Origin: an uncultured Chloroflexia bacterium
GTDB lineage: Bacteria > Chloroflexota > Limnocylindria > Limnocylindrales > CSP1-4
Reading direction: 5' to 3'
Assembly: GCA_963835845.1 (NCBI GenBank)
Contig: CAWIGT010000001.1
Span: 324,102-388,101, forward strand
DNA: 64,000 nt
This document shows, one piece after another, positions 1-64,000 of this stretch. The notes beneath the pieces were generated by a model that saw nothing but the letters and a program-made list of their open reading frames with translations, was not told the origin of the DNA and searched no databases. Made by a program: the position numbers and the translations under genes. Every line of letters starts with the position of its first letter. Within the stretch, counting starts at the first letter, position 1.

Positions 1-5
1 CGCCG

Positions 6-431
6 GTGACCCGCCACACTCTCCTGGTTCTGGAGTCCGTGGATGCGATCGATCCGGTCTACGAGAGCCTGGTGTGCGGCCTGCTCTCCGGCGAAACCGA
101 CACGAACGGCTACCCGGAATACAACGCCATCGTCGGCGGAGTCGTCTCCCATTTCGACGACGTGACGGGCGACCTGCTCGTCCGCGCCGTTGTCGGCTGG
201 GGCGGCAAGGGTGTCCGTGGCGATACCGACCGGAACGCCGCGGGCGTGCTGGCCGGGCTGTTCAACAACGTTGCCGGCGACACTCACGCCGTAGGCACCG
301 TATCCAGCGACCGGCCGATGCCGTCGTCCGGCGCGATCGGCGGCGCGGCGTGCCAGCACTGCGGGTTCAGCTCCGGGCTCGAAAGGGCCTACTACTGCCC
401 GAAGTGCGGCATGCGGCTGGCTCGCGCTTAG
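6..431 (+). CDS. Hypothetical protein with C-terminal zinc ribbon (start may lie upstream of window)
   Basis: 141-aa ORF with globular composition, ending in CQHC-x11-CPKC; co-oriented with the next two genes. Confidence 0.7.
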   Translation: MTRHTLLVLESVDAIDPVYESLVCGLLSGETDTNGYPEYNAIVGGVVSHFDDVTGDLLVRAVVGWGGKGVRGDTDRNAAGVLAGLFNNVAGDTHAVGTVSSDRPMPSSGAIGGAACQHCGFSSGLERAYYCPKCGMRLARA

Positions 432-445
432 TGGTTTGAGGGCTC

Positions 446-748
446 ATGCCTAACTACGACTACGTCTGCTCCAACTGCGGCTACGAGACGGAGGTCATGC
501 ACTCCGTCCACGGCAACGGTCCCTCGGTCTGTCCGCGCTGCGGTGGGCCCATGAAGAAGGCCATATCCGCTCCCGCCGTCCATTTCAAAGGCGGTGGCTG
601 GGCGCGCAAGGAACGTTCCTCGACGGGCAAGTCCGCCCGATCGGAGGGCAAGGACACGAGCTCAGCCTCCAGCGACGGATCGGAGAAACCGGGAGACAAG
701 CCGATCGCACCGCCGGCCACGGAGCCGGCCAAGAAAGACGCTGACTGA
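446..748 (+). CDS. FmdB family zinc-ribbon regulatory protein
   Basis: MPNYDYVCSNCG...CPRCG...HFKGGGW signature; low-complexity tail; GAGG SD upstream. Confidence 0.9.
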   Translation: MPNYDYVCSNCGYETEVMHSVHGNGPSVCPRCGGPMKKAISAPAVHFKGGGWARKERSSTGKSARSEGKDTSSASSDGSEKPGDKPIAPPATEPAKKDAD

Positions 749-751
749 TAG

Positions 752-994
752 ATGTCGAAGGCACCGTCCGACTGGATTTCCCTTTCGGAGGCTGCCGAAC
801 TCCTGGCGTCCTCAAACGTGAGATTCACCCCCGGCACGATCGGCCGCTGGGCTCGCGTCGGGCAGCTGCAGAGCATCAAGCTCGGCAATCGACGATTCGT
901 GCGCAGGACGCAGATCCGATCGTTGCTGCGGCCCCACGGGTCGGTCCACGTCGACGAATTCCAGCCGGGGCTCTTCGAGGGGCTGGACGACTGA
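752..994 (+). CDS. Small excisionase/BldC-like HTH DNA-binding protein (HTH_17)
   Basis: WISLSEAAELL...TIGRWARVGQLQSIKLGNRRFV pattern; C-terminal QPGLF. Confidence 0.8.
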   Translation: MSKAPSDWISLSEAAELLASSNVRFTPGTIGRWARVGQLQSIKLGNRRFVRRTQIRSLLRPHGSVHVDEFQPGLFEGLDD

Positions 995-1054
995 CGTCGA
1001 CGTCTCGGCGATGGCCCGAATGACCCGCGGGCAGCGATGGCGGCCGAGCCGGGA

Positions 1055-3532
1055 TCAGGCCTGCTTGGTACCGCAGCGCCGGCAGAAGCGGGCGTGCGTC
1101 GAGACCGGGAGAGCGCAGCGCTGGCAGGTCCGAACCGAGCCGCGATTGAGCACTTCCTCCGCGGACTGCGCCCACATCTCGGCCACCGTCGGCGTCCCCG
1201 CCTGTTGAGCGGCAAGGATCGCGGGCAACGGAGCCGCCTCGGGTCCGGGCCAGGCTCGCTGGGGCTTCTCCGGAGCGGTCCAGTTCGGGCCGATGGGCGG
1301 CCACGGCACGGCGGGCATGGAATCGGCGGCGACACGTTCGTTCGGAGTCTGAGGAGCGGGGACCGCCGGCGGACGTTGGCCGGTCCGGGCTTCGTCCGGC
1401 GTCTCGGCGGAGCGGCGCGCCGCGGCGTCGGCTACTTCACGATCGGCGTCCGGCCACGCCGCCGGCCCCGCTGTGGCTTCGAGCCGGGCGGCGGTCGCGA
1501 TCGGCGCGGCGTACACCGGCGGACGTACGGCCGGCTGCGGCTGAACGGGCCGTGCGTGGATCGGGGCGGGGAGCGGCGGGATGGGCCCGGTCGGGGCGCC
1601 GCCCGGGGAGGCGGCCACGGCGGGAACCGCCGGGCTCGGGGAAGCCGGCGCAGGCGGCGCGGGCGCGGCGACCGGAGAAGGTTCGGAGGGTATCAAAGTC
1701 CCCGGCTCGACCAGCCAGAATGGCTCGTCCGGCTGTTCTTCCTCGTCGTCCCGGCCGGCGGTGGCGTCGGTCCAGAACGAGTACTCCTCCGGGGGGACGT
1801 CTGCCGAGGCAACGTCCGAGTCGCTCGTGGCTGCATCGGCGCCGACCGCGGATAGTCGCATCGCGGCTGCCGTGCGGGGATCGATGCCGGCCTGCGTGGC
1901 CTGCGGGCCGATCGGCTCCGGCTCGGCTCGCATCTGCTCGTTCTCGGCAGGCCCGGGAGTCGGCGAGCCGGCCGCCTCCGGCCTGAGCCCGTCGATGCCG
2001 GCTTCGGTGTGCCCGGACTCGGCCCAGGCGGGCTCGACGTTGATGGGCGACGGCATATCCCGCTCCGGCGCCGACTGTTCAGCGGCCGGCGGCTGAGCGT
2101 CGAGGCGGTCCGGGCCCGACTCGCCGGCCCCGGGCTGCGTCTTCGCCTCCTCGGCGGGGCCATCGACCGCACCGAGCCAGCCGTGGTTCTCGAGTGGCCG
2201 GTCCATCCAGGGCGTGGCGACCGGCCAGGCGGCCCCGACTGCCGGTTCCGGGTCGGCGTCGAGCCCAGCCGATCCAGGGGCAAGCTCGACGGGCGCTTCG
2301 TGCCGGCCGAAGAGTCGCGCCATGAGAGGCAAGCGCTCGCGCGGCTGCGGTTCAGGAGTGGCAGCGGCGAGTGGCGGAAGGGCCGGTGACGCGATTGGCA
2401 TCCGCAGAACGTGGCCGGCGCCGACCGGTTGAGGTGGCAGCTCAACGCGGAACGCGGGCTCGTCCTCGGGCTCGGTCCGGCGCGGAGGCTCGGCTTGAGG
2501 GATGGCCGTCGAGTCGACCTGGTGCCCGAACTCGGGCCCGGCCTCGACTGCGAACTCCGCCGTGCCCTCGAGATGGCCGCGGATCGAGGTGAACGGCTGC
2601 AGGGCCGGAGTCGGATTCGGGATGGCGGGCGCGTCGGGCGTCAAAACCTGCGGAGCCGGAGCGCTCCACGTGGCGCCGTCCCATTCGGGCAGCGCGGCCC
2701 CGACATCAGAGCTCGGCATGAGCGCAGAGGTCTCGGCTCGAGCCTGGCTGGCGTCCGACTCGTACGTCTCCGGCTGTGCCTGGTCGGCCCCGGCCGGCTT
2801 GAGCGGCTGGCCAAGCTGAGACTCGACGAGCATCAACTCCTCGGGCGTCAGTGCCATTTCCGGAGAGATCTCGTCCGTGATCGGCCACAGGCTGGTCGTG
2901 AGCGGGTCGGCGCGTTTGTATGACGCTCGCTGGACCACCGGCGGCCCGGGATCGAGACCGGCCTGCAGAGCCGGTTCGGCTTGCGGAAGGTCAGTGAGCG
3001 GCCAGTCCGGCGGAGCCTGTGGCGCCACCGGATCCTCGGGGCTCGCATCCCCGAATCGGATCGGCGCGTTGAACGGCACCGGAGGATCCGGCTCGGGTCC
3101 GGCATCCGAACTGAAATCGTCGCGCAGGAAGGCCCACTCTGAATCCGACTCGGCGACTTGCGGGTTGGCGGGCGGCGGCACACGGGCGAGGCCCGGCACG
3201 TTGACTCGATCCCGGTCCGCGGTCGGCGCGCAGGACAGGCAGACGCCCAGGACGGGATCCCAGCAACGATCGCAGGCGTACTGGCGGCAGGTCATGCACA
3301 GGTTGAAGGTCTTGTGGAAGGCCTCGGTCATCCGGCTCGAGTCCTCATGCCCCTCTTCGAGGCGAGCCAGCGCCAGGGCATCGGCCATGGATTGACCGTC
3401 GGTGAGAACGAAGTTACGCAGGCCCTTCGCGAGCACGGTCGCGCGCTTCAGCGAGAAGCCTTTGGGTGTGCTCGGGCTGAAGACATACCTGGCACCACAC
3501 CGCTCGCAGTACGAGTCGGTCAGTTCGGCCAT
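1055..3532 (-). CDS. Large Pro/Ala/Glu-rich protein with N-terminal multi-CxxC domain and C-terminal double zinc ribbon
   Basis: ATG 3532 with GGAG SD; CERC...CMTC-CDRC-CLSC at the N-terminus; CQRC...CRRC at the C-terminus; long low-complexity middle. Confidence 0.8.
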   Translation of the reverse strand: MAELTDSYCERCGARYVFSPSTPKGFSLKRATVLAKGLRNFVLTDGQSMADALALARLEEGHEDSSRMTEAFHKTFNLCMTCRQYACDRCWDPVLGVCLSCAPTADRDRVNVPGLARVPPPANPQVAESDSEWAFLRDDFSSDAGPEPDPPVPFNAPIRFGDASPEDPVAPQAPPDWPLTDLPQAEPALQAGLDPGPPVVQRASYKRADPLTTSLWPITDEISPEMALTPEELMLVESQLGQPLKPAGADQAQPETYESDASQARAETSALMPSSDVGAALPEWDGATWSAPAPQVLTPDAPAIPNPTPALQPFTSIRGHLEGTAEFAVEAGPEFGHQVDSTAIPQAEPPRRTEPEDEPAFRVELPPQPVGAGHVLRMPIASPALPPLAAATPEPQPRERLPLMARLFGRHEAPVELAPGSAGLDADPEPAVGAAWPVATPWMDRPLENHGWLGAVDGPAEEAKTQPGAGESGPDRLDAQPPAAEQSAPERDMPSPINVEPAWAESGHTEAGIDGLRPEAAGSPTPGPAENEQMRAEPEPIGPQATQAGIDPRTAAAMRLSAVGADAATSDSDVASADVPPEEYSFWTDATAGRDDEEEQPDEPFWLVEPGTLIPSEPSPVAAPAPPAPASPSPAVPAVAASPGGAPTGPIPPLPAPIHARPVQPQPAVRPPVYAAPIATAARLEATAGPAAWPDADREVADAAARRSAETPDEARTGQRPPAVPAPQTPNERVAADSMPAVPWPPIGPNWTAPEKPQRAWPGPEAAPLPAILAAQQAGTPTVAEMWAQSAEEVLNRGSVRTCQRCALPVSTHARFCRRCGTKQA

Positions 3533-3934
3533 TGTCGCTCCGTTATCTGCTGGCCTGCGCCGAGCGCTGCCGGGAACGCTCTCTGCGAGGGTACGCCCAA
3601 CACCTCCAGGCGACAGTAGGCCTGCTGGTACTCGGCGGCAGGGCCCGAAGGTCCCGTAGGCGACGCGGCTGGCCGGGAAGGCAAAGGAGCGGTCCCGTCC
3701 TGAATCTGCCCGTAGGGCGCGGTCGAATGGCCGTGAGAGGCGCACCGTGTGAGGAAACTTGTCAGACGCAACGCCACGTCATAACGAAACGGAGACCCGA
3801 CGGTAATACGACCCCCTCGTCTCGGCGTAGTATGGGGCCGCCTTTCGCCCCTTGCGGGTGAGGGCGTCACGGGACCCAGGCTTTGCGAGTCATTCGCGGG
3901 CCACCAACAGCCTTCGCGTCCTGAAGAGAGAGTC

Positions 3935-4931
3935 ATGAGCACCATCCACGAAACCGGCGAGAAGGTAGCCGCCAACGTCGAGCGGGTCATCATTGGCAAG
4001 CGCCAGGAGGTCCGACTCACCCTCGTTGCGCTGCTGTGCCGCGGCCACTTGCTCATCGAAGACGTGCCCGGAACCGGCAAGACCATGCTCGCCAAGGCCG
4101 TTGCCCGCAGCCTCGGCTGCACCTTCCGGCGCATCCAGTTCACGCCTGACCTGTTGCCGTCAGACGTCACCGGCCTCTCGATCTACAACCAGAAGACGCA
4201 GGAATTCGAATTCCGACCCGGCCCGATCATGGCGCAGGTGGTTCTCGCCGACGAGATCAACAGGGCGACGCCCAAGACACAGTCGTCGCTGCTGGAATGC
4301 ATGGAAGAGCATCAAGCCACGATCGACGGCACGACATATCAGATGCCGGAGCCGTTCCTGGTCATCGCCACGCAGAACCCGATCGAATACGAAGGCACGT
4401 TCGCCCTCCCGGAAGCCCAGCTCGACCGATTTATGCTCCGGATCCGGCTGGGCTACCCGAGCCCGGCAGACGAGCAGACGATCCTGGACGAGCAGAAGAT
4501 CACGCACCCTCTCGAAGAACTGCAGGAAGTCCTGGCTGTCGAAGAGCTGCGAGAGTTGCAGGCCGACGTTCGCAAGATCTACGTCGATCCGAGTGTGGCG
4601 AGTTACATCGTGCGGCTCGTGAACGCCACCCGGACCCACCCCGACGTTTATCTGGGCGCATCGCCGCGCGGGTCGCTGGCGCTCTACCGAACGGGCCAGG
4701 CGCTGGCGGCCCTGGCCGGCCGCGACTACGTGATCCCCGACGACATCAAAGCCCTGGCCGAATTCGGCTCTGGCTCACCGCCTGATCATCAAGACCAGTT
4801 CGTCGATGCACGACATAGACCCACGCCAGGTGATCGCGGAACTTCTCAACTCGGTTCCGGTGGACGACACCCGCGCTGCCGGCGGGGATCGTCAAGGCGT
4901 AGCGGCGCAGCGGCCGCAGGCAGCTCGCTAG
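3935..4931 (+). CDS. moxR: MoxR family AAA+ ATPase (one apparent frameshift near 4766)
   Basis: [42 protein letters not shown]; the +1 frame continues ALAHRLII to TAG 4931. Confidence 0.93.
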
Positions 4932-4952
4932 TACTTCGGGGAGCTTCGTCCC

Positions 4953-6179
4953 GTGATCCGACGGCTCCAGTTCCTGATCGTCGCGGTCGCTCTGCTCATT
5001 GCGGCCTTCTCCACCGGCCTGACCTTCCTGTTCTTCGTGGTCTACCTGGGCCTGCTCGCGATCGGCGGCAGCTACGTGCTGACGCGTTTCGGCCTGGCCG
5101 ACCTCGAGGCCGGATATCGCGTCGACCACCGCCAGGGCCACGTCGGCGACGATCTGCGGACCACCTACAGCATCTCGAACGCCAGCGGCTTGCCGAAACC
5201 CTGGCTGGAGGTCTACAACCCGACGGACCTGCCGGTTCCTCTGCCTGGGCGGGCTCTCGGGCTGCGGCCGTGGGCGCAGCGGTCGTGGGTCGCAATCGTG
5301 CCGTTGACCCGCCGCGGAACCTACCGGATCGAACCGATGGTGGTCAGGACGGGCGATCCGTTCGGATTCTTCGAAGCCGCCGCCACGGTTGGGCGGCCGA
5401 CCGGCGTCACAGTCTTCCCGCGTATCGTCCCGCTGCCTCGCTGGCGCCTGCCGAATGCCTACCTCGAAGGGACGCACTCCGCTCCCGAGCGGACGCTCCA
5501 GACGACGCCGCTGGCCACGACCGTGCGACCGTACGCGCCGGGTGACAGCTTCAACCGCATTCACTGGCGGACGACGGCGCGCCTGGGCGAAATACAGGTG
5601 AAGGAATTCGATCTGGAGCAGACGGCGGACGTGTGGATCTTCGTCGACCTCGAGACCCGGGTGCACACCGGCCAGGGCGACGTGTCCACGGTCGAAGAGG
5701 CGATGCGTGTCGCGGCATCCATAGCGCACGATGCCTTCCTCGAGAACCGGGCCGTGGGCCTCACGACCAGCGGTCACCGCCTGGTCTCGATACCGGCAGA
5801 CCGCGGGCCAAGACAGCGGCAGAAGATCATGCAGCTCCTGGCGGCCGTGGAGGACGATGGCCACATGCCTCTGGCCGAAGTCCTGCTGACGGGGCTGCCC
5901 AAGCTCCGGCGGGGCATGACCGCCGTGGTCGTGACGCCCTCTCGGGAGCGCCAATGGGTGCGGGCGCTGACCCCGCTCCGGGGCCGTGGCGTGACTTCCG
6001 CGGTCGTTGTTCTCGACGCGCCAAGTTACGAGAGGTATCACCACAAGGGCGAGAAGATCGAGTCCGACGTGGATCCGGCATCGCAAGAACAGCGGGCGCT
6101 GCATTTCGCGCTCGCCGAGTACGACGTCAAGACCTACGAAGTCCACGCCGGCGACAACCTGGGCACGGTCCTCGCATGA
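4953..6179 (+). CDS. DUF58 domain protein
   Basis: N-terminal TM helices, [30 protein letters not shown]; follows moxR. Confidence 0.9.
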
Positions 6180-6210
6180 GCGTGCTTCATGCCGACAGGT
6201 GGTGGTAGCG

Positions 6211-8655
6211 ATGGCAACGGGACGCTGGGCGGATCCGAACCGCTCTGAGGTATACCGGCCGATGGCCGCCGACGCGTCGCGCTTCGAGGACGCGGGACCG
6301 CTGGCTCAGATTGCCGATCGGATGCGCCCTGACGAGGGCTGGGCGAGCTTGTTTCTCGTGCTGCTGCTGGCCGTCACGATGGCCTGGTCCGTCGCGGATG
6401 CCCGTTGGATTCTGGGGCGGGATTCATTCACCAGCTTCCTGATCTGGGCGGCCCTCGGCGCCGCGCTATGGGGCTATGTGAGCTCGCGGCTGAGCATCTC
6501 GCCGTGGGTCGCGCAAGCTCTCGGTTGCGTGATCGGAGCCTTCGTCCTGATCGAGCTCATCGGCATGTCTCTGCCGGACGCCCAGCCCGGACTCGTGGGC
6601 TGGTTCAACGCGACCTCCAACTCGGTCGTGGAGGCCTATCTCGACCTCACCTGGAGGCATCAGCTTTCGACGCTCCAGGTAGGGCATTTCTGCCTGATCC
6701 TCGGAATCCTGGTCTGGGGTACCGCGCAGGCGGCCTCGTACGACGTCTTTGGCTACCACCGTTCGGTCAACGGTGTCCTGCTGCTGGCCGTGGCCCTGAT
6801 CGCGAACATGTCGCTGACACTGAACGACCAGTTTCCGGCGCTCGTCGTGTTCTGCGCCGCTGCGCTGGTGCTGCTGCTGCTGGCCCACGCCGCCGACGAA
6901 CGGACCAGCTGGCTGCGCCACCGGATCTGGCGCGGGCGCGACTTCCAGGCGCCGCACCTACAGGGCGGCATGGCCTTTGCCTCGGTGGCCGTTGTCGGGT
7001 CCTTGATACTCACTTCGGTAGCCAGCTCGGCCCCGCTCGCGAGCACCTTCAGCAGCCTGGGCCCGCAGATCCAGAACGAGCTGGGCTGGCTGAGCGGTCT
7101 CTTGCCCAACGGCGGCGCGAGCCGCGTCCAGCCGACGGCCGACTTCGGCAATGTCGCGTCGATCAGTTCCGCGTTCCGGGAGACCACGCACGACATCTTC
7201 ACGGTCCGCGTCCCGTCGAGTTCCATCTCCTACCACTGGCGCCTGGTCGCGTACGACACATTCCAGACCACAGGTTGGTCGGTCGGCGCTACTCAGCAAG
7301 ACGACGTGATCGCCGGCGAGTCGATCAACGCAGGCACCCTGGACCAGGTCTCGTCGAACACGCCCGGACGCACGGCGGTCCAGATCGAGGTCCACGTGCA
7401 GGACAGCACGCTCCAGCATCTGGTCGATGCCAACGAGCCGGACAGCGTCAACGTTGCGGTGCAGCGAACTCTGGTCGGGACCGACCCGTCGAGCCTTGAC
7501 GTGGCCTGGCTGACGAGCAACGCCACCGATTACACGGTGTCGGCCATCGTTCCCGATACGAGCCCCAACGGGGCTGGACTGACCGAATGGCGGCTCCAAC
7601 ATGCGGGTACCGACTACCCGGCGGGTCTTCTGGACCGATACACGCAGGGCGCGAATCTCGTCGGGTCGCACGGCAAGACTCTGCTGACGGAAATCGCGAC
7701 CTGGGCCCATGCCAACGGCAACACCTTCACCGACGAATACGACGTCGCCAAGGCGATCCAGAGCTACCTGCAAGGGGACACTTTCCGCTACAACACGGAC
7801 ATCACGGGCCTGATGCCTCAATGCGCGGGCCTCTCCACGGTCGATTGTTTCGCCATGATCCGTCAGGGTTTCTGCGAGCAGTACGCGACGACCATGACCA
7901 TGCTCATGCGGATGGAGGGTTTCCCGGCTCGCTACGTGCTCGGGTATCTGCCCGGTCCGACCGATCAGCAGACATTGACCGAACAGGTCACGAGCCAGCA
8001 GAAGCACGCCTGGGTCGAGGTCTACTTCCCGACGTATGGCTGGATTCCATTCGACCCGACGGGCGGCGGGATCGGCTCACCGACCATCCTGGCGCCCGGG
8101 ACCGCCGTGGCCTCGACCCCGAGCCCGCTTCCGTCGATCGGCCCGGGTGGCACGTCGGGGCTCGACGCTCCTTCCCGCCGGCCGGTCTCCGGTGCGACTT
8201 CCACGACGCCGACCAGCGGCGCAAACCTGCAGGTGATCCTCGTGCCGGCGCTGCTGGTTGCGGTCCTGTTGCTCGCGTTCTTCGTCATGTGGCGCCGCCG
8301 GCCGCGCCGTCTCGAAGGCCCGGACACGGTGTATCGAAGCATCGTCCGGCTTGCCAGCCGACTCGGCTACAAACCGAAACCGACCCAGACGATCTTCGAG
8401 TACACCGGTATGCTCGCCGAGGTGGTTCCGCGGGCCAGGGAGTCGCTGGGCGTCGTTGCCACGGCGACGGTGGACGTGACGTACGGGAAGCAGGAACTCA
8501 GCTCCGAGAGGCTGGAGTTCGTGGCGACCGCTCAGCGCATCGTCCGGCAGGCCTTGCTCCGGCTGGCCGTCCGAATACCCAGACTGCGTGTGCGCGGCCG
8601 GGGACGGGGCAAGGGAGGTCCCTCCGTCACCGGGGCACCCGACCAGCGAAGCTGA
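6211..8655 (+). CDS. Membrane-anchored transglutaminase-like protein (TgpA type)
   Basis: Multi-TM N-terminus; GFCEQYAT / HAWVEVY / FDPT Cys-His-Asp triad; C-terminal TM and DUF4129-like tail. Confidence 0.9.
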   Translation: MATGRWADPNRSEVYRPMAADASRFEDAGPLAQIADRMRPDEGWASLFLVLLLAVTMAWSVADARWILGRDSFTSFLIWAALGAALWGYVSSRLSISPWVAQALGCVIGAFVLIELIGMSLPDAQPGLVGWFNATSNSVVEAYLDLTWRHQLSTLQVGHFCLILGILVWGTAQAASYDVFGYHRSVNGVLLLAVALIANMSLTLNDQFPALVVFCAAALVLLLLAHAADERTSWLRHRIWRGRDFQAPHLQGGMAFASVAVVGSLILTSVASSAPLASTFSSLGPQIQNELGWLSGLLPNGGASRVQPTADFGNVASISSAFRETTHDIFTVRVPSSSISYHWRLVAYDTFQTTGWSVGATQQDDVIAGESINAGTLDQVSSNTPGRTAVQIEVHVQDSTLQHLVDANEPDSVNVAVQRTLVGTDPSSLDVAWLTSNATDYTVSAIVPDTSPNGAGLTEWRLQHAGTDYPAGLLDRYTQGANLVGSHGKTLLTEIATWAHANGNTFTDEYDVAKAIQSYLQGDTFRYNTDITGLMPQCAGLSTVDCFAMIRQGFCEQYATTMTMLMRMEGFPARYVLGYLPGPTDQQTLTEQVTSQQKHAWVEVYFPTYGWIPFDPTGGGIGSPTILAPGTAVASTPSPLPSIGPGGTSGLDAPSRRPVSGATSTTPTSGANLQVILVPALLVAVLLLAFFVMWRRRPRRLEGPDTVYRSIVRLASRLGYKPKPTQTIFEYTGMLAEVVPRARESLGVVATATVDVTYGKQELSSERLEFVATAQRIVRQALLRLAVRIPRLRVRGRGRGKGGPSVTGAPDQRS

Positions 8656-8737
8656 TGTTGCGCCGGTCACCGGGCCCTCAGAGACGACCATGGGGACTGC
8701 GCCGCCGGGGCCGACCCGTTGGGCACGACCGCTCCGT

Positions 8738-9625
8738 CTAGAGTGCGCCGGTTCGATCCCGGTCGGAGTTGTCGCGAGCCTGCTGCTCGGCTTCCGAACC
8801 CAGATGCGAGTCGAGATTCAGCGCCCGCAAGACTGCCCGCCCGGCCCGTATCTCCACGACACTGATAGACCCGAGCCCGAAGTCGAAGTTCCAGAAATGG
8901 TCCATCGACAGACCGAACAGAGCGCAGGCCACGACCCGAAAGACGCCGCCGTGTCCGACGATGAGAGACCAGTGGCGACGATCCGGCGCCGCGTCTTCAT
9001 AGCCAAGGACCTGGTGCCGGTCGTGCGTCCCGGGTTCGACGCCGTGGGCCATCTCGTCCAGGAGGGTGGCGAGCGCGGCTTCGACTCGAGCGGACACTTG
9101 ATCGAGCGTCTCGCCTCCCGGCGCGTGAAAGCGGGTGGGCCAGCGACGCCAGCCCGCCAGCGAGTCGCCGAATTGCGCCGTGATCTGGGCGTCGGTCAGC
9201 CCCTCCCAGTCGCCCTGGGCGATCTCGGAGAAACCGGCGTCGGATCGGAGTGGGGGAGCGGCGCGACCGGCCAGGCGCATCTCCTCGGCGGCCAGCTCGG
9301 CGCCGCGGCGGGCTCGGCCCAGCGGCGAGTGGACGATGGCGAAGGGTGATGAGTCGGGTATTGGCAAGCCGGGTGCAAGGTTCGGAGCGGCCAGGCGGCG
9401 GCCGGCCAGACGCGCCTGGCGCTCGCCGAGGGCCGTCAGCGGGGCCTCCATCGATCCCTGGAAGCGCCTCTCGACGATGAACTGCGTCTGGCCGTGGCGG
9501 AGCAGAACCAGGACCGCATCCAGGCCGGCCGGAATGAACGGCACGGCCCCCGAGACCGGGGAATCCCCGGCGAGGGGAACTCCCGCGGCTCGGGGCCCAT
9601 CCGCGTCCCGCAGAGGAGAGCTCAA
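8738..9625 (-). CDS. Histidine phosphatase family protein, probable phosphoserine phosphatase
   Basis: LLRHGQT, HSPLGRA, EIAQGDWEG, VGHGG; TTG start overlaps the serA stop. Confidence 0.85.
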   Translation of the reverse strand: MSSPLRDADGPRAAGVPLAGDSPVSGAVPFIPAGLDAVLVLLRHGQTQFIVERRFQGSMEAPLTALGERQARLAGRRLAAPNLAPGLPIPDSSPFAIVHSPLGRARRGAELAAEEMRLAGRAAPPLRSDAGFSEIAQGDWEGLTDAQITAQFGDSLAGWRRWPTRFHAPGGETLDQVSARVEAALATLLDEMAHGVEPGTHDRHQVLGYEDAAPDRRHWSLIVGHGGVFRVVACALFGLSMDHFWNFDFGLGSISVVEIRAGRAVLRALNLDSHLGSEAEQQARDNSDRDRTGAL

Positions 9626-11206
9626 CGTTCCGCGGCGGCCCGGATGGTCCACACGTCGAGGACTGCCGGGTGACTGCGGAGCTGGTCCGCGACGATGTCC
9701 GACACTTCGTCGTCGACGGCCAGGAGCATCAAGGCATCCTGGCGCGGGCCCGTCCTGGCGAGCGTCATGGAACTGATGTTGATGTCCGCCTCGCCCAGGA
9801 TGAGCCCGATACGGCCCATCGTCCCGGGCTTGTCCTGGTGACGGGTCAGAACCATGAGCGGCGCGGGGGCGATGTCGAGCCAGCTGTCGTCGATGCGGAC
9901 CAGGCGCGGCTCGCCGTTGGCCACGGTTCCGGCCACTACGGCTCTGCAGGAGTCGCCCTCGACGGTCAGGGTTACCAGCGAGGCGAACGTGCCGGCATCG
10001 CTGGACTTGCGCTCGTTGACCGTGAGTCCGCGGTTGCGGGCCAGGAAACCGGCGTTGATGAGGTTGACGCGCTCGCTGGTAGCATCCTCGAGAACACCGC
10101 GAAGTGCCGCGGCAGTGAGCTGGGAAGCGTCGCAGCTGGCCAGGTCGCCGGCCACGTCGATGGTCAGCGTCTTGACGCCGCCGCGTACGTACTGGGCCGC
10201 GAACCGGCCGAGGATCTCGGTGAGCGGCAGGTAAGGCGCGATCGCCCGGGCCGTTTCCGGCGTCAGCAGCGGCGCATTGACCGCGTACCGGGCAGATCGT
10301 CCGGCCAACACGTCGATCACCTGCTCGCAGGCTTCCTCGGCCACGCGAACCTGCGCCTCGGCCGTGGAGGCGCCGAGATGCGGCGTCATCACGGTGTTCG
10401 GCGCGGTCATGAGCGGCGAGTCGACCGGCGGTTCCTTCTCGTAGACGTCGAAGGCTGCGCCGGCGATCTTGCCGTCCACAAGGGCCTGAGCCACGGCCGC
10501 TTCGTCGTACACGCCGCCGCGAGCGACGTTGACGAGCATGACGCCCGGCTTGAGCTTGCCGACGTTGTCGGCGTTGATGACGCCGCGGGTGGCCTTGTTC
10601 AACGGGACGTGGACGGTGATCACGTCCGACTTCTCGATGAGCGCGTCCATCTCCACGAGAGTGATGCCGTGGAGGGCGGCCTGCTCGGCAGTGACGAACG
10701 GGTCGTGGCCGATGACGGTCATCTCGAAGGCGCGGGCCCGGTCGGCCACGGCCTGCCCTATCTTGCCCAGGCCCACGATGCCGAGGGTGCGGCCGCGCAG
10801 TTCGACGCCGGTGAAGGCGCTGCGCTTCCACTCACCCTTGCGCATCGAGGCGTCGGCCGCCGCCGTCTTGCGGGCGAGTGCCAGCATCAACGCCATCGTC
10901 TGCTCGGCGGCCGAGACTGTATTCCCGGTCGGGGCGTTGACTACCACGACGCCGGCCCTGGTGGCGGCCTCGAGGTCGACGTTGTCCACGCCCACGCCGG
11001 CCCGCCCGATCACAACCAGTCGAGTGGCGTGAGCCATGATGTCGGCGGTGACCTTGACCTGGCTGCGCACCAGAAGTGCGTCGTACTCGCCGATGATCGC
11101 GGCGAGCTGTTCGGGCGTCGAGCCCGAGCTTCTCGTCGACTTCGTGGTGGGCGCGCAGGATATCCAGGCCCTGCCTGGCAAGTTGCTCGGCTACGAGGAT
11201 CTTCAT
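9622..11206 (-). CDS. serA: D-3-phosphoglycerate dehydrogenase (frameshift near 11120)
   Basis: GRAGVGVDNVD, GLGKIG, NVARGG, TPHLGAST, C-terminal ACT domain; N-terminus MKILVAE in the adjacent frame. Confidence 0.95.
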
Positions 11207-12387
11207 CGAGCGGCTCCTTCGACGACCGCGAGGCCCAGGGCCTCGAGTGCGGCAACCTGGGCGGCCTGGACGGCCGAGCCGGGTGTGACCGTGCGACCCA
11301 GCTCGATCATGGCCTGCTCGAGAACAGCCATGGCGCTCAGGATGTTCGGCACGGTCACGTGGCCGAGATGCCCGATACGGAAGATCTTGCCCTTGAGGGC
11401 GCCCTGCCCGCCGGCCACGACCAGGCCGAGCTTGCGGAGTTTGCCGTTGAAGGCCTTCCACTCGAGATCCTCGGGGATCCAGGCGCCGGTCACGGTGTTG
11501 GAAGCGAATTCCGGATCCGCCAGGAGCTTGAAGCCGAGGGCCGTCAGCCCGGCCCGAACGGCGGCGCCGACCGCCTCGTGGCGCAGGAAGATGGCGTCGA
11601 GGCCCTCCTGCTCCATCAGGTTCAGCGCTACGTCCAGCTGGAACATGATGGCGACGGCGGGCGTCCAGGGCGTCTGCCCCGACTCCGCGCTGGTCTTGTG
11701 GGCGACCAGGTCGAAGTAGAACTTCGGCATCCTGGCGGTCACCGCGGCTTCCCAGGCTCGAGGCGAAACGGCCACGAACGACAAACCGGGGGCGACCATC
11801 CACGCCTTCTGCGATCCGCTGACCACGACGTCGAGGTGCCAGGCGTCGGTCTCGAACGGAACGGCGCCGAGGCCGCTGATGGCGTCGACGACGATCAGCG
11901 CGTCCGGTGCCACGTCCTTCACGGCAAGGGCGAGATCCTTGATCGGGTTGGTCACCGCGGTCGAGGTCTCGTTCTGGGTCATCAGGACGGCCTTCCACGG
12001 GCCACCCGCCTGCAGGGCATCTCGCAGCTTACCGGGCGCCGCGGCCTGGCCCCACTCGAAGGCGAGCCTGGTGACGTCCGCGCCGTAGACGGTGGCGATC
12101 TTCGCGAACCGGTCGCCGAAGGCGCCGATCGTCACGGCCAGGACCTTGTCGCCAGGAGACAGGAAGCTGACGATGGCCGACTCGAGCCCGCCGGTTCCCG
12201 CCGCGGTGACAATGAGAACGTCGTTCTCAGTCCGGTAGAACTTCTTGAGTCGCTCGATGATGCTGTTTTGGAGGGTGGCGAACTCGGGCCCGCGATGATT
12301 GACCATCTGTCTGGCCCCGGCCTCGCGGACGGCGTCCGGGAGCGACGTGGGGCCGGGGATGCGCAGGTTGGGCTCGAAGCGATTCAC
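11203..12387 (-). CDS. Class V PLP aminotransferase (alanine-glyoxylate/serine-pyruvate family), likely phosphoserine aminotransferase
   Basis: LRIPGPT, NETST, VDAIS, SGSQKA, FRIGHLG; ATGA coupling to serA. Confidence 0.9.
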   Translation of the reverse strand: MNRFEPNLRIPGPTSLPDAVREAGARQMVNHRGPEFATLQNSIIERLKKFYRTENDVLIVTAAGTGGLESAIVSFLSPGDKVLAVTIGAFGDRFAKIATVYGADVTRLAFEWGQAAAPGKLRDALQAGGPWKAVLMTQNETSTAVTNPIKDLALAVKDVAPDALIVVDAISGLGAVPFETDAWHLDVVVSGSQKAWMVAPGLSFVAVSPRAWEAAVTARMPKFYFDLVAHKTSAESGQTPWTPAVAIMFQLDVALNLMEQEGLDAIFLRHEAVGAAVRAGLTALGFKLLADPEFASNTVTGAWIPEDLEWKAFNGKLRKLGLVVAGGQGALKGKIFRIGHLGHVTVPNILSAMAVLEQAMIELGRTVTPGSAVQAAQVAALEALGLAVVEGAAR

Positions 12388-12459
12388 TGGTGCCACCTCA
12401 TGCGGGAAGGGATGCCGCGGAATAGTAGCGGCGCCTCGGCCGGCGGGCCAGTGTGGTAT

Positions 12460-12473
12460 ATATGACCGCATAT
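12460..12473. promoter_or_regulatory. Palindromic operator ATATG-N4-CATAT at the antitoxin start
   Basis: Perfect inverted repeat overlapping an AT-rich -10-like element and the start codon of the RHH gene. Confidence 0.5.
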
Positions 12474-12723
12474 GCAGAGACGCACGACGATCCTGATCGA
12501 TTCCGACCTGCTGGAAAGGCTCGACCGGTTTGCTGCCCGCAGCGGCGTCACCAAGACCTCGGTCGTGACGGGCGCCGTCGAGGCCTATCTGGAGGCTCAC
12601 GACACCGCGCCGGACCTGTCATTCCTGGCCGTCGGCCGGAGCGACCATGGCCGGCTTTCCCTGGACGGGCGGTCGATCGCCAACCGCGAAGCCGGCCTGC
12701 GACCCGGCCCGGATGAGGTCTGA
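12472..12723 (+). CDS. vapB: CopG/ribbon-helix-helix antitoxin (VapB-like)
   Basis: MQRRTTILIDSDLLERLDRFAARSGVTKTSVV RHH pattern; 3 bp upstream of a PIN gene. Confidence 0.8.
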   Translation: MQRRTTILIDSDLLERLDRFAARSGVTKTSVVTGAVEAYLEAHDTAPDLSFLAVGRSDHGRLSLDGRSIANREAGLRPGPDEV

Positions 12724-12726
12724 GCC

Positions 12727-13140
12727 ATGGCCGTTCTCCTCGACTCAAGCGCCGTTCTGGCGGCCGCGGATCAGTCGGACCTCAACCACCGCGCCGCCCT
12801 GGCCTGGTTCGGCCGCGTCAACGAGCCGCTCATGATTGGGGCGCTCACACTCGGTGAGCTGGACCTGCTGCTGCAGCGTGAGCTGGGACTGCGGGCGACA
12901 TTCGCTCTGCTGAAGTCGATCGGAAGCGGCGCCATCAAGGTCGTGGCGCCGACCACCACCGACTTGATCCGGGCGACGGAGCTGATGCGCGAGACCACCG
13001 AGTACCGGCCCAGGCTGGCCGACGCGGTGCTCGTCGCCACGGCCGAGCGGCTGGGGGTCACTCGTGTCGCGATCTTCGACCGGCGGCCGATCGCGATCTT
13101 CCGTCCGAAGCACGTCCGGGCGCTGGACCTCGAACCCTGA
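12727..13140 (+). CDS. vapC: PIN-domain toxin (VapC-like)
   Basis: VLLDSSA, GELD, LADAV, IFDRR acidic PIN residues. Confidence 0.88.
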   Translation: MAVLLDSSAVLAAADQSDLNHRAALAWFGRVNEPLMIGALTLGELDLLLQRELGLRATFALLKSIGSGAIKVVAPTTTDLIRATELMRETTEYRPRLADAVLVATAERLGVTRVAIFDRRPIAIFRPKHVRALDLEP

Positions 13141-13192
13141 CCGCGGGTCAGGCAGGTTTGGGGCGGGCCTGTCGACGCACCACTGAGGGCGG

Positions 13193-13498
13193 TCAGGCCC
13201 GCAGCAGGTCCTGGACCGAGATCGGGTGGCCCTCTTCGCTCCGGACCAGCCGCAACGCCGCGCGGCCGCCCTCGGGACGGCCGGCATCGAAGCCGGTGGA
13301 CTCGTCGGAGGGAGCCGTGAGCGGCGACGACTGTCGCGTCAGCATGGCCAGGATGACTTCGAAGGGCTGCGAGGTGCGGTGCTCGACGATTTCGGCGATA
13401 CGGCTGGGGTCGTCGGCCACTCTCCGGATCTTCGCCCGATCCAGGCGCGGCCAGAGCAGCATTGCCCGCTCGAGATAGAAGGACGTGGTGGGCCGCAC
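13193..13498 (-). CDS. Hypothetical protein
   Basis: Helical core (ERAMLLWPRLDRAKIRRVADDPSRIAEIVEHRT); GTG start assumed. Confidence 0.6.
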   Translation of the reverse strand: MRPTTSFYLERAMLLWPRLDRAKIRRVADDPSRIAEIVEHRTSQPFEVILAMLTRQSSPLTAPSDESTGFDAGRPEGGRAALRLVRSEEGHPISVQDLLRA

Positions 13499-13556
13499 CG
13501 GGCGGCCGGTCAGTCTTGGGGTTAACGACCTCACACCTTGCCGAGGTCCCCGAAAC

Positions 13557-13740
13557 GAAGCGTCCGCGCCAACCATGGGCGCGACAGCGTGCGCTCGTGA
13601 CATGGCATTTACCTGTGGCAACCTGGAGACGCAACGGAGTCGTCGGCCCGCCGGCATCAATCTGTAGTGGCGTCGCAAGCGCCATGCCAGACTCGTTGCA
13701 GCTCCTGAATTAGCAGCAGTTCGCGCGCCGCGCGACCTTC
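13557..13740 (-). ncRNA. Candidate 6S-like rod-shaped RNA
   Basis: Long interrupted inverted repeat with central bubble and apical stem; TACCCT -10-like hexamer at 13747-13752 (minus); downstream of rarA. Confidence 0.4.
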
Positions 13741-13928
13741 GTTCGTAGGGTACCTACCGTCCAGCTCGCGGCAGGTCTTCCGGCGACCCTGCAACTCAGG
13801 TGCACAGGCTGAGACGGGTGCGATGCGGTGGCAATACCCCGATCGAGTAGGGCCATCTGCGCCAGCAGCCGCGGCCCCCGAAGTCCTGGCTCGGCCTTGT
13901 TCGAGACCGTCGCCGACCCGCTCGGAGA

Positions 13929-15433
13929 CTACTCCTCGGAGTCGCGGCGCTGCTCGTCGGCGATCTCTCTCAGGCTTTGCTGGCGCCTGCGCATGCCCTC
14001 CGAACCGGTCGCCATCGGGTCCGGCTTCGGTTCGCCGTCCGCTCGCGTCTTGCGCCGTGGCGGCTGCTCCCGGGAGTCTCGCAGGCGCTGCATCCGGTCG
14101 CCGATCTTCGCTTCCGCGCCGAGCTCTCCCGGAAAGTAGTACCGCCGGCCGGCCAGTCGGTCGGGAAGGTATTGCTGCTCGACGTCGTCGCCCTCGAAGT
14201 CGTGCGGATAGCGGTATTTCCGGCGGCCCGCGCCGCTCGACCGCAGATGAGCCGGCACGGGCAGGGAACCGTTGGCGAGCACGTCGGCCATGGCGGCGAA
14301 GTAGCCCCGGCCGACGGCGTTGCTCTTCGTCGTCACCGCCAGCATCACCGTCGCCTGGGCCAGGGCATACTGCGCCTCCGGCAGCCCGACCCAATCGAGT
14401 GCCTGCGCCGCGGCCACGGCCACTTCGAGGGCTCGCGGGTCGGCCAGGCCCACGTCCTCGGACGCGAGGATGATGAGGCGCCGGGCAATGAAGCGGGGAT
14501 CCTCGCCTGCGGCGATCATCGACGCGAGCCAGTACAGGGCCGCGTCGGGATCGTTGCCACGAACGCTCTTGATGAACGCGCTGACGGTGTCGTAGTGGCC
14601 GTCGCCGGCTCGATCGTACGCGAGCGCCCGCTGCTGCGCGGCCGCTTCGACGTCCTCGAGGCGCGGCGCGACATGTCCGTCGGCGTCGCGGATGCCCTCC
14701 GATTCGGCCATCGAGACGGCGCCTTCCAGGACGTTGAGGGCCTGCCGGGCATCGCCCGCGGAAAGACCCACGAGATGATCGAAGGGCTCGTCGGCGAGGA
14801 CGACGCCGCCCTGGGGACCGAATTCGCCGGCCAGCCCGCGCTCGGCGTCGGCGAGCGTTCGGCGGATCACGATGGCGACCTGCTCGTCGGTGAGCGGCTC
14901 GAGCCGATAGACGCGCAGCCTCGAGAGCAGCGCGGAATTGACTTCGAAGTAGGGGTTCTCGGTGGTTGCGCCGACGAGAGTAACGATGCCTTCTTCGACA
15001 TGGGGCAGGAGCGCGTCCTGCTGGGCCTTGTTGAAGCGGTGAATCTCGTCGATGAAGAGAATCGGTCTGCTGGCGGTTGAGAACGAGGCGTTCGCGAGCT
15101 TGCGGCGACGAGCGCGCGAACCTCGGCCACGCCGCTCATCACCGCCGAGATGGTCACGAGCTTCGCACCCGCCCCTTCGGCGAGCACCCGTGCCACGCTC
15201 GTCTTGCCGCTGCCCGGCGGGCCCCACAGAAGCGAAGAGCCAAGATGACCCGCCTCGAGAGCCCGGCGTAGCGTCCCGCGGGGACCGATGAGCTGCTCGT
15301 GACCGACGAATTCGTCGAGCGTGCGGGGGCGCATGCGGGCGGCAAGAGGTTGACGCTCCGGCGGCGGCACGAATGCCGGCTGCTGTCCGCCCGACTCGCC
15401 GCCTATGGCGCTGTTCGCCCGTCGTGTTGCCAT
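13929..15433 (-). CDS. rarA: Replication-associated recombination protein A (frameshift at about 15080-15120)
   Basis: PLAARMRPRTLDEFVG, WGPPGSGKT, LFIDEIHRFNKAQQD, GATTENP, SAFIKSVRG, SEDVGLADP, YRYPH. Confidence 0.93.
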
Positions 15434-15602
15434 GGCTCGATGCTACAGGCTGGGCGGATGCGGGGACAGTGCCCGCCGCAGACGCATGGGTGCGGCAAGT
15501 CAACACAGCCGACCGGCTCGGCGGCTGGGAAGGGGCCTGGGAACGAAAATAGCGCAGCCGGGGCAGGACGGGGCCCCCGGCCGTTCTGTACGATCGGAGC
15601 AC

Positions 15603-17948
15603 ATGCCACTTCCCATCATCCGTCGTGCCACTCGCAATATGTCCGCCCCGGTCGCCAAGGCCGAGCCGGCTTCGAAGAGCGCTCCGTCGGCGCTCGCCGA
15701 AACGGCCGTGGTTCAACTCGTGATCGACGCCATCGACGCGCTCGTGGTCGTGGCGGATCGCCATGGTTGCCTGTGGCTGTGGAATCAGCGCTGCGACGAA
15801 ACGTCCGGCGTCCCCTTGTCCGATATGGCCGGCAAGTCGCTCTGGTCGGTCATGCGGCTGCGGCCCAGCGCCCGGCTGGCGGCCCAACAGGCCTTCGCGC
15901 GGCTGCTTTCCGGCGAGGAGCGCAGCGTGGCGTTGCAGGCGCAATGGTTGCGCAAGGATGGTCGCAAAGCCCGGGTCTCGTGGACGGCGCGCCTCGTTGC
16001 CTGCTCGGCGGGCCGCTGCGTGATCGCGACCGGCAGGGAGACGACGCGGGGTCGCCAGGTCGCCCGCGACATCGCTGAAACCGAGTCTCGCTTCGAGACG
16101 CTCCTGGAGGTGCTCCCGGATCCGGTCGTCGTCCACCAGAACGGGCGCCTGGTTTTCGTCAATCGGGCGGCCATCGAGATGTATGGCGCCGGAAGCGCCG
16201 AGGAGATGTGCGGCCCGCCCGTGATCGAACGCGTGGCACCCGAAGATCGCGCCCTGGTACTCGACCGTATGAATCGCATGCTGACTCAGGGCGAGACGGT
16301 GCCCATGGTCCAGGAGCGTCATCTCAAGCTGGACGGGACCGCCTTCGACGTCGAGGTCGTGGCCGCCCCGGTGACGTTCGATGGCAAACCTGCGGTGGAA
16401 GTCCTGGCCCACGACGTCACCGCCCGGAACCAGACCACTTCAGCCCTCCGCGCCAGTGAAGCTCGGGTGCGCGCCGTCTTCGACCAGTCGTCGCTGGGTA
16501 TGGTGCTCATCGACCGGAACGGGCTCACGCTGGAGAGCAACGCCGCGTTCCACCGATTGCTCGATTACGACCGCGAGGAGATGCGCCAGCTCCGGATTTA
16601 CGACTACACCCACCCCGACGATCGGGCGGCCACTGAGTCGGTCTTCGCAGACTTGTTCGCGGCGCGCAGCGAAGGTTACGAACTCGAGAAGCGCTACCTG
16701 GCTCGAGACGGTCGCGAGATATGGGTTCGGGTACATGTCTCAGCCGTGCGCGACGGCGCCGGCCCGCCCGAACTGGCCGTCGCCACCGTCGAGGACATAA
16801 CCGCCCGCAAGGTTCTGGAGGAGCAGCTCGGCCAGGCATCGAAGATGGAAGCGCTGGGCCGGCTGGCCGGCGGCGTGGCCCACGACTTCAACAACCTGCT
16901 GACGGTCGTCAACGGTTACGCCGACTTGCTGGCGCTGTCGCTCGACGGAGACGAACGAGCCGCCGACGCGATCGAGATTCGCCGCGCCGGAGCCCGCGCC
17001 GCCGAGTTGACGTCGCAGTTGTTGGCCTTTGGCCGCCGCACCAAGCGCGACCTCGAGCCGGTCGACCTGAACGGCCAGATCGACACGATGGCGCCGATGC
17101 TGCGGCGCCTGCTCGGCGAGGACATCGAGTTCAGGATCTTCCTGGATCGCAAGCTCGGAGCGGTCCAGGCGGATCCGAGCCAGCTCGACCAGGTGATCAT
17201 GAACCTGGTCGTGAACGGTCGAGACGCCATGCCGAGCGGCGGGTCGCTGACGGTCACCACGCGGGGCCTGGCGCCGCGGAACGGCGATCGATCCGGGCGT
17301 CCGTGGGCTCGCCTCGAGATCGCCGACTCGGGTTTCGGGATCGAGCCGGAGGTCCTCGAACACATCTTCGAGCCGTTCTTCACGACAAAGAGCCAGGGCA
17401 AAGGAACGGGGCTGGGATTGGCCACCGTCTACGGCATCGTCCAGCAGATGGGCGGTCGGGTGTGGGGCGAATCGACGGTCGGGGTCGGCTCGCGCTTCAT
17501 AGTCGAGTTGCCGCTCAGTGAACTGGCGTCGCCGCTCACCGACAGGGCCAGTGCCGAGCCACGACCCAGTGGCCGTGGCAGCGAGACGGTCCTGCTCGTC
17601 GAGGACGAACCGGCGGTGCGCGATTTCTGCCGGCGGGCGCTCGATGCAGAGGGCTATCGGGTCCACGTCGCCGGCCCGCATGAGGCCCTGGATATGGCCG
17701 AGCAGCTGGGGAGCGCGCTGGATCTCGTGGTCACCGACGTGGTCATGCCGGATCTGGACGGCCCGACAATCGCCGCGGCGCTGCGCTCGCGGAACCGCGA
17801 TCTGAAGGTTCTCTTCATGTCGGGCTATCCGCGAGACCGCGAAGAGGAGTTGACCGGCGCGGTGGCGCAGGGGGCGGTCCTGGCCAAGCCATTCAAGGCG
17901 AACGAGCTATGCGAGGCGGTCCGGCGCGTGATAGACAGGCCGATCTAA
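15603..17948 (+). CDS. Hybrid sensor histidine kinase/response regulator with three PAS domains
   Basis: Three PAS/PAC repeats, AHDFNNLL H-box, [14 protein letters not shown], receiver LLVEDE...TDVVMP...AKPF. Confidence 0.93.
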
Positions 17949-18020
17949 GAGGCTCCTCGGCGGACGGAAGTCCACGCGGCGGGTCGGAGCGAGCGGCCGG
18001 TCGCGGCTCGCGGAGAGTTG

Positions 18021-18416
18021 CTAGGTAATCGAGATGGCGTGGACGAAGTCGATTACGAACCACAGGACGGCCATCACTCCGACGATGGCGCCACCGACCA
18101 TGACGATCCGTCGAACGTCCCGGACGACGTAGCCGTACTCCTCGGCCGCGCGGGCCGCCAGCAGACCCTGACCGCCGGCTCGGCCTGGCCGAGTGGCTTC
18201 GCTGGCTCGGACGCGTTCCCGTGTTCTGGCCCGGCCGTCGTCCGCGGCTCGCTCCTGGGCGACGATCTGGGACTCGAGCTCGGCGGCTCGAGCTTCCTCT
18301 GCAGAGGAGAGTGCTCCAGCCGGACGCTCTGCGGGGCGTGACTGGGGTCGAGCGGGACTGTGCCTCTCGGCATGCCGCTGGCCAGGACGGTTCGATCCAC
18401 GAGTGCGCTTGGCCAT
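18021..18416 (-). CDS. Small basic protein with C-terminal TM helix
   Basis: MAKRTRG... with EYGYVVRDVRRI followed by a hydrophobic helix. Confidence 0.7.
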   Translation of the reverse strand: MAKRTRGSNRPGQRHAERHSPARPQSRPAERPAGALSSAEEARAAELESQIVAQERAADDGRARTRERVRASEATRPGRAGGQGLLAARAAEEYGYVVRDVRRIVMVGGAIVGVMAVLWFVIDFVHAISIT

Positions 18417-18614
18417 GTCTTGTGAGAGGCCTCCGTTGGCTCGAAATGGTGGGCCGGCGCGGGGCTGGGCGCCGTCGCTTTTGGTTTCTCGAAGCTTTCG
18501 CTCGCGTCGAGGATAACATTCCGGTCCGCCACTTCGGGCAGGCCTCCGCCAGCTGCCCTGAGCGGGCCTCCGCTCCCGGCTGGTAGACTCCGGGACGATC
18601 AAGCGGAGGTAAGT

Positions 18615-19517
18615 GTGAACTTCTTCACCGACAACGCGGCGGCCATTGCCCTGGTGCTGGCAGGTTTGTGCCTGCTGGGAATCATCATGCTGCAGGTGCG
18701 CGAGGTTGCGCGGCTCAGGCAGCGGATCGACGACCTGACCGGGGGGGTGGACGGCGGCGACCTCGAGTCCGTGCTGGGGCAGCACCTCGAGACCGTTCAC
18801 CAGGTCGGACGCGATCTCGACGAGATCACCGCTCGCATGGCCATCGTCGAGAGTTCGGCGCGCCACCATTTCTCGCGTGAAGGTCTCATACGTTTCAACC
18901 CATTTCCGGATACCGGCGGCAACCAGAGCTTCGCCCTGGCCCTCCTCGACGAGTCCGACGACGGCGTCGTGGTAAGCAGTCTCCATTCACGCACGGGTAC
19001 TCGCATCTACGCGAAGGCCGTGCTCGGCGGGAAGGCGGACACGTCCCTGTCGAGCGAGGAGCAGGAAGCCATCGACGAAGCCCGGGCCAAGCGCACGGCG
19101 CGACCGGCGACTCCGCCACGATCGGCGGCGGCGAGCCGACCCACCCCGGTCGGGGCCGAGCGCCCATCCGAAGAGGCGGTCGGGCCCAGGTCCGCCGCGG
19201 CCGCGGCCCCGACCGCTGCCAGGCCGGCACCCTCGATTGCCGCTCGTTCGGCGCGACCCGCGCCCGTGGAGCCTCCGCCGGCTCCGGTTCCGTTCGACGA
19301 CCAATCGGAACGAGTGGTAGTTGCCCCGACCGCCAAGGCTCCCCAGCCTGCTCCGGCCGAAATGGCCGAGGAGATGACCTCTCGTCCGTCCAGCCAGAGG
19401 ACGAAGGGCCAAACGAAGCCGACGGACCTTCTGGAGCCGGACATCGCCGCCGCGGCCGACTCGGAGAGAGTCGAGCGCAAGCCCGGGCAGTCGGCCCCTC
19501 GACCCGGATCACGGTAG
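18615..19517 (+). CDS. DUF4446 family protein with Pro/Ala-rich tail
   Basis: N-terminal TM, RFNPFPDTGGNQSFALALLD...SSLHSR...YAK...LSSEE; GGAGG SD. Confidence 0.85.
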   Translation: MNFFTDNAAAIALVLAGLCLLGIIMLQVREVARLRQRIDDLTGGVDGGDLESVLGQHLETVHQVGRDLDEITARMAIVESSARHHFSREGLIRFNPFPDTGGNQSFALALLDESDDGVVVSSLHSRTGTRIYAKAVLGGKADTSLSSEEQEAIDEARAKRTARPATPPRSAAASRPTPVGAERPSEEAVGPRSAAAAAPTAARPAPSIAARSARPAPVEPPPAPVPFDDQSERVVVAPTAKAPQPAPAEMAEEMTSRPSSQRTKGQTKPTDLLEPDIAAAADSERVERKPGQSAPRPGSR

Positions 19518-19574
19518 CCCGACAACCAGAACCGTGACACGTGAGATGTCACTGTCCTCGTCGAGTCTTTTCGG

Positions 19575-22500
19575 ATGACCCGTCGGGACCGCAGGACATC
19601 TCCGCGCGAAGTCGGCGCGCTGGAGCAGATTCCTGTCTGGTGGTCGCCGCCATCCGAAGACGAGCCCCCGGCCGTCCCCGAGGGAGTGGAGTCGCTTCTC
19701 GGCGGGCTCAACCCTGAGCAGAGGCGTGCCGTCTGCCACGGCGAAGGTCCACTCCTCGTCGTCGCCGGGGCCGGCACGGGCAAGACGCAGGTCATCACCC
19801 GGCGCATCGCCTGGTTGATTGCCACGCGCCGTGCGCGCCCGTCGGAGATTCTGGCTCTCACCTTCACGGACAAGGCCGCGGACGAGATGCAGACGCGAGT
19901 AGACCAGCTCGTCCCATATGGGTACACGGATGCGGCCGTGGCCACGTTCCATGCCTTCGGCGATCGACTGGTGCGCGAATTCGCCCTCGAGCTGGGCCTG
20001 CCGACGGACTTGCGGGTGCTGTCCCGGCCGGAAGTCGTCATCTTCCTGCGCGAGCGTCTCTTCGAGTTCGACCTGGATCAGTACCGGCCGCTCGGCGACC
20101 CGACCAGGTTCCTGGGCGCCCTGGCCACCCTCTTCAGCCGCTGCAAGGACGAGGACGTCAGCCCGCAGGCCTACCTCGAATTCGCGGCCGGCCTGATGGA
20201 AACGGCGGAGCGGGACGATAGGGACCCCGGGCCGACGACCGGGCCGACGACCGGGTCGACGACCGGGTCGAGTGCCGGCGCGGATGCCGCGACGGCCGCG
20301 ACTTCGGACGAGTCGGCCGAGGATCGGCTCGCCGCCCGACGCGAGGAGGCTCGACGCCAGACGGAGCTGGCCCGTGCCTACGACCGCTACCAGACGCTCC
20401 TGAGGCAGGCCGGCTTGATAGACTTCGGCGACCAGGTGAGCCTGGCGCTGCGCCTCCTGCGCGAGTCGCCGGCGGCCCGAGTGGAGCTTCAGCGTCGCTA
20501 CCGCTACATCCTCGTGGACGAATTTCAGGACACGAACCGCGCCCAGTCGGAGCTCGTAGAGCTGCTCGCCGCGACCCACGGCAACGTAACTGTGGTCGGG
20601 GACGACGACCAGTCCATCTACAAGTTCCGCGGCGCCGCGATCAGCAACATCCTGGAGTTCAAGCGGCGCCATCCCCGCGCCCGCCAGATCGTGCTGCGGC
20701 GCAACTATCGGTCGCATGCCCCAATCCTGGACGCGAGCTACCGCCTCATTCGCTTCAACGACCCGGACCGGCTGGAGGTCCGCAACGGCATCGACAAGCG
20801 GCTGGTCGCCGAGCGCGGCGGCACGGACCGGCTGGTCCGTCACCTGTCGTTCAACACTGGATCCGAGGAAGCGGACCAGATCGCTCGAGAGATCGGGGCG
20901 CGCATCGCCGCCGGGGCGGCTCCGCGTGACTTCGCGATCCTGGTCCGGGCAAATGCGGACGCGGACCCGGTGCTCCGAAGCCTCAACCTCGCGGGGGTCC
21001 CGTGGCGCTTCTCGGGCACGTCGGGGCTGTATGCCCGGCCGGAGATCAGGCTGCTGCTCGCATTTCTGCGGGCCGTGGCGGATCTGTCGGCCAGCGTGGA
21101 CGTATACGCACTGGCGGCTTCGGACCTGTACGGCATGGGCGGTCCGGATCTCACGGCCATCGTCAACAGCGCCCGCCGGCGCAACCGTTCTCTGTGGGAC
21201 GTGCTGGAAGAGCTGACCCGCCAGCCCGGTCTGCTCCGGCTGGCCGCGGACACCAGAGCCACTCTGGAGCGCCTGGTCGCGGATCTGAGGCGCTACACGG
21301 ACGTAGCCCACGAGCGGCCGGCCGGCGAGCTGCTGTACCAGTTCCTGCGCGACAGCGGCATGCTCGCGCGGCTGGCATCGACCGACTCGGTCGCCGCCGA
21401 GGAGTCCCTCCAGAACATCGCCCGGTTCTTCGAGATCATCAGGTCGCAGTCGGACCTGCTGCCCGACGACCGGGTCGTCTTCGTGGCCCGGCACCTGCAG
21501 ACGCTCATCGACGCGGGCGACGATCCGGCCACGGCGGAGGTGGACCCGGACGCAGAGGCGGTGGCGGTCCTTACGGTGCACAAGGCCAAGGGCCTCGAAT
21601 TCCCCGTGGTCTTCATGACAGGCCTGGTCGACGGCCGTTTCCCGGCCCGAACGCGGCGGGATCCGCTGGCACTCCCGGCGGAGCTGGTCCACGAGACGCT
21701 GCCCGAGGGCGACGCCCATGTCCAGGAGGAGAGGCGGCTGTTCTACGTCGGCATGACCCGGGCCCGCGACGAGTTGATTCTCGGCCACGCGGCCGATTAC
21801 GGCGGGCGCCGCGTACGCCGGGTCTCGCAATTCGTCCTGGAGGCCCTGGATCTGCCGGCGACCTCGGCGACCGGCGCCTCGATCGACGCCCGGGCTCACG
21901 CGCCGCTGGAACGCTTGGCGGCATTCGAGCCGAAGGTCCAACCGGTGGAACCGGACCGCGAGCCCGTGGATGGGCCGCTATCCCTGAGCTTCTACCAGGT
22001 GGACGACTACCTGACCTGCCCGCTCAAGTACAAATACGTCCACGTTCTGCGGGTGCCGATCGCCCCGCATCACGCCATCGTCTACGGCTCGGCGCTGCAT
22101 CAGGCCGTGCAGGAGTTCCACCGCCGCCAGGCCCGTGGTTACCTGATGAGTGAGGACGAGTTGCTGGCGGCGTTCGATCGCGCCTGGTCGAACGAAGGGT
22201 TCCTGACGCGCGAACACGAAGAAGCTCGCCTTGCTGCGGGCCGGGCCGCGTTGCGCAGGTTCCGAGAAGAGCAGCTCAAACCGGGTACGGTCGTCCCGGC
22301 GTACGTCGAGCGTGAGTTCAGCTTCAGCCTGGACGGCGACAGGATCCGGGGCCGGATGGACCGCGTCGACGTGGAACGGTTGCCGGAGGAGACGGCCGAG
22401 GGCCGGGAGGCGGTCACGCCGGTCGCGCGGGCGCACGGATCGGCCGGGCCCGGGGACGAGCAATTTGGCGATGCCATCGCGCCCGTGCTTCCGGGGCTGC

Positions 22501-22838
22501 ATCCGGAGAAGGTCACCATCACGGATTACAAGTCGAGCGACGTGCGCGATCCCGCACGAGCCCGCCAGCGCGCCCGCGAGTCTCTCCAGCTCCAGATCTA
22601 CGCCATGGCCTACCAGGCAGAGACTGGTCGCCTGCCTGACGCGCTGCAGCTCTGGTTCCTGGAGTCGGGCCTGGTAGGTCGCGTCGACGTGGATCGGAAG
22701 CGGCTGGACAAGGCGCGCGAGTCGATCCGGCAGGCCGCCGCGGGGATCCGTGCGCGCCGCTTCCAGGCTTCGCCGGATTACATAGCCTGCGGCTACTGTG
22801 CCTTCCGGGACATCTGCCCGGAGAGTGCCGCCAAATGA
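19575..22838 (+). CDS. UvrD/Rep-family helicase fused to PD-(D/E)xK nuclease (AdnB-like)
   Basis: AGAGTGKT, DEFQD, GDDDQSIY, TVHKAKGLEF, EERRLFYVGMTRA; nuclease GRMDRVD/DYK/QLQIY with CP...CGYC...C. Confidence 0.93.
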   Translation: MTRRDRRTSPREVGALEQIPVWWSPPSEDEPPAVPEGVESLLGGLNPEQRRAVCHGEGPLLVVAGAGTGKTQVITRRIAWLIATRRARPSEILALTFTDKAADEMQTRVDQLVPYGYTDAAVATFHAFGDRLVREFALELGLPTDLRVLSRPEVVIFLRERLFEFDLDQYRPLGDPTRFLGALATLFSRCKDEDVSPQAYLEFAAGLMETAERDDRDPGPTTGPTTGSTTGSSAGADAATAATSDESAEDRLAARREEARRQTELARAYDRYQTLLRQAGLIDFGDQVSLALRLLRESPAARVELQRRYRYILVDEFQDTNRAQSELVELLAATHGNVTVVGDDDQSIYKFRGAAISNILEFKRRHPRARQIVLRRNYRSHAPILDASYRLIRFNDPDRLEVRNGIDKRLVAERGGTDRLVRHLSFNTGSEEADQIAREIGARIAAGAAPRDFAILVRANADADPVLRSLNLAGVPWRFSGTSGLYARPEIRLLLAFLRAVADLSASVDVYALAASDLYGMGGPDLTAIVNSARRRNRSLWDVLEELTRQPGLLRLAADTRATLERLVADLRRYTDVAHERPAGELLYQFLRDSGMLARLASTDSVAAEESLQNIARFFEIIRSQSDLLPDDRVVFVARHLQTLIDAGDDPATAEVDPDAEAVAVLTVHKAKGLEFPVVFMTGLVDGRFPARTRRDPLALPAELVHETLPEGDAHVQEERRLFYVGMTRARDELILGHAADYGGRRVRRVSQFVLEALDLPATSATGASIDARAHAPLERLAAFEPKVQPVEPDREPVDGPLSLSFYQVDDYLTCPLKYKYVHVLRVPIAPHHAIVYGSALHQAVQEFHRRQARGYLMSEDELLAAFDRAWSNEGFLTREHEEARLAAGRAALRRFREEQLKPGTVVPAYVEREFSFSLDGDRIRGRMDRVDVERLPEETAEGREAVTPVARAHGSAGPGDEQFGDAIAPVLPGLHPEKVTITDYKSSDVRDPARARQRARESLQLQIYAMAYQAETGRLPDALQLWFLESGLVGRVDVDRKRLDKARESIRQAAAGIRARRFQASPDYIACGYCAFRDICPESAAK
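20227..20271 (+). repeat. In-frame 12-bp tandem repeat (about 3.75 copies) inside the helicase
   Basis: CCGGG(C/T)CGACGA units encoding GPTT/GSTT. Confidence 0.8.
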
Positions 22839-22848
22839 GCTCGGCCGA

Positions 22849-23652
22849 ATGACTGAGACCATCCGGGCCATCACCTTTGACTTCGGGAACACGCTGGTAC
22901 CGTTTCACGCCGCGTCGATGGCCGTCGTCGTTCGCGAGGAAGCACTACTCGCCGCCCGTCTTGTCGGCTGCTCGATCGAAGACTTCGAGGCGGCCTGGGC
23001 CGACGAACGCCGCCGCCAGTTCGCGGAAGACGTGCCCGAAGGACGCGAGGCCGACATGGACGTTCGCCTGGTCCGCGTGCTGGCCAGGTTGCGAGGCCAC
23101 CCGGTGCCTCCGATCGGGACGCGCTGGGACGACGTCGCCTTGAGCTCCTGGACCGACGCGGACGAGGTGGAAGCCATCCTTCGGACTTATGCCGATGCCT
23201 TCGTCCGGAATACGCCGGTGCCTTCGGAGGTCGCTCCCATGTTGCAGCGGCTGGCCGCCTCATATCCGCTGGCCATCATTTCGAACTGGCCGTTGTCACT
23301 TTCGCTGGATCGGTTCATCGAAGCGGCCGGGTGGAGCCGGTATTTCCGAGCCGTGGTGATCTCCCATCGCGTTGGTGCGATCAAGCCCAGCGCGGAGATC
23401 TTCGAGACCGCGGCGCGAGAACTCGGCGTGCCATCTGGCCCATCGATCTTGCACGTCGGCGACGACATGGGCGCCGACGTCTTCGGCGCGCACAACGTCG
23501 GCTGGAGCGCGGCCTGGGTGCGACACAAGCCAGAGGATTTGCCGCTTCCGGTGGCTCCTCCGGCTCCCGACGAACAGCCGGATCTCGTCATCGATTCGGT
23601 CCTGGACCTAGAGGCGGCCCTGAGGCTGGCTGGCCACTCGATGGCTAAGTAG
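22849..23652 (+). CDS. HAD-superfamily hydrolase
   Basis: FDFGNTL, IISN, KP, HVGDD...D motifs. Confidence 0.9.
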   Translation: MTETIRAITFDFGNTLVPFHAASMAVVVREEALLAARLVGCSIEDFEAAWADERRRQFAEDVPEGREADMDVRLVRVLARLRGHPVPPIGTRWDDVALSSWTDADEVEAILRTYADAFVRNTPVPSEVAPMLQRLAASYPLAIISNWPLSLSLDRFIEAAGWSRYFRAVVISHRVGAIKPSAEIFETAARELGVPSGPSILHVGDDMGADVFGAHNVGWSAAWVRHKPEDLPLPVAPPAPDEQPDLVIDSVLDLEAALRLAGHSMAK

Positions 23653-23661
23653 ACTGCGGAC

Positions 23662-24036
23662 GTGGGAGCGAACGATAGATTTGGCAACTGGCTGTTCATC
23701 GGCATGGCGGTCATTGCCTGGATCGTCGTGGCGCAGATCGTGACGACCACCTATCCACGTGAAAACGCCTCGATCGGGCTCACCGGCGCCGCGGCGATCG
23801 GCCTGGCCTGCGGGCTCACTTGTGTGCCGGTGTTCTGGCTGGTCCAGTTTGCCCGGCATCGCCGCATCGCCCTGCTGGGCGACTGGGGGCGGGCGATACG
23901 CCGCGGCGGCTGGGTGGCCGGCGTGATCACATTGTTCGTGGCGCTCCGAATCCAGGCCGTGTTGAGCCTGCCGATCGCCGTCTTCGTGGTCGTGCTGGTC
24001 CTCATGGCCGAGATCACGCTATCGATGGAACGCTAA
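23662..24036 (+). CDS. Hypothetical 4-TM membrane protein
   Basis: Four hydrophobic segments; TAGACT hexamer 6 nt upstream of the GTG. Confidence 0.8.
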   Translation: MGANDRFGNWLFIGMAVIAWIVVAQIVTTTYPRENASIGLTGAAAIGLACGLTCVPVFWLVQFARHRRIALLGDWGRAIRRGGWVAGVITLFVALRIQAVLSLPIAVFVVVLVLMAEITLSMER

Positions 24037-24176
24037 GCCAGCCACGGCCAGGCGGCCGCGCGCGTGCGCAAAAGAGCCGCGAGCTGCGACTTGCCGATAG
24101 CGCGAGTGGCGGCGAGCGCGGCCAATCGGGTCCAGATCGCCAGTACGGGAGGTACAGAACCGCTAGGCTGTACCCG

Positions 24177-24993
24177 ATGGCCGAGTCCGCACGCGACCCA
24201 AGAACTGCAGCGGCGCTGGCCCGGCTGTACGACCTGGACTTGACCGAGGATCCGGGCGATGTCGATCTCTATCTGGCCGCCGCGTCCCGGACGGGCGGAC
24301 CGATATTGGAGTTGGCGGCCGGGTCGGGACGAGTGGCGATTCCATTGATCGCGGCCGGCTACGAAGTCACGGCCGTGGATATCGATCCGGCTATGCTGGC
24401 GCGAGCGGCGGAAGCGGTTGCGGGTCTGGGTCGCGAGGCGGCCGCCCGGCTCCATCCGGTAGAGGCCGACCTGATCGATCTCAGCCTGCCCGACGGGGCG
24501 CGCTTCCGCCTGGCCATCCTGGCCCTGAATTCGCTACTCCTGCTCGAGACCCGTGCCGCTCAGGCGGCCGCCTTCGAGGCGATGGCGCGTCACCTCGAGC
24601 CCGGCGGATTGGCCCTGGTGGACGTCTGGCTCCCGAGCGCCGACGAGCTCGCCCGCTACGACGGCCGCCTGGGCCTCGAGTACGTGCGCACCGACCCGGA
24701 TACCGGATTGCTCGTCACCAAGACCGTGGCGGCGCAGCATGAGCCGGCAACCGGCCACGTGGTCCTGACGTCGATCTACGAGGAGGCCGCAGCAGGGCGG
24801 CATCGCCCGGCGCTGGGTTCGGGAGGATCGGCTCCGCCTGATCAACGCCGACGAACTGCAATCGATGGCCGAGGCGGCCGGTCTCGAAGTCGAGGTCGTG
24901 GCAGGCGATTACGAGCTCGATCCCGTGGGTCACCATGACGAACGGGCCATCCTGGTAGGGCGGAGGCGGGGGGGACCCGCCCCGCTAGATTGA
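24177..24993 (+). CDS. Class I SAM-dependent methyltransferase (frameshift near 24790)
   Basis: ILELAAGSGR, VDIDPAML, HLEPGG; C-terminus continues in another frame (AGLEVEVVAGDY). Confidence 0.85.
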
Positions 24994-25006
24994 TATAGTC
25001 GGCAGC

Positions 25007-26160
25007 GTGGCCAATCCCAGCACTATCCGACTGCTCGTCGCCGAAGACGTGCCGCAGGTCAGTCAGCACGTCCGTAACCTGCTGAGCGTCCAGTCGGCGG
25101 TCAAGCTGCTCGAAGTCCTGAACGACGGCTCGAAAGTGGTCGAGGCCGCCGAGCAGCTCCGGCCGGACGTCGTGATGGTCGACCTGCTGCTTCAGGGCAA
25201 GGTCAAGGGCCCGCAGCTCATCGAGAAGCTGCGCGACTCGGGCCTGGACATTCCGGTGGTCGTGCTGACCGTGCCGCAGCACCCGCTCGCCCGCGACCCG
25301 AACCGCGGCATCGACGCGGTCCTGACCCTGCCGTTCAGCGGCTTCGAGCTCGTCAACACCCTCGGCCACGTCCTCGCCGACCGCAAGGCGAGGGCCGCGG
25401 GCGCCTGCCGGGTCGTGGCCGGTCTTCTCGCCTAAGGGCGGCGTCGGCAAGACGACCATCGCCTTCAACCTGGCGGTGTCGCTCGGCCAGCTCGGGCGTG
25501 GCGACCGTCGCTGATCGACGGCAGCCTCCAGTACGGCGACCTGCGCGTCGCTCCTCAAGGTGCCCGAGCGACGTGCCGTCGATCCTCGACCTGCCCACCG
25601 ACCGGGTCCAGGAGTCGGACCTGCGCGACGTGCTGTGGCGCGACCCGTCCGGCATCGACATCCTGCTCGCCCCGCCGCGCGTCGAGATGGCCGAGATGGT
25701 CACGCGCCCGCGACGTCGAGAAGACGATCTCGATGCTGCGCCGCCTCTACGAGGCCATCGTCATCGACACGCCGACGACGCTTTCGGAGACGACACTGGC
25801 GTTCCTCGACTCCGCCGACGTGATCCTGTCCGATCGTGACGTACGACTCGACCACGATCCACAACACGATCGCCGTGGCCGAGGTCGTTCGCCTCGATCG
25901 GCTACCCGCCCGAGCAAGGTCGCACTACCTGATCAATCGGTCGGACTCGACCGGCGGCATCGGCCGGGACGAACTGGCTCGGGCGTTGGGTCGCCGGCCC
26001 GACTTCGAAGTCGTGTCGGACGGGCGTCTCGTGGTCGCAGGCCAACAACGAGGGCATGCCCTTCGTGGTCGCGAGCCCCGACGCGGCGATCAGCCGTGAC
26101 GTGCGGCGTGCCGCCCAGACCATCATGGGCCGCACGGCCGGCGCTCCGGTGAGAAACTGA
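25007..26160 (+). CDS. cpaE: Receiver + MinD/CpaE-like ATPase (pilus assembly CpaE family; several frameshifts)
   Basis: Receiver N-terminus, SPKGGVGKTT across a frameshift, LQYGD, ILLAPP, IVIDTP, LINR. Confidence 0.8.
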
Positions 26161-26163
26161 GGC

Positions 26164-27089
26164 GTGTCCGACCCGCGTCCCATCGGTGTATTCGACTCGG
26201 GCGTCGGCGGTCTGACCGTCCTGCGTGAGATCCTGCGCCGCCTGCCGTTCGAATCGACCGTCTACCTGGGCGACAACGCCCGGGCCCCGTACGGCATCCG
26301 GCCCGACGACGAGGTGCGCCGGTTCAGCATGCAGGCGCTGGACGAGCTGGTGCAGCGTGACGTCAAGGCGCTCGTCGTGGCCTGCAACACCTCCACCTCG
26401 GTCGCCCTGGGCGACTTCCGGCGCCGCTACGACTTGCCGGTGCTGGGCGTCGTCCGGCCCGGGCGCCGCGGCCGCGGCGCTGGCCACCCGGACCCGCCGG
26501 GTCGGGGTCATCGCCACTCCCGGCCACGGTCCGGTCGCGCGCCTACTTCAACGCGATCAAGGACGAGAACCCGGCCGTCGAGGTCTACGAGCACGCCACG
26601 CCCAGCCTCGTGCCGCTGGTGGAGGCCGGGCGGCTGAGCGGTCCCGACGTGGAGCGAGGCGGTCAGGCGGGCCGTCGCGCCGCTCCTGGGCGAGCGCGAC
26701 GCGGACGGCGAGTTCATCTTCCCGCTGCCGCCCTCCGCCCGCATCGACACGCTGCTGCTGGGCTGCACCCACTATCCGCTGCTCGCGGCGCCATGCTGCG
26801 GACTGCGTGGGGGAGCGCGTGGCCATCGTCGACTCGGCCACTGCCACGGCGTCGTCTCTTGCCGAGCTGCTGTCGGTCAACGGCCTCGAGGCTCCGGGCA
26901 CGACCCGCGGCACCGCCGCGGACGCCGGGATGGCCGGCCACGAGCCGCCGGGCGAGGCCGCGACGCAACCCGACTCACCGGCAGCTGACCACCGGCGACG
27001 TGGCCGCGTTCCGGGTCGTGGCCGAGCGGATGTTCGGCGACGAGTTCCCGGAGGTCGGCACGGTCGTGGAACTCGGAGGCCGGGCGTGA
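26164..27089 (+). CDS. murI: Glutamate racemase (frameshifts)
   Basis: IGVFDSGVGGLTV, DNARAPYG, VACNT, LLGCTHYP. Confidence 0.92.
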
Positions 27090-27091
27090 TC

Positions 27092-28361
27092 GTGAGCGGC
27101 CGGCCCGAACGCCGGCGACCGCTCGACCGGGGCGCACGACGTCGGTCGGCGGAGCCCGCGATGACGCGGCGATCGAGCTGGCGCCGTGACGCGTTCCTGC
27201 AGGCCGGATTCCTGGTCGGCGCAGCTCGCGGGCGCGGCCGCCACCGTCCTGGGCCGGCGAGCCGAGCGGTCGGCGCGGCGGCGGCCTGGTCGACTGGCAG
27301 GCGGCGGAGCGGCATGGCGGCGCGACCGCGTCCGCAACGGCCCGGGCACGCTCGATCCGCTCGGAGCTGCAGCGATGCCGCGCCGGTCTACGCCGCGGCG
27401 ATGGCCGAGATCGTGCCGGCCCTGAGGCCGGCCCTGGATACCGAGCTGCCGGGCATCGTCGAGCGCAGTGGCGTGGTCGGACCGGCGGAGTGGGTCCACG
27501 CCAACGTCGCGACCTTCGCGGCAGCTCATGGGCAAGGTCGAGGCGAGACCTGGTCGACGAGGTCGTGCCGCCGGGCGCCGGGCTCATCAAGGCGACCGAT
27601 GGCGATCGCCAATCGCGTGGTGACCACCCGACAGTTCGGGTATCTGCTCGGCTTCCTGGGCCAGCGTGTTCTCGGCCAGTACGACCTGGCCCTGCTGTCG
27701 GCCGAGACCGCGCCCGGGCCGGCTGCTCTTCGTGGACGAGAACATCCGCCGAACTGCGGCTGCGCTGGACGTGCCGCTTGAATCCGTTCCGAACCTGGAT
27801 CGCGCTCCACGAGACGACGCACGCCTTCGAGTTCGAGGCTCATCCGTGGCTCCGGCCCTACCTCGCCGAGTCGTCTCGAACGCCAGCTGACCTCCGCTCT
27901 CCGCGGCGACGTCGGCGCTGAGCGGCGCCGCGCTGGGCCGGCTGGGCCGGCCCTGCGCGGCGCGAACTCGGGCGAGCACTGGATGGAGGGGCTCATGAAC
28001 GCCGATGCAGCGCCGGGAGTTCCGCGAGATCCAGGCCGTGATGAGCCTGCTCGAAGGTTTCGGCGACTACATGATGGACGAGGTCGGGCGCGATCTCGTG
28101 CCCGAGGTCGGAGGCATCAGCGCCCGATTCCACGCACGCCGCGAACAGCGCACCAACTTCGAGCGGGCCATGATGCGGATCACCGGGATGGACCTCAAGA
28201 TGGAGCAGTACCGCAAGGGCGAGGAGTTCGTCGCGGCCATCGCCAGGGCCCGCGGGACCGAAGCACTGCATACGCTGTGGGACGGTCCGGAGACGCTGCC
28301 GTCACCGGAGGAGATAGACAGTCCGTCAGGTTGGTTGGCACGGGTACTGCCCAGGCCCTGA
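27092..28361 (+). CDS. Zinc-dependent metalloprotease (Zincin_2/DUF2342 type; frameshifts, start uncertain)
   Basis: VLGQYD, IALHETTHAFEF, MSLLEGFGDYMMD, KMEQYRKGEEF, LPSPEEI. Confidence 0.85.
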
Positions 28362-28388
28362 TCGAGCCACGTAGCACAGGGGACGCAC

Positions 28389-29419
28389 ATGACAACTGAG
28401 GGCCCCGGAACTGTGGGACCCGGACACGGAGTGGGCGGCGCGCCCGTGGCAATCGCCATCAGCCCCGTGCTCACCGGCCGCAATGCCTTCGCTACGATGC
28501 GCGAGAAGATCCTCGAGGCTGCGCCCGGCGCCAGGCTGATCCCCGTGAGCGCGGACGGCGTCGCCGACGAACCGCTGGACGAGGTCGAGGTGCTGCTGCG
28601 GGGCTGGTCGTTGGGCGGCGATTCGCTCGACCGGCTCGTCGGCCGAGCCCCCAAGCTGCGCTGGATCCACTCGGTGTCGGTCGGCGTTGAGGCCGTTCTG
28701 ACTCCGTGCGTCAGCCTGCGCGGCCTGACAGTCACCAACGGCCGGGGCGTCTTCGATCAGCCGATCGCCGAGTACGTCATGACGATGATCCTGGCCCTCT
28801 GCCGGCGGCTGCCTCAGCTCCTCGAGCTGCAGCGCGAACGGACCTGGCAGCCGATCGAGGCCCGGAGCTCTCCGCAACCACTATCGGGCTCGTCGGCCTG
28901 GGCGGCATCGGCTGCGAAGTCGCGGATCTGGCCAGGCCTTTCGGACCGCGAGTAGTGGCGATCCGACGCCGTCCGAACGCGGGTCACGTGGAAGGGGTCG
29001 AGGTTCTGGGCGGCCTGGATGCATTGCCGGACCTGCTGGCGGTTTCCGACTTCGTGGTTCTCGCACTGCCCCTTACCGGCCAGACCGAGGCGCTCATCAA
29101 CGACGGCAGCCTGGCGGCGGCCAAGCCCGGCTCCTGGCTCATCAACGTCGCCCGCGGCGGCCTGGTCGACGAGCTGGCGCTCCTGCGGGCGCTGCGGTCG
29201 GGGCCGGTCGGCGGAGCGGTGCTGGACACGTTCCGTGAAGAGCCGCTCCCGGAGACGTCGCCGTTCTACCGGCTGTCCAACTGCATAGTCACGCCGCACA
29301 CGAGCTGGTCGAGCGCCGCGGTCCTCGATCGAACGCTCGATGTCTTCTGCGACAACCTGCGCCTGTATCGCTCCGGCGAGCCGCTGCAGAACTTGGTCGA
29401 TCCGGCCGCCGGCTACTGA
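28389..29419 (+). CDS. D-2-hydroxyacid dehydrogenase (frameshift near 28865)
   Basis: TNGRG, IAEY, GLGGIG, INVARG, EEPLP, TPHTS. Confidence 0.9.
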
Positions 29420-29534
29420 CGATCCAAGGCGGCTGCCGGGAGCGCTGCTCCGCCCCGGTGCCGCGTCCGCGCCCGAAGGCACTCGGCTAGCATGTGTGCG
29501 GCGCGACCGCGCCCTACCGAGGAGAGCGTCAGCC

Positions 29535-30647
29535 ATGCAGATCGCCATCGTCGGGCTCGCAGGCTCGGGGAAGACGACCGTCTTCAACACGCTCACCCGT
29601 GGCCATGCCCAGACCGGCGGGTACGGTGGCATGGAGCTGAACGTCGGCGACGTCAAGGTCCCGGACGACCGGCTGGACAGGCTGGCCGAGATCTTCAAGC
29701 CCAAGAAGATCGTCCATGCGGACGTGACCTACTTCGACCTGCCCGGCTCCGCCGGCATCGACCGAGGGCCGGGTCGGGACCGAGGAACTGCCGGCCGACC
29801 AGCTGGCCCGGCTGCGCGAAGCCGGACGCCCTGCTCCACGTCGTCCGCGCGTTCGAGGATCCGGCCGTGCCGCATCCCGACGGCTCGGTCGACCCCTGGC
29901 GCGACCTCGAGCGGCTCGACCTCGAGTTCATCCTGGCCGACCTCGCGGTGATGGAGAAGCGCCTCGAGCGGCTCAAGGCCGCGGGCCACCACGGGACGCC
30001 GGCCGAGCGGGAGGCGAACGATCGCGAGCTGGCAATTGCTGGAGCGGCTCCACGGCCCGCTGGCCGAAGGACAGCCCGATCCGCGACGAATCGCTCGACG
30101 TCGGACGAGGAGAAGTCGATCCGCGGATTCCGCTTCCTTACGCAGAAGCCGGTTCTCGTCCTGCTCAACGTGGGCGAGGCGCGACCTGCCGCGTGAGGCC
30201 GAAATCGTGGCCGGCATCGCCGAGCGCTACCGTCACGAGCGAACGCTGATCGATGCCCTGTCGGCCAAGATCGAGATGGAGCTGGGCGAGCTCGAGCCGG
30301 ACGAGGCGGCCGTCTTCATGGAGGAGCTGGGCCTGCACGGAGTCCAGCCTGGACCGCGTGATCCGGCTGTCAGCTATCGACTGCTCGGCCTGATCTCGTT
30401 CCTGACCGCCGGGCCGGACGAGGTGCGCGCCTGGCCGATCCCCGACGGCTCGACGCAGTTGATGCGGCGGGGGCGATCCACACGGATCTCGCGCGTGGGT
30501 TCATCCGTGCCGAGGTCGTGCCCTACGAGGACCTCGTGCGAACTGGGGTCCATGGCGGAGGCGCGCAAGCACGGCAAGCTGCGCTCGGAGGGCAAGACGT
30601 ACGCGGTCAAGGACGGCGACGTCATCGAGATCCTGTTCAGCCGGTAG
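29535..30647 (+). CDS. ychF: Ribosome-binding ATPase YchF (frameshifts)
   Basis: [56 protein letters not shown]. Confidence 0.92.
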
Positions 30648-30710
30648 CGACGCGACGGCAATTCAACGCCTGGGTGCGGCGAAGGCCGCTCCGACGCCGG
30701 TCGGACGGGC

Positions 30711-31064
30711 TCAGTTCGGCCGGTTGCGATCGTTCGGCATATCGACAAAGAGGCCGCGATAGTCGAACTCGTCGTCGTCTTCCTCGTCCGAGTCGGTCGA
30801 GGCGAGGTAGTTGTCGTCGTCCAACTTTGAGACGTTGACCGAAGCCGTCAGTCGATCGTCCGAGATGGCTACGAAGCCGTGGTCCTTCTCGAGTTCGTCG
30901 GCGATGGCCTCGATCAGGGTGTCCTCCTCGAACGAGTCCTGGATGCGGACCCGGATCGACTGGACCAGCTCGAAGAAGGAGTCGGCGCCCATTTCCTCCT
31001 CGCGGACAAGGAGCACGTCGGCGAAGATGTCGTCGTCGCCCTCGCGAAGCTCGTAGAAGAACAC
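30711..31064 (-). CDS. Highly acidic hypothetical protein
   Basis: GTG start with AGGAG SD; about 30% Asp/Glu; TATACT -10 at 31102-31107 (minus). Confidence 0.8.
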
Positions 31065-31084
31065 GTCGAAACTCCTGGAGAAAG

Positions 31085-32029
31085 ATGTTGGAAGCCCGCC
31101 GAGTATACCCCTCGTCCTCGACCGGCCCGGCCGGGCAGGCGTCCGATCCGGAGCCCGGACTCCAGATCGTCGTCGTCGGTGTCGCCTCACGGGACCTGGT
31201 CGCGGACGATCCGAGGGGTTGGCGGCTGGGCGGATCGGCGACCTACTGCTCGCTGACTGCGGCTCGGCTGGGTCTGCGAGTCGGCTGCCTCCTTGGCGTC
31301 GACGCGGATGCCGCCGAGGCCGCGGAGCTCGATCAGTTGCGGGCGGCCGGAGTCTCGTTGCGGCTCGTCGGGCTGAAGCGGGGGCCGGTCTTCGAGAACC
31401 TCGAGATCGACGGGCATCGGCGCCAGCGCTGGCATTCTGCGAGCGACTCGCTACCCTCCGGTGAGTTGCCGTCGGCATGGCGAGGTGCCGGGGCATGGCT
31501 GGCCGTGCCCATTGCCGGAGAGTTGGGGGTCGAGTGGGCCGGGATCGTGGCGGACGGCGCCGCCCTCGGCGTTGGCTGGCAGGGGTTGCTGCGCACGTTC
31601 GACGGCGACGGCTGGGTGAAGCGAGCGCGGCCCACTGCTTCGCCGCTGCTGGCGAAGGCGGGGCTGGTGGTGGCGAGCGTCGACGACGTAGCCGGCGACG
31701 TGGTTACGGCTGAGTTGCGGGCGCTCGCGCCCGCGGCGACGATCGTCCTGACCGCGGGTGAGGGCGGAGGGATTGCGCTTCGCGAGGGCCGGATTGCGTC
31801 CTACCGGGCAGTGCCGGCGGGTCTCGTTGTGGATGCTACGGGCGCCGGCGACGTGTTCCTGGCCGCGCTCATGACCGCGTGGATTCTGACCGGCAAATTG
31901 GCCACGGCGGCGACCCTGCGATTTGCCGCGGCAGCGGCCTCTTGCGTGGTGGGCGACATCGGGCTGGCCGGGGTGCCAACGGCGAATCAAGTCGCGGCCC
32001 GGCTGCGCGGCCGGACCCGGGCGGGCTGA
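31085..32029 (+). CDS. PfkB family carbohydrate kinase
   Basis: LGGSATY, VLTAGEGG, VDATGAGDVF. Confidence 0.88.
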   Translation: MLEARRVYPSSSTGPAGQASDPEPGLQIVVVGVASRDLVADDPRGWRLGGSATYCSLTAARLGLRVGCLLGVDADAAEAAELDQLRAAGVSLRLVGLKRGPVFENLEIDGHRRQRWHSASDSLPSGELPSAWRGAGAWLAVPIAGELGVEWAGIVADGAALGVGWQGLLRTFDGDGWVKRARPTASPLLAKAGLVVASVDDVAGDVVTAELRALAPAATIVLTAGEGGGIALREGRIASYRAVPAGLVVDATGAGDVFLAALMTAWILTGKLATAATLRFAAAAASCVVGDIGLAGVPTANQVAARLRGRTRAG

Positions 32030-32065
32030 AGCCTCAGCCCGGTGCGGCGGCCAATTCCTCGGCGC

Positions 32066-33387
32066 CTATGCCGGTTGCCGCTCCAGGCGGCGGGCCAGCC
32101 GCGCGCGGCGCCTGGCCAGATCCGCCTCGAGGGTCCGGCGCTGCATCGCATTGCCGTGGCCGCGGCTGCGATAAAGAGCTAGAAGCGCCTCGTCGGTGGC
32201 CGTCCAGGCGCCCGCCAGATTTCGCTCGCGATGCTCCCGTTCCTTGGCAAGCTCGATCCAGCCGAGGGCTGCGAGCGGCCCCGGCGCAGTCACGAGCCGG
32301 CTCCAGGCAACGCCCGCATCGGCCAGGCGGCCACAGCGACGGAGCAGCCGGGCGAGTTCTACGGTGGCCATAGCCACGTCCGGATCGCCGCCGGCGATCG
32401 GGCCGCCCGCAATCTCCAGGCACTCGACGGCTTCGTCGAAGCGGGCCTCGTGCCGGAAGAGCCGTGCCAGGCGGACGAGATCTCCGGCAGGCGCCCAGCG
32501 TCGCACCTCGCCCTCGCCGTAGCCGCGCTCGAGATGGGCCAGCAGGCGCCCGAGGGTGACGACGTCCTCGGCGTTGTGGCGGGCGACGACCCGCACCGGC
32601 CCGGCAGGACCGCCGCGAAGGAATGAGTGGTAGACCGCGGGGATCTCCCAGGATGGAATGTCCGGGGCGCGGTGTCGGCGGAGCAGGTGGCGTTCCACGG
32701 TCTGAAGACGCGCATCCGGCAGTCGATGCCGGAACAGGCGCCTGACGAGCAGAAGCAGGTCCAGGTGGCCGTCGATCGGAGGCGGGATTCGACGGCCCAT
32801 TCGGTAGCGAGTTTCCAGCAGCGGCCAGTCGAAACTGCGGCCGTTGTACGTGACCAGGCACGCGCCGGGCGGCGTCTCGGCCGCCAGGGCGTCGAGCAGG
32901 GCCCGCTCCTCGGACAGGTCCGGCAGGAGCAGCTGCACCAACCTCATCCGATCGCCCTGCCACCAGCCGATGCCGATCAGGAAAGCCACGGTGCCCGCGG
33001 CCGAGCCCAGGCCCGTCGTTTCCGTATCCAGGCAGAGGAGGGGAGTGTCCGGGCCGGGCATTCCCGGCAAACGGCCCAGCCGGGCGCGATCGATCGGCAG
33101 ATAGACCGGTCGCAGTTCGCGACGGACGTACCAGCCGTGCTCCGTCTCGACCGCGTCGGCGTCCAGGCCGTCGGCCATGCGGCGGGCCAACGACGCGGGA
33201 TCCACTCTATCGATGCCCTGCCAGACCGGCTCCGGGGTGCCGAATGGTTCGCCGGCGGCAACGACGGCGGCGATCACCCGCCTGATCTCGGGATCCGCTT
33301 CGCCGCTCCTGTCCACGCCGGCAACGGCCGCCCTGCCGCGACGCAGGTCGTCGAGGTGGCGCTGCAGGCGAGTCCGTCGACGGTCAT
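32066..33387 (-). CDS. RNase H-like DEDD exonuclease with TPR tail (YprB/MrfB-like)
   Basis: LDTETTGL, TYNGRSFDWP, HLDLL, HNAEDV; helical C-terminus; coupled to the upstream helicase. Confidence 0.85.
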
Positions 33388-35764
33388 GCTGCCGCCTCCG
33401 GAGCTCCCGTCCCGATCCGGCCGCCGGTCGATGCGCCGTCCGCTCGAGGCCGTCGGCGGACGCCGCGCCGTCTACGAGTGACCGCAGCAAGCGTAGGGCG
33501 AGCGCCTTGGCGTCGATCTCCGGTTCCAGCCGCGGGCCCGGTGCAGGCCGGGCAGCCGCCTCGCAGGCGCAGCCGGCGATCAGATCCGCGGCCGCCGGCG
33601 ACCAGCTCCGTCGTGGCGCTCGCACAGAGCCGCTCGGACGAGGCCGACGCCGCCCGGCACCGCCTCGTACAGGTAGATCGTGGGGGCCTCGTGGTGCGGC
33701 GAGCGGACCTGGGTGACCAGGCCGAGGTCGTGCGGGTCGACCATCAGCAGGACCGCCGCGACCGCCTGGAGCGCCCGCCCGGCGCCGAGCAGGGCGACGT
33801 CCAGATCGGCCCGGCGCCAGCCGCGCCGGCGTCCGAGCGTCAGCCAGTAGGCCGTCGTCTGCAGCTCGATCTCGGGCAGGTGGATCGGGCCCCAGCCGAG
33901 GTTCTCGTTCGTGCACGAACTTGAGCTTCTTGTAGATGGTGGCGAGGCTGGCGACCATGACCTCGCCGTGGGCCCGCTCGCCGCCGGCACGCCGGCGCCT
34001 CGGCGAAGACGTCCAGCGGCTTGAGCGTCACCGCCCGGTCGGCCTGCGTGTAGTGGTCGACGTCGACGCGGCGGACGTACGCCTTGCGCTCGTCCCAGTC
34101 CAGCCGGTCGACGTGGAACTGGGGCGACTCGTGGAGGTAGATCGCGTCCTCGTGGACGAGCGTCTGGGCCGCGAACAGGTCGACCTCGCCGAGGACGCGC
34201 GGCCGGTCCGGCGTCGTGTCGATGATCACGACGTTCTCGTCCGCGGCGGCGCGGAGCGAGATCTCGCCGAGCCGGGAAGTTCTCGCTGCGCCCAGTACCA
34301 GCGCCCGTCGCCGGCCTGCCGGACGTGGCCCTCCTCGCCGAGGAACGCCAGCAGGTCGTCGGCGGGTCCGGGCCGAAGCGCTCGCCCGGCTCGAACGGCA
34401 GCTCGAACGCCGCCGCCCGCAGGTGGGCGAGCAGCACGTGGAGGTTGTCCGGGTCGAGCCGTGCCTCCTCGGGCGGGCCGGTCGAGCAGGTACTCCGGGT
34501 GCTGGACGACGTACTGGTCGACGGCGCCGCCGCCGGCGACGAGGACCGACGACGCTCATGCCCTGCCGCCGCCCGGCACGGCCCATCTGCTGCCAGGTCG
34601 CGGCGATCGAGCCCGGATAGCCGGCGAGGATCGGCGACGTCCAGCCGGCCGACGTCCACGCCCAGCTCCAGCGCGTTGGTGCTCACGACGCCGAGGAGCT
34701 CGCCGTCGCGCAGGCCGTCGCTCGATGGCCCGCCGCTCGGTGGGCAGGTAGCCGCCGCGGTAGCCGCGGACCCGCGAGTCCGCGGCCCGACGGCTGCTCG
34801 CGCAGCGCCTCGCGCAGGCCGGTGAGCAGCAGCTCGACGCCGACGCGCGACCGGCCGAAGACGATGCGTCTGGCGGCCGGCGCGCAGGAACGGCAGCGCC
34901 CAGCGCTGTGGCGAGGGTCGCGCCGAGCCGCGCGCGCCGGGGGCCGGATCGAGCAGCGGCGGATCGACCAGCAGGACGTGGCGCTCGCCCGCCGGGGCGC
35001 CGTTCCCGTCGACGAGCGCCGGCTGGCGCCCGGTCAGCAGTCGCCGCCAGCTCGCCGGGGTTGCCGATCGTCGCCGAGCAGCAGACGATGACCGGGTGCG
35101 AGCCGTAGTGCGCGCAGATCCGCAGGAGCCGGCGCAGCACGTTGGCGACGTGGCTGCCGAAGACGCCGCGGTACGTGTGCAGCTCGTCGATGACGATGTA
35201 CCGGAGCTGCTCGAAGAGCTGGAACCACTTCGTGTGGTGCGGCAGGATCGCCGCGTGGAGCATGTCCGGGTTCGTCACGACGACCTGGCCGGCCGAGCGG
35301 ACCGCGGAGCGGATCGGGGCGGGCGTGTCGCCGTCGTAGGTCGACGGCGCTGACGTCGAGCCCGGCCGCCCGGCGAGCTCGCGGAATTCCGCGACCTGGT
35401 CCTGGCCGAGCGCCTTGGTCGGGAACAGGATACAGCGCGCGCCGGCGGGTCGTCGGCGAGCGCCTGGAGGACCGGCAGGGCGTAGCAGAGCGTCTTGCCC
35501 GAGGCCGTGGGCGTCACGACGACGACGTCGTCGGCCGGCGCGGACCGACTCGATCGCCTCGGCCTGGTGCGGTACAGGGCGGTTCCACGCCGCGGCTGCC
35601 AGACCCGCCTCGATCCGCGGATCCAGCCACTCGGGCAGCGGCCACGAAGTCCGCGGCTCGGGCCGGGATCAGCTCGTGGTGTGACGACTCCGCTGGCCAG
35701 CGACGGTTCGTCCAGCAGCTCGATCCAGCACGGCCTCGACGGCGGCCGGCGCGTAGTACCGCAT
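33384..35764 (-). CDS. DEAD/DEAH helicase with DUF1998 (YprA/MrfA/Hrq1-like; many frameshifts)
   Basis: [56 protein letters not shown], Cys-rich C-terminus. Confidence 0.9.
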
Positions 35765-35779
35765 TTCGACACCTCAAAC

Positions 35780-35793
35780 CGAACGCACGTGCG
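35780..35793. promoter_or_regulatory. Putative LexA (SOS) box
   Basis: CGAAC-GCAC-GTGCG, one mismatch to CGAAC-N4-GTTCG, about 15 nt upstream of the repair helicase start. Confidence 0.55.
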
Positions 35794-35837
35794 AAATATG
35801 CGCCAGTGTACCAGCGTCCCGCAAGCGCGAACTCGGG

Positions 35838-35866
35838 TTGACACGTCAGCTGCCCCCAGCTACGAT
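35838..35866 (+). promoter_or_regulatory. Sigma70-type promoter for a leaderless divIC-like gene
   Basis: TTGACA-N17-TACGAT, with the ATG 6 nt downstream. Confidence 0.75.
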
Positions 35867-35872
35867 TTTGCA

Positions 35873-36328
35873 ATGGTAGGACGCGAGATAGGGGTTTCTC
35901 AGGACGAGGCGTCATCCTCCTCGCCGTCCGTTTCCGGACCGTCCATTTCCTTCAGCCGGCGTCGCCTGGCCATGCTCGTGGCCGGCCTATTTGCGCTGTG
36001 GCTCGTCGGTGTCTTCGCCCGGCAGGTTGGGGACGCGGCGTCCGCGGCCAGCCAGGCCGACGAGCTGAGGGCTCGCAACGTCGCCATGGAGCGTGACATC
36101 GCCTCGCTCGACCAGGAACTCCAGCTGATCAAGGAACCGGCGTTCGCGTCTCAGATGGCGCGCGGCTACCTGCTCGGGTCGCCCAAGGAGATTCCCTTCA
36201 CCCTGGATCCCAACGCTCCGCCGCTTCCGGCCGACGCTCCCGGCTCGACCAGCATCAAGCCAGAGCCGACGACACAGACCACCAGTCCGCTGGATTCCTG
36301 GCTGCAGGTGCTCTTCGGATCGTCCTAG
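35873..36328 (+). CDS. Septum formation initiator family protein (FtsB/DivIC-like)
   Basis: Short cytoplasmic N-terminus, single TM, coiled coil, AR-G-L...E motif. Confidence 0.75.
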   Translation: MVGREIGVSQDEASSSSPSVSGPSISFSRRRLAMLVAGLFALWLVGVFARQVGDAASAASQADELRARNVAMERDIASLDQELQLIKEPAFASQMARGYLLGSPKEIPFTLDPNAPPLPADAPGSTSIKPEPTTQTTSPLDSWLQVLFGSS

Positions 36329-36352
36329 CGGCGCGCGCGTTACCATCGAGCC

Positions 36353-37291
36353 ATGACACCGTCACCGTCCGAAAGCCACCGTCCCCTGAAGGTCGGCGTC
36401 CAGCTTCCCGAGATCGAATGGCCAGCCCGCTGGTCGGACCTGGCCGAGATGATCCGCACCATCGAGGATGTGGGCTTCGATTCCGTCTGGTTCGGAGACC
36501 ACTACATCTACCGCATGGCCGATGGCACGGCCGACGCGCCGTGGGACGCCTGGTCGCTTCTCGCGGCCGCCGCGGCTATCACGTCGCGCGTGACGATCGG
36601 TCCACTCGTTACGCCGATCGGCTTCTACAACCCTGCGGTCCTGGCGAAGAAGGCGGCCGCGGTCGACGAGATTTCCGGCGGGCGGCTGGTGCTGGGTCTC
36701 GGCGCCGGCTGGAACGAAGTGGAGTTCCGGGCCTACGGTGTTCCGTTCGACCATCGGATCTCGCGCTTCGCCGAGTCCTTCACGATCGTTCGGACGCTGC
36801 TGCAGACCGGCCAGATCGACTTCGAGGGCGTGTACTACAGCGCCCGCGATTGCGAGCTTGTGCCGAAAGCGCGGCCCGGCGGCCCGCCGATCATGATCGG
36901 CTCGATGGGCGAGCGGATGCTCGACATCACTCTGCCCCACGTGAAGTCGTGGAACGTGTGGCACGCGGACACGGGCAACAGCCCGGCGGGCGTGGCGCCG
37001 CTCCGTGCCCGAGTCGCGGCCGCGTGCGCAAAGGTGGGCCGGGACCCCGCCACCGTGGATGCCACGGTCGTCGTCCTGATCCGGATGCCCGACGGCCGGG
37101 GCCGCCGACAGGGCGACGGCTACACGGATGCCACCCCGAACCCGCTTCAAGGTCCGCCGGAGTTGATCGCCGAAGAACTGCGCGCCTACGCCAGGGCCGG
37201 CGTGGCGGAGGTTCAGCTCGTGGTCGACCCGATCACGATCCGCTCGATCGAGGGCCTCGCTCCCGTGCTCGAAGTCCTGGATCGGGGCTAA
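36353..37291 (+). CDS. LLM-class flavin/F420-dependent oxidoreductase
   Basis: GFDSVWFGDH, NPAVLAK, DEISGGRLVLGLGAGW. Confidence 0.92.
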   Translation: MTPSPSESHRPLKVGVQLPEIEWPARWSDLAEMIRTIEDVGFDSVWFGDHYIYRMADGTADAPWDAWSLLAAAAAITSRVTIGPLVTPIGFYNPAVLAKKAAAVDEISGGRLVLGLGAGWNEVEFRAYGVPFDHRISRFAESFTIVRTLLQTGQIDFEGVYYSARDCELVPKARPGGPPIMIGSMGERMLDITLPHVKSWNVWHADTGNSPAGVAPLRARVAAACAKVGRDPATVDATVVVLIRMPDGRGRRQGDGYTDATPNPLQGPPELIAEELRAYARAGVAEVQLVVDPITIRSIEGLAPVLEVLDRG

Positions 37292-37335
37292 GGGCGCGGG
37301 CTCTCCCGATCTGGCCGTCCTCCAGTTCCATCCGC

Positions 37336-37341
37336 TACAAT
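37336..37341 (+). promoter_or_regulatory. -10 element (TACAAT) of the tRNA promoter
   Basis: TACAAT 12 nt upstream of the mature tRNA 5' end. Confidence 0.55.
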
Positions 37342-37353
37342 GCGCCCCGCCAC

Positions 37354-37428
37354 GGCGGAGTAGCTCAGTGGTAGAGCAGGGGACTCATAAGCCCTTGGTC
37401 ACAGGTTCAAATCCTGTCTCCGCTACCA
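37354..37428 (+). tRNA. tRNA with CAT anticodon, most likely elongator tRNA-Met
   Basis: Cloverleaf: acceptor GGCGGAG/CTCCGCT, anticodon loop CTCATAA, TTCAAAT T-loop, encoded CCA; paired 1:72 so not initiator; Ile2 not excluded. Confidence 0.95.
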
Positions 37429-37440
37429 ACGAAACCTGAA

Positions 37441-37465
37441 ACGGCCCGGGCATTGCTCGGGCCGT
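37441..37465 (+). terminator. GC-rich hairpin after the tRNA
   Basis: ACGGCCCGGGC-ATT-GCTCGGGCCGT. Confidence 0.6.
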
Positions 37466-37598
37466 GATTCCAGGAGCGCAACGACCCATCCATCGACGGC
37501 CGGCCCGCGCTGCCCTGCCCGGGGCCGCGTGCCGAGACGTCCCGTCTGAGTTCATTTTCAGCCGAACTCCAGTACGCTCGCGGCAGTCTCCCAGGTGA

Positions 37599-41227
<3,629 letters not shown>

Positions 41228-41389
41228 GTTCAATTCGCGCAGGTGCCGGTGCGTACGGGATTCGGCGCGTGCGCGCACTGACGTCAAACGGGGCGAGCGG
41301 ACGTGTGCAGTCTGGATGGGTGTCGGCCTGTGGTTGCGCTGATACCATGCCGAGGCGCTCGCTCCGAGTTGCCCTGGCTGGAGGCACCA

Positions 41390-42490
41390 GTGACGCACGA
41401 CCGATCGACCGGCAGGCGCCGCAGCCGGTCCGCCTCAGCGTGACCTGGCGGCTCGATACGGACAACGGGAGCATGGTCCCGCGGTCGGCGCTGGACGTCC
41501 TGGTCGACCTCAACGACAACGCTGGCCACCGGCGAAGTCGGCCGAGTACCAGCCGGTGCCGCTCGGCTTCACCCCGCTCGACAAGACCATCGGCGGCGGG
41601 CTCCGGCCCGGCGAGCTGCTCCTCATCGGCGGCGCCCAGGGCACGGGCAAGACGACGATGGCCCTCCAGATGGCCCGCAACGTCGCCTCGGGCGGCCAGG
41701 CCAACGTGCTCTACATCTGCTTCGAGCACGAGGAGCAGTACCTGCTCAACCGGCTGATCGCGCTGGAGTCGGCGCTGGCCCACCTGCCGCAGAAGACCGG
41801 CGCGATCAAGATCCAGGACGTCCGCAAGGAGATCCTGGCATCGTGGATGGCCGAGGGCGCGGTCGGCGCCGGCCTGACCGCCAACCCGCCGCCTGCGGCC
41901 CAGCCTCGACCGGATCGCCCGCTACGGCCAGAACCTGTTCCTGCATGCGCGGCATCGCAGACGGCGAGCACGATCGACAACATCCGCAAGCTCGTCCAGC
42001 AGCACCGCGCAGCTGTCGGGCGACCGCGCGCCTGCTGGTGGTCGTGGACTACCTGCAGAAGGTGCCCGATGCATCCCCGAGCCGCAGACCGAGTCGGAGA
42101 AGGTCACCTACGTCGTCAACGGCCTCAAGGACATCGCCCTGTCGGAGCAGGTGCCGATGATCGCGATCGTGGCCGCCGACAAGGAGGGCCTCAAGGCGCC
42201 GCGCCTGCGCAACCACCACCTGCGCGGCTCGTCGGCGATCAACTACGAGGCCGACATCATCCTGATCCTCAACGAGAAGTACCAGCATCGTCGCCAAGGT
42301 GAACATCGAGTTCAACCCGTACCAGGCGCAGCGCTTCCGCGACTGGGTCGTCGTCACGGTCGAGAAGAACCGCGGCGGCCAGGACAACGTGGACCTCGAG
42401 TTCGAGAAGCACTTCGAGTACTCCTGCTTCGACCCGAACGGCCGGACGGTCCAGGAGAAGCTGATCGAGGAGCGGCTCTACAACGACTGA
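41390..42490 (+). CDS. Stand-alone DnaB-like helicase C-terminal (RecA-fold) ATPase (frameshifts)
   Basis: GGAQGTGKT, CFEHE, VVDYLQ, LRGSSAINYEAD, KNRGG; no DnaB N-terminal domain. Confidence 0.82.
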
Positions 42491-42491
42491 G

Positions 42492-42512
42492 ACCGAAGGC
42501 CCGGCCTTCGGT
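42492..42512 (+). terminator. Hairpin after the DnaB-C gene
   Basis: ACCGAAGGC-CCG-GCCTTCGGT. Confidence 0.55.
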
Positions 42513-42623
42513 ATGGCCGAACGGGGCGACCTTCTCGGCCTGAACCGGCCGGGACCGGTGACGCGGGGCGGGCCCAGCGAAGGCCGCGCGGCGGGCGGAC
42601 GCCGGACGGCGTAGCCTTCGCCC

Positions 42624-43142
42624 ATGGATCCAGAGGCGGCATTTCCCGACGTGGTGGAGATCTTCGTCGAGATCCCGCGCGGGAGCCGCAACAAGTACGA
42701 GTTCGACGAGCAGGCGGAGGTCTTCCGCCTGAACCGCGTCCTGTCCTCGGCCGTCTACTACAACTTCGACTACGGCTTCATCGAGGGCACGCGGGCCGAC
42801 GACGGCGACCACACCGACGCGCTGCTGCTGATCGGCGAGGCGACGTTCACCGGTTGCCGGGTCTGGGCCCGGCCGGTCGGCGGCCTGGAGATGAGCGACG
42901 AGAACGGCTTCGACTTCAAGGTCCTCTGCGTCGCCGTCGGGGATCCTCAGTACGCCCACTACCACGGCCTCGCAGACGTCTCGCCCCACCGCCTGGTCGA
43001 GATCGAGAACTTCTTCCAGACCTACAAGCTCCTCGAGAACAAGGCGGTCGAGATCCTGGGCTGGCGAGACCTGGGGCGGGCTCGGGAAGTCCTCCACCAC
43101 GACCGCGCCGTGTACCTCAAGGAACAGAAGGGCCAGGCGTGA
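42624..43142 (+). CDS. ppa: Inorganic pyrophosphatase (family I)
   Basis: EIPRGSRNKYE, YGFI, DDGDHTD, DFKVL, FFQTYK. Confidence 0.93.
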   Translation: MDPEAAFPDVVEIFVEIPRGSRNKYEFDEQAEVFRLNRVLSSAVYYNFDYGFIEGTRADDGDHTDALLLIGEATFTGCRVWARPVGGLEMSDENGFDFKVLCVAVGDPQYAHYHGLADVSPHRLVEIENFFQTYKLLENKAVEILGWRDLGRAREVLHHDRAVYLKEQKGQA

Positions 43143-43802
43143 CCGGTCCTCGGAGCCGCGGCCGCCCTGGTCCCGCCGCAGATCCGCCCGACCCGTCGAC
43201 GATCCGCCCGGTACGAGCCGGTTGTTCATGGCGATTCCCGTGGCCGACGACGTCCGCGCGGCCGTCGGCCGTCTGATGGAGGAGCTCGCGGGCGCTCCGA
43301 TAGACACGCGCGCTCCCGGACAGCCGCGCTGGGTCAGAACCGAGGGACTCCACCTCACCCTGAGGTTCCTCGGCGCCACTCCGGACGTTCGGGTCCAGGA
43401 GCTGGCCGACGGCCGTGGCCGAGGTCGCTCGGGAGGTGGCTCCGTTCCGTATCGAGTTGTCGGGCGGCGGCGCCTTTCCTTCTCCACAGCGCCCTCGCGT
43501 CCTGTGGCTGGGCATCGGCGGCCGGAGGCACGGAATTGATGAGCGTTGCGCGGCGGCTCAACGTGGAGTTGGAGAGGCTCGGCTGGTCGCATGACGACCG
43601 CCCCTTTTCGGCGCACCTGACCCTCGCCCGCACCGACGGCATCGCCGGCTCCGACGAGCGTGCCCGGCGGCTGATTGAACTGGGCCACGACGTCCGCCTG
43701 GATTGGCTGGCCGACAGCCTCGTGCTCTACAAGAGCCATGCCGGGCAGGGTCCGTCGCGGTACGAAGCCCTGGCCGAGGCCGCGCTCTCAGGCGGCCGGT
43801 GA
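43139..43802 (+). CDS. thpR: RNA 2',3'-cyclic phosphodiesterase (frameshifts)
   Basis: LFMAIP and two 2H motifs ([16 protein letters not shown]). Confidence 0.88.
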
Positions 43803-44075
43803 ACCTGTCGCGGGGGTCCTGGGCCGGCGGTAGCGCTGGCTTATCCCCGAGTCCGGTGCCGAGCCCGTAGCCTCCGCGGCAACTGCTCGGGCGAGGCCCG
43901 ACCGGTACGCGCGGGCAGGGGCATGCGCCGTAACCTTGCACGGTTCACTCGCTAGCCGCTAGGCTTGCGCGGCCACAGTCGTGTTGGGGCGACCTCGGGC
44001 ACCCATAGCCAAGCTCCCGGGCCGGTAACCGCCGGTTATGGAGTCGTCGCCGGTGAGCCCGGCGGGAGGAGTCGG

Positions 44076-45431
44076 ATGGTCGCACGCACCCGTATCACGC
44101 TGGGCGAAGAAGACATTCCGCGCGTCTGGTACAACATCTCGGCCGACCTGCCGGTGGCGCAGTCGCCGGCCCTCCATCCCGGCACACATCAGCCCCTCGG
44201 CCCGGCGGACCTCGCCCCGCTCTTCCCGATGGCACTGATCATGCAGGAGGTCTCCACCGAGCGGGAGATCGAGATCCCCGAGCCGGTCCGCGAGCTTTAC
44301 AAGCAGTATCGACCAAGCCCTCTTGTCCGCGCCCTTCGGCTGGAGAAGGCCCTCGACACGCCCGCCCACATCTACTACAAGAACGAGGGCGTCAGCCCGT
44401 GCGGCAGCCACAAGCCCAACACGGCGATCCCGCAGGCCTTCTACAACAAGGAAGAGGGCATCAAGCGCATCGCCACTGAGACCGGTGCGGGTCAATGGGG
44501 CAGCGCTCTCGCCTACGCCGGCGCCATGTTCGGCGTCGAAGTCAAGGTCTACATGGTTCGGGCCAGCTACGACCAGAAGCCATACCGGGCCCTGATGATG
44601 GAGACCTACGGCGCCAGCGTCGTCCCGAGCCCGAGCCCGGACACCGCGGCCGGTCGAGCCATCCTGGCCGAGCACCCGAACAGCACCGGTTCACTCGGCA
44701 TCGCCATCAGTGAGGCTGTCGAGGACACGGTCACTCGCGACGACACTCACTACTCGTTGGGCTCGGTCCTCAACCACGTCATGCTCCACCAGACGATCAT
44801 CGGCCAGGAGTCGATCAAGCAGATGGAGATAGCGGGCGAGGAGCCCGACGTCCTGATCGCTTGCGCCGGCGGCGGCTCCAATTTCGCCGGTCTGGCCTTC
44901 CCGTGGCTTGGCCAGACCTTCCGCGGCGGCCGAAAGTACAAGGTCATCGCCGTCGAGCCCGAGGCCGCCCCGAGCATGACCCGCGGACGCTACGCCTACG
45001 ACTACGGCGACACCGCGAAGATGGCGCCGATGGTCAAGATGTACACGCTCGGCCACGACTTCATTCCTGAGCCGATCCACGCCGGCGGGCTGCGCTACCA
45101 CGGCATGTCGCCGCAGGTCAGCCTGCTCAAGCACGAGGGCTTCATCGAGGCCCGAAGCGTTCATCAGCGGCCCTGCTTCGCGGCGGGCATCCAGTTCGCT
45201 CGGACCGAAGGCCTGATCCCGGCGCCGGAGTCCACTCACGCGATCCGGGTCGCGATCGACGAGGCGCTGGCGGCTAAGGAGTCCGGCGAGAAGAAGGTAA
45301 TTCTCTTCAACCTGTCGGGCCACGGCTACTTCGACATGACTTCGTACCAGCGATACCTCTCCGGACAGCTGGAGGACTACGAGTACCCGGTCGAAGAGGT
45401 AAATCACGCTCTCGAGGCCGTCGAAGCGTAG
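44076..45431 (+). CDS. trpB2: TrpB-like PLP enzyme (tryptophan synthase beta chain type 2)
   Basis: WYNI, GSHKPN, TETGAGQWG, GSLGIAISEA, GGLRYHG, NLSGHG; GGAGG SD. Confidence 0.95.
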   Translation: MVARTRITLGEEDIPRVWYNISADLPVAQSPALHPGTHQPLGPADLAPLFPMALIMQEVSTEREIEIPEPVRELYKQYRPSPLVRALRLEKALDTPAHIYYKNEGVSPCGSHKPNTAIPQAFYNKEEGIKRIATETGAGQWGSALAYAGAMFGVEVKVYMVRASYDQKPYRALMMETYGASVVPSPSPDTAAGRAILAEHPNSTGSLGIAISEAVEDTVTRDDTHYSLGSVLNHVMLHQTIIGQESIKQMEIAGEEPDVLIACAGGGSNFAGLAFPWLGQTFRGGRKYKVIAVEPEAAPSMTRGRYAYDYGDTAKMAPMVKMYTLGHDFIPEPIHAGGLRYHGMSPQVSLLKHEGFIEARSVHQRPCFAAGIQFARTEGLIPAPESTHAIRVAIDEALAAKESGEKKVILFNLSGHGYFDMTSYQRYLSGQLEDYEYPVEEVNHALEAVEA

Positions 45432-45448
45432 CCATACCCCCGCGAATT

Positions 45449-45482
45449 AAAGAGGCCGTGTCCGAAAGGGCGCGGCCCCTTT
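45449..45482 (+). terminator. Intrinsic terminator of trpB2
   Basis: AGAGGCCGTGTCC-GAAA-GGGCGCGGCCCCT followed by a T-rich tail. Confidence 0.75.
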
Positions 45483-45499
45483 GATTGAGTTCCCAATTC

Positions 45500-45666
45500 G
45501 CGAGCGATCGACTCGTTCGCTAGGCGAGCGTCTGTCTGCGGACAGCCGATCGCTGGAGGAGGAGATAGCGATCGGCAGGAAAGAGCGGCAGACATGCGGC
45601 TCAGTGCGGGTCGCTCCGGGGGGAGCGAAGCGACCCGCCGATACGACCACTTGCCCGAGTGGCCGT
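45500..45666. ncRNA. Candidate multi-hairpin small RNA with GGA-rich (plus) or CU-rich (minus) loops
   Basis: Four consecutive stems including perfect 10-bp GCCGATCGCT/AGCGATCGGC and GCGGGTCGCT/AGCGACCCGC; no credible ORF. Confidence 0.5.
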
Positions 45667-45821
45667 GATGTCACCGTTGCCGGCGAACGTGAATAATCAT
45701 CGCGGCACTCGATAATCCGGTCATCGCCAATCCAACGTATTCGATATTGCACGTCTGGATCCCCGGAAATGGCGCACCGACGAAGCATTGAATGTGCCGA
45801 TGGATGCCGTAGCATCAAGAG

Positions 45822-46055
45822 ATGCCGCGACTTGCATGTTTCCAATGTGGACGAACCCTCTGGGCCACGGCGCCGCTTGCCCAGCTCTTCGCCGAAGAGA
45901 GACGTTGCCCCAGGTGTGGGGCGTCGCTGCGAGACGACCGGCGGATATGGGATCGGCGCGGCTTCGCACGTCGCCAGGGTCGCGGAGACTCACCGACAGG
46001 CGAAGAGCGTCGGGCCCGGGATCGCCGGACCGGTCAACGGCGCAGGGTCGCCTAG
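45822..46055 (+). CDS. Small zinc-ribbon protein with periodic (D/E)RR repeats
   Basis: CFQC...CPRC; DRRIWDRRGFARR...ERRARDRRTGQRR; TAGCAT hexamer 6 nt before the ATG. Confidence 0.7.
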   Translation: MPRLACFQCGRTLWATAPLAQLFAEERRCPRCGASLRDDRRIWDRRGFARRQGRGDSPTGEERRARDRRTGQRRRVA

Positions 46056-46201
46056 CCTGAGGCGCAGGCCATACGGACAGCGTTTTGCCGCAGGGACGGG
46101 AACGCAGCCGATGGAGGTGTGCCGGCCGGCGCCGCCGGGATGGGCGCGGACGAGGGCGGATGGCCCGGACCACTGAAAGGGTCTGCGCCCCGAGAACCGG
46201 G

Positions 46202-46897
46202 TCAGAACAGGTTGTCGTCCGACTTCGGCGGCTCGACCAGGCGGTGACGGAGGGCGAACGCCACGGCTTCGAGCTTGGAGTGGACCCGCAGCTTGCCCAT
46301 GATGTTCTGGACGTGCGTTCGCAGCGTGTTCGGGGCGATGTATAGCCGCTCGCAGATCTCTGGCGTCGCCAGCCCCTCAGTGAGGGCCTTGAGCACTTCC
46401 AGCTCACGGGGAGTGAGCGGTTCGATCTGGCGGCGCTCGGTTCCGCGCTCTCGGGCCGCCGCCACGCGCTGCGCGATGCCCACGATCACCGAGCGCGGCA
46501 GGAGGGTCTCGCCGGCATAGGCGGCGCGCACGGCGTTGACGACCTCGTCGATGGCCCGGTCCTTGGTCAGATAGCCGTCGGCTCCCGCCTGGATCGACTC
46601 GAGAACGGTCTCGTCGTCGGTGAGGGCAGTGAGCATCACGACACGAGCCGCGGGCCAGCGGGCTTTGATGGCGCGCGTGGCTTCGGCGCCGGTGCCGTCC
46701 GGGAGGCGGTAGTCCATGAGAACGACGTCGAGCCGTTCCCTGGCCATGGCTTTGGCCTCGGCTACGCTGCCGGCCACTCCCGCGACGATGATGTCCGGCT
46801 CGCGGCCGAGCATCTGGGACAGAGCTCCGGTAAGGAGCTGGTGGTCGTCCACGAGGAGGACTCGGATCGGCCGGGCTTCACCGTACGCTTCTGTCAT
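46202..46897 (-). CDS. NarL/FixJ-family response regulator (LuxR HTH)
   Basis: VLLVDDH, VLMDY, YLTK, LTPRELEVL...THVQNIMGKL. Confidence 0.95.
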   Translation of the reverse strand: MTEAYGEARPIRVLLVDDHQLLTGALSQMLGREPDIIVAGVAGSVAEAKAMARERLDVVLMDYRLPDGTGAEATRAIKARWPAARVVMLTALTDDETVLESIQAGADGYLTKDRAIDEVVNAVRAAYAGETLLPRSVIVGIAQRVAAARERGTERRQIEPLTPRELEVLKALTEGLATPEICERLYIAPNTLRTHVQNIMGKLRVHSKLEAVAFALRHRLVEPPKSDDNLF

Positions 46898-47123
46898 CTC
46901 TTCTTGGTCGCCCTCTTCACTGCGCGCCGGCACATGGGCAAACTTTCGCCTTCAGCCGAAGCGCATCATAGCCGGACTTCCAAAGATCGCACACTAATCC
47001 GTTCGTGTGTGTAACAGTGCGACTCAGGTGCCCCGACCGGGCCGGACCGGATGGCGAGCCGGACTGGGACCCGGCATCGCCGCTGCGAGCGCAGCCGCTT
47101 CTGCCGCTGTCCATAATGGCGTC

Positions 47124-48011
47124 GTGCGGATCTCCCTCATCGGCTTCGGCTTGATCGGCGGCTCGATTGCGCGTGCCCTGCACGAGCGAGCCGAGCCGGG
47201 CCGCTGGCACGTGACCGCCTGGAGCCGCACACCCGCGCCGGTGCGCAGAGCGCTCGACGATGGTGCCGTCCACGTGGCCGCGGCCACGCTCGAGGATGCG
47301 CTGCCGGGCGCCGACATCGTCGTTCTGGCGGCTCCGCCGCTGACGTGCCTCGATCTCGTAGACCGGATCGGCGGGCCGTTGCGGATTCTCTTGTCGGAGG
47401 ACTGCACGGTCACAGACGTCGCCAGTGCCAAAACCCGTATCGTCGAGCGGGCGGACGCGGTGAAGCTGGCCTTCGTCGGCGGTCACCCCATGGCCGGCCG
47501 CGAGCTGTCCGGTTACGACGCCTCACTGCCGGACCTGTTCGTGGACCGGCCGTGGGTCACGGTGCCCGGCCGTTTCGCCAGGCTTCGCGACGGCGAACGG
47601 GTCGGCGAACTGATAGAAGCATGCGGGGCCATCCAGATGCCGATGGCTGCGCAGGCGCACGACGCCGCGGTCGCGGCCATCAGCCACATGCCACTCGTGG
47701 TTTCGGCGGCGATGGTCGAGGCCGTCGCGGGCGGCCCAGGCGAACCGGAGCGGCAAGATTGGGGGAACGCCGAAGCTCTCGCGGCCACGGGCTGGGCAGG
47801 AATGACGCGCCTGGCCAGGGGCGAGCCGGGCATGGGCACCGGCATCGCCGCCACCAATTCGGCGGCTCTCGCGGCTCGGGTACGAGACGTCCGGGCGGTG
47901 CTCGACTCGTGGCTGGCCGAGCTCGAGCGTGAAGGCGGGCCGGATGCCGAAGAATTGCTGGCCCGCTTCACCTCGGCGCGACGACGGCTGAGGGAGCCAG
48001 ATCGGCCATGA
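47124..48011 (+). CDS. tyrA: Prephenate/arogenate dehydrogenase
   Basis: IGFGLIGGS, TDVASAK, GGHPMAG, HD...ISHMP, TRLA. Confidence 0.9.
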   Translation: MRISLIGFGLIGGSIARALHERAEPGRWHVTAWSRTPAPVRRALDDGAVHVAAATLEDALPGADIVVLAAPPLTCLDLVDRIGGPLRILLSEDCTVTDVASAKTRIVERADAVKLAFVGGHPMAGRELSGYDASLPDLFVDRPWVTVPGRFARLRDGERVGELIEACGAIQMPMAAQAHDAAVAAISHMPLVVSAAMVEAVAGGPGEPERQDWGNAEALAATGWAGMTRLARGEPGMGTGIAATNSAALAARVRDVRAVLDSWLAELEREGGPDAEELLARFTSARRRLREPDRP

Positions 48012-48655
48012 CCGACGGCGTGGCCGAGTTCGTCTACGCGGTTCCGCGAGAAACCCTGTTCGGCGACGTGGCTCCGTGGCTCGGCGTCCTGCCCGGGGAC
48101 GTCGACGGCGTGGACGGAGTCCTGGAGCGAGCCCGCGAACTGGGCGGCTTCGTTGCCCGGCCGGCGGCCGAGACGGACCGATCGCTGAAACAAATCATCC
48201 CGTACCTGGTCCTGCGCGACGGCGATCGAATCTTCCTGATGAAACGGACGCGGGCCGGAGGAGACGCTCGACTCCACGACCTCTATTCGATCGGTGTGGG
48301 CGGCCACCTGAACCCCGGCGACGGCTGGCTTACCGGCGGGCTGGCGCGCGAGTGGCGCGAGGAACTCGAGGCCGACTTCGTGCCGGACTTCGAGTTCTTC
48401 GGACTGCTCAACGACGACACCGTGGACGTCGGCGTTCACCACATGGGCGTCGTCTATCTTGCCGACGCCGCCGGCCGCGCGGTGTCAATTCGCGAAACGG
48501 AGAAGCTCGGCGGTTCGTTCGAGACGATGTCGGTCGTGCGGGCCGCGTACGACAGCATGGAGACGTGGAGCCAGCTCGTGCTCGACGCCATCGTCGACTC
48601 GGACCTCCACGGAACGGCGCCGGCTCACGCCGCGGATCGGGCGATTTCCGAATGA
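48008..48655 (+). CDS. NUDIX-family phosphoesterase
   Basis: KQIIPY, RLHDLYSIGVGGH, REWREE, VGVHHMG. Confidence 0.85.
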   Translation: MTDGVAEFVYAVPRETLFGDVAPWLGVLPGDVDGVDGVLERARELGGFVARPAAETDRSLKQIIPYLVLRDGDRIFLMKRTRAGGDARLHDLYSIGVGGHLNPGDGWLTGGLAREWREELEADFVPDFEFFGLLNDDTVDVGVHHMGVVYLADAAGRAVSIRETEKLGGSFETMSVVRAAYDSMETWSQLVLDAIVDSDLHGTAPAHAADRAISE

Positions 48656-49290
48656 ACCGATTGCCCGGGCTCCGAGTCCCACGCATGAGCGACCCACTCC
48701 AGTCGTCCAAAGAGCGTGGCATGTTCGCAGACGAAGCCTATCTCGGCGCCGAACCCGTTCGGTCGCCAATGCATACCTCGATGGTTCGCGACCGGGCCAT
48801 CGATACCGTTTTCGCCACCGCCCTCGAGGCCGAACTGGCGAAGGGCTACCGCCTGGCCGGCTACCTGCTGGCCGACGCCGCGGAAGCCCAGGACGCCGTG
48901 CAGGAAGCCTCGGTCCGAGCCTGGCGGGCCTGGCCGAAGCTCCGCGAGCGCGACCGCTTCCACTCCTGGTTCAGCCAGATCCTGGTCAACGTCTGCCGTA
49001 CCAGGCTTCACCAGAGAAGCAGGCGGCGAACGGTCGACGTGGATGACGTGGATCTCGAAAGCGGAGACCCGTTCCGGGCCTCACTGGCGCGCGACGCCAT
49101 CGGCCGGGCTCTGTCGAGTCTGAGCCAGGAGCTGCGCATGGTCGTCGTGCTTCGCTACTGGGGGGAGTTGTCGCTGGCCGAAATCGCGGACCGTCTGCAC
49201 ATTCCTGTAGGAACCGTCAAGTCGCGGCACCACGCAGCCCTGCAGGTTTTGCGCCGCCGGATAGAGCCTGTACAAGGGGGCTCGAGATGA
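48652..49290 (+). CDS. ECF RNA polymerase sigma factor (start may be 48721 or later)
   Basis: Sigma2 region AQDAVQEA...FHSWFSQILVN; sigma4 region LSLAEIADRLHIPVGTVKSR. Confidence 0.9.
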   Translation: MNRLPGLRVPRMSDPLQSSKERGMFADEAYLGAEPVRSPMHTSMVRDRAIDTVFATALEAELAKGYRLAGYLLADAAEAQDAVQEASVRAWRAWPKLRERDRFHSWFSQILVNVCRTRLHQRSRRRTVDVDDVDLESGDPFRASLARDAIGRALSSLSQELRMVVVLRYWGELSLAEIADRLHIPVGTVKSRHHAALQVLRRRIEPVQGGSR

Positions 49291-50889
49291 ACGACTCCGA
49301 GCTCGACGGCCTGGACGTTGAGATGGACGCGCGTCTGGCGGCCTACGCAAGCGGCTCCCGCGAACCCGCGCTGCCCGATGCGGTCGCGGACCTGCCCTGG
49401 AAGGTCCAGCTCGATCGCCCTCGTCCCGGTCGGCTGAGTGGGTTGCTGGCCGTGCCCAGGACTTCGCTGGGCCTCCGCCAGGTCGCCCTGTCGTTCGCCC
49501 GGCTCGGGCTGACGCTGGCGGTAGCCGGGGCGTTCCTTCTATTGGTCAACACCCGCGTCGGCGGCAGCGCCGCTGATCTGATCCAGCCGGTGCCGTCGGC
49601 CCGGCCCGCAGGCTTGCCCGCCACCGCGGCCAATAGCCCCGAGGTAGTCGTCGTTCCAACGAGCGGCGTGGTGGACGACGTCATGGCGGATCACGTCGCC
49701 GGGGCGGTCCACCGGGCGGAATCCGACGGTGCCGCCGCTGTCGTCATCGAGCTCGACACCCTCGGCGGCAGCCTTGAGGCAATGCAGCGCATCACGGAGT
49801 CCCTGAACGCAGAATCTGCCGACCATCGTTTGGGTCGCGCCGTCGGGCGGGTCGGCGGCAAGCGCCGGGACGTTCATCACCATGTCGGCCAACCTCGCGT
49901 ACATGGCCCCCAGCACGACCATCGGGGCCGCGTCGCCAGTGGCCGCCGGCGGGCAGGACATCGCCCAGGCGATCGGCCAGACCGAGGCCGACAAGACCAT
50001 GCAGTACGCGATCGCCACGATTTCGGGCTTTGCGGAGCGGAATCATCCCGAGGCCGTCGCCTGGGCCGTCTCGACGGTCGAGAAGGCCCAGGCATACACC
50101 GCTCAGCAGGCCCTGGCCGCCCATGCGATCAACGGCGTTGCCGGCAGCCTCGACGACGTCCTGAACCAGGCAGATGGCCTGACGGTGTCGACCGGTCACG
50201 GTCAGGTCGTGCTGCACACCAAGGGCGCGTCGATCGTCACGATCAATGAGGACCTGGTGCAGTCTTTTCTGCATGAGCTCGACGATCCGAACATCGCCTT
50301 CATCCTTCTCGTGCTGGGCGTCCTGTGCATCGGCGTGGAGTTCTTCCACCCGACCCTGTTGATGGGTCTGGTTGGTGCCCTCCTGCTGGCCCTGTCCTTC
50401 TACGGATCGGGCAGCCTGCCGTTGAACGTGCTCGGGGTCGTCCTGGTGGTCCTGGGTATAGGGATGATCGTCCTGGAACCGAATCTGCCCAGCCACGGCG
50501 TGCTCGTCATCGGCGGCATAGCTGTCTTCGTGGTCGGGGCAGTGGCTTTCTATGGGTCACCCGGCCCCTATCTCCAGCCGGCGTCCGTGGCCTGGCCGAT
50601 CATCGGCGTGATGGCCGCGGCGGCGGCGGCATACGGGCTGCTGATCGTGAGCACACTCTTGCGGCTGCGCAGGCAGCCTCTGCCGGTCGGACTGGGTCTG
50701 GTGGGGACGCAGCCGGTGATCGGCCTGGTCGGCGAAGTCCAGGCGGACCTGTCGCCGACGGGAACAATCTACGTGGGCCGCGAATCCTGGACGGCACGGG
50801 CTCGCGACGGCGGTACGCTGAGTCGCGGCGCCAAGGTCCGAGTCGTCAAGCAGGAGGGTCTGATATTGATCGTGGAGCGGGTCGACTGA
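49287..50889 (+). CDS. nfeD: NfeD1b-type membrane serine protease with anti-sigma-like N-terminal extension (frameshift at about 49812)
   Basis: ELDTLGG, AASAGTFI, MAPSTTIGAASPV, DKT; TM bundle; C-terminal OB fold; extra N-terminal region of about 115 aa with a TM helix. Confidence 0.88.
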
Positions 50890-50933
50890 CCTGATCTGGC
50901 ATTCGCCCGCTTTTGGGCAGTTGGAGGAACGGG

Positions 50934-51827
50934 ATGGAAGCCGGAACGGTAACGTTCATAGCCGTAATCGTCGTGGCGGTGATCTTGGTCTTCTTCATCG
51001 CCGTCTCGGTCAGGATCGTGCCGCAGTGGGCCAAGCTCGTTGTCTATCGCTGGGGTCAGGCCGGTCCGCAGCTGGTTCGCAACCCCGGTCTGCGGTTCCT
51101 GATCCCGTTCGTCGACAAGGGCGTCATGGTGGACCTGCGTGAGCAGTTCATCGAAGTTCCGCGCCAGACCGCGATCACCAAGGACAACGCTCCGCTTGGA
51201 GTGGACTTCCTGATCTACTGGAAGATCGTGGATCCGCTTATGAGCCAGATCAACGTGGCGAATTTCGCGGGCGCGTTGCAGGGTGTGGCGGCCACTTCGC
51301 TACGGTCCGTGATCGGCGACATTCCGCTCGACGACGTCCTGTCGCAGCGTGAAAAGATCAACGAGACGTTGCGGCTCAAGCTGGACGAGGTCACCGAGCG
51401 CTGGGGCGGCAAAGTCACGACCGTCGAGATTCGCGAGATCCTGCCCCCGCCGGCCGTTCAAGAGGCGATGAACCGGCAGCTCTCGGCCGAGCGAACGCGC
51501 CGTGCCGTGATCACCGAGTCGGAGGGTACCCGGCAGGCCACGATCAACGTAGCCGAGGGTGACAAGCAGTCGGCGATCTTGCGGGCAGAGGGCGATCGCC
51601 AGGCGGCGATTTTGCGAGCCCAAGGTTTCAGCAACGCGCTGCAAACGATCTTCGAGGCGGCCAGGGGCATCGACCAGAAGACGATGGTGCTGCAGTATCT
51701 CGACGCCCTCAAGGCGCTGGGCAACGGTCCGGCCACCAAGTTCATCATTCCGATGGAGTTCACCCAGCTGGTCGGGCCTCTGGGGGCCATGGCCAAGAGC
51801 GCGATGGGGAATCCGACGGACAAGTAG
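50934..51827 (+). CDS. SPFH/stomatin (band 7) family protein
   Basis: N-terminal TM, PGLRFLIPFVD, ITKDN, LRSVIG, AERTRRA, AEG repeats. Confidence 0.93.
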   Translation: MEAGTVTFIAVIVVAVILVFFIAVSVRIVPQWAKLVVYRWGQAGPQLVRNPGLRFLIPFVDKGVMVDLREQFIEVPRQTAITKDNAPLGVDFLIYWKIVDPLMSQINVANFAGALQGVAATSLRSVIGDIPLDDVLSQREKINETLRLKLDEVTERWGGKVTTVEIREILPPPAVQEAMNRQLSAERTRRAVITESEGTRQATINVAEGDKQSAILRAEGDRQAAILRAQGFSNALQTIFEAARGIDQKTMVLQYLDALKALGNGPATKFIIPMEFTQLVGPLGAMAKSAMGNPTDK

Positions 51828-51946
51828 CAGGCCCGGCAGGTAGGTACGCAGGTCGAGCTGCTCGACGCGCAGCCGGCCAGTGGGCCGCATCCGGCGATTG
51901 GAGAGACGCAGACCTGCGGCCGATGCCTGTAAAGAGACGGCCTGTC

Positions 51947-51952
51947 TATAAT
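51947..51952 (+). promoter_or_regulatory. -10 element TATAAT upstream of the second cpaE-like gene
   Basis: Consensus hexamer in a GC-rich intergenic region about 100 nt upstream of the ATG. Confidence 0.55.
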
Positions 51953-52051
51953 CTGGCGGTTCGTCCCGACACGTCCGTGGTCCAGATACGGGCGGCTGTT
52001 GCCGTCTGCGCGCCGTGGAGCGGTGGGGTTCCGCGTTAGTCAGGTGTAGGT

Positions 52052-53269
52052 ATGGCCGTCAGGATCCTCGTCGTCGATGCCGACCCGACAGTCCAGCGAG
52101 CGCTGGGGCACGCCCTTTCGCAGGCGGGCTATGAGGTCATCGCTTCGGGCGAGGGCCCGGAAGCACTGCGCATCGTCCACTCGGACAAGCCCGCGCTCGT
52201 GCTGATCGCCGCAAACCTGCCCGGCCTCGACGGATTCACCTTCGTGACGCGGCTGCGCATGGAAGACGGGCCCTCGACTCACACGCCGGTGATCCTGCTT
52301 CTCCCGGAGAACGAGGCCGAAGCCAGGGGCAAGGCGCTGCGTTCGGGTGCGGACGACTACCTCATCAAGCCGTTCCACCCCGCCGAGCTGATGGCGCGCA
52401 TGCGCAGCCTGCTGGCCCGCTACAAGCCGGACGAGCAGTTCACACCGCCGACCCGAAGCGCGCATGTCATCCCCGCCGCAATGGCGGCGCCGAAGAAGCG
52501 CGAGCCCGCCAGGGTTGTGCTCTTCTATGGAGCCAAAGGCGGCGTGGGTACGACGACCATCGCCATCAATTCGGCGATCGCGCTTCACAAAGAACTGGGC
52601 CGGAAGGTCTGCCTGATCGACGCCAATCTGCAGTTCGGCGATCACCGCGTGTTCCTGGACCTGGGATTGGACCGCATGAGCATCGTGGACCTCGCCCAGT
52701 CGCAAGCGTTCGACCTGGATCTGATCAATCAGGTCCTGGTCAAGCACGAATCCGGCATCGAGTTGCTGCTTGCGCCGCCGTCTCCGGAGACGGCCGAACT
52801 CGTGACCCACGACCACCTGCCAAATATCATCGGCATGATGGCCGGCGAGTTCGACTACATTCTGGTGGACATCGACAAGCGGCTCGATGAAGTCAACCTG
52901 CGGATCATGGACGTCGCCGACACGATCTACGTCGTCATGACGGCCGACCTACCCTGTCTCAAGAACGTTCGCCTGGTGCTGGAAACAATCGGCCACCTTG
53001 GTTATGCCGACGACAAGGTCAAGCTGATCCTGAATCGATCGAACGCATTCACTGGCATAAACGTCAAGAACGCGGAGAGCGCCCTGAAGCGCCACATCGA
53101 CTTCCAGATCATCAATGAATACCGTTCCGCGATCGGCGCGTTGAACAGCGGGGCGCCGTTCATGTACACGAAGGCAGACTCGGTGCTGGGCAAGAACGTG
53201 CTGGATTTCGTCAAGGCGATGGAAAAGGACATGACTGAGCATGCCGGTGTGAGTCGCGCCGCTCGCTAG
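52052..53269 (+). CDS. cpaE: Pseudo-receiver + CpaE-like ATPase
   Basis: Receiver fold lacking the phospho-Asp; GAKGGVGTTT, DANLQFGD, LLLAPP, LILNR. Confidence 0.85.
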   Translation: MAVRILVVDADPTVQRALGHALSQAGYEVIASGEGPEALRIVHSDKPALVLIAANLPGLDGFTFVTRLRMEDGPSTHTPVILLLPENEAEARGKALRSGADDYLIKPFHPAELMARMRSLLARYKPDEQFTPPTRSAHVIPAAMAAPKKREPARVVLFYGAKGGVGTTTIAINSAIALHKELGRKVCLIDANLQFGDHRVFLDLGLDRMSIVDLAQSQAFDLDLINQVLVKHESGIELLLAPPSPETAELVTHDHLPNIIGMMAGEFDYILVDIDKRLDEVNLRIMDVADTIYVVMTADLPCLKNVRLVLETIGHLGYADDKVKLILNRSNAFTGINVKNAESALKRHIDFQIINEYRSAIGALNSGAPFMYTKADSVLGKNVLDFVKAMEKDMTEHAGVSRAAR

Positions 53270-53403
53270 CGCCGCCGCGGCCCGGGCCTCGAAGGCCAGG
53301 CCGCGCCGAGCGGATGCGTGGGCGATCACGGGACTGGCCGCGCAGCCCGTCCAGATAAGTGGCGGTTGATCCGGCGTTGAGCCTTGGGCCCTAGCTTGGC
53401 CGG

Positions 53404-54981
53404 GTGCTTGCCTCTCTTCTCTCGGCGACTCTCAGCGGATTGGACGGACACTCTATCCGCGTCGAGGTGGACGTTGCTCCGGGCCTTCCCGGCTTCACGA
53501 TCGTGGGCCTGGCAGACACCGCTCTCCAGGAAGCCAGGGAGCGTGTCCGGGGAGCGATTCGAAATAGCGGTTACGAGTACCCGCCCCGGCGGATCACCGT
53601 CAACCTGGCGCCTGCCGAGTTGCGCAAGAGCGGCGCGTCGCTGGACCTCGCCATCGCACTGGGGATCCTGGTCGGCTCCGAGCAAGTGACGGCGAACGGT
53701 CGCTGGGCCGTCCTGGGTGAGCTCTCCCTCGGCGGCGAGCTCCGGTCGATGCCGGGCCTGCTGCCCATGGTGCTTGCACTGGCACGCCGCAGGGTGACCC
53801 GAGTGGTGGTTCCACTCGACGGATTGGCGGAAGCGAATCTGGCGGGTGGCGTCGACGTCGTAGCCGCGCGCACCCTCGCCGAGGCGGCCGCGCTGCTACG
53901 GCAGGACCGCCGGGGGCGGGAGCGCAGCAGCCCGCCGCGGATAGAACTCGCGGCCGACGCCGCGGACGAAATCCGTCGCGATCAAGCCGGTGCGCCGAAT
54001 GGCCTTGGGGCGGATCAGTGGCCGGATCTGGATGAGGTTCGGGGCCAACTGGAGGCCCGGCGCGGTCTGGAACTGGCCCTGGCGGGAGGCCACTGCATGG
54101 TCATGGTGGGGCCGCCCGGATCCGGCAAGACACTCCTGGCCAGAACGGTGCCCGGGCTGCTGCCGCCCCTCGACGACGACGAAGCCAGGGTTGCAACGGT
54201 CATCGCGTCGGTCTCCGGCATGGGGCCGGTCACGGGTCTGGTCCGCACGCGGCCCTTTCGTTCTCCACATCACACAATCTCGTACGCGGCCATGGTGGGT
54301 GGCGGTCCGCACCTCTCGCCGGGAGAAGTTTCGCTTGCCCACAATGGCGTCTTGTTCCTGGACGAGTTGCCCGAGTTCGATCGAACGACCCTCGAGGCGC
54401 TGCGCCAACCTCTCGAGGATGGCCAGGTGGCGATTTCGAGGGTTGGCCGGGCTGCCGTCTTTCCGTCGCGATTCCAGTTGATCGCGGCGATGAACCCTTG
54501 CCCGTGCGGTCAGGCTGGCGAAGGGGACGGCCGCTGCCGCTGCCGTCCGGGCATCGTGGACCGGTATGCCGGCCGCATATCCGGGCCGTTGAGAGATCGG
54601 ATAGATCTATGGGTCCACATGCCGCGCGTCGAGCCGAACGACTACGTCAGGGCGGCTGCCCAGGAAGGCTCGGCTGAGGTCGCGGCGCGAATAGCGGAGG
54701 CGCGGCATCGGCAGATGGTGCGTGACTCGCGGCCCAACTCGCGGCTCACCGGTCGAGCCTTGAGGGCTGCGTGTGCACTTGGCCCGATCGAGCAGGCCCA
54801 TGCCGTCAGACTGGCCGAGCTCGACGGTTGGAGCGCCCGTGGCATCGAAAGGCTGCTCCGCGTGTCGCGGACCGCGGCGGACCTGGCCGGCGCAGACCGC
54901 GTCGAAGGATCGCACCTGGACGAGGCCGCGCGCTTCCGATCCCCGTCGTTCCGGCGTTTCGGCTACGAGGCGGTGAGCTAG
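53404..54981 (+). CDS. comM: YifB/ComM Mg-chelatase-like AAA+ ATPase
   Basis: VEVDV...GLP, ITVNLAPA, GPPGSGKT, RPFRSPHH, LDELPEF, AMNPCPCG, DRID. Confidence 0.93.
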   Translation: MLASLLSATLSGLDGHSIRVEVDVAPGLPGFTIVGLADTALQEARERVRGAIRNSGYEYPPRRITVNLAPAELRKSGASLDLAIALGILVGSEQVTANGRWAVLGELSLGGELRSMPGLLPMVLALARRRVTRVVVPLDGLAEANLAGGVDVVAARTLAEAAALLRQDRRGRERSSPPRIELAADAADEIRRDQAGAPNGLGADQWPDLDEVRGQLEARRGLELALAGGHCMVMVGPPGSGKTLLARTVPGLLPPLDDDEARVATVIASVSGMGPVTGLVRTRPFRSPHHTISYAAMVGGGPHLSPGEVSLAHNGVLFLDELPEFDRTTLEALRQPLEDGQVAISRVGRAAVFPSRFQLIAAMNPCPCGQAGEGDGRCRCRPGIVDRYAGRISGPLRDRIDLWVHMPRVEPNDYVRAAAQEGSAEVAARIAEARHRQMVRDSRPNSRLTGRALRAACALGPIEQAHAVRLAELDGWSARGIERLLRVSRTAADLAGADRVEGSHLDEAARFRSPSFRRFGYEAVS

Positions 54982-54983
54982 CC

Positions 54984-56591
54984 ATGCTCGGAGTGCAGAG
55001 CCTGGGGCCGATCACCTCTCGCTGCGTTGCCGAGGAAGGGCCGGCGATTTCCGCGGATCCGGCGGCGAGGTGGCGCGGCCGAGAACCCGACGGCGCGCCG
55101 GGCCGTGGGCAGGACAATGTCCCCGGCGGCGACTCGGAAGCGCCTGGGCTGCGCGGCAACATGGCCGCGTGGGCTGGCTCTGCAGCTCCGCGCGAGCCAG
55201 TGGGTCCCGCGCAACGGCCGTCCGAATCCGAGATGGCGCAGGAGCGTGACGCGTGGGTAACGTTGCTGTCGGTCTCGGGATTGGGGCCGGTGAGTTTCGG
55301 CGCACTGCTGGCCGCCTTCGGGTCGGCTCGTGCGGTCCTGGCCGTCGCCTCGGAACCGCGCGGTCCGGATCTGCTCCTGGAGGCTCTGTCAGACGCTGCC
55401 GCCGCGTCGATCGACGCGGACGTCGCCGCGGGAGCGGTGTTCGACGAGTCGGCGGCCGGCGACGCAGGCCTTAACCGAACTGCCCTCGCGACGACCGGCT
55501 CGCCGCGGCGCCCGGCTATCGGGTCGGACCTGGCCGCTCGGATCTGCGAAGCGGCGAATGACGGCGGAGCAGTGGACCAGGTTCGGGCGATGGAACTCGC
55601 GGTCGTGACGCTGGAAGACCAACGCTACCCGGACAGGCTCCGTCGGATCGAGTTGCCCCCACCACTCCTGTTCGTGCGTGGCTCGATCGAGGCTCTGTCG
55701 GCAAGCAACGCGGTCGCCATAGTGGGGACCCGCTGGCCGACCGACAAAGGGCGCCTGATTGCGGGCTGGATCGGTTCGGCCATAGCGCGAACCGGTGCCG
55801 CCGTGGTATCGGGTCTGGCCGTAGGCATCGACGGGGCCGCTCACGCGGCGGTAGTCGGGGAAGGCGGCCGAACGGTCGCGGTCCTCGGCGGCGGCCATGC
55901 CCATCTATTTCCGAAGGCGCACGAGCGCCTCGCCGACGCGATCGTCCAGGCAGGCGGTGCCGTCGTGTCGGAGCTGTCGCCAAACACGAGCCCGAGCCGC
56001 GGAACGTTCCCGCGTCGCAATCGGCTTGTCAGCGGTCTGTCGGACGCAACGGTGGTCGTAGAGGCCGGACGGCGCAGCGGGGCCTTGATCACCGCGGGTT
56101 GGGCACTGGAGCAGGGACGCGAATGCTTCCTCGTACCGGGGCCATTCGACGCTCCGACCAGCGCGGGCTGTCACGCGTTTCTGCGGAGCTACCCGGGTCA
56201 GGCTCGCGTGGTCTCCGGGGTGGTCGAACTGGTCGAGGACCTGGGCCTGGACGCCGGCGTCGCAACGGCCGAGTCGGCCGGCACCGGAGCGCAGACCGCG
56301 GGCGCTGCGGTTGCCAGGCGCGGGCCGCCGTCCTCGCCACCGCACGCCGGTCGGGCTGCAGTGCTGGCCTCGCTCGGGCCCGTCGAGCGGACTCTCGCCG
56401 AAGAGATCGCCACAGGGCCGGCCACCGCAGATCAGCTCGCCGCCAGAACGTCGCTGGCTGGAGCGGCCGTCCTCAGCGCGCTGACGCTCCTTGAGTTGCG
56501 CGGCCTCGTCTCGAGCGCCTATGGCCGCTATTCGCCCGCCGGGCCACTTGCCTGCTGGTCGGGTGGGCGCGGCGGGCCAGGGTCCGCATGA
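54984..56591 (+). CDS. dprA: DNA-processing protein DprA (start uncertain)
   Basis: VAIVGTR, VSGLAVGID, FPRRNRLVSG, VVEAGRRSGALIT, C-terminal winged helix. Confidence 0.92.
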   Translation: MLGVQSLGPITSRCVAEEGPAISADPAARWRGREPDGAPGRGQDNVPGGDSEAPGLRGNMAAWAGSAAPREPVGPAQRPSESEMAQERDAWVTLLSVSGLGPVSFGALLAAFGSARAVLAVASEPRGPDLLLEALSDAAAASIDADVAAGAVFDESAAGDAGLNRTALATTGSPRRPAIGSDLAARICEAANDGGAVDQVRAMELAVVTLEDQRYPDRLRRIELPPPLLFVRGSIEALSASNAVAIVGTRWPTDKGRLIAGWIGSAIARTGAAVVSGLAVGIDGAAHAAVVGEGGRTVAVLGGGHAHLFPKAHERLADAIVQAGGAVVSELSPNTSPSRGTFPRRNRLVSGLSDATVVVEAGRRSGALITAGWALEQGRECFLVPGPFDAPTSAGCHAFLRSYPGQARVVSGVVELVEDLGLDAGVATAESAGTGAQTAGAAVARRGPPSSPPHAGRAAVLASLGPVERTLAEEIATGPATADQLAARTSLAGAAVLSALTLLELRGLVSSAYGRYSPAGPLACWSGGRGGPGSA

Positions 56592-56828
56592 GACCGGGAG
56601 GAGTTTCGGGCCGCGGACGCTCGCCGGGGCCGATGAGACGGACATTCACACCCCTTCACTTTCTCGTCCGGCGGCACCATGCTTGCTCAATACGGGGAGC
56701 CCCACGGCCGATCTCTACAACGACCGGTGTTCCGTGGGGGCCGTGCGGAATGCTCGAGTTGGCCCGGTGCTTGGAGAGGCGGCACACGGGCGAGAAGCTC
56801 GGCGATCGGCCCTCCGCACTGGTCTGGG

Positions 56829-58880
56829 GTGGACTCTATCTTGGCTCGAGATTCAGGGGCTACCGGTTATCGGGCGATCAGGACCCGGTCGAGGCGTTGG
56901 TCCGCCGCGTCTCTCTTGCTCGTGGCGGTTGGAACCGCCGTCTTCGGCACCGGAAGTGTTGCCGGCGCGGCCATCCCGCGGGCTACCAGCGGCAGCGAGG
57001 GCGGCAGAGCGGCGGACACCGATACGACCGGCGCGACCTACTACCCGCTGACGCCCCGACGCGTGCTCGACTCGCGTGACGGCACCGGCGGCCTGGCTGG
57101 CCCGTTCCACTCCCACGTGGCCAGAAGCGTGCAGGTGGTCGGGGCCGCCAGCGGCGTGCCCGCCGGGGCCAGTGCGGTGACCGGCAACCTGACCGTGACC
57201 GGCCAGACGAGCTCGGGCTATCTCTACGTCGGGCCCGACGCGATAAACGACCCGGCCAGTTCGACGCTCAACTTCCCGGCGAGCGACGATCGGGCCAACT
57301 CGGTCACGGTCGCCCTGAGCGCCGCCGGTTCACTCTCGATCACCTACGCCGCCCCGAGCCTCGGCCCGACCGCGCACGTGATCTTCGACCTGACCGGCTA
57401 TTTCAGGCCGCCCGATACGACCGGCGCGACCTACTACCCGCTGACGCCCCGACGCGTGCTCGACTCGCGTGACGGCACCGGCGGCCTGGCTGGCCCGTTC
57501 CACTCCCACGTGGCCAGAAGCGTGCAGGTGGTCGGGGCCGCCAGCGGCGTGCCCGCCGGGGCCAGTGCGGTGACCGGCAACCTGACCGTGACCGGCCAGA
57601 CGAGCTCGGGCTATCTCTACGTCGGGCCCGACGCGATAAACGACCCGGCCAGTTCGACGCTCAACTTCCCGGCGAGCGACGATCGGGCCAACTCGGTCAC
57701 GGTCGCCCTGAGCGCCGCCGGTTCACTCTCGATCACCTACGCCGCCCCGAGCCTCGGCCCGACCGCGCACGTGATCTTCGACCTGACCGGCTATTTCAGG
57801 CCGCCCGATACGACCGGCGCGACCTACTACCCGCTGACGCCCCGACGCGTGCTCGACTCGCGTGACGGCACCGGCGGCCTGGCTGGCCCGTTCCACTCCC
57901 ACGTGGCCAGAAGCGTGCAGGTGGTCGGGGCCGCCAGCGGCGTGCCCGCCGGGGCCAGTGCGGTGACCGGCAACCTGACCGTGACCGGCCAGACGAGCTC
58001 GGGCTATCTCTACGTCGGGCCCGACGCGATAAACGACCCGGCCAGTTCGACGCTCAACTTCCCGGCGAGCGACGATCGGGCCAACTCGGTCACGGTCGCC
58101 CTGAGCGCCGCCGGTTCACTCTCGATCACCTACGCCGCCCCGAGCCTCGGCCCGACCGCGCACGTGATCTTCGACCTGACCGGCTATTTCGTGGGACCGT
58201 TGTATTTCCCGACTAACTGGACGTTCGATGAGTACGACGCCCGGGCGGAGCGCTACCAGGACCCCGACTACACCGCGTGCACCGCGGCAGCGACAGAATC
58301 GATGCTCAACACCATCACGTACGCGGCATCGAGTGCCGGTCTCGTATGGCAGCCGACGATCTCCTACGACGTACAGGAGTCCATCCTCGCCTACGAGCGC
58401 AACCATATGACCATGCTCTCGACTTCGGCAGGAACTGATCCACACGGCTGGCGGAACGCGCTCAACTATTACGGCTGGGGCAGCATGAGCGCGGGGGTGT
58501 ATCGGGACTCGGCCTATTCGTCGTTCGACGCGGCGGCGCGTGCTGCTGTCTCGGCCCTGGCCGTGTACCGCAAGCCAGTGGGAATACTTGCCCTGGCCGG
58601 CGGTCATGCCCAATTCATCACCGGCTACCAGGTCAGCGGCGACGACCCCGCCAGCGGATCCATGGCGTTCACGGTCATCGGCGTCAACCTGACCGACCCG
58701 TATCAGTCTTCGGGCCATCGCGACACGTGGGTTACGAGATCGCAATGGCAATCCGGCACGACGTGGCTTCGGTTCTCTCCGTACCTGGAGACCGACTCGC
58801 CGTATCGTGACCCGATCGACGGGCAGGTCGGCTATGACGAGTGGTACGGGAAGTGGGTAATCCTCGATCCCGTCCGGTAG
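56829..58880 (+). CDS. Secreted protein with three identical beta-rich repeat domains and a C-terminal C39-like cysteine peptidase (start approximate)
   Basis: Signal-peptide-like segment; TPRRVLDSR...VIFDLTGYF domain x3; YQ-x5-C...GHAQFITGY...DP triad. Confidence 0.75.
   Translation: MDSILARDSGATGYRAIRTRSRRWSAASLLLVAVGTAVFGTGSVAGAAIPRATSGSEGGRAADTDTTGATYYPLTPRRVLDSRDGTGGLAGPFHSHVARSVQVVGAASGVPAGASAVTGNLTVTGQTSSGYLYVGPDAINDPASSTLNFPASDDRANSVTVALSAAGSLSITYAAPSLGPTAHVIFDLTGYFRPPDTTGATYYPLTPRRVLDSRDGTGGLAGPFHSHVARSVQVVGAASGVPAGASAVTGNLTVTGQTSSGYLYVGPDAINDPASSTLNFPASDDRANSVTVALSAAGSLSITYAAPSLGPTAHVIFDLTGYFRPPDTTGATYYPLTPRRVLDSRDGTGGLAGPFHSHVARSVQVVGAASGVPAGASAVTGNLTVTGQTSSGYLYVGPDAINDPASSTLNFPASDDRANSVTVALSAAGSLSITYAAPSLGPTAHVIFDLTGYFVGPLYFPTNWTFDEYDARAERYQDPDYTACTAAATESMLNTITYAASSAGLVWQPTISYDVQESILAYERNHMTMLSTSAGTDPHGWRNALNYYGWGSMSAGVYRDSAYSSFDAAARAAVSALAVYRKPVGILALAGGHAQFITGYQVSGDDPASGSMAFTVIGVNLTDPYQSSGHRDTWVTRSQWQSGTTWLRFSPYLETDSPYRDPIDGQVGYDEWYGKWVILDPVR
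57019..58190 (+). repeat. Three apparently identical 393-bp in-frame tandem repeats
   Basis: Units begin GATACGACCGGC at 57021, 57414 and 57807 (131 aa each); no differences seen by eye. Confidence 0.95.
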
Positions 58881-58889
58881 GATCGGATC

Positions 58890-59864
58890 ATGCCCGACCC
58901 GCTCGTCCCCGGCTCGTCTTCCACGCAACCCCGGTCCCGGTCGCTCCGAGCGGCCGCCCACACCTGGTTCCTCGCAATCAGGCCCGCGACCCTTCCTGCC
59001 TCGACGAGCGGCGTGGTCGTAGGCGTGGGTGCGGCGCTGGGTTCCGGTTCGCCCTTCCGCGCAGACACCGCCATAGCCTGTCTCGCCGTGGCGCTGCTGC
59101 TACAGGTTTGCGCCAATCTGGCGAACGACCTGTCCGACTTCCGCCGTGGCGCGGACACGACCGACCGGCTCGGGCCAACCCGTGTCGCGGCGACGGGCCT
59201 GGTGTCGGAACGTCAGCTCGAGACCGCCATCGGCCTGACGCTCGCCGCCGCCGCGGTCGTCGGCGGCTGGCTGGCGCTGGTAGGCGGCCCGGTCCTGGTG
59301 GGTTTCGGGATCGCGGCGGCCGTGGCGGCTCTGGCCTACACCGGCGGACCGTTGCCCTACGGCTATCGAGGCCTGGGTGAGGTCTTCGTCTTCGCGTTCT
59401 TCGGGCTCGTGGCCGTGGTCGGGACCGCCTACCTCCAGTCCGGCCACTTCGAGCCGCTGTATGTCGCCGCTGCGGTCCCGATCGGTGCCCTTACAACGGC
59501 GATCCTGGTCGTGAACAACCTCCGCGATGTCTCCACGGATCGGGCCGCCAGGAAGCGAACGCTGGCGGTGATGCTGGGGGAGACGTTCGCCCGCGCCGAA
59601 TATGTCGCCTGCTTCCTGGCCGCCGGGGTCGTGCCGATAGGTCTGGTTGCGGCCGGGCTGTGGCGTGCGGGCGTCGATGTGGGGCCCTTGACCCTGGCGC
59701 CACTGGCGACCCTTCCATTCGCGCTGCGGCTGATCGGGACCGTCCTGGACCATGGCGATCCGCGCCGGCTCAATAAGACTCTGCGCGGCACGGCCAGGCT
59801 GACGTTGCTCTTCGCGGTCCTCTTTGCGGGCGGCATGGCTGCCGGCCGGTGGCCTTCGCCGTGA
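58890..59864 (+). CDS. menA: 1,4-dihydroxy-2-naphthoate prenyltransferase
   Basis: RPATL, NLANDLSDFRRGAD, YTGGP-PYGY-GLGE, NNLRD...D...KRTL. Confidence 0.95.
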   Translation: MPDPLVPGSSSTQPRSRSLRAAAHTWFLAIRPATLPASTSGVVVGVGAALGSGSPFRADTAIACLAVALLLQVCANLANDLSDFRRGADTTDRLGPTRVAATGLVSERQLETAIGLTLAAAAVVGGWLALVGGPVLVGFGIAAAVAALAYTGGPLPYGYRGLGEVFVFAFFGLVAVVGTAYLQSGHFEPLYVAAAVPIGALTTAILVVNNLRDVSTDRAARKRTLAVMLGETFARAEYVACFLAAGVVPIGLVAAGLWRAGVDVGPLTLAPLATLPFALRLIGTVLDHGDPRRLNKTLRGTARLTLLFAVLFAGGMAAGRWPSP

Positions 59865-60026
59865 TCCTCAGGTTCCGCAGAATCGGTGCGGGGGAGGGCG
59901 CCACGGCCGAGGCGTCTGCCTCGACGGTCGTCTGACCCGATTTGCCTGATCTTTCGGGACGGTGGTAGGCTGGCCCACAGACGCCAACCGGGACTGCGCT
60001 CCCGTCGCAAAACAGGAGACAACCGA

Positions 60027-61661
60027 GTGCGGAAGATAGCGGCCGCTGCTGTGGCCATCCCGTTCCTTGCCTTCCTCACTGCAACGTCCTTGATTCGGCG
60101 GATCTCGCCAAGAAGCCTCCTTAGAGCCGGAACACCACAACTGATCATCATGGTCGGGGCGGTTGCTCTCCTCGTCGCGGGATTGCTCGTGGGGCTGCCG
60201 GCCAAGCAGGTGGCCGGTGTGGCCGCGCCGACGTTCGCCCCTCTCGCGCCCCAGGCGGACGCACATCGGTCGGAAAGCAACCTGCCGCTCGATGTGCCGT
60301 TCCAGGTGCAGTTCACCAAGCCGATGAACGAAGCATCCGTGCAGAACGCGATGACGATCACGCCTCAGATCAACGTGCGGTTCCAGTGGGACGCGACGGC
60401 CCAGGTTCTGGCCCTGGCGCCGGATCCACACTGGGAGCCCTACACCAACTACGCGGTCGACATCACCGGGGCGGCCTCCGATCAGGAAGGCCTCGGTCTG
60501 GCCAGCGAGATCCACACCTCGTTCCAGTCGGGTTCGCCCACCGCCGGCACGCTCGTGGCAACTGAGGTGAACGACGGTCTGGCGTCGCCCGCGACTGCGT
60601 TCCAGTTGACCTTTACGAGGCCGGTGAAGCTCGCGACGGTGGTCACGCGGCTGGGCATCAGCCCGACAATTCCGGTCGACATCGCCGGGGACGACCCGAC
60701 GGACCTGGCGTCGCAAGTGTTCACGGTGACCCCCAAGTCGCAGCTGGCATCGAACACCACCTACCAGGTCAGCATGGCCGACGGCGGCACCGACGCCGCA
60801 GGTGCGGCCCTGCAGCCGGTCGCGCCGCTCCAGGTTCAGACCATGATCGCTCCTGAGGTGGTGCGGTTCAGGCCGCAGGATGGCTCCGTGACCTACGACA
60901 CAAACCAACCGGTGTCGGTTCGGTTCACCACCGCCATGGACGAGAAGTCCGCCGCCGCCGCGTTCTCGGTCACAGTCAACGGCCGGGCGGTCTCGGGTAG
61001 CACCTACTGGGCCGAGAACGACACTGTGCTGGTGCTGACTCCACGCTACTCGTTCGCGGTTGGCGCCACGGTGGTCGCTCGCGTCAGCACGGCCGCGAAG
61101 GCCGCCGGTGGGTTGCATCTGGCCAAGGCCTACAGCGCCACTTTTTCCGTAAAGAAGCCGATGGCGACGACTATTTCCTTCGGTACAGGGGCCAGCAAGA
61201 GTTCGCCCTGGTACGCGTCCGAGGTCTACTACCTGGCGCTCATGAACTGCACCCGAACGGGCGGTTGGGTCACCTCGAGCGGGGCCTGCAGTTCGGTGAC
61301 GCACCACACGCTGCCCGCCCAGGGCAGGCTAACCCTCAACGCCAACATCTCGAACAAGGTGTCGAGGCCGTACGCCGAGTACATGGCGGACAACCGCCTC
61401 CTCGACCACTATCTGCGGGGCACCAACCCCCATTCGAGGCTGTGCGCTGCCGGCTATTGCGGCGGATCGTGGGGCGAGAACATCGCCTCGCCCGGCTCCT
61501 ATGGGAAGGGCGGGATGATCGATGTCGAGATCTTCTATCAGAACGAATACTGGTGTCGCTGCGAGCACTACTACAACATCATGAATCCCTACTTCCACCA
61601 GGTCGGGATCGGCGTCTGGTTCTCCAACAGCGTCCGGGTTTCGATCGACTTCTACGGCTGA
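60027..61661 (+). CDS. Surface protein with three Ig-like (Big_5-type) domains and a C-terminal CAP/SCP domain
   Basis: N-terminal hydrophobic helices; repeated F(T/S)xPM-type beta domains; WGENIA, HYYNIMNP, VGIG; AGGAG SD. Confidence 0.82.
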   Translation: MRKIAAAAVAIPFLAFLTATSLIRRISPRSLLRAGTPQLIIMVGAVALLVAGLLVGLPAKQVAGVAAPTFAPLAPQADAHRSESNLPLDVPFQVQFTKPMNEASVQNAMTITPQINVRFQWDATAQVLALAPDPHWEPYTNYAVDITGAASDQEGLGLASEIHTSFQSGSPTAGTLVATEVNDGLASPATAFQLTFTRPVKLATVVTRLGISPTIPVDIAGDDPTDLASQVFTVTPKSQLASNTTYQVSMADGGTDAAGAALQPVAPLQVQTMIAPEVVRFRPQDGSVTYDTNQPVSVRFTTAMDEKSAAAAFSVTVNGRAVSGSTYWAENDTVLVLTPRYSFAVGATVVARVSTAAKAAGGLHLAKAYSATFSVKKPMATTISFGTGASKSSPWYASEVYYLALMNCTRTGGWVTSSGACSSVTHHTLPAQGRLTLNANISNKVSRPYAEYMADNRLLDHYLRGTNPHSRLCAAGYCGGSWGENIASPGSYGKGGMIDVEIFYQNEYWCRCEHYYNIMNPYFHQVGIGVWFSNSVRVSIDFYG

Positions 61662-61787
61662 TCGACTTCTGCCGCTATTAGTACCGACCGTTTCGGCCCG
61701 AGCGGGGAATGTCTGCGATCGCGGCCGCCGCGTAACGTTGCCATGTACTGAGGGTCCCGTTCCCTCCGCCGTGTAGGTAGGCCTGCC

Positions 61788-62243
61788 GTGCTCCGCGACG
61801 TCGTCGTCCACATCAACAACGAGCAGCCCATCATGGTCGATCTGCTGGCCATGCCGAGCGCGCTGGATATCGCCCTGATCTGCCAGAACGTTCGGACCAT
61901 GGCCGGCAAGAAGCCGGTCTTCGTGGACAAGATGGACTCAACGTTCGTGCTTCCGCTGGCGCATGTCCGGTTCATCGAGATGCCCAAGCTGTCACTCGAC
62001 GCCTTCGAGACCGAGACCGGGACTGCCGAGCGGGCGTCGACTAGACCCGACGAGGACGCTTACGCGGCGGGACCCCTGGCGAGGCTGGCCTGGTTGGCTA
62101 GCGGCGAGGCAGCGCCGGCCGGGACCGAGGACGGCGACGCGGGAACCAACCGGGATCCTGACGATAGCGGCATGGATTCAGCGGCTCAGGCCGATCCGGA
62201 CGGTCTCGACATCGACCTCCTGCGGCGCATCCGCGAGGCCTGA
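61788..62243 (+). CDS. Conserved hypothetical protein
   Basis: Beta-rich N-terminal 65 aa, acidic linker, C-terminal LLRRIRE helix. Confidence 0.75.
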   Translation: MLRDVVVHINNEQPIMVDLLAMPSALDIALICQNVRTMAGKKPVFVDKMDSTFVLPLAHVRFIEMPKLSLDAFETETGTAERASTRPDEDAYAAGPLARLAWLASGEAAPAGTEDGDAGTNRDPDDSGMDSAAQADPDGLDIDLLRRIREA

Positions 62244-62406
62244 TCAGGGTCCGGCCAGCCTCGAGGCCGCAGCCGCCACGACCGCCCGCCGCACCGAGCA
62301 GCGCCTCCTCCTCGCCTCGGACGCACGAGTGGCCGCGCTCGTCGCCGGCCCCCGGATCCGGGGCGCGAAAACGGCGTGGTGAGTTCCTGATGCTAGACTC
62401 CCGCGG

Positions 62407-64000
62407 ATGAGCGGCAACCTTGTCATCGTCGAGTCGCCTGCCAAGGCGAAGACGATCGAACGTTATCTGGGCCCGGGCTACACCGTGCTCGCCTCGTACG
62501 GCCACGTCCGGGACCTGCCCGAGAATCCGGGCAAGAACCAGCTGGGCGTGGACGTGGAGCACGACTTCGCGCCCGTCTACGAGGTCGTCGCCGATCGCAA
62601 GAAGCAGCTTGCGGCAATCCAGAAAGCGGCCTGCGAAGGCCGACCTCGTCTACCTGGCCACAGACCTCGACCGCGAGGGAGAGGCGATCGCCTGGCACGT
62701 GGCCGAGGCCGCTCACCTGGCTGCGGCACGAACGCGCCGCGTGACGTTCTCCGAGATCACCGAGTCGGCGATCCAGAACGCGTTCGCGGCGCCGCGTCCA
62801 TCGACCTGAACCTGGTCGACGCCCAGCAGGCTCGCCGCGTCGTCGACCGGCTCGTCGGCTACACCCTGAGCCCGCTCCTGTGGCGGAAGGTTCGCGCCGG
62901 CTTGTCGGCCGGCCGCGTCCAGTCGGTCGCCGTCCGCCTCGTCGTCGATCGCGAGCGGGAGATCCGCGCGTTCACGGCCCGCGAGTACTGGACCCTCAAG
63001 GCCGTCCTTGTCGCTCCGAACGGCGACGACGTTCGAGGCGGACCTCGTCCGAATCGACGGACAAGAAGCCGGAGATCGGCGACGGGGAGACGGCCGACCG
63101 CCACGCCGACGGCCATCCGGGCCAGCCGGCCGGTCGTCACGGACGTGTCGATCAAGCAGATCAACCGCAACGCCCGCGCCGCCCTTCACGACGTCGAGCC
63201 TCCAGCAGGAGGCCAGCCGCAAGCTCGGCTTCTCGCCGAAGCGGACGATGAGCGCCGCGCAGCGGCTCTACGAAGGCATCGAGACCGACGAGGGCCAGGT
63301 CGGCCTGATCACCTACATGCGAACCGACTCGGTGGCGCTGTCCAGCCAGGCCATGGCCGAGGCGGCGCGCGTCATCGAGACGCGCTTCGGCAAGGAATAC
63401 ACGACGCCCAAGGGCCGGACGTTCAAGACCAAGACGCGCAACGCCCAGGAGGCCCACGAGGCCATCCGGCCGACGTCTTTCGGGCGAGACCCCGAATGCC
63501 CTGGCCAAGCGTCTGGGCAACGACGAGGCGCGCCTGTACCGCCTGATCTGGCAGCGGGCGATCGCGAGCCAGATGGCGACGAAGGAGCAGGAGACTACGA
63601 GCGTCGATCTGCGGCGGTCGATGCCAGCGGCGCGGCCAACGGCTACGAGCTGCGGGCCAACGCGACCCGGACCACCTTCGACGGCTTCTCACGCGTCTAC
63701 ACCGAAGGCCAGGACGACGCCGAAGAGGAAGCCGAGTGCCGCCTCCCGGCGCTGGCGAAGGGCGATGCCGCCGGCGGTGGAGTCCGTCGAGCCGCTCCAG
63801 CATTTCACCGAGCCGCCGCCGCGATATACGGAGGCGAGCCTGATCAAGGCCCTCGAGGAGCACGGCATCGGCCGGCCCGTCGACCTATGCCGCGACGATC
63901 TCGACGATCCTGGATCGCGGCTACGTCAAGGTCCAGGAGCGGCGGCTGCATCCGGAAGCCGGTCGGCGAGGTCGTCACGGACCTGCTCGTCGGCCACTTC
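62407..64000 (+). CDS. topA: DNA topoisomerase I (frameshifts; truncated by window end)
   Basis: [56 protein letters not shown]. Confidence 0.96.

Follow-up and report, generated by a model that had tools for sequence, protein, structure and literature searches.

ECF sigma factors and their anti-sigma factors form modular switches, in which the sensor parts define what the cell listens to. In Bacillus subtilis, the ECF factor sigma-W, its anti-sigma factor RsiW and the proteases that destroy RsiW are encoded by separate genes, elsewhere on the chromosome than floA and floT. Class II anti-sigma domains such as those of CnrY and NepR bind their sigma factor through a short segment, to which the candidate ~35-residue segment described below may be comparable. 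The roles of NfeD proteases and of bacterial stomatins are poorly understood. In P. horikoshii, the NfeD protein PH1510 (1510-N protease, STOPP), which presumably starts with a signal peptide, is encoded next to the stomatin PH1511. An ECF sigma factor is tied to NfeD/SPFH genes in the membrane-stress biology of B. subtilis, where FloA and FloT are regulated by sigma-W according to PMC8581546.

The locus described here resembles the B. subtilis system in this tie; unlike there, the sigma gene lies within the nfeD-SPFH operon and an anti-sigma-like part is fused to NfeD (Table 1; positions refer to the window, that is, the whole 64,000-nucleotide stretch that was analysed). Behind this extension, the protein has the same architecture as PH1510, with an SPFH gene likewise adjoining, and an orthologue aligns to PDB 2deo (E 8.8e-23). 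Unlike the fusion, PH1510 and the NfeD proteins of sister genera have no cytoplasmic N-terminal module and no adjoining sigma gene. With single-pass anti-sigma factors of the RseA, RsiW and RsdA type, which are subject to regulated intramembrane proteolysis, the fusion shares a gene position directly downstream of the sigma factor and, as predicted from models, an N-in topology, a cytoplasmic sigma-binding part next to an extracytoplasmic part, and a clamp between sigma domains 2 and 4. Unlike them, it matches no zf-HC2, RseA_N or other ASD family, and its extracytoplasmic part is a protease followed by five more transmembrane (TM) helices and a cytoplasmic OB fold. We hypothesize, with a probability of roughly 0.65, that the locus is a four-part operon consisting of an ECF-type promoter, an ECF sigma factor, an anti-sigma::NfeD1b fusion and an SPFH gene, in which the sigma factor is held by the fusion and freed by proteolysis of the latter.

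Table 1. Features of the candidate operon, in positions of the window
Feature	Position	Strand	Basis
ECF-type promoter-like motif GAACC-N15-GAGTC	48654..48678	+	immediately ahead of the sigma gene
ECF sigma factor, 189 aa	48721..49290	+	Pfam Sigma70_r2, r4, r4_2; TIGR02937 above cut-off
Cytoplasmic anti-sigma-like motif, residues 1-48	49287..49430	+	consensus EMDxRLxxFAxSTRxPxLPxxxAxLPWTVQ
TM helix 1, signal-anchor, residues 64-88	49476..49550	+	hydropathy; AlphaFold2 helix 55-93 in an orthologue
Pro/Ala/Ser-rich extracytoplasmic linker, residues 89-117	49551..49637	+	sequence; low-confidence coil in the model
NfeD1b ClpP-like serine protease domain	49638..50286	+	PF25145 on both halves; aligns to PDB 2deo, 6m4b, 3bpp
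One extra base breaking the frame	49811	+	absent from contigs of public runs X1 and X2
NfeD membrane domain, five TM helices	50287..50670	+	PF24961, 69 bits
NfeD C-terminal OB-fold (partner-binding) domain and stop codon	50716..50889	+	PF01957, 53.4 bits
SPFH/stomatin-type protein, one N-terminal TM helix	50934..51827	+	PF01145 (Band_7), 126.9 bits

The first gene encodes an ECF (group 4) sigma-70 factor, with sigma-2 and sigma-4 domains only and a score above the family threshold (Sigma70_r2 51.6 bits, r4 58.4 bits and no r3 match in Pfam; TIGR02937 77.4 bits against a cut-off of 42.9). Its best subfamily, TIGR02983 (SigE-fam_strep), reaches 102 bits, below the cut-off of 141.55, so that the factor falls outside it. 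Longer readings from ATG 48652, the start taken by the initial annotation, and from ATG 48685 are open as well; we replace these by ATG 48721, the sole start codon common to all loci in a comparison of start codons. As noted before, the sigma stop codon (TGA, 49288-49290) overlaps the ATG of the following gene at 49287 (ATGA), which puts the N-terminal segment of the next protein in the position of an anti-sigma factor, directly after the sigma gene. This 4-nt overlap recurs in 18 of 20 loci; the genes abut in one, and in one assembly the frame is broken just past the overlap. GGGGG-rich sequence lies 6-10 nt upstream of the fusion start. By this arrangement the fusion gene is encoded beside its sigma factor and would be co-translated with it, as expected of an anti-sigma factor.

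Upstream of the sigma gene, GAACC-N15-GAGTC is found in 17 of 18 loci, with both blocks and the 15-nt spacing conserved and the spacer sequence variable. In a second set, the motif was present at sigma-bearing loci in strict form in 13/14 and in relaxed form in 14/14, compared to 0 (strict) and 1 (relaxed) of 65 NfeD loci lacking the sigma gene. This conservation suggests autoregulation.

The second gene can be assigned to NfeD1b (long NfeD, STOPP) on the basis of its sequence, which has a protease domain with a Ser-Lys dyad, a membrane domain, an OB fold and an adjoining SPFH gene; all three domains of the full NfeD1b into which the N-terminal segment was said to run in frame could be matched. 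The catalytic Ser of AASAG (codon 49861-49863) and the Lys of EADK (49993-49995) fall, in an alignment, on the two positions mutated to Ala in PDB entries 6m4b and 3bpp (P. horikoshii 1510-N), and the dyad is invariant in 20 sequences. The OB fold matches PDB 3wwv, 'Stomatin operon partner protein', with E 1.1e-9. In the AlphaFold2 model of an orthologue the protein has 1+5 TM helices, the latter five at residues 335-354, 359-375, 378-400, 406-423 and 433-463. The third gene, downstream of nfeD in 20/20 loci, encodes an SPFH/stomatin-type protein, with a Band 7 domain behind an N-terminal membrane anchor, the one hydrophobic segment (residues 6-44 of the long reading). Its identity and position were correctly predicted earlier; the start moves from TTG 50913 to ATG 50934, which has a GGAGGA Shine-Dalgarno sequence 5 nt before it.

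What sets the second gene apart is its N-terminus, which is not the signal peptide that alone precedes the protease in a usual NfeD1b. The ORF from 49287 has ~118 extra residues ahead of the protease domain, namely a hydrophilic start of ~63 aa, a TM helix at ~64-88 and a Pro-rich linker at 89-117, and the NfeD1b_N profile begins at residue 120. The cytoplasmic-looking segment, helix and linker of the initial annotation are thus present, with the hydrophilic part at ~63 aa. Ten residues of the motif are invariant in 19 sequences (D10, M13, L17, A21, L29, P30, L36, W38, V40 and Q41). Estimates of dN/dS were 0.31 for the motif, 0.26 for the TM helix, 0.49 for the linker and 0.69 for the adjacent spacer, compared to 0.17 for the protease domain; as judged from the sequences, the N-terminal motif is under purifying selection. 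From residue 1-12 on, the extension is conserved as protein in 24/24 genomes of the same genus, which rules out a chance upstream extension of the ORF. In the orthologue monomer model, pLDDT stays below 50 across the extension except for helix 11-24, and the candidate sigma-binding segment of ~35 residues comprises this helix and a 3-residue helical turn at 32-34.

Predicting the complex of sigma factor and N-terminal segment, a check proposed by the initial annotation, gave a result in line with sigma binding. Using the sigma factor at 212 aa with extension residues 1-62 and a 17-row alignment, the score was 0.65 (0.64 to 0.66 between runs) compared to 0.01 for the best of three controls; it was computed from our own alignments, for which the calibration (a mark reached by 58/80 solved complexes and 2/110 mismatched pairs) holds roughly, and likeness to solved ECF/anti-sigma complexes may explain part of it. 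At least 78% of contacts are common to the runs, and partner pLDDT is at least 64. The predicted interface joins sigma residues 48-91 and 140-204 to extension residues 8-43, and contains all 10 invariant cytoplasmic residues besides Met1. Extension residues 8-43 are therefore predicted to bind between sigma domains 2 and 4.

Searches against known families were negative: at E up to 10, the window's copy matched no Pfam family at all, anti-sigma families (zf-HC2, RseA_N, RskA, RsdA and others) included, and among 19 extension members six unrelated families appeared, each in 1/19, as chance matches. Within the genome, six of the seven closest sigma paralogues precede a gene for a single-pass protein laid out like the extension: its N-terminus is short and acidic, and a TM helix at ~50-85 leads into a Pro/Ser/Ala linker. 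Four of these pairs have the ATGA overlap; in the other two the overlap comes from an ATG at -8 and at -11. Seven similar pairs occur in sister genera. These partners (238-601 aa, some BNR/Sortilin-like) agree with the fusion in gene position, start overlap, N-terminal layout and linker, and their profile similarity to it is weak; unlike the fusion, they have large extracytoplasmic parts of non-enzymatic appearance, and none is an NfeD. In a profile comparison of the extension to 13 partner N-termini, P was 7.5e-5 across 87 columns and 9e-4 when only the cytoplasmic part was used; in either case the observed score was matched by 1 of 100 column shuffles. The hhalign probabilities were weak, at 62% for the full extension and 23% for its cytoplasmic part. 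Among the look-alikes given by a language model are zf-HC2 and RseA_N anti-sigma clusters, at scores of 0.77-0.83; this is below the level of 0.9 from which a match counts as more than a lead, and a third of shuffled proteins reach 0.8. Taken together, the models and comparisons indicate that the protein is probably an anti-sigma::NfeD1b fusion.

The pair of sigma factor and N-extension was found only in a single genus of uncultured soil Chloroflexota (Limnocylindrales), in 24/24 species of a first sample and 6/6 of a second; it was absent from all 17 genomes of sister genera. The earlier suggestion to look in other genomes for an ECF gene followed by an N-extended nfeD and SPFH was thus borne out across the sampled species of this genus and not beyond it. 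Of 80 NfeD loci, 14 have the extension, each of them together with the sigma gene, and 65/65 other loci have neither, counts that are not independent since all occurrences stem from one event in one genus. Because of this confinement, we take the arrangement to be a single evolutionary event. Sister genera have the order PDH, hypothetical gene, nfeD and SPFH, with no sigma gene and with an nfeD that starts with an ordinary signal peptide, as the initial annotation had expected of NfeD in general. The best matches to the sigma factor in these genera are only 31-44% identical, and no donor lineage was found among them. A search of 1.84 billion representatives with a 100-position profile yielded 17 matches at E <= 0.001; the seven examined as candidate homologues outside the genus proved to be this same protein, in fragmentary or frame-broken form. 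A word-based search with residues 1-119 returned seven matches, all NfeD proteins of 534-538 aa. In a scan of 401 genomes of the phylum, six matches outside the genus (E 7e-4 to 9e-3), one of them in the unpublished genome G211, which supports no claim made here, had no adjoining sigma gene and were set aside as noise.

We propose that in the ancestor of this genus, a sigma gene and the N-terminal part of its partner, comprising the cytoplasmic motif, TM helix and Pro-rich linker, were inserted between a conserved hypothetical gene and nfeD, such that the partner's part took the place of NfeD's cleavable signal peptide. Through the ATGA overlap, the fusion would be made in step with the sigma factor. 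It would insert N-in and expose residues ~8-43 to the cytoplasm, where they would grip the sigma factor between domains 2 and 4 and keep it away from RNA polymerase. Outside the membrane would lie the ClpP-like protease domain; the OB fold would be inside, as would the SPFH domain according to the positive-inside rule. Cleavage or degradation of the fusion would free the sigma factor, which may then transcribe its own operon from GAACC-N15-GAGTC and so replenish sigma factor, NfeD and SPFH protein together. As to the route of release, homologues of the M50 site-2 protease are encoded in the genome, and also in 14/14 control genomes, and are therefore not discriminating.

Before this proposal is compared to other functional readings, it has to be asked whether the fusion is real. 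The frame shifts from 0 to 1 between 49803 and 49819, around position 49811, and because this break splits the protease domain, PF25145 matches each half separately, at 32.4 and 17.8 bits, both below the 40-bit cut-off; the family is annotated on intact orthologues. Such a break speaks for an artefact (two separate genes, a pseudogene, or a gene whose true start lies past the motif), as does a genome score of 59% completeness in 11 contigs, which would fit indel errors. Against this, a 4714-nt contig from run X1 (depth 10.5) and one of 385 nt from run X2 (depth 4.1) both lack base 49811, making the ORF continuous, and none of the 18 full-length orthologues, which measure 527-538 aa, has a broken frame. 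The break is ~175 codons past the start, inside the protease domain, and does not create the fusion, as the initial annotation had argued; its own caveat of two separate genes gives way to one continuous gene. At one locus (L008), codons 15-80 contain no in-frame ATG, GTG or TTG, so that the TM helix cannot come from a downstream start; with the conservation across the genus, this speaks against both a downstream start and a non-conserved extension, and the selection on the motif likewise argues for a functional N-terminus. As far as sequence data can show, an artefact is very improbable.

Granted a real fusion, the extension may be a lineage-specific signal-anchor whose conserved tail serves another job, for example attachment to the SPFH ring or the OB fold, next to a sigma factor that has no anti-sigma factor and is controlled, for instance, only at the level of transcription. 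ECF groups that lack anti-sigma factors are known, and the extension is short, belongs to no anti-sigma family and is mostly of low confidence in the monomer model. We nevertheless regard this as unlikely: sigma factor and extension occur together in 14/14 cases and never apart (0/65), the high-scoring predicted interface uses exactly the invariant residues, and six of the seven paralogues have a coupled single-pass partner in the same slot. Alternatively, the extension may bind the sigma factor such that its activity reports a shortage of NfeD, in a homeostatic NfeD/SPFH feedback where the protease plays no part in release. Translational coupling at the fusion start and a promoter-like motif ahead of the same operon are consistent with this; the Ser-Lys dyad is invariant, but this is expected from ordinary NfeD function too. 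Such a feedback is a sub-case of the sigma-holding fusion that differs only in the release step, and has a limited chance of being the whole account. Conversely, the fusion could be an anti-sigma factor with its own site-1 protease, in which the ClpP-like domain cuts the Pro-rich linker of its own or a neighbouring subunit; disturbed NfeD-stomatin assembly would lead to cutting of the linker, and a proteolytic cascade would free the sigma factor. This is topologically possible because the 1+5 TM model places linker and protease domain on one side of the membrane; we consider it quite unlikely. If true, an ECF pathway would have the stomatin/NfeD complex as its sensor, and a transcriptional output could reveal what prokaryotic NfeD proteases do. 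A trigger by the state of SPFH microdomains and a membrane-stress regulon, both raised by the initial annotation, are likewise hypothetical.

The wiring of gene control to a stomatin-associated protease through a tail predicted to hold a sigma factor is apparently undescribed. In the available parts of the literature on NfeD, anti-sigma factors, stomatin, Band_7, ECF factors and Limnocylindria, no ECF sigma factor with an anti-sigma-NfeD fusion was found, in agreement with the earlier statement that no ECF group of this architecture was known, and supplementary ECF-classification tables could list one. More specifically, the available text of PMC11920096, PMC8581546, PMC11222466 and PMC13212565 describes no such fusion, and a paper on Limnocylindria only counts their sigma factors. 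If NfeD1b has a sigma-binding tail, the NfeD-stomatin complex would be linked to a transcriptional read-out. Its reach is limited to one event in one uncultured genus, with all functional steps predicted; within it, the locus offers a clean example of a new ECF pathway arising, since sister genera keep the locus in its 'before' state, in which the flanking genes are the same and NfeD has an ordinary signal peptide. Sigma factor, candidate promoter GAACC-N15-GAGTC and fusion could be moved to a laboratory host to test which membrane conditions alter NfeD stability or activity.

Scans of positions 46900-52200 returned no sigma-70 promoter, and four terminator-like sites compared to 2.2 expected, which is uninformative. 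Among four sequencing runs, all from one study, none was listed as RNA. A strict search for the motif across the genome gave six matches compared to ~7 expected by chance from our own composition estimate, and does not define a regulon. One strict match lies upstream of a transporter-like ORF.

Five genes lie head to tail on the + strand of the window, encoding prephenate dehydrogenase, a 215-aa protein, an ECF sigma factor, a long NfeD protein and an SPFH protein. As the initial annotation had described, the TGA of the sigma gene overlaps the ATG at 49287 and the SPFH gene lies downstream. The flanking LuxR-type regulator and Mg-chelatase/ComM-like ATPase appear ordinary. The 215-aa protein carries, by eye, a Nudix-box-like stretch (GGHLNPGD...REWREELE), and its gene is conserved 5' of nfeD in sister genera and 5' of the sigma gene in the window's genus. 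Directly 3' of the SPFH gene lies the receiver-ParA/MinD fusion gene; a similar gene starts after SPFH in the sister-genus locus L048.

Features of the sigma-nfeD-SPFH region, the 49287 protein, its same-genus orthologue from locus L008 (AlphaFold2 model) and the paralogous sigma loci of the window's genome
Feature	Position	Strand	Remarks
LuxR-type response regulator	46202-46933	-	Response_reg plus GerE
Prephenate dehydrogenase	47007-48011	+	PDH_N and PDH_C
215-aa protein	48008-48655	+	without Pfam family
GAACC block, candidate promoter	48654-48658	+	conserved directly 5' of sigma
GAGTC block, candidate promoter	48674-48678	+	conserved directly 5' of sigma
ECF sigma	48721 (likely start)-49290	+	Sigma70_r2, r4
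Long NfeD gene	49287-50889	+	NfeD1b protease, membrane domain, OB fold
SPFH gene	50934 (likely start)-51827	+	
Receiver fused to ParA/MinD-type ATPase	52052-53269	+	Response_reg plus AAA_31/CbiA
Mg-chelatase/ComM-like ATPase	53404-54981	+	
49287 protein, hydrophilic N-terminal part	~63 residues		
49287 protein, TM helix	residues 64-88		
49287 protein, Pro/Ala-rich linker	after TM helix		
49287 protein, NfeD1b protease domain	from residue 118-120		
49287 protein, NfeD membrane domain, then C-terminal OB fold	after protease domain		
L008 orthologue, helix	11-24		
L008 orthologue, long helix containing TM1	55-93		
L008 orthologue, protease domain	120-332		
L008 orthologue, five TM helices	335-354, 359-375, 378-400, 406-423, 433-463		
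L008 orthologue, OB barrel	482-532		
Paralogue sigma/partner loci (L050-L055)	contigs C1, C9, C11		partners 463-601 aa

All parts of the proposed fusion, a cytoplasmic-looking N-terminal segment, a TM helix and a Pro-rich linker running into a complete NfeD1b, could be located in the 49287 protein, which is read in frame 0 until about 49811 and in frame 1 from 49819. One base at 49811 is absent from contigs of two publicly available runs of a single soil metagenome study (4714 nt at depth 10.5 and 385 nt at depth 4.1); apart from this base, they show no more than 5 differences from the window over 1603 positions. Dropping this base unites both frames and makes the junction orthologue-like (SLNA.N/K.(L/I)PTIVWV), and full-length orthologues from relatives are intact in 18 of 18 cases (527-538 aa). 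Judging from these comparisons, the frame break is not biological; as originally stated, it lies inside the protease domain and is not the source of the fusion. Marker genes put the completeness of the genome at 59%, although it consists of just 11 contigs, which we take as a sign of indel errors; other apparent pseudogenes of this assembly may be indel errors too.

Sequence comparison indicates that the N-terminal extension is genuine and has been conserved. A query made of residues 1-177 matches all 24 same-genus genomes from query residue 1-12 on, which speaks against a non-conserved extension, and none of 16 (small) genomes of the neighbouring family. Twenty loci, the window's included, have sigma, extended nfeD and SPFH in this order, with the sigma gene interrupted by a contig end in two. 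The nfeD start overlaps the sigma stop in 18 of these loci (ATGA or GTGA) and abuts it (TGATG) in another; the remaining assembly has a frame break immediately past the overlap. A true start further downstream had also been considered: in the first 80 codons of L008, in-frame start codons occur at 1 and 14 only, leaving none between 14 and 80, so a downstream start cannot yield the TM helix. In a 19-sequence alignment, D10, M13, L17, A21, L29, P30, L36, W38, V40 and Q41 are invariant within residues 10-41; the spacer that follows is variable, and the TM helix after it is again conserved. Over 153 sequence pairs, dN/dS by the Nei-Gojobori method, a rough ratio here because synonymous sites are near saturation, is 0.31 for the N-terminal motif, 0.69 for the spacer, 0.26 for the TM helix, 0.49 for the linker, 0.17 for the protease domain and 0.28 for the OB fold.

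The architecture sought in other genomes was found, within one genus only. Searched against 1.84 billion representatives, the extension profile gave 17 matches at E <= 0.001 and nothing outside the NfeD fusion family; the 7 that were fetched are fragments or frame-broken copies of the fusion protein. Among 401 genomes sampled across the phylum, the profile matched 6 of 6 from the window's genus and 0 of 17 from the remaining ten genera of its family. Six weak matches elsewhere in this sample (E 7e-4 to 9e-3) were set aside, as none adjoins a sigma gene. The expectation that NfeD normally starts with a signal peptide only is borne out in four sister-genus genomes, where NfeD matches only from residue 108-115, begins with an ordinary signal peptide and has no sigma gene at its locus, with prephenate dehydrogenase, a hypothetical gene, nfeD and SPFH ordered as in the window; one locus also has the response-regulator gene found after SPFH in the window. 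In a fifth sister genome, the same query matched no NfeD. Across 80 NfeD loci from species-representative genomes, one of them truncated, a sigma gene stands directly upstream in 14, with 333-354 nt from its stop to the start of the protease domain, and 65 have no same-strand ECF sigma gene within 2.5 kb upstream. The simplest history suggested by these sequences would be a single insertion of a sigma gene and the front of its partner gene, fused in frame to mature NfeD; because this would be one event, the counts of sigma and extension occurring together are not independent.

The sigma factor comprises Sigma70_r2 and r4 only; it passes TIGR02937 and falls under the cut-off of TIGR02983, the best subfamily model. 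Its start had been placed at 48652, and here the initial annotation needs revision, its overlap at the 3' end still standing: a start codon at the 48652 position is absent in 5 of 18 loci and at the 48685 position in 3 of 18, and ATG 48721 is found in every locus compared. We therefore take ATG 48721 as the likely start of a 189-aa sigma factor. Directly upstream of the gene, the GAACC and GAGTC blocks keep a constant spacing of 15 nt around a variable spacer. This motif occurs in 17 of 18 loci of a first sigma locus set and, in a second set that shares species with the first, in 13 of 14 (strict) or 14 of 14 (relaxed); NfeD loci without sigma gave 0 of 65 and 1 of 65, respectively. The motif looks like ECF promoters of the GGAAC-N16/17-CGTC kind, and this likeness suggests that the sigma factor transcribes its own operon from the candidate promoter. 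Between the candidate -10 and ATG 48721, positions 48685-48720 (ATGAGCGACCC.CTCGGGCC.CC...GAGCGTGGC) are highly conserved at the nucleotide level across loci, independent of the presence of an upstream start codon, and could form a structured 5' leader or encode a conserved N-terminal peptide.

The proposal that the N-terminal segment is an anti-sigma factor stands in part: the extension matches no known family, and the reading is instead drawn from position and layout, profile comparison and complex prediction. Six of the seven closest sigma paralogues in the genome are followed by a single-pass protein whose start overlaps the sigma 3' end; four overlap as ATGA, and the other two have their ATG at -8 and -11. 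Each partner opens with a short acidic stretch, has its TM helix at about residues 50-85 and continues through a Pro/Ser/Ala linker into a large outer domain, with BNR or Sortilin-like repeats outside the membrane in two of the six and no Pfam family in the remainder. These six pairs make up a lineage-expanded ECF/partner family whose N-terminal module lies outside classified families. Seven similar pairs occur in sister genera. In profile-profile comparison with 13 partner N-termini, the extension gave P 7.5e-5 over 87 columns and its cytoplasmic part alone P 9e-4, where 1 of 100 column shuffles equals the observed score in each comparison and reversed profiles give P ~0.3; this weak likeness is consistent with an anti-sigma part. 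In a language-model atlas, the nearest clusters include zf-HC2 and RseA_N anti-sigma factors at 0.77-0.83, scores that count as no more than a lead on the tool's scale.

When the sigma factor is modelled as a complex with extension residues 1-62, the prediction supports the suggested pairing, with a score of 0.65 (0.64-0.66 in three runs) against 0.01 for the best of three controls; the score mark is attained by 58 of 80 solved complexes and 2 of 110 mismatched pairs, a calibration that carries over only roughly to the alignments built here. Resemblance to sigma/anti-sigma complexes of known structure may add to the score. Contacts agree between runs by at least 78%, and partner pLDDT is at least 64. 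The predicted interface covers 48-91 (domain 2) and 140-204 (linker and domain 4) of the sigma factor and residues 8-43 of the extension, including all invariant cytoplasmic residues except Met1. By the tool's own standard, such a prediction supports, but does not prove, binding of the sigma factor by residues 8-43.

The AlphaFold2 model of the L008 orthologue (mean pLDDT 64, pTM 0.46) resolves the protease and OB domains with confidence and the extension poorly. Six TM helices would place the N-terminus and OB fold on one side of the membrane and the protease domain and linker on the opposite side. Arg residues ahead of TM1 and RLRRQ past the last TM helix favour, by the positive-inside rule, a cytoplasmic N-terminus and OB fold; a protease domain outside, as inferred from this layout, agrees with the signal peptide of the ordinary sister-genus NfeD. 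For the SPFH protein, ATG 50934, preceded by GGAGGA, is the most likely start. From there it has an acidic N-tail of 5 residues and, past its TM helix, three basic residues, and by the same rule its SPFH domain is probably cytoplasmic.

The protease domain aligns with Pyrococcus horikoshii 1510-N (2deo); the E value is 8.8e-23 when the orthologue is compared and 1.7e-11 with the second half from the window. The AASAG Ser and EADK Lys, named as catalytic in the initial annotation, align with two positions that are Ala in 6m4b and 3bpp, entries that we take to be mutants of the catalytic Ser-Lys dyad. Neither residue varies in 20 sequences, two sister-genus proteins among them. From its sequence, the NfeD1b protease looks active.

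We hypothesize, with a probability of roughly 65% for the model as a whole, that the cytoplasmic motif of NfeD1b clamps the sigma factor at the membrane. The sigma factor would be produced together with the NfeD1b that carries this motif and be held by it; loss of the tether would free the sigma factor, which would then re-express itself, NfeD and SPFH. The data fit equally well a stoichiometric feedback on NfeD levels in which the protease domain plays no role. For release from the clamp, the topology would permit the outside protease domain to cut the adjacent linker in response to the stomatin assembly state, a step we consider improbable; site-2 protease homologues are present in the genome, but these are universal.

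A link between ECF sigma factors and NfeD/SPFH genes is already known. In the abstracts and passages covered, we found neither an anti-sigma-like module fused to NfeD nor an ECF gene within an operon of nfeD and SPFH. Its narrow distribution limits the reach of the finding, as does a case built on sequence and prediction. What would be new is the outer domain of the ECF/anti-sigma pair, and the fusion offers a handle on NfeD-stomatin function.

Genome-wide, the strict promoter motif occurs at 6 sites, about the number expected from composition by our estimate, and a regulon therefore cannot be read from it. The only other genomic TGAACC-N16-AGTC with a nearby ATG context resembling the sigma promoter lies at ~132284 (-) of contig C6, where an ORF for a 475-aa membrane transporter-like protein begins 75 nt downstream of GAACC.
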